Shown here: positions 1 to 46,392 of the stretch, one piece after another
Position numbering within the stretch: position 1 is the first letter of the stretch
How the letters are laid out: each line of letters opens with the position of its first letter
Source: Ministeria vibrans ATCC 50519
Taxonomy: Eukaryota; Protista; Filasterea
Reading direction: 5' to 3'
Length of the DNA: 46,392 bases
Assembly: GCA_943704425.1 (NCBI GenBank)
Contig: CALSCP010000032.1
Location: forward strand, 10,053 to 56,444
Made by a program: the position numbers and the translations under genes
Notes under the pieces: model-generated
Seen by the model: only the letters and a program-made list of their open reading frames with translations
Databases searched by the model: none
Told to the model about the DNA's origin: nothing

Positions 1-253
1 TGTAGGGCGGCTGGTGTGCTTGTTGTCGTGACTGTGTGTTAGATTATGAGGATAGATATATGGATGGGTGGGGGGGGCGAGGGGTTCGGGGGGGTGAGTC
101 AATGGGTGGCGTTGACGGCGACGATGAAGCATAATAATAATTATTATAGTAGATGAGACTAAATTTGATAATAATTAGAAAAAAAAAGAAGAATACAACC
201 CATTTATGTTATTATTATTATAATCGTAATGTTGCGTCTTTTTATTTTGTGTT

Positions 254-3200
254 TTACACGTGGCTGGATGAAAAGTACACATCCCACGACTGGTCCCAGT
301 CGCTGGTGTAGGGTTTAGGACGTGCGGAATCGCTGAGTGCAGTGGCTTGGTGGTAGAAGGCGAGGCCTCCGCTGTGACTGCTGCTGCGACGTCGGCCCCA
401 GCGGCCGGTAGGGTTGTGCTCGGACGTCGTCGTGTGCGTGAGGTGGGACTCGCCCACGAGCGCTGTCTGGCTGTTGACCGAGTAGGATGAGGCGGAAGAG
501 TCAACGCCACTGCTGCCAGCGCTGCTGGCGGTACTCTGTGCTCCGGCGCTCAGCATACGTCCCACAGAGACGGCGCGAGCACGGCCGCCTGAGGAAGAAG
601 GTGTGCTCGACACGGTTGTATGTACAGGCTGACGCATCGATGTGCTGCTAGACGGTCGACTGATCTGTGGCGAGCGAATGCCGGGCTGCGTGCAGGCCGA
701 CTCGTACGACTGTGCCGAGTCGGGTCGATCGCTCTGTTGCCTGTTGACGAGAATTTTTGGAGGTCCAAATGAGCGGGGCGTGCGCGGCGGTGAGGTCAAC
801 GTAGACTGATGTGACTCATAAGGCTCAGCGGCGTGTTGAGCACGCGCGGCTCGCAGTGCGGCCATGGCAGTGCTTGACAGTCGCGGTGGAGACTGCATCC
901 GTGTAGACGAAGACGAAGAAGTGAGCGCCTTCCGATTTGGAGTGGGAGTGCCCGGGAGCGACGAGTCAAGTGTCGAATTATCGGCACGCATGTCGACGGC
1001 CAAGCTTTTGGGCACGGGTGGAATGTCACCGTCGTCGAACATAACACTGGAGCCGTTCATGGCGGCCGCATCAACCATCGAATTAAATTGATCACTCGCT
1101 TGGTCGTCCTCCTCGACGTCATCATGGTCACCTCTCTCCCGACCACCACGCCCAGTTGTTCTTTGATGGTCGCCAAAAGTTTGCCTGTACATGCGCAATC
1201 GAGGCGAGTATTGTGAGGTCATTTCCAAGGAGACAGACTGGTCCATCACAAATTCTTCACCGTTCTCCACCCACGCAGAACGGCCCATTGACGACGTCGA
1301 CAAGGACGACTTTATAGGCAGGTTGGGCAGGCGACGGTGAGACTGGTGGTGGTGTTGGTGTGGGGAGGTCATGGAGGAGAAGAGACCGCGTCGACGGGAC
1401 TCGGCTGAGCGAGAGTCGTCGCTTGAGGCACGGTCGGTGGCGGGCGAGACAAACGCTGTCGACAGTGACACGGAGGCGTTTGGATGCGTACCTCGACCAC
1501 CAAAGGTCATCAGACGACGTAATTGATCGAATCGTGACGATTTACGTTCCAACGTGGGTGTCGACCCCATCTCGACGGTGAACACGCCCGACGATGATGC
1601 CTCGCTACTGCTGTTCCCATGCTTGCAATTGGCGGTACGTGTGGCGCTCGCTGCGCATGCGGCGGTGGTCTTGGTGGCACGTGAGCGGCCCTTGCCCGAC
1701 GACGACGATGCTGACGCGCCCGACGAAGAGGAGGAACGAGCGCGGCGCTGCTGCAAGTACTCTTTAAGGGCGACACGGACACGTGAGGCAAACACATAGT
1801 GGGCGAGCAAGAAAGCGCCCTGGGCAATCAATCCAAGTGCAAAAATCCACGCAAATACCATGCTAGGACTGACGACGACGAGCAAACCAAAGAGCCAGCT
1901 GACGCCCAGGAGGAAGGCAATGGAGAAGTACACGCCTGCGCGGTTCTCGCGGTTTTTCTGCGGCACGGCGGCATTGATGGCCTTCAGACGATTGACAACG
2001 AGAGCAAAAATGACAATGTTGAGCAGCAGTGCAATGGCGGCGGGCGCCACCACGACAATGCTCAGAGCAATGGACGAGGGAACAAAGCAGACGCGACCGT
2101 CGTTATAGGCGTCGCCATAGGCGTCGGCGAGGAAATCGTCGGACACGGCTGACATAACGATCATGTAGACAACGACAATAGCCAAAGGCACAAGAGCGAC
2201 ACTGAGTACGTAGCGACGCAGTGTGCAACGGTGAATGTCCGACGCGGCCACAAGGAGCTTGTAGAGACCGAGACCGTTCACGGCAAGTGCCACAAACTGC
2301 GCGAGGACCGTGTAGTGGAGGAGCATGCCGACGACAAAGCATGCGGCCTGGGAGACGCCCGCACCCAGCGAGGTGCTCACAATAAAACAGAGTGCTGTGC
2401 CAAGTATGGTGACGCACAGGATCATAAGCAACTTGATAGGAACGGTGCGCAACTTGTGCAGCACTGAGTAGACAAGGAGCACGGCGAGCACAGCAATGAT
2501 GCAAATGGCAAGGCCGATGTAAGAGGCGACTGTGAGGCCCACCGATTCAGTGAGACCTCCTTGAACGTCGACGAGCACGGCAAAATTTGTGAGGTGCGAG
2601 CAGCGACAGGTGGCGAGCGATGATGTGAGACTGACCATGGTGCAGCCGTTGGTGTACCACTCGGACGTGGTGAAATTCCATGCGGCACAGCGAAGTCGTG
2701 CGAGCGTCTCGTCGCTCAGGTTGGGGTCGATGGCAAGTGACCATTCGATGAGTGAGTCCTGTACGCCGTCGGGCAGCATGTGCACTTGTCCGTAATGGAC
2801 GCCAACAGACACAACGCCCGAGACAATGGAGCCGGCGCGAGGTTGAGAGATGTCGTCTTCGTCGCTGTCGTTGTCATTCATGTTGGTACCGCGGCGACGG
2901 TCCGCACCAGTCTGGTGTTGTTGTTGTTGGGAGACAAAGATGGAAGTGGCGACTGAACGAGCCATGACATTGAAGAACACTGGGCTGCACTCGCCGTAGG
3001 TGGCGTTAAGGTAGAGTGCGAGAGCTGACGAAAAGATAGCGCTGGTGTTGGAGGAATGGTGAGCAAAGGTGGTGAAAGGGAGTGTGAGTGCGTGCACCAG
3101 CGCCGCTGTGAGCACAATGTCACCGGTGGAATTCGAGATGGCAAACTCGCTTGTGGTGGAACCGCAGGGTGAGAGTGTCTGGTCGACCAGACGTGCACTG

Positions 3201-4896
3201 AGAGATTCGAGAACGGCAGCGGGAGGAGCGACGTTGTGGGCGCTGTTCGGTGCACTTGAGCTTGAAGTGTCTGCAGCCGTTGTGGCGGCGGCGCGTGTCA
3301 CACCGTTTTCACGAAGACGTGACGACAAGAACATGTCGCTAACGGAAGTAAGGACAGCAGAGCGCGCGGTAGAGCTGACCGCAAAGCCGCGCACACCGAC
3401 AATTCGATCAATCATGCGAAAAGCGTTGGATGCGCCCGAATTGGACATGTTGAGGTGCGTTGCCGTGGCACTTTCAAGGGCTGTCGCAAGCGAATCGACG
3501 GATGCTGGCGACACGGTTGCGTTGAGGAGACTCTCAATGATACTGTCGGAGGTGGGCGGTACCATTTCGCAGCGAGTTCCCATGAAATCGCCGGGACACA
3601 CACACACAAAGTGGTCGATGGCGTTAACACAAGTGGCGCCGTGCATACACGGGTTGGACTCGCACTCGTCCATGTCGGTCGCACACAGGCTATCGGTAAA
3701 GCCAGGGGAGCAAGCGCAGGAGAAGCGATTGACAAGGTCGTTGCAGGTCGCACCATTCAAGCAGGGCGCCGAGGCGCACTCGTCGACGTTGGTCTCGCAG
3801 TGGACACCGACAAAGCCAGGCTGGCACGAGCACAAAAAGAAGCCGATACCCTGGGAGCAGGAGGCACCGTTGACGCAGGGGCTGCTAGCACACTCATTGA
3901 CGGCGTCCGTGTTGCAGGTGGCGCCGGCTGTGCCCGCAGGACACAGACAGATAAAACCATTGACAAGGTCGACGCACGAACCGCCGTTGGCGCACGGCGT
4001 GCTCTGACACTCGTCGATATTGTCATCGCAGTTTTTGCCGGACCATCCAGGTTCGCAGTGGCAATGGTAGTCGGCAAAAAGATCGTCGCAGCTGGTTGAA
4101 TGCTGGCAGGGACTGCTCTCGCACTCGTCCACGTTGAGGTTACAGCGCTCGCCGGTGATCCCTTGCAAACAAATGCACGAAAACGAACCTGGCTGGTCGA
4201 TGCAGGTGCCCAAGTTGAGGCAGGGGTCGCTGAGACACTCGTTTTCTAAAAAATAATACGAAAAATTCTCTATGAGTCTCGCGTAAACCTATGACGACAT
4301 TATAAAAACATTGGTGGCGACCCCACCGATTTGCAATGAGCATGCGACACGACACACTGACGTAGAATACAGCGTTGTTCACAGCACTTCAAGGGGTAAA
4401 TGCCAAAAATTTAAAAAGAACAGAACAGAAACGTCACACAATGAAATTCCAATGAAATACTCCATTGCGAGACAAAGCGTGGATTTCCCTTCTAACCACC
4501 GGCCGGGTTTCACGCCTGCATGGTCAACAATAGCGCATGTGCGCGCCGATGTTTCAGTTTACTAAGACACACACACCAAAATTTGCAAGGCAAGTTTTTT
4601 TTTTCTTCTTTTTTTTTTTTTCTCGCGCTGTCACCGATTGACATTGTTTGGACGAAAGGGTCTTCAAAGGGTCAGACAGTGGATGGCGAGGCCACGAGAG
4701 ACAGGTAGATACAGCACTTACGGTCGACTTCACAGAGGTCTCCAGAGAAGCCCTGGGGACAGGCGCAGGCGAAGGAGGCCGTCGAGGCGACGCAGGTGCC
4801 TCCGTGGGTGCAGGGCGACGAGCTGCACTGGGCGGACGCCACGAGGGGGCTTGCGACAAGCAAGAGAAGCACGGGAAGAAGGAGACGCCCCTGCAT
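254..4896 (-). CDS. Adhesion GPCR: signal peptide, 7 Notch-type EGF repeats, GAIN/GPS domain, 7TM, long Ser-rich tail. Exons 4896-4722 and 4245-254
   Basis: Exon 1 encodes MQGRLLLPVLLLLVASPLVASAQ plus one EGF repeat; a phase-1 GT-AG intron joins it to NECLSDPC... There is a canonical GPS motif CAAWNFTTSEWYTNGC...CRCSHL|TNFAVL followed by seven hydrophobic segments. Confidence 0.93.
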
Positions 4897-5156
4897 GGCG
4901 TTGCTTCGCAGTGCGCTCGACAAGTCAGTGGTTAATTCTGTTGTGGTCGAGACCCAAAAATGAATCAAATGCACAAGGTTGTGCGAGAGCGAAAGTAAGA
5001 GCAAATGAGCCAAACAAGAATGGGATGCTAATGCTACACTTGGGTTCGCGTTTAACAAAAAGAAAATGTGTTAATAATTAATTCCAATAATTCAAAATAA
5101 ATAATAATAATTATTATAATGTCAAAATTTCACTTGACACTTCTTTTTATATATTC

Positions 5157-6038
5157 ATGCGCGCTCTTCTTCTCGCCGCTGGCTACGGCACGCGACTGGG
5201 CCGAGACATTGAAAATGACACCACGGGGAAGTTTGCTCACTTGAAAGGTGTCCCGAAGCCTCTCCTGCCGATTGGAAGCGATCCGTTACTGACGCGATGG
5301 GTAGGGATGCACCGCACGCGAAACACAACCGCCGCTATAGCGCCGTTGTTTTAGGTTCGCGTGATTGCGTCGCTCCCCGAAAAGCACCGCATGTCGTCTA
5401 TCGAAGTTGTGACGAATGCGCTGTACCACGAAAGGTTTGTTGCGTGGGCTGCGGACGCGGCAAAGGCCGTGCCAAACGCACCGCCGATTGTACTTGTTTG
5501 TGACGGCACGACAACCAACGAAACGCGCATTGGGGCGGTGGCATGTCTGAATCTGGTGGTGAAGGAGCGGTCGGTCGACGAGCCGTTGCTGGTTGTTGCG
5601 GGCGATACGCTGTTCTTTGACGACTTCAAGTTGGACGACATGCTGCAGTACCATGGACGGGTTCACGCCGAGACGGCGACGCCTTCGTCGCTCATTGTCG
5701 CCTACCAGTGCGGAGACGACGTGAGCAAGCGGGGCATCATTGAGGTTGAGGGCGCCATGCAGCGGGTTGTGTCGTTCCTGGAGAAGCCGCAGCCGGAGGA
5801 AACAGAGTCGCGTCTTGCCTGCCCCTGTTTCTACAGTCTTGCACGCGAACACCTTCCGCTGCTTGCCGCCTTCCTCGACGAGCGTGCGGATAGACCGCTT
5901 GCCGAACGGGATGCACCTGGTAACTTTATTCGCTGGCTCGTGTCGCACGGCACTGTGCATGCGTACACCATCAGCGGTCGCTTTGACGTGGGCAATTTGC
6001 AGCAGTACGTTGAGTGCCAAGAGCACTTCTGTAAGTGA
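5157..6038 (+). CDS. Sugar-phosphate nucleotidyltransferase (NTP_transferase family); intron 5301-5354
   Basis: N-terminal LLAAGYGTRL and PKPLLP motifs, VAGD, EKP and RFDVG; the phase-0 intron joins two ORFs from the track. Confidence 0.88.
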
Positions 6039-6126
6039 GTAAAACAAAAATGGATACAGAAACACCAAACGACGACCACAAGCGACTGGTATGTCTACAC
6101 TAGGACACGGGGACTAAGTGGTGTTT

Positions 6127-8209
6127 TTACTGGTACGTGGCCCAGGGGGTCTTCATGAGAGGTCGTTGGGACTGCGATGGGGGCTGTGGGGCCGGTGCGC
6201 TCTGGCTCTGCGCGTACTGCGGATGCGCTCTGCCTCGTCGTCGTTGTTGCGGCTGTTGTGATGGCGGCAAAGATGGTGGTGGTGCTAGCTCTTGGCGTAC
6301 GGTTGGAGGAGCGGGTCGGTGTGACGACGCCTGCGACCGACTGGGCTGCTTGTGTGTGTGTGCTTGAGTTGTGCTCGAAACACGACTAGTGGACTTTGTC
6401 TGTGTCTGTGTCTGTGTCTGTATCTGTGTCTGTGTCTGTGTCTGTGTCTGTGGTTGTGTCTGTGTCTGTGGTTGTGCGTCTTTGTCGCTCTGTCGCTGTC
6501 GCACGTGTGCGTCGTGGATTGCCTGTTGCCGTCCCGCCACAATGTCCTCGTAGATGTGCTTGCGATAGTCACCCAACGAGAGTCTACGAAAGCCAAGAAG
6601 TGAGCACAATCATAATAGGGGGGCTGACTATAATGATGTACTTGACGTTATCGTCGAGTTTGATGACAATGTCGGCCGTGAGCGTGGGCTCAGCGCGGCC
6701 TCGGCGGAACTGGCGGATGTAGGGGTGCGAAAGGGCATCACGAGCAGTAATGCGGTCGCGCGGGTTGAAGCGGAACATGCGGGTGAGGAGGTCCAGTGCG
6801 TCCGCTGGTGCGTGTGGGAGGTACGTCGCCAGTGCTCTGAATTAATATTGATACGCAGCATTGCAATTATGAGACAAAGATGAGAGGTGTGCGCACGTAC
6901 CGGACGGGTTTAGGTGGGATTTTGGAGAGCATTTTGGCGGCGATGGGTGAGCGGATGGCATCGAGGTCGGCGTCGGAAGGGCGGCCGGTGATTTCGAGGA
7001 GACGGGCGACCTGGTCGAGGGTGGTGGATCCGGCAAGCAAGGGCCGTCCTAGGAGCATCTCGGCAATGATGCACCCTGCACTCCACATGTCGACGCCTTT
7101 GGTGTATCTATAATTATTTATATTTATAGTGACAATAATCATAATAATTAATAATAATTAATAATTAATAATAATAATAATAATTATTATTATTAATTTT
7201 AATATTATTATTAGTTATACGACTTATTTTAATGATTGTTGTGTTATAACTTGCGTACATGGTTGAGCCAAGAAGGATCTCAGGGGCGCGGTACCAGCGC
7301 GTCGCAACGTAGTCTGTGAGCACTGCGTGCGAGTGCTCTGGTGCCGCAACCGAGCGCGCCAGTCCAAAGTCTGCAACGCGAACGTCGCACTCGCTGTTCA
7401 GCAGAATGTTGGCTGGCTAAAATTATAAAAATAATAATAACATTAGTACAATTTGTTATGTTGAATTGTTGCTCATAATTTTATTATTATTATTATTATT
7501 GTTATTATTATTATTATTGTTATTATTATTATTATGAATAATAATTTATAGATAGGTAACAGAAGTAATTAGTTATGATTTTGAAAACCTTGAGATCGCG
7601 GTGAATCACATTGCCCGAGTGCAAGTAGAGGAGACAATTGAGAATTTGGTACATGATGAATTGGAGGTGGATGGGTTGTAGTACTTTGGCCTTGATGGCC
7701 GCGTTGAGATCTGTCTCTAATCATGTGTAATGTGATGAGACATATATCGTATCGTCGTCTAGCTCCTTACCGAGATACTCAAAGACAACATACAAATCAG
7801 TGTCATTGTCAGCCGGAATCACATCAAGAAGTTTTACAATGTTGTCGTGGTGCCGAAGTTCCTGCAAGAACATCACTTCGCGAAACGTTCGCTGTGCGTC
7901 CGTCGCATTCTAAAACGATTTAGAGGTAACGCAAGTCAACATTTTTGAGTGACGTTGATTGACCTCATTACTTACACGAAAAGCATCAAAGATCTTCTTC
8001 ACTGCCACCACATCACCAGTTTCGCGATGGACTGCCTGCCAAACGACTCCATACGCCTGGCCCAGAGAGAAAGAGAGAGACAAAGAAGGAAGAAAGAAGA
8101 GAGAAAGATTGAAGACAAAAATCGTTATTAATATTGTGCTCACCCCTTTCCCGAGCTTTGCACCCACATCATATCTTTCCCTCACGCGTGCATCAACATA
8201 ATCAGTCAT
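6127..8209 (-). CDS. MAPK15: Atypical MAP kinase of the MAPK15/ERK7/ERK8 type, 8 exons
   Basis: Spliced product has [60 protein letters not shown] (TDY), YTKGVDMWS and DDNVKLSLGDYR. All junctions are GT-AG and in phase. Confidence 0.92.
6397..6472. repeat. (TGTGTC)n hexanucleotide repeat encoding a QT run in the MAPK15 tail
   Basis: Directly visible tandem repeat. Confidence 0.85.
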
Positions 8210-8333
8210 TGTTCAGCAATAAATTTAATTGATTTTGTAATTTTTTGAAAAAATTAATATTATAATTATTATTATTATTTTTGATAAAAAGACAAAAGTA
8301 TAAACTCAATTTTTTATTCTTCGTTTTCTTTCG

Positions 8334-10161
8334 ATGCTGTCATCCTTGCTACGGTCCGGGTTACGGTCTGTGGCAAGCCGATCGGCGGTTGTGCCTGTCG
8401 CAACAACGCGATTAAAGTCCAAAATGCCGTACACGGTCCCAGTGGAGAGCGCCGAGCCGCTGCACCCGGCCGCACCTCAATACGAGTCGAAGGAGCCCTA
8501 TGTATGTGGGTTCAGTCGAGCCTACCCTCTCTCTTCTTGTCTTCCACCGTAAAACTCGATTTTTTCAACGGGTATCACAGCATGTTTTTACCGTATTCCA
8601 TTGGCGACGTACCAAAGTATGTCGCCAGCGTCTGGNNNNNNNNNNTTTTTTTTTTTTTTTTTTTTTTTTTTGTGTGCAGTGGCATCTCAAAGTCGCAGAC
8701 GTATCGCCTTACAAAGGTACCCAATTGCACTCGACTTCGTGTGAATGTGTGGCGCTGTCTTCTCGTAACCGCATTCTCAACGCCCTCCGCCCTCTATTGT
8801 CGTAGGCACGGTCGATTCGTGGCTGTACGATTTTTCGACGGGCGAGCGCAAGACGATTGTGCAGCTGGACGGGACGGTCTTCAACACGGCTCCCCGGCGT
8901 GATCTCATCCACAACGTCGTGGTATGGCAGCAAGCGTGCTGGAGGAAGGGTCTGGCAACGTCAAAGGGCAAGGCAGAGGTGAGTGCGAGAGAGGAGGGAG
9001 AAAGAAACAAAGTGATAGAGAGTGAGCAAGAAACAAAGTGATAGAGAGAGATAGTGAACGAGAAACAAAGTGATAGAGAGAGAGTGAGCAAGAAACAAAG
9101 TGATAGAGAGAGAGAGAGAGAGTGAGCAAGAAACAAAGTGATAAAGAGAGTGTGAACGAGAAACAAAGTGATAGAGAGAGAGTGAACGAGAAACAAAGTG
9201 ATAGAGAGAGAGTGAGCAAGAAACAAAGTGATAGAGAGAGAATGAGCAAGAAACAAAGTGATAGAGAGAGAGAGAGAGTGAGCAAGAAACAAAGTGATAA
9301 AAAGAGTGTGAACGAGAAACAAAGTGATAGAGAGAGAGTGAACGAGAAACAAAGTGATAGAGAGAGAGTGAGCAAGAAACAAAGTGATAGAGAGAGAGTG
9401 AGAGAAACAAAGTGATAGAGGAATCACAGTTTGATGTTGTCAGCATCGCGACAGTAACATCAACTCTTGACATGCACTTTTTGTTTTATCAGGTTCGCGG
9501 TGGTGGAAGAAAACCCTGGGCGCAAAAGGGATCAGGAAGAGCGCGTCAAGGCAGCATCCGTGCGCCCCACTGGAAGGGTGGTGGTGTCTCTCATGGTCCA
9601 CGACAACGCGAGTAAGTGCTCAGCAGTATTAATACTTATTCTATCGTGCCTGACTGTTGTTGTTGTTTTGTTGTTCCATGTAGTTGGTCTTATCATTTGC
9701 CAAAGAAGATGAGACGAGCAGGGATGCGAGCTGCATTGTCGGCCAAGTTTGCACAAGACAACGTTTTCGTAGTTGACGAGATTGGGGACTATGAGCTGGA
9801 AGGACTGACGCCGGTGCAACTGTGCGATGCTGTGGACGCACTTGGGGCGGGCGAAGGACTGACCACGCTGGTGGTAGCAGGCGTCTCGGAGGTGCCAGCG
9901 AAGCTGCGTGCCGCGTCGGATGCCACCAGCAACCAGGTGGGCGTATTGCCTGTGTGTGGTGTCAATGTGTACGACCTGATGCGCTTTCAAAACCTTGTCT
10001 TGACTGTCGAGGCCCTCGACGCCCTCACGCACCACCTCACGCGTCCACGCCATCGTGGCTACTTCGGGCCGCGTGACGACGAGCGCCCCGGCCCTCTCGT
10101 CGACCATGAGGGTAACCCCATCCACTACCCGGGCGTGTCAAAGCTGCAGCGCATTCACTAA
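8334..10161 (+). CDS. MRPL4: Mitochondrial ribosomal protein uL4m, 6 exons
   Basis: Arg/Ser-rich presequence [17 protein letters not shown]; [13 protein letters not shown]; [33 protein letters not shown]; LPKKMRRAG; [10 protein letters not shown]. Confidence 0.93.
8998..9420. repeat. Intronic minisatellite: 14 copies of core AAACAAAGTGATA separated by (GA)n and GTGA(G/A)C(A/G)AG, unit about 28-36 bp
   Basis: Counted directly inside the MRPL4 intron 8980-9492. Confidence 0.9.
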
Positions 10162-10324
10162 AAGAAAGAGGGAGAAAGAACGAGAGAGAGCGCGCGCGTG
10201 TGTGTACAACAATTTCTTTTTGATTGATTTTGATTTTCGACTTGGGGTTCTCATATAATGTGTTGATGGATGGAGCATGTAACAATTATAATTATTCCAG
10301 TCAATGTCAATCAGATTCACAGGT

Positions 10325-11464
10325 TCATTTGACCAGAGCAATGTGTGTGCCTCGCCACACAGTTGACGGAGCGGGCACGTTGACGGGCCGCCCCTCTTCG
10401 TCCAACGCCCCATCGATCGCATCATGTTCATGCTGCTGATCGGCACCTCCACTTGCAGAGTGGTATTCGCCGTGCTGTTCGAATCGATCGCCAAAGACAA
10501 ACTTGCCTTCGCCGATAGGCGCATCCAGGCGGAAATGCCCTTCGTACTTGTACGCCGAATGCACAAGCTCCCCCAAGCCATCGCGTCGCCCTTTTACCCA
10601 CATGCCCACATACTGAAATATTAAAAGCCAATAATAAATAATAAATAAAGTTAGACCATGGGAACGCATAATAATAATAATATTTTTGTGTCTTGTCGCA
10701 CTTTGCTGCCTGTGCGTTTGTATGTGTAACTCCCATGTCCCTGCTTGAGTCCCTCTCCCCACTCGCCTTCGTAGACATCACCGTTGGGAAAGGTGTACAC
10801 CCCAAAACCATGTCGTTTGTTGTGCTCCCAAGCGCCTTGATACGTACTTCCGTCAGGGTAGTGAAACACGCCTTGGCCATGGCGCTCATTGGCGACATAC
10901 TCGCCTGCACGCCCACGGAGCATTATCCAACAGGGTATTTAAGCATTAGAATGATTATTGTATCATGGTCATTGCATGACTGATCTATGGATGTTAATTA
11001 CCCGTGTATCGTGATCCATTTCTGAACGTGTACGTGCCGCGTCCGTGACGCTTTCCCTCCACATAATCTCCCTATAAAAGCAAAGTCGGAGGGGGTTTCA
11101 ACACGCCTTGAAGCGTCATACAACAGAGTAGACAATGCAAGTGCATTGCTACGTGCCACGTCTACAAGGGTCACGCGTATACGTACGTGCGTAAGGGAGT
11201 CGGACAACGACGTAGCATCGTTTGTTGTCAAGGCAACCATATTAAAACCAAAAAAAAAAAAAAAAAACGAACACAATCAATACCTCATACTCATCGTCGT
11301 TGGGAAGTACTGCCTTGCCATAGCCATGGCGTTGTCGTTGTTCATTTCGCTCTCCTTCGTACGTCTGGCAGAGAGAGAGAACGGTCGAGGAATGAAACAA
11401 CAATAAAACCTCCTCTTACCCCCAAATTGGGCCCGTCGTCAAGATCCGAGTCGTACTGTGACAT
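10325..11464 (-). CDS. RSPH1: Radial spoke head protein 1 (MORN repeats), 5 exons
   Basis: Spliced product MSQYDSDLDDGPNLG|TYEGERNEQRQRHGYGKAVLPNDDEYE|GDYVEGKRHGRGTYTF... continues with MORN repeats and ends with the RSPH1-like KYEGHF..PIGEGKFVF..EQHGEY..VWRG. Confidence 0.88.
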
Positions 11465-11583
11465 TGCTTTATTCTTTTATTCCGATTTTGGAGGAACGGG
11501 AAGAGAAAAAAAAAAACTTATTCATATTATAATAAAATTTTATTATTATTCATCTTTTTTTTTCTCTCTCTCCCTACTTACTC

Positions 11584-13119
11584 ATGCGCCTGCAAGAGGT
11601 AGTTGGGGGCGCCGCCAACCGAGGCACACATAGTGTCAGCGTGGGGCGTCTCCCGGACGCTCTGGGCCGACGAAGTTTTGTATGTTTGACTTGCGACTCG
11701 AACATTATCGTACACTCGGCAACCCTGCAACATCGCCTTGCGGTGCTGCGCCAGGAGCACACAGGCACCGTGGGGAAACTGGTGGCGGTCGCAGCCTGCT
11801 CGCGTACCGGCAGAATCGCCGGTGTGTACGGAACGGATGTCGTCGTGTGGAGTCCGTCGGCCGCTTCGTCGCGCAACGCCCCGTCCCACGCGAACGCCGA
11901 CACCTCCACCAACGACGCCGCCCCGCCAAGCAGCGAATCAGACGCTGCTGCTGCACCGCCCGCCGTCGACGTCGAGTGGTCTCTTCTTGGGCTGTTGCGA
12001 CACGACTCGCAAGTGTGCGCTATTGATTTCGCCTCTACGGGCCGCGAACTGCTCGTTGCCAGCAACACCGGCATCCAACTGTGGCGCTCGTACAATGACG
12101 GTGACGGCGACGAGGGTGATGATGACGATGATGACGACGACGACGACGGCGGCGGCGGCGATGGTGACGTAGACAATGGCGGAGGTGAGAGTCACACCGC
12201 GATGACAAGCGAGGGCCGTCGCATGAGCAGTACCAGTGCGGACGATCGCCGTCAATTTCGCCAACAGAAACGTCTGCGACAACTCCAACGTCGTCGACGT
12301 GCTCGACGCGAGAGCCGCCAGCGCCTCGACTCGGACCAGTCCTTTGACGAGATTGATGGTCTTGACGAGCTGCATCGCGCCGATTTTCTCGTGGGCGACG
12401 ACAGCGACCTCGACGAAGAGGATGACGTTCTTGACGACAACGAACAAGACGTTGACGACCTTTCTCCCGAGTTGGAGAATCCCGACGAGGAGTGTGCTCG
12501 CATGTGTGGCGACCCCAACGAAGCGTACGGTGCTGCCGGGCGCACCGCCAACGAACGTTCCAGGTCCGAGTCGCAGAACATGCTCGACTCTCTTGCCGCA
12601 CTCGGCCCCTACGGTTGCATTTGGCACAAAAAACTACCAGCACCCGCCAAGTACGCGCGTTTCTCGCCGGACGCGCGCCTCTTTGCTACACTCGGCGAAC
12701 ACGACCGCATGGTCAAGGTGTGGTTTCGACGCGAACGCGAGTACTCGTCGTACTTTCGCGACCGTCGCTATCGCTACTCTTTTGTCTACTTGGCCCATCC
12801 GCGCGCCGTCACATCGCTCTCCTGGCGTCACACTACTCACAGCGAGTCCAAAGAACACTTCGTTGCCAACGTGCTGCTCACCAGCTGCGTCGATGGAATC
12901 TCTCGCATCTGGAGCGAGTCCAGCTGGCTCGAAAGCTTTCTATTTTACATGAGCGCCGCTATCGAGAGTCGCAATGTCCAATGGCTCCGCTTTGCTTCGC
13001 CCAACGCGTCTACCACCAGCGAATCGGCGGCTGTCGCACGCGCTCGTTCTCTCTCCCGCACCACCGGCTGGCATACCAGCCACGCACCTGACCAGTCTGC
13101 TACCTCTGCTGCTGCTACC

Positions 13120-13159
<40 letters not shown>

Positions 13160-16100
13160 ATGCTGATGCTGCCGTCTCCCATTCAACCGACTATAAGCGT
13201 CCGCCGGACTTTCAACGCCACGCATCTCACTACGAGCGTCTCACGTCGCTCGGCCAGAGTTTCTCGGTGGCAGACGAACCTGCCCTCGCCTGCTGGGATC
13301 TGTGTTTTGCCATCGGTGCCAATGGCGACCTGACCATCTGGCGCGTGGACGGGCTTGATGGCCAGCCTCGTCGTATTCCCCGCGTTCAAAAGGCCTCCCA
13401 ATTTCCTTCGGTGATCCCTTCGAACGACGCCCTCAGCATTGAGCCCAATGGCTTCCTGTCCTTCTACGACCATCCCGTCTTGACCACAGCCGGTGACGAG
13501 ACCATCACCGACGCGCGACGACGCAGCACCAGCATGATGAGTGTCGACGGCCTGCGCATTAGCAAGACGGCCATTGTTAATGGTGCGTCGTCGTCGCTCA
13601 ATCGCGAACCCGGTTCGCAGTACATTTTGTCGTTGCACACGGACGGTCGCATCATCATGTGGTCGGTGAACATCAGGCACACTATTGCCGGTGCGAATGT
13701 AACGAGTGTGCATGAGCTGCGTCGTTGCTCGGGTCACACAGCGACCGTGCGTGCCATGGCGGGCCATCCCAAGCTGCCTCTGGCGGCGTCCGTTGGCGAC
13801 GACGGTGCCCTCATTGTGTGGTCCCTCGTTCGCGTTGGCTTTCTCTCGACTTCCGAGCCTCCCATGCTGGAGCGCGCACGCACCTACACCATCCATGCTG
13901 TGCCTGCCGTCTCGTGGTTTACTGACTTTCGTCCTTGGCTTGTGTGTCGTCTCGTCGACACGGATGGTTCGTCGGTTCTCGCCGTGCTTCACTACGACGT
14001 CACCGAACGTACCATCACCCGTCGTTTTATGCTGCGCGAAACTCGCCTCGGCGAGGGTGACGACTCAGACAACGACCATGATCAGGCCAGCACAGCTGCC
14101 GACACATCGGCCGTCTCAATCTCACACGTGTTTGTCTGTGTTGCCAGCGACTCTTCGGATGCACGGGTGGTTGCCGTGAACAGCGACTTTTCGCGCGCGT
14201 GTGTGTGGAATGTGATTGATTCGGACGCCGCCTATCGAGGCGAACCCATTGCACTGACGGCCGCCTGGCTTCCGCTGCCTGCCGAGTGCCGCGGTGCCAT
14301 TGCTGTCGATGCCCCACCGCGTACCTCTTCATTCCTTTTGGCCATGTCCACATCGACACCCGACGGTGGACATCTTGTGCGATTCCTCGCCTTTGACGAC
14401 GTGTCCTGGTCGCTTATTGACGCACTGCAGCTTCGCCTCTCCAATCCCGTGAGCGAACTTGCGTTTGCCTCGTGCAACCGTCTCTCCGTCACGCAGCAGG
14501 GCACCTGTGGTGTTCAGGTGTGGGAGTGTCAGTCAACGGCCCACGCCTTCCGGCTCGAAGGTGAGCTGGAGATGCCGGCATGCATGCGTTCGCCGCGCAT
14601 GTCGTGGTCGCATGGAGGTGGCGCACGTTGGGCACTGGCCGTGTGCGACGGTCAATCGCTCGTGGTGTTTGGGCGCAAGCAGAGTCACGGCGGCTGGACT
14701 CAAGTGGACCGCGTGGAGCTGCCGGCGAACAGCACGTCGCCCTTTAGCATTGCCTGGGGCGGTGGCGAGGGGACCCTGCTAGTCAGTGGCGAGCTTGACA
14801 TTCTTGTGTTTGTGGGCTGGAACGGCGAGTGTCCCGCCGACGGTAGCGAGCCCTTCCGCTGTCTCGCCGAGACACTCGATGAATTCTCGCCTTCGTTGCC
14901 TCAGTATCATCCACAGCACTTTCGTGCCTGGCTCGGACGCGGAGATTACGCTCGTTGTGATCAAATGCTGAGTTTGCTTCTGAATCACGACTCGTCGCAA
15001 TCGCAACTGTCGCTACCCGAGCATAGTGCCACGCGCGCGGCACTGCCTCTATCGGAGATTCTCGATGTGGTCGAGGCGACAGACAGTGCCAACGCGACCG
15101 ACTCAGTGACAGGATTTGGGGTGGGGTCAGCAGCAGCAGGAGGAGGAGGAGGCGTTGGAGGAACAGTATCACAGGCTGCGTCATTAGCTGGCGCCTCCCA
15201 GGTCAATTCTGTGCTGGCAACGAACGCGGCAGCGAGCAAGAACGACAAATATGATTCGCTCTTTGACGACGACGTGTTTGGCAGTGGATTTGACGATGAC
15301 GAGGAAGAAGAGGAGGAGAGCGATCAACTTGGTGGTACTGGTAGTGGCGGGGCAGGCAAGGGAAAGAGCACGGCAGCGGCAGGAATTGATGGGGGCACCC
15401 TTGCGAGCGTGACGGAGCTACTGTCTAGCAAACAGATTGCGGGTCTGACACGCCACGATCAAATGTACCTCATGGCGTTGGTGCAAACCTACGATTATGT
15501 GCACAGCAAGCCGGGCGCTCTTGACAAGTGCGGCCTACGCTTCCTCGTGGCCGCCAAAGAGTTCTCGTGTCTTGCACGTCTACTGCCGCCCAATCAACGT
15601 CCTGTGTCAGTGTCGCGCGCCGAGATAGCATGGGCCATGCTTTCGGAGACGTACGACGAGTTGCTGGAGCAGAGTCTTGTCAGTGTTGGCGGTTCGGCAT
15701 CGGAGCCTCGCTGGGAGGAGTTGCGACGCGTGGGCGCCGGCTTTTGGTTGCAGAACATTACGAGCGTGCGCACCTGGGCGCTGCGCATGGCCAAGGCGAC
15801 GTTTACGCGGACGCGTCAGCCACTTGACTGTGCGCTTGTTTACATTGCGATGGGGAAAACATCCCTGCTGCAGGGTCTGTTTAAGATGGTGCAAGACACA
15901 CGCTTGCACAGTTTTTTTGGCAACAAGTTTTCCGAGGAGCGATGGCAAACGGCCGCACTGAAGAATGCTTATGCGTTGCTGGGCAAGCAACGCTTTGAGC
16001 ACGCTGCGGCGTTCTTCTTGCTGTCGGGTTCGCTACGCGACTGTGTTCAGGTGCTGCTGCGCAATCTCAAGGATCCGCAATTGGCCATTTTGGTGTGTCG

Positions 16101-19100
16101 TCTGTACGAAGCGGACTGGGAGGCGAACGAGTCAAGTGTGATGCGCACACGCGTGCTTGACGGGCATTTGTTGACAGAGGCGCACGAGTCGGGCGACCGC
16201 TGGACTCAGTTTATTGCGCACTGGTTGCACAAGCGCTATGCGGAGGCCTTTCGTCGACTTGTAATGCCGCAAGTGGTGGAAGCTGACGACAATGCGGTGA
16301 CCCAGCTGGTCGACGAGAGCGTGTTGGAGTTTTACGAGCACATTCGTGGTCACATGTTCCTCAAAAACATCTCGGTGGGTGCTCTGCAGGAGCGCATGCT
16401 AGTGTACGGCACCGTTCAGGCACACAGTGCTCGTGGACTGCCTCTTTTGGGTCTTCAGGTGCTTCAGCGGTCGCTGCGTGTGCGCGCCTCCGACGAAGAG
16501 GACGAAGACAGCAACGACGAAGAGGATGATGGCGACGATAACAAAAACGGGGATACTGCGTGTACCGAGGGGGGTGATGCGTCCATGATTGACTCGGGTC
16601 AAGTTGGATTTGATTGGGGCGGTGGCGGCGGTGGATTGTACGATGAGGACGAGGATGATGATGCGAATCCGTTTATGACGTCGTCGACGAATGATGAGTT
16701 TGGATGGGGCGTGGAAGAGGAGGTGGAGGTGAAGAAAGTGGTAGAGGAGGAGAAGGAGGAGAAGGAGGATGACGATGATGAGACGGCAGTGGCAACCAGT
16801 GTGGCTTCGAAGAAGGAGCGAGTGCCTCGTGCGGGTCTGCTGGACACGGTGGGCTACCGTCGTGCGGTGACGACCGAGCTATTCCGCCGTCTTGTATGTG
16901 ACATGTTTACGGGTGTTGAGTGCTCGGGCAATGGTCAAGCCTGGTGTCGCGTGCTAGATGCGATTCAGAAGGACGTGACCACGGTGCGTCGCGTGCTGCT
17001 GGGCATCGAGGCCATTGAGCCAAAGATTGTGCCCAACATGTCCGAGGCACTTCACGACCTTTTGCGCTACCTTCGCTCACGCTCCAGCATCACGCTGTAT
17101 GCGTTGTTGCGCGCGAACGAGCTCTCGTTTAGTGACGGCCTCCAGACCGACGAGGGTCTTCTGTCGGTGGCCGCGTGCACTGCCATTTCCAATGTAATGC
17201 GTCATCGTGCACGCGAAATCAGCGACTTTTTGGGCACGCTGCGACCGCCACGCAAAGGGACGTCGAGTGCGGCCATTGAACGACTGGATCAGTTGAGTTG
17301 TGGTCTTTCGGCGATGCTCCAAGCGACGGCCTCGTCGCAAGCACTGCGCTATGTTGCCGACACGACGTCGTGTGCAGTCGCTAAAGAGGCACGACTGAGT
17401 CGCTTGGAGCGTTGCGAGTGTATGCTCGCCGTGTACTCGGCAGCATTTACGGTTGCGTGGATGTCGAAGGACTACCCGCGCGTGTCTGTTTTGCTTGCAC
17501 ACTTTCCCGATGGCGACTTTTGCGATACCTACCTGAGTGTGCTCGAGAGCGAGCAGCCCGTGAGTGTTCTCGACTATTTCAACGGCAAAGGGAGCACGGA
17601 CAAGGCCGCGCACTTTGGACGGCAGTTCAAGGGCGAGAATGACGCGGAGGAGAGCGACGACGACGACGACGACGAAAACGACGACAACGAGTCGGTGGAC
17701 AGTCTGCTGGCCGAGGACGCTGCTGGAGACGACACAGGCATGTTACGCAAGCTGTACGCTGAGCGACGGCGTGCGCGTGCGGCTGAGGCGGCGGGCAGTG
17801 CGGCACTGCTCGAGTTCAGCTATGCCCTGTTGAATCTTGTGGTGGTCCAGTACGTTTCAGGAATGCTCCGGGGCTTCATTCGCGTGGCCGGCTACGAGAA
17901 CGACGTAGACATTTCCCCCTTGCTGCACACCATTGTGCACGCATTGGATTTGCGCGTGCTGTTTGTGCAGGAGGAGATTGCACGGCTACCGTTTCCGCCG
18001 CTTCTGCAGGAGATGTTGCATGGCGACGAGGCGCCCAGCGAGTCGCCAGAGGAGCGCTTCAACACAGTGATGGCTCGTCGCAAGAATCCCTTTTACGGAC
18101 GAGATCCGGCCGCACAGAAACTGTTTGCAGCGCTGCTTCAGGAAGAGCCGGTGCGCGACACAGTGGTTCTCTATCTGTACATGCATCCGCGCATGGGCGA
18201 GGCGGCAGACGGTGCAAGCGACGACAATGACGAGAGTGGTGGCACGATGCGGATCTCGGGGAGCGCCCAGGCGCTGACGAACATGGCCGAAGCGGCTGCG
18301 GCAACAGCGGACGAGGCAGCGACGTTGGCGGCTCGTGCGGCGGGCGCCACGTCGGTCTACTCGGGTGCTGACAGTGGCGCCGTGCTGTCGTTTTGTATCA
18401 ATCCAACGGATTCAACGACACTGGCTATTGTCACGGCCAAGGATCTCACCGAAAGCTGTGTGGCGTCTGCCATGGCGCAGCAGCAGACGCTCGTGTCCGC
18501 CGCAATGAACACGGCGGTGCGAACGGCTGCCATGGCGACTGCCGCTGCAAACACAGCGCAGACGTCGAATGTCGTGTCACCTCGCCCCCAGTCGCCGCAA
18601 CAGCAACCGCCACCGGGAACTCTTTCGCCTCCAACCGCACCTGACGAGTCTGCGGCCAGTGCCACGGTGCCGTCCGCTTTGTCGCTTGGCCCTGTTGCTC
18701 CTGCTGGCAACAACTTGAGCTTGGCGAGTGCATTTGCGTCGGCCAAGGTGAGCGACACACGTGGTGCAACGCCCGTGAGCAAGAGCAGCGCCAAAGAGTC
18801 GAGTGTGGCGAGTCGAGCCTCGCTTGCTGGCGGTGTGTCGCGAACGGGCGGATCCAGTACGGTTTCGACGCCGGGAGTGGGCTCGGCGTCGCGAGCGTTC
18901 AATCCGGACGATTTAACGGCGCAAGTGACACGACGACTTGCTGAGCTTGTGGTGGAGCGAGAGCAGCGAAAATTGTCGGCGAGCACACACATGCTGTCGT
19001 ACATGTCTGGCTCGAACCTGCAGCTGGGCTCGGGTGTGAATGGCGGTAGTGGCAATGGGACACTGGGTGGAATCTTGGCTGGTGGTGGTGGCGGCGGCGG

Positions 19101-20337
19101 CGGCGGTGTGAATGGTGGTGGTGGTAGTGATGTCAATGTGAGTGAGCGACTGCGACGTGGTACGGCGGGAGTGCGTTGGGTAGAGGCACATCCACTGGGT
19201 GAGATGCCGTTTTACCTGTCGGGCTCGGGAGACGGCACCGTGCAACTGTGGCAATTTGGTCAGGCGAACGCGCTGCACACGTATCGCACAGCGTCCCACC
19301 GTGCCATCACTCGAGTGCGCTTCAACTCGTTTGGAAGCAAGTTTGGAGTGTGTGACGAGCACGGGGACCTGTCGGTGTGGCGCTTTGACGCGGGTGCGCA
19401 AGAAGAGCCTGTCTGTGTGCTGCCGTGTCACAAGGTGTGCTACGACTGTGCGTTTCTCAATAGTGCGTCGTTTCTGGCGACGGTGGGTCAGGCGAACGAG
19501 GGCGAGCAGGGAAACGTGTGCATTTGGGACACGCTGGTGCCACAGGAGCGTGCAATGGTGAAACGCTTTGTCGGGCACGACGGAGGAGCGACTGCGGTCG
19601 CGTACTCGCCTCGGCGTTTGGCGGTCTTTTCGGGTGGACGCGACGGCACAGTGAAGATGTATGACGTGCGCCAGCGCACGCTGATGTACTCGTGGAAACC
19701 GCACAGGAATGCCGTGCACTCGCTAGAGGCAGTCGAGGACGAGCAGGGACGTGAGCGGCTGGTCGTGAGTTCGGTACATGGCGAAGTAGTCGTTATTGAT
19801 TTGGGGTCCATGAGCGAAGTCCAGCGCATCTCACTCGGGGCCCTTGCGTCGTCGTCAAGAGGGTAACAAAAGAAAAGGAGAGAGAGAGTTTGAGAGAGAG
19901 AGAGTTTGAGAGAGAGAGAGTTTGAGAGAGAGAGAGAGTTTGAGAGAGAGAGAGAGTTTGTGAGAGAGAGAGTTTGAGAGAGAGAGTTTGAGAGAGAGTT
20001 TGAGAGAGAGAGTTTGAGAGAAAGAGAGTTTGAGAGAGAGAGAGTTTGAGAGAGAGTTGAGAGAGAGTTTGAGAGAGAGTTTGAGAGAGAGTTTGAGAGA
20101 GAGTTTGAGAGAGAGTTTGAGAGAGAGTTTGAGAGAGAGTTTGAGAGAGAGTTTGAGAGAGAGTTNNNNNNNNNNNNNNNNNNNNNNNNNNNNNNNNNNN
20201 NNNNNNNNNNNNNNNNNNNNNNNNNNNNNNNNNNNNNNNNNNNNNNNNNNNNNNNNNNNNNNNNNNNNNNNNNNNNNNNNNNNNNNNNNNNNNNNNNNNN
20301 NNNNNNNNNNNNNNNNNNNNNNNNNNNNNNNNNAGAG

Positions 20338-20402
<65 letters not shown>

Positions 20403-20564
20403 AGTGTGTGTGTGTGAGTGAGCGAAGGAGTGTATACGATTCTGATTGATGTGCGTAGGTTCTTTCGGGGACATGACTTGCGGGTGTCACGCGTGATTGT
20501 GTCGCAAGGGTATGGTCTTGCGTCGGCTTCTGATGGCGGAGTCTACCGCTTTCCCATTGTTTAG
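11584..20564 (+). CDS. DMXL: DmX-like / Rabconnectin-3 alpha / Rav1 (V-ATPase assembly; WD40 + Rav1p_C). Exons 11584-19862 and 20459-20564
   Basis: N-terminal WD40 region with FSPD..FAT.G..DRMVKVW and YLAHPRAV; Rav1 C-domain motif [23 protein letters not shown]; C-terminal WD40s. A phase-2 intron leads to a last exon [12 protein letters not shown]...[10 protein letters not shown] that completes the final blade. Confidence 0.92.
19878..20420. repeat. Compound satellite in the DMXL intron: (GA)nGTTT repeats, N gap 20166-20333, then (TA)n(TG)n
   Basis: Directly visible. Confidence 0.9.
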
Positions 20565-20578
20565 TCATCGACAGACTG

Positions 20579-20583
20579 AGAGA

Positions 20584-20675
<92 letters not shown>

Positions 20676-20690
20676 GAAAGAGAGAGAGAG
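20579..20690. repeat. (GA)n microsatellite between convergent DMXL and MEF2 3' ends
   Basis: Directly visible. Confidence 0.9.
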
Positions 20691-20783
20691 TGTTTCTTTG
20701 TACAGTGGAGCGTATTAATTTTCTTCTTTTACAAATGGGACTGAAAAAAAAACGAAAATTCATCTTGAGTGTATATTGTATTG

Positions 20784-22452
20784 TTAAGTTTTGGGTACAG
20801 ACGAGCGACGTCTGGTCACGGGGCCAGCGGAGGAAGGAGGTTCGGTCTGTGAGGAAGAGTTACCCTGTTGCTGCTGTTGTTGTATCATTTGTTGGTGCAT
20901 TTTCATCTGATACTGAGAGAGAAACAAAGTGATAAAGAGAGAAACAAAGTAATAGAGAGAGAGAATGTGTGTGTGAGTGAGTGAGAGACATTGCTGTGTG
21001 ACTGAGTGGGGTACTTCAAAGAATGGTGTTCCTGGTGCGGCACTGGCGACAGTGCCAGAGTCCATGAGAAAGTAACTTGGCTGCAAAAGAATGATAAAAA
21101 CAAGTGAGTGAGCAAGAGGACGACACACACAAAGAGTTTGTTACTGTGAGTGGTTGGAACATTGGACTAGACATCATTCCGGGAGTTGCAATGGGAAAGT
21201 GCGTCAGACCCTTTTCCGTCAAAATTTGCTACAGAAGAATAAATTCATGCCGATTGGTGCGCGTTAAGTCTGTGCCTTGTGTGTACCTGGAACTGTTCGT
21301 TGACTTCGCGGTATTTGGCTTCGGTTCGGGGAGTGAGGACAGGCGGCTGCGTAGGAATGAGCAGTCAGCATCACGGAAGTGTGCATGTGTATGAGTGTGT
21401 AGTGCATGTGTATGAGTGTGTAGTGCATGTGTATGAGTGTGTATCTTTGTGGTGTGTGTTACGGGATCATCTTGGCCAGGAACAGGCATCCATGATTGCA
21501 TCATGGCCGCCTGTTGATCGAGTTGCTGTTGCTGGTGTTGTGCCTGACTGCCCCCTTGCGCCGTGGAGGGAGCGCCCTGTGCTGCGTAAGAACGCGGTGC
21601 TTCAAGGTACTGTCCCGGTGCTGTAGAGGTGGTCGTTGTCATGGAGGTGGTTGCTGAGGGTGCTGCTGCAGTGGCCGCAGCAGAGGCGACATGCGGCTGG
21701 TAGTAATGGTAGGGCTGTGGGACAGCGGCGGCTGCGGCGGCTGCGGCTGCGGCGGCTGTTGCTGCCATGGACGAGCCATCGCCCTTCTTGGCCTCCTTGA
21801 CAGCAATCGACTACACACAAACAGACGGGTCAGGGGCTGTGGCGGGCAGCTGCTGCGCTGTGGACGAGCAGACCTGAGCGATGTCGGCGTTGCTGCGACT
21901 TTCGTGGGGCTGCTGATAGTCAGTGTAGCGCAGGAGAATCGAGTCCATGTTGGAGGACGCATACTGGTGGAGCTTGTCCTGGTCCGTGAATATGATCAGG
22001 GCGATCTCGCAGCCGCACAGAACACTCAGCTGCAGCGCAATAATTTGTTGTTGAATTGTTGACATGGCAAAATTCAAAAAAGAAAAAGAAGAGAAAAAGA
22101 GTCTCACCTCGTACGCCTTCTTCATAAGGCCTGTTTTGCGCTTCTGGAAGGTGACCTGCCGCCATGCACAACGGCGTACACAGAAGAATCGTATGTGTCA
22201 GGCAAGAGGAAACAGAGCAAAGTGGGGATTTTCAGTTTTTTTTCTGGGGTGAAGTGTCAAACGCCAAAAACGGATTTGAGGAGCATAAAGAAGGGAAGAG
22301 AAGGGCGGGAGACAGGCAAGCAGGGCCAGTGTGCCGCACCAGGCACTGGCCGGGGGGCGGGGCGGCGCAGAGGGCGGCGCAGAGGGCGACGCGCGTACCT
22401 GCCGATTGCGAGGCTCGACGATGCGCTTGATGGCGATCTTCTTGCGGCCCAT
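20784..22452 (-). CDS. MEF2: MEF2-type (type II) MADS-box transcription factor, about 7 exons
   Basis: [18 protein letters not shown]|[16 protein letters not shown]|[46 protein letters not shown] is a MADS + MEF2 domain; downstream Q/A-rich exons splice in phase. Confidence 0.93.
21378..21443. repeat. Three tandem 21-bp units (GTGCATGTGTATGAGTGTGTA) in a MEF2 intron
   Basis: Directly visible. Confidence 0.8.
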
Positions 22453-22768
22453 GGTGTGATGGCAGTTGCGAACAAAGGAGATGGGGCTGGCAGTGGGAAA
22501 GAGTGGTTGGGTGTCCTCGAAGAAAGATAAAGAAAGACACTTTCAGCAAATTTGATTGGTAATAATTATTTTCAATAGTTTGCTTTGCGCTTGCGATCAA
22601 AAAATTCAAAAAGACAAAAGTTCCAAATATCACACAGATTGATTTCATTGCGTGATAGGGTGGGCACTGGGCACTGCTGTGCTGAAGTGCTGTGGTTTGG
22701 ACAGACGACGATCCGGACGTGGCGCTGGGGTGACTGGCAATTGACTTGTGTGTATGTTGCGACGGGAA

Positions 22769-23436
22769 ATGCCTCAACGTCGACTGGACGCTCGAGGCGG
22801 GCGTCCTCACTCGATGTCGACGCTCGAAATGATTGCGCGGTCCTCGAGGAGTCGTCGGTCGCCGCCGCCGCCGCCGCCCAGCGAGGATGCGGTCGAGGAC
22901 GGCGACGAGTTCACGCGTGCTCCGCCGCGCCTCAAATCGCCACCGCCGCAGTTCCAGTCCTCGCCGCCGCGACGGCCACGGCTGCAGGCACGACCTCGCA
23001 CGCGCTCGTTGGGTTCGACGGGAGCGTGTGGTGCACGGCCCGTCTCGCTTGCGTCGCTGCTTCTTGGCGAGACAGAGCCGCCGTCGGACTTCCTCTGCGC
23101 CATCACCGGCGAGCTCATGACGGATCCCGTCGTCGTGGCCAATGGAAATGCCTACGAGCGCGATGCTATTCTACAGTGGTTTCGATTGGGCCGCACAACA
23201 GATCCACTCACCAACGAGGTTTTGGCACATTGCAATGTGATTCCCTGTCTGGCTCTGCGACGCCTCATTGTGCAGTGGAAAGAGGAGCATGAAGCCATGA
23301 ATTTGTTGCGTGCCGAAGAGCTGCAACGAGAAGGTGTTGCAGGGAGAGAGACGGACGGAGGGGCGTACCGAGAGAGACGTGGCCAAGAGGAGGAGATGAA
23401 TGCGGATGTGGACGCTGTTGGTAGCGAGGGTGGTGG

Positions 23437-23489
<53 letters not shown>

Positions 23490-24292
23490 GTGAGGAGGAG
23501 GAGGATTGTGACGGAAGCGATGGTGGGGGAAACGAGGAGGGACGTAGAATACTTGCGGCTGAAATTGAAGATGTCGAGGTACGGAGTGGAGTTGGATTCG
23601 CTCTTTACGATTCACACATTCTACTTCTCTCGATGTGTGCTGTGTAGGTTACTTTGGCGCGAGCAGTCGGTGCGCTTGCGTTTGGAAATCTGCCGCTGGC
23701 TCTGGACAAATCGAGTGAGGTGATCTCGCGCACGGCAGGCACGCACGGCGGAGCGCTGTACACGCGTGGCGAGGCGCGACGCCTGCGCGGTGACTTCCGT
23801 GGCGCCATTGCCGACGCGACCGCTAGTCTCAGTGCACCGGTTGCGGGTAGTCGTCAATTGGCGCTGTGCAGTCGGTCTGTGTCGCTGTACAACGTTCGCG
23901 AGTGGGATCGTGCAGCTGCAGATGCGCGTGCCGCCGTGGCCCTTGTCCCCGATCACTATTTGGGCCATTCGTGCCTTGCCGCGGCGCTCTATCGTCTTGA
24001 CGATCTGTCTGGCTGCATTGATGCGGCTACCAAGTGCCTTGAGCGCAATCCAGCGTATGACTTTGCGCTGTTTCTGCGTGCCGAGGCACATCTGGCACTC
24101 CACAACGTTGAGCGAGCCTGTGCCGACGTGCAAGAGTGTCTCCGTCTCAACCCTCGCTCCTACATGGCACTTGTAACGCTGGGAAAGGTTCGACGTGAAC
24201 AGGGTTCGCTCGAACTGGCCAATGAGTGTTTTGCGCGAGCGCGCCGTTTGAATCCGTCGTACGCACCCGCACTAGCGCAAAGGGAAGAGTGA
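22769..24292 (+). CDS. U-box + TPR protein (putative E3 ubiquitin ligase); intron 23579-23647
   Basis: U-box PPSDFLCAITGELMTDPVVVANGNAYERDAILQWF..TDPLTN; poly-Asp linker from (GAT)n; about 5 TPR repeats. Confidence 0.85.
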
Positions 24293-24437
24293 TTTATGTT
24301 TCATTTATGTTATTATGAGCATGTGTAGCACTGTAGTGTCATTAGTGTTGGTCATTGCAAAGGTGTACGCTGTCACTGTATAAAATATTATAATATTATA
24401 ACAAATTAATTATGAATAAAGAATCACAATCGTGCTG

Positions 24438-24543
24438 GAATGAATGACGATAATGGGAGGAGCTGCGCTCCACGTAGTAGTACCAAAGCCCGGCCTATGG
24501 TCAAGCCACAGCACGCTGCACCTCCCATAACCGTCATTCGTTC
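24438..24543. mobile_element. Candidate MITE: 106 bp, imperfect terminal inverted repeats, 6-bp flanking direct repeat GTGCTG
   Basis: GAATGAATGACGATAATGGGAGG (24438-24460) matches the reverse complement of CCTCCCATAACCGTCATTCGTTC (24521-24543) at 20/23 positions; GTGCTG lies at 24432-24437 and 24544-24549. Confidence 0.55.
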
Positions 24544-24643
24544 GTGCTGTCATTAATTATTTGAGAAAGTATTTACAAAAGTGAAACATTACAATTAACA
24601 TAATAATTTTTCGAATCAAACCGCACAGCGTATACAATTATCG

Positions 24644-27600
24644 ATGCATTGGGTGATCGCTGTGGTGTTTGTGTGTCTTGGCACGGCACACGCGCAAATT
24701 CTGTCGCTCGTCGCTCAGTCTGTGTCGCCAGGCTCAAACGACGACGGTTTCGCAACGTCCATCTGGGTCAACAGCACCGACATGTTTGTTGGTGACCCCG
24801 GCGAAGAACGCGTAAGTTCAAATATCTCTGAAATTCGATTTTTCAGCACTTTGCGGTTTTTCCTTTCTTCTTTTTTTTTTTTGATGTTTTTTTTTTTGCT
24901 CTTTTTGAGCTGTTGGTGTCATTCCGAGTGTTGTGTGCCTTGTTTCGTCGAACCACCACATGCTGGGAGCTGTTGAGAGTCCCCCGTGCGTGCTGACTGG
25001 CCATTTTCGAAGCGGGCGTGTGAGTTTCCTCTCAAAAGGGTTTTTTTGTCTTGTAGGTTGTCTATTTCCAGCACAGCGCAGCGACCTGGACGCAGACGCA
25101 GGTGATCGAGTCGCCGATCACGCCGGAGAAGGCATACTTTGGAAAGAGCGTGGCGTCCGGGAGTGCGCTGTCTCCGTCGCAGGGCAACAGCGCATCCTTT
25201 GTGCTTGTGGGCGCACCAGCCGCCTACTCGCACGCCAACAGCGCCCACTCGATGGGCCGCGTGTACCCCTATGTGCGCACGTCGACGGCGGCCTCGTGGA
25301 CGGCCATGGCTCCGCTGGAGCCCACCGAGACGCACGACAGTCAGTTTTTCGGTCTGGCCGTTGCGGTTGCGTCCACCTACGACGCATCCAACGCACGCAA
25401 GGACATTCTCTTTGTGGGCGCCCCCGGCGGCGAGGGTGGCAGCGGACGTGTGTACGTGTACGAGGACCTCTACCAGACGTCGACGCCCCAGGTGCTCGTC
25501 ATGGGCATTGGCAACTTCTACAACTTTGGGATGCAAATTGGCACGGACCAGCACCATGCGCTGAACCAGGGAGCCTCGCAAGCGCACACTGTCGTTGCCA
25601 TTCCAACTATGGCTCAGCAGAATCCGTTTACGTCGAATCCCGGCGGTGTGCTCACCTACTTCACGAGCGTCACGTACAACAGGGGAACGGGTGTAATCGC
25701 CGTGAACAACGCCGCCAACTATTATACCATTCGCAACGGCGAGATCTTCAACTCGGTGACTCTCAGCGGAGATTTTGCCTATGTTGGGCTTAACATGATT
25801 GCGGGCGTCAAGGATACACCCGCGTATCGTGCCGATGGCGTCGCATTGCGCATTTTCTTTGATGGCAACACATGGAGTCGCACAGCGACCCCCTTCTATG
25901 CTCCCGAGGGCACCAGCGTCCCCGACGGCTTCTCTACCAGCATCGCCGTGTACGGCAACCAGGTTGCCATTGGCGTGTATGCGTCGCCCGATTCGGCCGT
26001 CGCCAACCAGGTGTGGCTCTACGACTGTCCTCAGTCGCCGTCCAACGCGCCTGGCGCAGCGTGCCCTAGTGGCGCTGTGCTCGCACCCCCCACCGGTGTG
26101 ACCATCACTCCCAGCTGGGGCTATGCCGTTGCCATTTCCCAGACACGCGTGGTTATCTCGAGTGGCTCTGAAGTCGTGCTGCTGTCGCCCGTCGTCAACG
26201 GCGGCTGGTCCTCGTGGACTGCCTACTCCACTTGCACCAATGTGTGCGGTGTGGGCACCAAGACACGCACACGCACCTGCACCAATCCTTACCCGGAGAA
26301 TGGTGGTTTGCCGTGCCCCAACTCGGCGTCGGACACGCAATCGTGCAGTTCGTACACGTGGTCTTGGGATTCGTCGGCCTGGGGACTTTGTGGCGGCAGT
26401 ACAAGCGCGTGTGGTACCACCACTCGAACACGCACCAATTCGTGTGTGCGTTGCGACGGACAGGTCGAGTCGTCGTTTGCCGAGTGCTCGGGACTGCCGG
26501 GCGGTGCGCCCGCCACCAGCGAGACCTGTGTCACCTATTTCTACACGTGGAAGTCGCGCAATCAGCCGAGTGCGTGCGGCACGACCTGTGGTATCAGCAC
26601 CTACACCGACTTTGTTGACTGTTGGCGCTGTGACAACACCAAGGTGGCCGATTCCTTTTGCAATCCGGGCACGCGCCCTGCCGAGAGCTTCCCCTGCAGC
26701 TCGTACACGTGGGCGTGGCAGTCGGGCAGCTGGGCGGCATGCACGGGCAACTGTCCCGGATCACGCTCACGGCAAGTGGCGTGCACCCGATGCGACAACC
26801 TCCAGACCGATGTGAGCCAGTGTACGGCGGCTTCCAAGCCAGCGACCACGCAGAATTGCGCCGTCTACACCTACTCGTGGTCCACTGGCAGCTACTCGGC
26901 GTGTCCGGCGTGCTCCGGCACTCAGACGCGCACAGTCACATGCTACCGCTGTGGCTCAACTGTCGTCTCGTCGGGCTGTGCGTTGCCTAAGCCGGCAACA
27001 TCTCGCTCGTGCACCGCCTACACCTACAGCTGGGTCATTGGTGCGTGGGGTGGCTGCTCGGCTAGCTGTGGTGGTGGCACTCAACGTCGCACCGTCACGT
27101 GCACTCGCTGTGACGGAGCTGGTGTCGGCGACAGCTTTTGCACGACGAGCAAGCCGACGACGTCACAGAGTTGCAACACAGGCAGTTGCGGCTGCTTTGC
27201 TGTAGACTCGACAGTGCAACTCGTGGATGGCACATCGCCAGCGACAACAACAACCGTGAGCGAGCTCAAGAGCGGCGATCGTGTGAGGACTTTTAGCGAT
27301 GCAGGTGTCCCAAGCGACTCTCGAGTGTGCTTGGTGCGTCGGCACGACGACGGCTCCGCTCTCGTCGAGATCACAACCGTGGCAAACACGACGTTGCGCC
27401 TCACTCCTCAACATCTCGTGTATCGCTTCTCCAAGAAACAACAGCAGATGGAGGTGGAAGAGGGTACAGTGTTCAGTCGGGCTGTGTCTGAGCTCGTGCT
27501 GGCCGAGACCATTGGCGCGGGCGATCTGATCTTCGTTGCGACGAGCACATCGGTTGACAGTGCAACGGTGCTCAGGGCTCAGCGAGTGCGATCTGTCTCG

Positions 27601-27930
27601 CGCACTTCCGATGAACATCCTTTTGTGACAGTGTTGACCCTGGATCATCGTATTGTCGTTGATGGCGTTGCTCTCTCGACGTATTCCGTCAATTGGTGGT
27701 GGGACTTTATCGACAGGTAAGTCTCAAGACGACGAAAATGTGTTTCTGTTTCTGTTTCCTGTTTACTCACACCATGGTGTTTCTTTATCTTTTGCAGTTT
27801 GGACGTGCTTGTGATGTGTCGCGTTGCGCCTGCGCTTCTCGAGCACCCGCTGGTACAGTCGGCTGTTGCCACATACGACAACCTTATGGAGCCTCTGGCG
27901 AGCCGCCTCTTTGTCTGGCTAGGCAGTTGA
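24644..27930 (+). CDS. Secreted protein: FG-GAP beta-propeller + 6 TSP1 repeats + Hedgehog-type Hint/Hog domain. Exons 24644-24811, 25057-27716, 27798-27930
   Basis: Signal peptide MHWVIAVVFVCLGTAHA; about 7 FG...GAP-like blades (YFGKSVA..VGAP..GRVY; FFGLAVA..VGAP..GRVYVY); TSP1 WSSW..CT..CG.G..TRTRTC plus 5 ADAMTS-like TSP1; G|CFAVDSTV...VSELKSGDRV...LRLTPQHLVY...IVVDGVALSTY. Confidence 0.9.
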
Positions 27931-28079
27931 AAATGTGCCTCGACACTCGCGTGCATACGATGTCTTCCCTGTATATGAACCCATTTAATATTATTACATC
28001 AAGATGAAGTTCTTTGAGTTGAAACAAACCGTAAACATACATAACGGGTTTATTTTATTTACCTTTTTAATCATTAGCA

Positions 28080-29608
28080 ATGGTCTCTCGACACGAGCTT
28101 CTCTCGGCTCTTCTTCCCGTGTTCGCATACTGCATGTGCTCGGCGGCCATGATCTACACCAACAAGGCGATCCTGACGACCTTCCTTTTCCACTATCCCA
28201 CAGTGCTTCTGGTCGTCCAGGTACGAATCGCGCTGCTGCCGCCCCCCGCTCTCAATGCCGCGTCTCTTTAGAGCGGCATTGGCGCTGTTGTGTTGTACGT
28301 GCTGAACAGCATGGACGTGGTGACGGTAGAGCCGCTGACGGCGACCAGCGTCGTTCAATGTAAGCAATTCGATTCGACGCCGACCTGAAACGTGTCTCAC
28401 CCTCTTACGACGCACAGGGCTTCCCGTTGCCACCATCTTTTGCACGATGATCTTTACGAGCACAAAAGCGTACGTGTGCATGGGTTCGATGCGTCCAACT
28501 GATCGTGATGTTCCTGTGGTAGGATGGAACTGTTGCCCATTCCGCACGTCAACGTGTTCAAACAAACAACCAACATTGCGATTGCGTTTGGTGACTGGTA
28601 TCTCTACGGCAACACCGTGACGGCAGGAGTTGGTGCTGCACTGGCGTGTATGGTAAGAATGGGGCTGGGGGGCGGCGACGGCGGCGACGGTGGACGCACG
28701 AGCTGTCTCACGCTGTTTGCTTAGGTGGCCGGTTCGCTGTTGACGGGACACTTTGACACGATTGGCACGACCCAGGGCTACATATGGATGGCACTAAATG
28801 TCTTGAGCACCGGTACGATGAGGGCGAGCAGAATTACCGATGTTATGCAATCAAATTTATGAATTGTATTGTGCTTGTGCGTGTGTGTGTGTGTGTGTGT
28901 TGTTTTCTTATATGTTTTTCTTGCAGCGTCGTACTCGCTGTATGTCAAGAGAGCACAGCGACAGGCGAACCTGGGCAACTGGGGCATGTCGTACCACAGC
29001 AACGCCCTGTGCTTTGCCATGCTTCTTCCCTTTGCCTTTGTCAGCGGCGAAGCATCGCGTGCCCTTGCATTGTACGCACTGAGCTCGCGGAACGTGTTGG
29101 CCTTGATACTCATTTATTATTTTTATTTTGGGGGGTTTTTTTTTCTTTTGGGGTTGTAGTGATTATTTAGGAGACGGGTCATTTCAGCTTTTAATAGTGT
29201 TTTCAGGCATAGTGGGAACACTGTTAGGGTTTACACTCTACTGGTTGATTGGCGCCACATCACCGACCACAGTTAGGTAGGAGAAAGAGGGAGATAGACA
29301 CAGAGCGAGTGCGAGACAGAGAAAGACACAGAGACAGATGTATTTAAAATGGGTGTATGTGTATTTGTGTGCGGTTATGAGTCTGACGTGCGGTACGTTT
29401 TAGTATGGTGGGCTCTCTGAATAAGGTCCCGATGACGTTTATTTCGCTGCTGGTCTTTGATACACCTCTGACTCAGCAGAGCACGATCAGCATTGCCTTT
29501 GGTCTTGCTTCGGGTGTATTCTACTCGTTTGCCAAGTACCATGCCAGAGGAAGAGCAACGACTGGGGACCCCGTCAAACCCATTGGGCGTCCTGAACAGT
29601 CTGTGTGA
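28080..29608 (+). CDS. Golgi nucleotide-sugar transporter (SLC35D / GDP-mannose transporter-like), multi-exon
   Basis: AYC.CSAAMIYTNKAIL..F.FHYP; LPIPHVNVFKQTT; WGMSYHSN; TSPTT; MVGSLNKVP; multiple TM segments. Confidence 0.82.
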
Positions 29609-29650
29609 CGGGCTTTGAACTTTAACTGTAACAACACGTGTACTTTGGCG

Positions 29651-29654
29651 AGCG

Positions 29655-29738
<84 letters not shown>

Positions 29739-29772
29739 GGAAGAAACAAAGTGATAAGAGAGAGAGAGAGAG
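29651..29772. repeat. (GA)n microsatellite with embedded AGAAACAAAGTGATA motif
   Basis: Directly visible. Confidence 0.88.
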
Positions 29773-29781
29773 ATGTATTTA

Positions 29782-32118
29782 TTACACAGCGAGTGTGATG
29801 GCAGCATCAGTGATTGGAGGACACAACGCTGTGATGTGAGAGCGCAGAGCCTGTTCGTTAAGTCTCGCCGGTGGGTCGCGCGGCAGTGTCTGTGCGTGTA
29901 GACGCATCAAAGCACGGTGCTGCAGCGTGTACAGTGCGGGTTGGCGCAAGAGTGAATGGATCGCACCAATGTCCGGTCTCGCCTGCGTCAAACCGTCGAC
30001 ACAATGAGTATCTCCACCTGGATGTATTGTTATTCATATAATTACATTCGGTACCTCGTCGAGTGCAGTTCGGCGCATGTCGGAAAGAACGTGGATGTCG
30101 GCGTGTGCGTGGACTAAAGTGTGCACTGCGGTGTAGTCGCCCTGTGCTGCGGCCGTGTGAAGTGGAGTAAATCCATTTGTAGAGTTTTGCACATTGATTT
30201 GTGCTCCCGCGTGCGTGAGCTGGAGGAGCAGCTCGGGCGTGAGTGTGACCTGTCGGGTGTGCAATGGTGTTGCTCCGGTGTTGTTACGCGCGTTGGGATT
30301 GGCGCCCGCCGCAAGCAACAGTGCCAGTGCGTCGTGGTTCGCCGAGCCCTCGATGGGGGCATTCAGCAGGCAGTGCAATGCGGTGGAGCCGTTTGCATCT
30401 CCCGCACACACATTTGCCTCGTGCTCCACCAAAACACGCACTAATTTGTCGGTGAGTGCGTGATTTCGAGCGGCCAATCTGCGATATGGAGCGCGTATTA
30501 TTATTATTATTATTATTATTGTTATTATTATTATTATTTTTAATTATATTCTCTTATTAGTATGCGTACCGGCAGGCCACAATAAGTGGAGTCTCTCGTT
30601 GATCATTGCAAATTGCGTCAATTTGAGCGCCTTTTGCCAAGAGAAGCTCAACGAGGGAGCGAGGTGCCTGTCTCGATACGGCTGTGCCCAGAGGAGTGGC
30701 GGGTGTTGTTTCAATGTTTTCGCCGTCCAGCTCCACATTCACAGGTGCCCCCAGTCTAATGAGCTGCTCAGCAATCTGTAATAATTATGATAATAAGAAT
30801 AAAAATATGAGTGATAAGAACTTACGCCGAATTTTTTTGCGTCAATAAAGGCAACGAGGGGCGAGCGGATGGACTGAGATTTGGTTTGCACTATGGTTGC
30901 AACAGAGGCACCTGCATCAAGCAGTAGGTTGACGGTGCTCTGTGCACGGTCGACGGGGGCAGACGCAGCGTACATGAGTGGCGTGAACCCTGTGGAGGCA
31001 CTTGGCGCGTCCACTGAGGCGCCTGCCGCCAGCAACTCCGTCGCGACTCGGTCGGAACCACGCTGCGCTGCAAAATGAAGAGCGCTACACCCGAGTGTTG
31101 GGATATGCGCGTTGACGTTGTTGGTTTGCACAAGCAAGAATAGTAGCGCCTCTTCATGTCCGTTTTTTGCCGCCAAATTCAATGGAGTGACACCTACAAA
31201 AAGCAATTGAAGAATATACATCGGACGACACAGCGTTGAGTGTATACGACATTGCCACACACATCACTGCACAACATACCCTTGTCGTCTGGCTTTTCAA
31301 ACGATGCGCCCGCATCAACGAGCCATTGGACCATTTGGCGTTTTCGCTCAAAATCAACGACGCAATCATGCAAGGCCGTTCTTCCTCCCGAACGAGCTCG
31401 ATTCACATCTGCTCCCGCTTGAATCAGTGCCTGTACATTCTCGTCGTGATTCAAACTGATCGCCACATGCAATGGAGACCAGCCGCTGCTATCCGAAATG
31501 TTTGTTCGCGCTCCTTTTAGCGACAAGACGAGACACAATGCGGCAGATTGAATTGAAGCAGCCTGCAGAAAGGAGGGTGGGTTGGTTCAGCGTCTTCGTA
31601 TCAAGTGTGTACTACACATCAATGGAATACTGCACACGGTGTGGTTTCAACCACAGCCGCCCCCAAACGAGGATGCGGTCAAGGGGTGTTGCGATTTCCT
31701 CAACCCAAATGAATTGTTATGCCTCAGTTGCAAGTTCACCAAGGAACGCGACACAACTTGCGCGGATCTTACCTCGTGGACTAAGGACCAACCAAATCTG
31801 TCTTTGTGGTTTGGTTTGACGTGGTTTGGAGAGCGTAGGAAAAGGCGCTTGAGTTGAGAGTGGTGTCCTTTGCGAATCATCTACAGAAACGCAGATGAGC
31901 GCATCTTGTGTGAGAAGGACACTAGAAAGCGGTGCATGTGCAACAGTATGTGTATAAGTTAGGAGGTTGTGCAGAACTGGCCGGGTTCAAGCGACGGAGA
32001 GCGCCAGGTGGAATACAAATTTTTGGGATTTGTGGTCGAATAGAGATTTTTGATCTTGCAAGATCACCTCTCTTGCTTCCTCGTGCACATCTTTTCTCGA
32101 GCTACACAGTTGTCCCAT
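29782..32118 (-). CDS. Ankyrin-repeat protein with C-terminal SOCS-box-like motif and probable N-terminal MGQLCS lipidation motif
   Basis: Many GxTPLH-type ankyrin repeats (GWSPLHVA, GRTALH, GVTPLNLAA, GFTPLMYAA, GFTPLHTAA); the last exon has the BC-box-like PALYTLQHRALMRL. The exon-1 donor site is uncertain. Confidence 0.78.
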
Positions 32119-32296
32119 GCTATATAGTTGAATTATGAGGCGTCAAAGTCAGATTTGGCAAAAAAGATCACAATTGAGAATAAATGGTGCAGAATGAAAG
32201 AATAGTGACGGAATTAATTTTTTTTATTGTCCGCTTTGATGTCCTGAATAACTTACTTCATTTCTTCTTAATTTATTATAATAAAAATTATTATTA

Positions 32297-32913
32297 TTAG
32301 AATGCAAGATATGCATTGATGGGACGACACGCTTCAATGCGCAGCAGCGCAATGCACTGCGAAAAGGCGGTGACGGCAGAGTGTGGCGGGCGCCCCATGT
32401 ACATTGCATCCACATCCTGGAGACGAGGGAAGAAGGAGATGCGAAGAAGATGCGAACACACATGAGAAGACAAAAAGAAGGGCACTCAATCCTCATACTC
32501 TCTTCCATGTATACAGCACCGAATCCGACACGGCATTGAGAGCTGAGCATTTCTGGCTGGGTCCCTAAAACACCGAAGCATAATTAATTTTTGTCTTCTT
32601 TTTCTTTTTCTATTTTCAACCGCCTCTCCAGCAGGCTGTGCTTCCCCAGATTTTGTCGTCATACCTCAATGTTAGAAATAAAGGCGCATAACACAACGCG
32701 AAGTACTTCGCACATGGCAGCGACTGAAGTGGAGCGTGCATTGGCAAGGAGTCCGTAACAAAGTCGCGACACTTCATCCTGATCGGACTAATAAAAAGTA
32801 TAATAATAAAAATAATTAATATTATTAATACTAGTATTATTAGTTTTGTTTTGACATTGAGTACAGCTCTCGATTTTCTATTTATTTTCTTATTATTATT
32901 ATTTTATTATTAC

Positions 32914-32949
<36 letters not shown>

Positions 32950-34131
32950 CATTATTATTATTATTATCATTATTATTATTATTATTATTGTTATTATTAT
33001 TATTATTATTATTATTGTCATTATTATTATTATTAATGTGTTCGTTTCGTACCTGAGTGACAATCTCATGGATGATGACGGAAGCAATGCTGTACTCGCA
33101 GAGTCGGAGAAATCGCGCACAGTTGGCCCAAGTAAAACGCCGTGTGACAATGCGAAAAAGACCCGCTGCCTGAGGCGCATCTGAGATGCAAGTGCGCACA
33201 CACACGCAAAAAACGCTCGCCAGTGGAAGCATGTGCACATCCGACACCTACTCAAACAAAAGTTGATCGCGAAAAGAATGAGTAACAGAAGAAAAAAGTA
33301 ATTATCTCAAGGTGTGAAATTGTACCTCGAGGTACTCTTGAGAATTCCAGGTGACACGCAACTGCTCGCCAATGCCTCGATAGTTCGGCAGTGCCTCGAC
33401 GAGATGGAGACGCGCCATGTTCATTTGGTGCACATGGTCATGAACGTCGACTACATTGGCATGGTTCCAGTTGGGGACGGTGACAGTGGCAGCAGTGGCG
33501 ACGGCAGCGACGGCTGCTGCGGTCGCAAGGGCTTCAGCCTCGTTCTCGTCGGCGTTTTGGTCGCCATGGCTGTCGTGCTGGTGATTGAAAAAATACGTTT
33601 GGCCACACAAGTCCTCCTCAAGCATTTCTTGCAATGCCAACTCTTCGTCGTCAAATGAATCTTGATCTTCGACACGCGCCTCGTCATCGTCGACCACCAT
33701 CTGGTCGTGCGCCTCCTCTCTGTTCACCTCCATGTCGCCGGGCTCGGGCACCACCTGCAGACGAGCGTTGGCAGCACCGTCGTTGTCGTTGTCGTGGCGA
33801 TTCTCATGTGAGTGTGACACAGGGGCACCCTCGTTCGCAAAACGGCAAGTATGTGAGGCTGCTCGCGCATTCAACTCCCAAAAGTTGCTCGTGAAAAAGG
33901 TCCAACAGAGATGCTCGCCACAGGTGCCGCACAGTGGCAGGCCTAACACGTAGATGAAGCGAGCAATGGTCTGTTCGGCGGAGCGTTGGCGGCTACTCTT
34001 TCGATCGGTCGACGTTGTGCTACGTCGAGCTGTTGGTGTGGGCACTGTCTGCATGAGCGCTTCGAGAATGGGCCGACAGAAACGCGATGCACGCTCCATT
34101 GCACTGTCGTCCGTACACATCGGTTCGCTAC

Positions 34132-34203
<72 letters not shown>

Positions 34204-35248
34204 GAAACCAGAATGGCGGTTAATGGACACACGCCATTCTATCATTACTTTGCGGCTTACCACCAGTGGGGGCCGGTCAAGAGAGCGGAAAGTGTTCGAT
34301 TGAGTGTGACATTGTCATCGTCGTGCGCCCACGAGTCCACAATGAAAACACCCAACTGCTTGGACACTAGCTCGTTGGCTACAAGCGAGCCTACCATTGT
34401 AGGGTCCAGCATAAGGTGTGGACGGGCGAGCAACGATCGCAATGTCCATGACACTTGTACTGGACTGCCCATCATCTGGACGCGACGCAGTGCATTTCCG
34501 AGCCAGTGTGGCTGCTCTTCGCATGCCATCAGCGTCAGTAGTGTTGCAAGGGTATGTGAGAATGTGCATTTCGCCGCACCCTGCAGACAGAGAAGAGTGA
34601 AAGATGAGAGTAAGAAGACGACGGTGGTTTGGGTAGCGTTTTACAAAAGCTTGCGCCTGACAGCCTCTTGTGAGCTCCTTTTGAATGGTACTGTGATAAA
34701 TAAGTGTCGAATCGATAAACCCACTGATGAGCAGCGTGAAGAACCGACACGACTGGGCGAGATGCTGAAAAAGCACAGAAAAGATTGAAAACAAGGCGTT
34801 TCCAGAGAAACCGCGCCGCCACAAATGAAAATCAGTGCATCGTAGAACAAATATTACAAAACAAGAGTCAAGTCTGTCGACGAGCGGTTTAAGAGAGAGA
34901 GAGAGATATGAAAAAAAAAAGTGGTATAAAAATCGTTTTTTTTTCTGTTTTGCGAGTTGAACCGAATTTTGTCGCTGTCAGACGCAGTTGCTTACCGCAA
35001 GGTCGGTGCAGCTCAGAGTTGAAAAGATGGCGCACTGTATTTCGTTGGGAAGCGTCGTCAGAGAGCTGGTCGAGCAAACACAGTGGTGAGCGACACGGGA
35101 AGAGAAGCGCGCGAAAATTGAAAACATAAAACACCGAGACAGGGCAAAACGCGTTTCGATCGTGTGTGTGTGTTTCGCTATGAATTTACCGTGTGTTCCG
35201 TCGTGGCACTGCACGTGCATCACTGTGGTCTTTGGTCATTGTCTGCAT
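32297..35248 (-). CDS. F-box protein, FBXO47/PROM-1-like, about 9 exons
   Basis: Spliced N-terminus MQTMTK...R|SLTTLPNEIQCAIFSTLSCTDLA|HLAQSCRFF is an F-box. Later segments (WLGNALRR, RFCRPIL, ARFIYVLGLP...HLCW, FTWANCARFLRL, EVSRLCYGL) resemble FBXO47 blocks as I recall them. The F-box call is firm; FBXO47 orthology is tentative. Confidence 0.7.
32890..33035. repeat. (TAT)n trinucleotide microsatellite, intronic
   Basis: Directly visible. Confidence 0.9.
34134..34202. repeat. (CA)n microsatellite, intronic
   Basis: Directly visible. Confidence 0.9.
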
Positions 35249-35396
35249 GCTGTTATGGCGGCGAAAATTCGACGAGCGAGTCGGTGACGGCGGCTGATAT
35301 CGCGAAGTGTCGTTCTGCGTTTTTGTTTTTTGTGTGTGATACAAACAGATGTCTATTCAGCGTCACATAGTCTTTCAGGCTGGTAATATTGAATAG

Positions 35397-35431
35397 TCAA
35401 CGCGTAGAAAAATGTACACGGGACGCGTTGA
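35397..35431. promoter_or_regulatory. Dyad element TCAACGCGT-N17-ACGCGTTGA in the bidirectional F-box/HOP2 promoter
   Basis: Perfect 9-bp inverted repeat, each arm containing ACGCGT; function is inferred only. Confidence 0.4.
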
Positions 35432-35628
35432 ATGTCGACAGAATCTTACCATGAAGCAAAAAGACAAAAAGAGTGAAATTAAAATAGTCAATGAAATGAA
35501 CCCGATCTTGTTTATTTTCTGTTAGGATTTAAGAATAATTAGAAATATTATTCTTATTTTGCTCAAATAACTAAGGAGTAGTTAGAAGACGGAGTAAGCG
35601 CAATCTAGCCGACGAGTCAACTGTGAAG

Positions 35629-35989
35629 ATGGGAAAACCTGCAGCCAAGGGATCCGTCAAAGGATCAGAAGGTATAATAGCTGTTTCAAAAGATTGAAAT
35701 GGGCCCTGGCAAACGGATATTTACTTGGAATTGGTCCTCTGAGAATATATTGAGGCATTAATAGACGTCGTGACGGCCAAAAACAAGCCTACATGTACTT
35801 TTGCAAACTGTGTTTGAAACTCGTTTTCGACGCGTCGACCAAAATAACGGAAATCTCCTCTGCTCACCCATTGATTCGACTTATTCCACGTAGCAAATGA
35901 CCTTATTCTTGAGTACATGGTCAAACAGAATCGTCCCTACAGTGCAGGTGCGTAGACACTCTCTTGGCGCTTTCATTGTCTAACGTCTT

Positions 35990-36022
<33 letters not shown>

Positions 36023-37048
36023 TTTGTATCTTTCTACTTTCTGTTCTTGCCCAACAGTGGACATTACCACAAACCTTCATGGTCAAATTGGAAAGACACA
36101 AGTGGTGAAATCGCTCTCGGAGGTAAACAACGTCAAAAGCAGAATATTTGACAATGTCTCAAGAATTGCATCTCAACCGTTTCCGTTTTTGTCGCATTCT
36201 CTTTCGACAGTTGGCAGACGAAGGAAAACTCAAAGCGAAAGAGTATGGCAAGCAAAAGGCATACGTAGCGAATCAGGAATCGTTCCCACAGCCGAAAGAG
36301 ACAGAACTGTCCGACCTAGACGACAAAATCACAGTATAATAATATTAATATAAATTGCGTGTCTGTGCATTGATCTTTTGTATTTTTTTCTTTGGGTAGG
36401 AATACCGAACAAGCATTGCGGCTGGAAAGGTCCGCTTGGCTCACCTTACCAACAGTACACGATACAGTATGTATTGTAGTGCGACAATTTACCTCTTTTC
36501 GTTCGTAGCTCTGAAAGGCCTGACTGGCATGGAGACGACAAAACAGTTAACTGGTAGGGTCACTGACATACCAGTTGGTGCGCACGTATGCATCTCATTT
36601 GTGTTTTGTGTATGTGTGTGTGCGTAGAACGCATTGCATCGTTGACGGAGGAGATTGCCAGGAAGAAGGCAAAGTTGGAGCAGCTGCGGGATGGTGGACG
36701 ATCTGTGACGAAGGAGGAGCGTGACGAGGTGTACAAGAAGCACGCGGGTATTTTCAAGGAGTGGAAGAAGCGCCGTCGAATGGTACAATTTGCGTTCAGA
36801 CTGAGAGTGGATCGTGGTGCTGAAATACGTTTGTAGTGCAAGAATATTGCTGATCAAATCCTTGAAGGCTACGGCAAAGGAAGAGCCGCATTCTATGAGG
36901 TACCAACCCCCATACTACAGTAAATCCCTTTTCCACCTCTAAACCTTTCAAATTGGTTTTGATTTTGATGAAATTACAGGAGGTTGGCATCGAGGATGAT
37001 GCTGAAGTGGGCGTGTCGATTGATGATCACGATCCTGCAAAGAGTTGA
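35629..37048 (+). CDS. HOP2: Meiotic homologous-pairing protein HOP2/TBPIP, multi-exon
   Basis: ILEYMVKQNRPYSA|VDITTNLHGQIGKTQVVKSL..LADEGKLKAKEYGKQKAYVANQ; coiled coil; EWKKRRRM; EVGIEDD. Confidence 0.92.
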
Positions 37049-37049
37049 A

Positions 37050-37525
<476 letters not shown>

Positions 37526-37684
37526 TAGGAAAATTGCGCACTTTTCCTTGTTTCTATACAATATTTTGTGCTATTTTGGGTTTTGGTCCTTGTCTTTTGC
37601 AATACACTGTTACTTTGTCGTGTTTTTTTTTGTCCCCCTCTATATCACTTTGTTTCTTTCTCTCGCTCTCTCTTGTAGTCTTCT

Positions 37685-39163
37685 TTACAACACAATGTGT
37701 GTTTCGTTTTCCATGAGTTGTTCGAGGGTCTGACGGCGCTCAATGACGACAAAGGGAGCCGCATCGTTGGGTGCACAGTCGGTATCGCGCACTAACACCG
37801 CTGCAGCCATTGGGAAACTGTTGTAGCCGCTGACATTCATGCTGGCGCAGTAGCTGCCCACGGCCTCGATGACGCAACAGTCGTTCACACAAGCCGTAGC
37901 CATTGTGCGCGGACACACACGCTCGGCGTTGCCCGACTCTACCGTCAGCGTGTCGCCCGTCTCACAGCAATGGCCCACCACGACAAACGACTCAGTCTGC
38001 GCGCTAGTCGACTGAGTCGACTTGCCGTGTGTCCCTTTCGCTGGGACCACCACAAGCGGATGCTGTGCGCCATACAGCGCCGGGCGCAGCACGCTGGTCA
38101 TGCCTGAGTCCAGCTTCAGAAAGTGCATACCCTGCGCACCCGTGTCTACTCTGTCCTGAATCGTCGTGATCAGCGAACCCGCAGAGGTGACCTGTGAAAC
38201 GAGTGACGAAGTGATATATATATATATATATATATGTGTGTTATATATGTGTGTGTGTTTAAACATTGTAATGTCTTACGAGCGCACTCCCCGGCTCAAT
38301 TTCCAATTGAATCTGCCTCCCAGTTTGCTCGGCAAATCGCTTAAAGACGGCGTGGATGCGGGTGGCGAGCGCCGCGACGTCAGTTTCTTCGTGGCGCTCC
38401 GCTGGTACACGAGCCACCTTGAAGCCACCACCGAGGTTCATGGTGTGGGCGTCTGGAAACACACTGAGGATATCTTCAAGGCAGCACGTCGCAATCTGCT
38501 CCCATTTGTCCGTGTCACAACCGCTGCCAACGTGAGTGTGTACACGCACAATGCGCATATTGTGCTCGCGTGCAATCTCCAGCGCCTCGCCCATCTTCTC
38601 AAACCAAATTCCAAATGAAGACTTGTGGCCGCCCGTGTTGGTGCGATGATTCCAGCCGGTACCCATGCCAGGGTTGATGCGCACTCCAACATCACGTCCG
38701 GGACACAGACGCCCAATGAGCGCCAGCTGACGCAGCGAACACGCGTCCACAAGCACCCCTTGCTTGAGCAGGTCGCCTACCGACTCGGGCAGCTCCTGGG
38801 TCGACAGGCTGATCCGTTCGGGGGCCACGCCGGCAAGCAAGGCGCGCTGCACCTCGTTCACACTGCTCGCGTCAAAGTTCAGTCCCATGTCGGCAAACAG
38901 GCGCAGAATCGTACGATTGGGGTTCGCCTTCATGGCGTACCTGCAACACAAGGGCGCGTGTAAAGAGGTGCAGGGCGGGCATACGTCAAGCGACGCTACC
39001 GTGCGGTAAAGCCAAAGGGACCACCAAAACTCAGGATTCGTTCTGCGTTCGCTTTCAGCGCTCGTTCGCTGTAAGCAAACGTAGGAGTGCTGACCTGGTC
39101 GCGGATCGCACGCACAGTTGCCTCCGATAGGTGGGCAAGCTTGGCAATCGGATCAGTCGACAT
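37685..39163 (-). CDS. lysA: Diaminopimelate decarboxylase (PLP fold III), 3 exons
   Basis: YAMKAN (PLP lysine), FDASS, RINPG, SSFGI, HTHVGSG, NLGGGF, EIEPG, RPALYG, GHCCETGD, GSYCASM..YN. Confidence 0.88.
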
Positions 39164-39276
39164 ATGGATGAAGGGAAGCCGGAAGAAGACTGTAAATACT
39201 ATAAGATATTCAAAGTTGTCGCGAGACCGGCTCTTCACAGTTCACACACGCACACACTTTTTTATATTTCTTTAAC

Positions 39277-40556
39277 ATGTCTGCTGATCGTGTTCGAAAC
39301 ACCTTGGAGCACATGCGCCCGGCTGTCGAGGCCCAGCCAACGGCGGCCGCTCCGCAGGTGTCAGCGACGCCGTCGTATCCGCTGTCGCCCAACGAAGCCG
39401 GCTTGCTGACGCCCGACCAGCAACAGTTCTACGAAGACAACGGCTTCCTTGTCATCCGCCGCCTCGTGCCCTTGGACGACCTCGAGCGCTATCGGCAGCG
39501 CTTTGTTGACATTTGCGATGGTCGTGTCGAACGCGCCAGTCCCACGATGACAGTGATGCGCGATGTCGCCATTGCCAAGCAGAAGGGTGCCCGTGGCGAG
39601 CAGTCCATCACCAAGAGTACGCCACTTGCCACACTTGTCTACACATTCACTTTTTTTTTTTTTTATTCTTCCGTTTTTCTTCGTTTCGTAGTTCAAGACT
39701 GGCAGGACGACTCGGTGCTTTTTGACTACTGCAAGCATCCTGCGATAGTCCCGTATGTGCAGGCGTTCACCGGCTCCAACGTCAAGAGCGTGCACACCAT
39801 GCTGGTAGGAGAATGCTGAACTTGTGTGTGTTGTGTGTCCTGACTCTGCTTCCCTTTTGCCAGATCAACAAACCGCCCAATGTCGGCGAGAGTGGCCGCC
39901 ATCCGCTCCATCAAGACCTAATGTACTTTCCTTTCCGTCCCGCCGAGCGCATTGTGTGCTCTTGGACTGCCATGGAGAAGGTGAACCGCAGCAATGGGTG
40001 CTTGGTGGTCCTGCCTGGCTCACACAAGGGCGAGCTGCTCGAGCATGGCACGCCCCAGTGGGAGTCTGGCGTGAACAAGGTTTGTGACACGGTCTTCTGC
40101 GTGCGTGCACACACTCATTTCACCTTTTTATCTTGTCTATTTGCATTGTAGGCGTACTGGGGCGTTCGCGAGGTAGACGGAAGCGCCGAACGAGTGCACC
40201 TGGAAATGGAGGCGGGCGACACCGTGTTCTTCCATCCAATCCTCATTCATGGTAGTGGGTACGACAATGACGTCTTTACAAAGGAGAGGTGCTCCCAAAT
40301 ATTTGTGTTGAATCTTTTAAATTTTGTGTGCAGGTGGAACCGCACCAAAGGATATCGCAAGGCGATATCGTGCCACTACGCATCGGCCGACTGCCACTTT
40401 ATTGATGTGGCAGGCACCGTACAGGCACCCATGGGGGCGGAGGTGATGGAAATGCTGAAGATTAAGCTCAAGGAGATGGCGGAAGGTGTTTCATTTGTGG
40501 ATGTGTGGCGTGCCAAGAGCCGCTTGGTGGCAGGACGCGAGGGCACGCTGCAATAG
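39277..40556 (+). CDS. PHYH: Peroxisomal phytanoyl-CoA dioxygenase (PhyH), 5 exons
   Basis: PTS2-like RVRNTLEHM; [11 protein letters not shown]; HTML|INKPP; [14 protein letters not shown]; [15 protein letters not shown]; [10 protein letters not shown]. Confidence 0.93.
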
Positions 40557-40670
40557 CACGGTGGCGCAAAAGTGCGTGTGTGTGCGTGAGTGTAGAAGAA
40601 ATTTTGTTTTACAATGGGTGATAAAGTACATTGGAAAGTGTGTCAAGAGATTGGTGTGGAAGAAAAGAGT

Positions 40671-41182
40671 TCACACCGAGTCCTCGAGATTATCGCTCTC
40701 GGCAACATCGCGTGAACTCGGGGCGGGCTGCGCGGGCTTCACTGGCGCAGTGTGTACGGCATCCTCGCCAGAGACGACGGCATGCGTGGGCGAAGGGTCA
40801 ACGGCTGCGGTCACCAACTCGGTGGTACTCGCCGACGACGCCCGGTCGTTGTGACGGTTGTGCAGGCGTTGCATCCAGCGCGGTTGCGACATACCCGACA
40901 AGGGACGACGCCGCTTCTGCTTCTGCTTCTGCTGCTGATGCGCGGTAGTTTGTCGTGCGGCTACCACAGAGACCATGCCCGCCGAGGGACTGTCGTCTTC
41001 GACACTTGTCTCGCGCGAGTGATGTACCGACTCGCTATGAGAGTCTGTCTCTGCCACACTCTCGCTGAGGACCACCGAGACCGGGCGGGGGCGGAACAAG
41101 TTGGTAAAAACTAATGAATACAAAAATAACAACAACAAAAAAACAAAAGAGTTGTCAGCAATATCAACAATCAGTCAAGATG

Positions 41183-41244
<62 letters not shown>

Positions 41245-41393
41245 NNNNNNNGTTCACCTCAAGATCGAGGCCAGTAAGCCAGTCCAGCTGGCACAGGGAC
41301 TCGGGAATGGTCGACATGGAGCAGTCGAACAGCAGCAGGGTGTCGTCGTGCTCGCGTGCTGCACGGCCAATCTTGTTCTCAACGTTGGGCATG
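40671..41393 (-). CDS. Roco (LRR-Roc-COR) gene copy 1: first coding segment and last exon present, middle missing at N gap 41245-41251
   Basis: 41252-41361 is identical to 46283-46392 and is preceded by MPNVENKIG; 40671-41110 is a diverged paralog of the last exon of copy 2. Confidence 0.7.
41184..41244. repeat. (CA)n microsatellite abutting the assembly gap
   Basis: Directly visible. Confidence 0.9.
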
Positions 41394-41915
41394 GGGTCTA
41401 GCAAAAACGACAGACGACGAGAGTGTGAGCGGATGAAGGCGGCGGGGCGGCAGACAGAAGGACGGGGAAGGCTGGTGGGTCATCCCAGAATGTGCGTTGT
41501 GGAGCAGGAGGGGCGCGTGGAAACGAGAGCGATTGAAACGTGAATTTTGGTGCAAATGTGCGAACGAAAGGGCCGTTGGGTCGCTCATGCAGGAGGGAAG
41601 TGGCGCTGCGTGGTCACGGAAGCCAGACACACTCGTGACGGGGCGGGGCGGGTGGAGGCAGAGTGCGAGAATGGCGAGGGTGAAGGAAACGGTTCTCACA
41701 TGATTTAAGCGGCAGTGGCGGAGTGCCGACAAGGAAGTGACGAGGCGCGGGATACGAGACGAGGCGACACCAGAAGCAAGCGTGGTATATCTGTGAATAA
41801 TGTGAATAATCAATAATCACTACTTCTTCAGACTATTTGCGTGGTTGTTGGGTTGTCAGAGTGGAGAATCGTGACACACTTACTATTACAGTTTAGTTTT
41901 ATCTCTCTCTTTAAT

Positions 41916-42374
41916 ATATCTGCTGATCATGTTTTTCGTATTCGAGTCTCAAGACACCTTGGAGCACATGCATCCGCCTGTTGAAAGTGTCGAGGGCTCG
42001 AGGCCCAGCCAACGGCGGCCATCCCGCACGTTTCAGCGACGCCGTCGTATCCGCTGTCGCCCAACGAAGCCGGCTTGCTGACGCCCGACCAGCAACACTT
42101 TAAGAGAACAGCTTCCTTGCCATCGGAGCCTCGTGCCCTTGGACGACCTCGAGCGTGACCGGCAAAGTCGGACCGCATCAAAGGATATCGCAAGGCGATT
42201 TCGTGCCAATACGCATCGGCCGAGCCACTTTATTGATGTGACAGGCACCGTACAGGCACCCACGGGGGCGGAGGTGATGGGAATGCTGAAGATTAAGCTC
42301 AAGGAGATGGCGGAAGGTGTTTCATTTGTGGATGTGTGGCGTGCCAAGAGCCGCTTGGGTACACGCTGCAATAG
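41916..42374 (+). pseudogene. PHYH pseudogene fragment
   Basis: Copy of PHYH exon 1 (ATG mutated to ATA, indels) joined directly to the last exon; about 0.8 kb internal deletion including catalytic motifs. Confidence 0.88.
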
Positions 42375-42470
42375 CACGGCGGCGCAATTATATATATATA
42401 TATGTGTGTGTGTGTTGAAGCGGGGTGGGCGAAGAGGAATTCCATCACATTGTTTGAGGAAGAAAAGAGT

Positions 42471-45400
42471 TCACACTGAGTCCTCGAGATTATCGCTCTC
42501 GACAGCATCGCGTGAACTCGGGGCGGGCTCCACTGGCGTAGTGCCAACGGAATTCTCGCCAGAGACGACGACGGGCGTTGGCGCGGGGTCAACGGTTGCT
42601 GCTGCCGTCTCACTGGTACTCGCTGACGACGCCCGGTTTTTGTGGCGGTTGTGCAAGCGTTGCATCCAGCGCGGTTGCGACTTGCTCGACAAGGGACGAC
42701 GATGATCCTGCTTCTGTTGCTGATGCGCTGCCGTCTCGCGCGTGGCCACCACAGAGACCATGCCTGCCGAGGGACTGTCGTCTTCGACACTTGTCTCGCC
42801 CGAGTGTTGTGTCGACTTGTTTTTAGAGTCCGCCTCCACCACACTCTCGGTGAGCACCGCCAAGGCCGGGCGTGGGCGAAACAAGTTGGTAAAAACTAAT
42901 GAATACACAATAACAAGATAGCATACATCAACACCAACGCCGATCAGCCGACAAAAACAAATAATTGTGTTTTGTTTTCTCCTTACAGTTTGTGGGCGGA
43001 CTGACACTGGTGACGGAACCAGGACGACTGGAGGGACGCGATGTGACCGTGGCGGCAGGCGTCGCGGAAGACGGGGAGTTGAACCAAGAGGACGGACGGA
43101 GCGAGCGACGAACGCTCCTGACCGTCTCGGGGACGGACGCAGCAATGGTCGATGACGACGAGGGACGTGGCGTCGTGTTGAACCACCAAGAAAACTCTTT
43201 GGGGTCACAAAGAACGGGCGATTGTTCGTGACGCATGTAGGTGCACTTGATGGCAGAGTGGCGGGGGCGCTCGTTGAGGCCAATGGTTGGCAGCATGTGC
43301 AAGAGCCCCGTGTCGCGGGGCAGGTCGTCGACGGAGCCGAGACAAGGACAGGCGGGCGCGACGTTGAAAAGGCAGCGCACATCCCAGTAGTCGACAAGAA
43401 GAGTTGCAACAATTCCATCGGCAAGCAGTGACAGAATGCCGTCGGTTGTGTGTGGATCGGTGGGTGCCAGGAAAACAACTCGAATCATGCCACTCTCGGG
43501 ACACTCTTCGAGGAGCAGTTCGGTCTCACCGTCGAGACACACAAGGGCACAGTTGCAATAGACCGTGGGCTCAAAGCCACGACGCGACTGAGCACAGGCA
43601 CGCACCACCAGCTGATGGAACAGACCGTAGGGCAGTACGGGGTCCTGTGCGCCGTCTGTCGAGAAGCTCATGAGCAGCTGGGCGCACTTGCTCCAGTTGC
43701 CCATCCAGGGGCGGTCGCGGATGAGACCCGCCGGCATGGCCGAGGGAATGATCACCTTGCGCGAACCACGGACGGTACAGAGGAAGCTCAGGCGCTTCAT
43801 GACGGCAACGTACATCTCTGCGCGTGCTTCATTACCAGCGAGAAATCGCTGAAAAAGTGCCATCACCACATCCATGGTCCACACACGGTCCTTGGCAAAC
43901 GCCAGCAGAATGTCCTTCTTCGCATCCACCGTCGCAGCTCCATCATCCTTCTTTTTGGGAGGCACACAAATCGAAATGATGCCATCGTCCTCATCCGACT
44001 CGTCGTCGTCGTCGTGGAAGTTGCTGCTCGCATCACCCTTTGATGACTTGATCCGATCGTCGTCAGTGGTCTCCTCGGCGTTCTCTTCGATGAGGGTTTT
44101 GACCGAGTCTGCACGCGAACGGTCGTCGACTGCACTTGCAACGATGGGCGCGACCAGCACGGCGGAAGTCACTGCAGGCGGTGGGGCGATGAGGGTGGCG
44201 GGCGACGGGGCGTCCGGAAGTGCCTGACCCCAAACGAGCGCCTGCACGAGCGTCTCAACAAGCAGCTGCACGTCAGTGATGGAGATGCCCATCTCGGGCT
44301 TGTCGTCGACGAGATCAACAATGGCGCCGACACGCGACATGTAGTCGAGGCACAGCTGGAGCTGAGCAGGATTGGAGAATTGGAAGCCATTGAGGCGGCA
44401 CTGCTCGACCAGAGTCGCGCGTGGCATCTCGGTGGGGAAGGCGTTGTTCTCGCGGGCCATGGCCAGATGGTCTTGCAGTCGGATCCAATCGACGGGCATG
44501 TCGGGCATGCTCGAGATGGTCTTGAGAACGGTTGAGCTGACTGCGGTGCGGATGGACGCCACGCCTGCATCCGTCTTGCTGCTGACAGGAAAGAAGAGAA
44601 GGTTCGAGGGGAGATTGAGCGACTCGCAGAACTCGGCAGATGGCGTGACAAGACTGGCGCGCCAGGGGCCTGGACAGACAACGCGCGAGAGCATTTCGGT
44701 GGCATACTGGCACACATCAGCGCGACGAGAGTCATCGTCGTCGTACGCGTCAAGGTGGGTACCCACCAGCATCATGTGCGAGTCTGGCGCGCGCATGTGG
44801 ATGGTGGTGAGCCACTCTTCGACGACTCGCATCTGTGCAATGCTCAGCTTCTCCTTCTCGCGATCCAGCAGCGACAGGTCGAAGAGGATGAGGAAGACGG
44901 TGCCGGGCGAGATGAAGACGGTTTGGAAGACGGTGAAGTCGTTGCTGGAATAGTCGTTGATGGTAAGGCGGATGCTGAGGTGGGCGTCGATCGCGGCGGC
45001 CAGCAATGGGTCTTCGAGGTCGTATGCGCCAGGAGTGCTAGGCGTGACGGGGCGGTCCGTGGGTGTCGACGGGGGCGACACGGGCGATGCAGCCGCATCA
45101 ACCAGGGGCGAGGACGGAGCAGAGAAGCGTGGTGAAGGTGGCTGAAGAAAGTGGCCGGTCGAGAGGGGCGATGCGGTGACGGCGGCCGTGACGGAGGCCA
45201 TGGTGGCTAGCGACATGGCCGACTTGGTCCGATTGATGGTCATAAGACGCTCGAGCGAGCGTGATCGCTTGAGTTTGCCACCCTTGGGTCCAGCCCAGCG
45301 CGCCTCCGGACGCAACTCGTCGGTAGGTGTGAGGTGGAGGTCGTCGTCGGCATTGATGGTACCGGCGTCTTTGAGGTATGTTGAGGTGCGCTTGTGCTTC

Positions 45401-46392
45401 TTGCGGACTCCATAGAGCTCGTCTGTCGCCTCGCTGGTGCTGTGGCTATGCACCAGTGCACAGCGTGGCTCGGCACCATCCTCGGTGCTATTGGCACCAC
45501 ACGGACTCTGCGTGCCGCTTGTGGGCTTGCTGTCGATAATTTGCCAGAATTCACCTTGAAGGATGGCATTGGCGAGGTGCAGGCTGCTGCTGCCAGCCGC
45601 CGAAGGCTCCTCAAAGCGATTGAAGGGTTCGTCGCAGAGGCGGCGACGCAGCGACGTTTTACCGACACGCGCCGAGCCAAACATGACAAGTTTGAGACGG
45701 TGGATGGGCAATGAGCCGCGTTCGAATGCCTGGTCGAAGAGACACGACGAAGGCAGAGTGAGTTCGTTGAGGACGCGAGCTGTGTCGACCGGATCGACGT
45801 CATTTGTGTTGCGCGCAGTGTACACGGTGCTGGTCGAGCTGGGCTGTGGGATGGTGAGGGGGTTGCCGCGCAGCACGAGCCGTTTGAGGGAGCCCTTGAG
45901 CTCGGCAAGCGACAAGGGCAGCCGAGGGATCGCGTTGTCGCGCAGAGAGAAGCGCTCGAGACAGCGCAGTTGTGAGATACCAGCCGGGATGTGCGACAGC
46001 TGATTGTTGTGCAGGTAGAGGTGTTGCAAAAGGGTGCAATCGAGGATGCCGATGGGGAAGTCGGTGAAGTCGTTGGCGTCCAGATGGAGCGTCTCAAGGT
46101 GTGGCAGCCGCGTGCCAAACGACAGGGGGAGCTCTGTGAGTTTGTTGTCGTGCAAGTTGAGCGCTGCCAAGTTTTCCAAGCTGAGGAGGGGTTCGGGAAA
46201 GGAGGAGAAGCGATTGAAGCCGAGATCGAGGGTTTGCAGACTCCTCATGCGCGCAAAGTCGTCAATGAGCGCCGTCAGCTTGTTCACCTCAAGATCGAGG
46301 CCAGTAAGCCAGTCCAGCTGGCACAGGGACTCGGGAATGGTCGACATGGAGCAGTCGAACAGCAGCAGGGTGTCGTCGTGCTCGCGTGCTGC
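42471..46392 (-). CDS. Roco protein LRR-Roc-COR without kinase (MFHAS1/MASL1-like architecture), copy 2; 5' end runs off the window; intron 42986-42896
   Basis: About 6-7 LRRs; Roc P-loop KLVMFGSARVGKTSL; LVGTHLD (G4); FFPVSS (G5); COR-like MPVDW..L and LPYGLFHQLVVR; last exon FFTNLFRPRP...LEDSV. Confidence 0.88.

What the first reader, a model, noticed from the sequence alone, without database searches (positions are those of the whole stretch)
24644..27930. Secreted FG-GAP propeller/TSP1 adhesin fused to a Hedgehog-type Hog autoprocessing domain
Seen: signal peptide, about 7 FG-GAP-like blades and 6 TSP1 repeats, then G|CF (Cys codon at 27193), the LTPQH TxxH block, VVDGVALSTY, and a separate 3' exon encoding an amphipathic ~50-aa tail where the Hedgehog sterol-recognition region sits. 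There is no transmembrane helix. Established: Hog domains self-cleave at Gly|Cys, and in Hedgehog they ligate cholesterol to the new C-terminus; protist Hint proteins with other N-terminal domains exist (e.g. choanoflagellate Hoglet). Inference: an integrin-alpha-like/TSP1 adhesin could be released or lipid-anchored to the cell surface by Hedgehog chemistry. I do not know this domain architecture from any described protein.
Basis: partly seen in the sequence, partly recalled or inferred. Interest (0 to 1): 0.88.

Follow-up and report, generated by a model that had tools for sequence, protein, structure and literature searches.

The report
Adhesin fused to Hedgehog-type autoprocessing domain
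A transcribed three-exon gene of a marine single-celled eukaryote, probably a close relative of animals, encodes a secreted protein whose adhesion-type modules (FG-GAP repeats and six thrombospondin repeats) end in a Hedgehog-type self-cleaving domain; this domain combination was not found elsewhere, but the domain lacks the residue Hedgehog uses to attach cholesterol.

Summary
RNA contigs from three studies confirm a three-exon gene (24644-24811, 25057-27716, 27798-27930), and one 3086-nt contig joins all three exons. The 986-aa precursor has a signal peptide, an FG-GAP_2 repeat region and six TSP1 repeats. These are followed by Gly|Cys-Phe (Cys codon 27193) and a Pfam Hint module (E 2e-17).

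A confident model of the Hint part (pLDDT 90.6) matches the Drosophila Hedgehog autoprocessing domain best (Foldseek E 1e-11, rmsd 2.0 A). Inteins score about 1000 times weaker. Exon 3 encodes the conserved tail that follows the Hint module in the nearest relatives.

Cys1 and Thr-x-x-His are kept. The Hedgehog Asp46 position is Arg, and the SCYA Cys is Thr. Self-cleavage at Gly|Cys is therefore likely, but sterol ligation is doubtful.

"Integrin-alpha-like" overstates the N-terminal region. Only FG-GAP_2 passes Pfam's cut-off, and the seven blades are read by eye.

No protein with this architecture turned up. The nearest Hint domains sit behind MACPF domains. One paralogue in the same genome carries a collinear TSP1-Hint cassette behind a GBP GTPase. 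Gene content points to a filasterean-like holozoan.

Verdict: a new variant of the known Hog protein kind, of moderate to high interest.

The parts
24644..24694 (+). Signal peptide (17 aa, predicted cleavage after Ala-His-Ala)
   Evidence: Translation. The Kyte-Doolittle 19-residue maximum is 2.07, the only segment above 1.6. The cleavage site is inferred from the -3/-1 small-residue rule. RNA contigs start at 24622-24636.
24644..24811 (+). Exon 1 (56 codons, phase 0); carries the signal peptide and the start of the first FG-GAP-like unit
   Evidence: GT donor at 24812. The joint 24811>25057 is seen in RNA contigs of X13, X16 and X6.
24812..25056 (+). Intron 1 (245 nt, GT..AG)
25057..26196 (+). 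FG-GAP_2 repeat region (exon-2 aa 1-380), presumed beta-propeller; together with the end of exon 1 it shows about seven FG/GAP-like motif pairs
   Evidence: Pfam FG-GAP_2 scores 1.2e-6 (29.1 bits, above the cut-off of 23) in 3 stretches. All 30 ESM Atlas feature hits are FG-GAP_2 clusters at about 0.95. Motif positions are listed. The fold is not shown: the AF2 single-sequence model has pLDDT 35.7.
26197..27189 (+). Six thrombospondin type 1 repeats: TSR1 is classical with WSxW, TSR2-6 are ADAMTS-type (exon-2 aa 381-711)
   Evidence: Pfam TSP1_ADAMTS 8e-25 in 5 stretches, TSP_1 9.6e-8, TSP1_spondin 3.1e-8. Six units aligned. The region holds 35 Cys.
27190..27195 (+). Predicted scissile junction Gly712|Cys713 (Cys codon 27193-27195)
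   Evidence: Aligns with the G|C-F junction of Hog proteins.
27193..27690 (+). Hint module of the Hog domain (exon-2 aa 713-878)
   Evidence: Pfam PF01079 scores 1.9e-17. The AF2 model has pLDDT 90.6. Foldseek top hits are 6TYY and 1AT0 (Hedgehog autoprocessing domain) at E 1e-11, TM 0.91 on the target and rmsd 2.0 A. A PDB phmmer search hits only Hedgehog.
27340..27342 (+). Arg762, in the column of the Hedgehog general-base Asp (Dm Hh-C D46)
   Evidence: MAFFT alignment A2 and a profile alignment with high posterior probability. His-Asp-Asp follows at residues 763-765.
27403..27414 (+). Thr783-Pro-Gln-His786, the Thr-x-x-His motif of the Hint active site
   Evidence: His is invariant across all 41 aligned sequences.
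27679..27681 (+). Thr875, in the column of the SCYA cysteine (Dm Hh-C C143)
27717..27797 (+). Intron 2 (81 nt, GT..AG, phase 2). If retained, the frame stops at once (TAA at 27718-27720) and the tail is lost
   Evidence: The spliced joint is seen in X6 and X16. X13 record 3 reads on into the intron as far as 27768.
27691..27930 (+). Post-Hint tail (end of exon 2 plus exon 3, about 52 aa, two predicted helices) in the position of the Hedgehog sterol-recognition region; stop codon at 27928-27930
   Evidence: Aligns with the tails of the nearest Hog subfamily. The exon-3 peptide scores 9.2 bits against a profile of those tails. Shuffles give a mean of -1.1, sd 2.0, maximum 3.8, and 0 of 200 reach the observed score.

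Best explanation
The gene encodes a 986-aa secretory precursor.

Proposed course of events (inferred):
1. The signal peptide is removed.
2. The C-terminal Hog domain carries out the first Hedgehog/intein step, an N-to-S acyl shift at Gly712-Cys713. Cys713 is the nucleophile, and Thr783 and His786 assist.
3. The resulting thioester is resolved. This frees a fragment of about 751 aa (FG-GAP_2 repeat region plus six TSP1 repeats, an extracellular-matrix or adhesion-type protein) from a Hog fragment of about 218 aa.

How the thioester is resolved is open. The Asp that activates cholesterol in Hedgehog is replaced by Arg, so I favour water or a non-sterol nucleophile. The conserved helical tail encoded by exon 3 would then position that nucleophile or hold the precursor at the membrane.

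Shown: the gene structure, the transcript, the domain calls, the Hint fold, and which catalytic residues are present or absent.

Inferred: the cleavage itself, the nature of any adduct, and an adhesive role for the released fragment.
For: - One mRNA spans all three exons.
- Pfam Hint scores 1.9e-17, above the cut-off.
- The model has pLDDT 90.6, and its best structural matches are Hedgehog autoprocessing domains 6TYY and 1AT0 at E 1e-11, with inteins at 2e-8 or weaker.
- The only PDB sequence hits are Hedgehog.
- G|C-F is conserved and the Thr-x-x-His histidine is invariant.
- The tail is homologous to the tails of the nearest Hog proteins.
- A signal peptide is present and no transmembrane helix is predicted.
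- The two sequence differences between the runs and the window are both synonymous: 24811 C>T in X6 and 27825 T>C in X16.
- Established knowledge: Hog domains cleave at Gly|Cys through a thioester, and secreted protist Hog proteins carry varied N-termini (PMC2362128, PMC7906309).
Against: - No biochemical evidence of cleavage exists.
- The Asp46 column is Arg and the SCYA Cys is Thr, so the active site is not the canonical one.
- The Hint domain is divergent. Its best hit in 1.84 billion representative proteins is E 7.4e-9 at 35% identity.
- The N-terminal fold could not be modelled.
- An adhesive role rests only on the domain families.
Confidence: 0.6

Rival explanations
1. Full Hedgehog chemistry. 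The thioester is attacked by a sterol or similar lipid alcohol that the exon-3 tail recruits. The FG-GAP/TSP1 fragment then becomes esterified at Gly712 and is held on the cell surface without a transmembrane helix or GPI anchor.
For: - A tail is conserved in the position of the sterol-recognition region.
- There is no other membrane anchor.
- Patched-family (sterol-sensing-type) genes are present in the genome.
- His763 and Asp764 lie next to the general-base column, and PDB 6TYY is titled as a D46H mutant of the Hedgehog autoprocessing domain.
Against: - The general-base column itself is Arg762 in two independent alignments.
- In the nearest subfamily that column varies (Glu, Ala, Val), so it does not look like a conserved catalytic site.
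- The SCYA Cys is missing.
- The tail is only weakly amphipathic.
Confidence: 0.2
2. The Hint domain no longer cleaves. It serves as a structural or interaction module at the C-terminus of a full-length secreted matrix protein.
For: - Two canonical Hedgehog active-site positions are changed.
- The domain is very divergent.
- The paralogue on contig C2596 has an even more decayed Hint (Pfam E 0.027), which suggests relaxed constraint on this cassette.
Against: - The residues needed for the first step (Cys1, Thr, His) and the Gly at -1 are all retained.
- The fold is predicted with high confidence.
Confidence: 0.15
3. Gene-model or assembly artefact: the adhesin part and the Hint part belong to different genes or different organisms.
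For: None found. X13 has one contig that retains the start of intron 2.
Against: - A single open frame of 886 codons joins the FG-GAP, TSP1 and Hint parts.
- A 3086-nt RNA contig spans exons 1 to 3.
- Three separate studies show the splice joints.
Confidence: 0.02

Closest known systems
Hedgehog C-terminal autoprocessing (Hog) domain, Drosophila Hh-C (PDB 1AT0, 6TYY) and human SHH-C
   Same: Same fold (Foldseek E 1e-11, TM 0.91 on the target, rmsd 2.0 A, 27-28% identity). It has the Gly|Cys-Phe junction and Thr-x-x-His. A helical tail of about 50-60 aa sits where the sterol-recognition region lies.
   Different: The general-base Asp is replaced by Arg and the SCYA Cys by Thr. The cargo is not a Hedge signalling domain, and no HH_signal match was found in the genome. 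The adduct is unknown.
Protist and animal 'Hog' proteins with other N-termini: choanoflagellate Hoglet, nematode warthog/groundhog/quahog, Glomus GIN1, and the many protist Hogs in Burglin 2008 (PMC2362128)
   Same: The same logic: a signal peptide, a lineage-specific N-terminal part, then a Hog domain. Loss of the motif-J cysteine is also reported for several protist Hogs.
   Different: Those N-termini are mostly short cysteine-rich regions. Burglin names only GIN1 and Hoglet as carrying distinct other N-terminal domains. Here the cargo is about 750 aa of recognisable adhesion or matrix modules (FG-GAP_2 plus six TSP1 repeats).
MACPF-Hint proteins (P0125, P0135/P0159 and P0139; P0135/P0159 and P0139 are from the stramenopile Cantina marsupialis in EukProt)
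   Same: They belong to the group of Hint hits (28-39% identity) that shares the query's motifs: a Cys-Gly-Cys junction, Ser/Thr in place of the SCYA Cys, Arg just before the general-base column, and the same tail motif.
   Different: The cargo is a pore-forming MACPF domain rather than FG-GAP/TSP1. The proteins come from a distant eukaryotic group.
Paralogue in the same genome, G000:C2596 (L017:2388-5600, minus strand): membrane region, GBP-type GTPase, three TSP1 repeats, divergent Hint
   Same: Its last two TSP1 repeats plus Hint are collinear with TSR5-TSR6-Hint here (BLASTP E 7e-22, 30% identity over 321 columns). The TSP1-Hint cassette is therefore shared.
   Different: The N-terminal half differs (hydrophobic segments plus a GBP domain). 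Its Hint is below the Pfam threshold (E 0.027). Thr-x-x-His reads Ser-x-x-His.
Integrin alpha subunits and ADAMTS-like/TSR-superfamily matrix proteins
   Same: FG-GAP-class repeats and ADAMTS-type TSP1 repeats are the building blocks of these animal adhesion and matrix proteins.
   Different: There are no integrin thigh/calf domains, no transmembrane helix and no metalloprotease. Integrin-type FG-GAP (PF01839) is below threshold. No homologue of the N-terminal region was found.

Membership tests
Hog domain (Hedgehog-type Hint module plus C-terminal adduct/sterol-recognition region) | Hint fold most similar to Hh-C | tested here: met
   The AF2 model has pLDDT 90.6. Foldseek ranks 6TYY and 1AT0 first at E 1e-11, with inteins at 2e-8 or weaker.
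Hog domain (Hedgehog-type Hint module plus C-terminal adduct/sterol-recognition region) | Pfam PF01079 above the gathering score | tested here: met
   64 bits against a cut-off of 29.7, E 1.9e-17, profile positions 5-162 of 213 within exon 2.
Hog domain (Hedgehog-type Hint module plus C-terminal adduct/sterol-recognition region) | Gly|Cys scissile junction, with Cys as the first residue of the domain | tested here: met
   Gly712|Cys713-Phe aligns with the G|C-F junction of the hits and of Hh-C.
Hog domain (Hedgehog-type Hint module plus C-terminal adduct/sterol-recognition region) | Thr-x-x-His motif | tested here: met
   Thr783-Pro-Gln-His786. The His is invariant across 41 sequences.
Hog domain (Hedgehog-type Hint module plus C-terminal adduct/sterol-recognition region) | General-base Asp (Dm Hh-C D46, hSHH D243) needed for sterol transfer | tested here: not met
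   The column holds Arg762 in the MAFFT alignment and in the profile alignment. His-Asp-Asp follows but is out of register.
Hog domain (Hedgehog-type Hint module plus C-terminal adduct/sterol-recognition region) | SCYA loop cysteine (Dm Hh-C C143) | tested here: not met
   The query reads Leu-Ser-Thr-Tyr-Ser, so Thr875 sits in the Cys column.
Hog domain (Hedgehog-type Hint module plus C-terminal adduct/sterol-recognition region) | C-terminal region of about 60 aa after the Hint module (sterol/adduct recognition region) | tested here: inconclusive
   A tail is present and is homologous to the tails of the nearest subfamily. Its similarity to the Hedgehog sterol-recognition region is positional only, and ligand binding cannot be tested here.
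Hog domain (Hedgehog-type Hint module plus C-terminal adduct/sterol-recognition region) | Autocatalytic cleavage | not testable with these tools
   Needs protein biochemistry.
Hedgehog proteins proper | N-terminal Hedge signalling domain (PF01085) | tested here: not met
   No HH_signal match in the protein and none in the genome (a negative genome search is weak evidence).
Integrin alpha | Integrin-type FG-GAP repeats, thigh/calf domains and a transmembrane helix | tested here: not met
   PF01839 scores 13.2 bits, below the cut-off of 22.1. No other integrin-alpha domains appear. No transmembrane helix is predicted.
FG-GAP_2 repeat proteins (PF14312) | Pfam match above the gathering score | tested here: met
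   29.1 bits against a cut-off of 23 in 3 stretches when the N-terminal region is scanned alone. It is sub-threshold (17.4 bits) when the 872-aa exon-2 ORF is scanned. ESM Atlas hits are all FG-GAP_2 clusters. A seven-bladed propeller is not shown.
TSP1-repeat (TSR) proteins | TSP_1 / TSP1_ADAMTS matches above the gathering score | tested here: met
   PF19030 scores 87.3 bits against a cut-off of 23.8. PF00090 scores 32.6 bits against 21.6.
Inteins | C-terminal Asn plus a downstream nucleophile and a C-extein to be ligated | tested here: not met
   The protein ends 52 residues after the Hint module, in a Hog-type tail with no extein. Inteins are weaker structural matches.

The most novel reading that the evidence does not exclude
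In a unicellular relative of animals, a large adhesion or matrix protein (FG-GAP propeller plus TSP1 repeats) is covalently lipidated at its new C-terminal glycine by a Hog domain. This would tether it to the cell surface without a transmembrane helix or GPI anchor. Retention of intron 2 (stop at 27718) would give a tail-less isoform that is released instead of anchored. On this reading, Hedgehog-type lipid ligation began as a way to attach adhesins, for example during cell aggregation, before it was used for a morphogen.
Probability: 0.1. Interest if true: 0.85.

Novelty: new variant of a known kind. Interest (0 to 1): 0.58.

Why it matters
Hedgehog's C-terminal domain is the only known protein module that ligates a sterol to a protein, and how it came to be joined to a signalling domain in animals is an open question. 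Hog proteins of protists are known mainly as short secreted peptides of unknown role.

This gene has a large, recognisable adhesion or matrix cargo. Its genome carries collagen IV, T-box and integrin-beta genes, which fits a close unicellular relative of animals. That gives a concrete, expressed protein in which to ask what a pre-animal Hog domain does to its cargo: release it, lipidate it or anchor it.

The shared TSP1-Hint cassette in a second gene shows domain shuffling around the Hog module within this lineage. The missing general-base Asp makes the protein a natural test of whether Hog chemistry without that residue uses water, a sterol or something else.

Tried and rejected
Homologue searches:
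- Whole-exon-2 search: swamped by animal TSP1 proteins. None of the 120 hits carries Hint or FG-GAP families.
- Word-based searches restricted to the Hint part and to the FG-GAP part: nothing found, which only excludes close relatives of 0.55-1.75 times the query length.
- ESM Atlas on the whole of exon 2: no usable hit.
- PDB sequence search with the N-terminal region: only a chance hit to a ribosomal protein.

N-terminal region:
- AF2 on this region without an alignment: pLDDT 35.7, unusable.
- Leave-one-out profile test of the six blades inside exon 2: scores no better than shuffles. The blade count is not statistically supported.

Other loci in the genome:
- A TSP1 profile run on the 6-10 kb stretches fetched around the five other Hog loci: no TSP1 there. 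These genes look small, and this gene's Hint has no close paralogue.
- Exact-sequence look-up of a neighbouring protein to identify the organism: not on record.

Literature:
- Searches for the architecture: none describes it.
- Supplementary tables of the Ministeria papers are not held.

Other checks:
- Antisense ORF 24919-26340 (473 aa): taken as a chance open frame opposite GC-rich coding sequence.

All searches were run exon by exon by reference. No Pfam, fold or homology run has therefore seen the whole 986-aa chain or the Hint module together with its tail.
Full report
**Gene and transcript**

The region holds one three-exon gene on the + strand.
- Exon 1 is 24644-24811. It starts at an ATG and ends before a GTAAGT donor.
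- Exon 2 is 25057-27716. It follows a TAG-containing polypyrimidine acceptor and forms a single open frame of 886 codons.
- Exon 3 is 27798-27930 and ends in TGA.
- A split Ser codon bridges intron 2.

Contigs of public RNA runs from three studies laid on 24400-28200 show the two joints at exactly these places.
- X6 record 10 (3086 nt) covers 24636-28002 with both introns removed.
- X13 and X16 show intron 1 removed, and X16 also shows intron 2 removed.
- Two short contigs of a poly(A) marine metatranscriptome (X20) also lie on exon 2.
- The only two sequence differences between the runs and the window are synonymous: 24811 C>T in X6 and 27825 T>C in X16.
- X13 has one contig (26899-27768) that reads on into intron 2. 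If the intron is retained, the frame stops at 27718-27720 and the exon-3 tail is lost. I could not tell whether this is an isoform, pre-mRNA or DNA carry-over.

Every search was made exon by exon by reference.

**Domains**

- The signal peptide covers the first 17 residues. It is the only segment above 1.6 in a 19-residue Kyte-Doolittle scan, so no transmembrane helix is predicted elsewhere.
- Pfam on the 872-aa exon-2 ORF (25102-27717) gives TSP1_ADAMTS at 8e-25 (5 stretches), TSP_1 at 9.6e-8 and Hint PF01079 at 1.9e-17 (64 bits against a cut-off of 29.7).
- Six cysteine-rich TSP1 units occupy exon-2 residues 381-711. The first is classical with WSxW, and the other five are ADAMTS-type.
- The N-terminal 377 residues, scanned alone, pass the FG-GAP_2 gathering score (29.1 bits against 23, E 1.2e-6, 3 stretches). 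Integrin-type FG-GAP does not pass (13.2 bits against 22.1).
- All 30 nearest ESM Atlas clusters for this region are FG-GAP_2 clusters, scoring about 0.95.
- FG-like and GAP-like motif pairs recur every 59-74 residues. Counting the unit split by intron 1, about seven can be read.
- The seven-blade count is not otherwise supported. A leave-one-out profile test did not beat shuffles, and the single-sequence AF2 model failed at pLDDT 35.7.
- 'FG-GAP_2 repeat region, presumably a propeller' is supported. 'Seven blades' and 'integrin-alpha-like' are not established.

**The Hog domain**

- A phmmer search of PDB sequences with the Hint part finds only Hedgehog (6TYY, 1AT0, 6TD6).
- With an alignment of 41 sequences, AF2 gives a confident model (pLDDT 90.6, pTM 0.86).
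- Foldseek places the Drosophila Hedgehog autoprocessing domain first (6TYY at E 1.0e-11 and 1AT0 at 2.2e-11; TM 0.90-0.91 on the target, rmsd 2.0-2.1 A, 27-28% identity). Inteins and BIL domains follow from 2e-8 downward.
- Gly-1, Cys+1 and Thr783-x-x-His786 are present, and the His is invariant in the alignment.
- Two canonical Hedgehog positions are changed. The general-base Asp column (Dm Hh-C D46, hSHH D243, named as an active-site residue in PMC7906309) holds Arg762. This is seen in the MAFFT alignment and in a profile alignment with high posterior probability.
- The Cys of the SCYA loop is Thr875.
- This agrees with an earlier unchecked note of this scan (s1-768425), which I have now tested.
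- From established Hedgehog biochemistry (my own knowledge, not checked against a paper here), loss of this Asp leaves thioester formation and thiol-induced cleavage intact but abolishes cholesterol transfer.

**The tail**

- The end of exon 2 plus exon 3 gives about 52 residues after the Hint module.
- They align with the post-Hint tails of the nearest relatives.
- The exon-3 peptite alone scores 9.2 bits against a profile of seven such tails. Shuffles give -1.1 +/- 2.0 with a maximum of 3.8, and 0 of 200 reach the observed score.
- The tail's amphipathicity is modest (maximum hydrophobic moment 0.36).
- Nothing here shows that it binds a sterol.

**Relatives and novelty**

- HMMER read 1.84 billion representative proteins with the Hint part and found only 38 hits at E <= 1e-3. 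The best is 7.4e-9 at 35% identity, and there is no self-hit.
- 37 of the 38 carry PF01079, and none carries TSP1 or FG-GAP. Their N-terminal partners include MACPF (3), HH_signal (2), metallopeptidases, AIG1 GTPase and Stig1.
- The hits that share the query's motifs are P0122, P0125, P0134, P0135 and P0139. Three of these are MACPF-Hint fusions. P0135 and P0139 come from the stramenopile Cantina marsupialis.
- None of the 120 TSP1-rich proteins found with the whole of exon 2 carries a Hint.
- The FG-GAP region has no detectable homologue by word search and no paralogue in the genome.
- The genome has six PF01079 loci. The other five look like small genes with no TSP1 in the 6-10 kb stretches fetched around them.
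- Its last two TSP1 repeats plus Hint are collinear with TSR5-TSR6-Hint here (BLASTP E 7e-22, 30% over 321 columns). A TSP1-Hint cassette has therefore been combined with two different N-terminal halves in this lineage.
- Burglin 2008 (PMC2362128) established that secreted Hog proteins with varied N-termini occur across protists, and it names only GIN1 and Hoglet as carrying distinct other N-terminal domains.
- I found no paper that describes an FG-GAP/TSP1-Hog protein.

**Organism (inference)**

- The assembly is 29.7 Mb in 2860 contigs.
- It encodes a collagen IV C4 domain (E 1e-23), T-box genes, three integrin-beta genes and Patched-family genes. No Hedge domain was found.
- The window also holds an EGF-GPS-7tm_2 adhesion-GPCR-like gene.
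- Runs that hold the stretch include marine samples.
- PMC12132279 states that Ministeria vibrans has the only type IV collagen known outside animals. PMC12132279 and PMC13366479 both report several Hint-module genes that are differentially expressed during its aggregation.
- A filasterean, possibly that species, is therefore likely but not proven.
- If so, the gene is probably already in a published gene set and counted as a 'Hint' gene, without its architecture having been described.

**Mechanism and verdict**

- Most likely (0.6), the precursor enters the secretory pathway, and the Hog domain forms a thioester at Gly712-Cys713 and cleaves. This releases a matrix or adhesion fragment of about 751 aa.
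- The changed general-base position makes hydrolysis or a non-sterol nucleophile more likely than cholesterol-type ligation (0.2).
- A non-cleaving, decayed Hint is a lesser rival (0.15).
- An artefactual gene model is excluded for practical purposes.
- The finding is a new variant of the known Hog protein kind. The cargo architecture is undescribed and the active site is non-canonical, but the general principle of a Hog domain with a swapped secreted N-terminus is established.

Noticed in passing
G000:C2596, locus L017:2388-5600 (minus strand): One open frame of 1070 codons encodes hydrophobic segments, a GBP-type GTPase (Pfam 2.2e-10), three ADAMTS-type TSP1 repeats and a divergent Hint (Pfam E 0.027) with a hydrophobic C-terminal end. 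Its TSP1-Hint part is collinear with this gene's (BLASTP E 7e-22).
   Followed up: partly
window 27717-27768 (intron 2): In run X13 the only contig that crosses the exon 2/intron 2 border reads 52 nt into the intron, although intron 1 is spliced out in the same run. Retention would stop translation at 27718-27720 and give a Hint module without its tail.
   Followed up: no
proteins P0125, P0135/P0159, P0139 (database hits): MACPF (perforin-like) domains fused to a Hog-type Hint. P0135/P0159 and P0139 come from the stramenopile Cantina marsupialis, and P0159 (1156 aa) also has EGF-like matches. I found no paper that describes a MACPF-Hog architecture.
   Followed up: partly
G000:C637:1964-2518 (L001, ORF 1483-2046, minus strand): This is the most Hedgehog-like Hog domain of the genome (PF01079 E 4.4e-34). 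It keeps the SCYA motif and a Hedgehog-like start to the sterol-recognition region. Its N-terminal part was not identified.
   Followed up: no
G000:C372:34129-34714: Collagen IV C4 (NC1) domain matches (E 1e-23 and 1e-6). T-box genes lie on C1301 and C1244, and three integrin-beta genes lie on C749, C376 and C2390. This gene content is typical of a close unicellular relative of animals.
   Followed up: partly
window 254-4213 (minus strand): A 1319-codon frame with several EGF repeats, a GPS autoproteolysis motif and a secretin-type 7TM domain. It is an adhesion-GPCR-like gene and a second self-cleaving surface protein in the same window.
   Followed up: no
window 28080-29608 (+ strand): A multi-exon gene about 150 nt downstream has short hydrophobic exon pieces, including a Gly-Ser-Leu-Asn-Lys motif that recalls GDP-mannose-type nucleotide-sugar transporters. 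Pfam found nothing on the three short pieces scanned alone.
   Followed up: partly
An inverted-repeat search of 24350-24650 found only short AT-rich palindromes at 24381-24408.
   Followed up: partly
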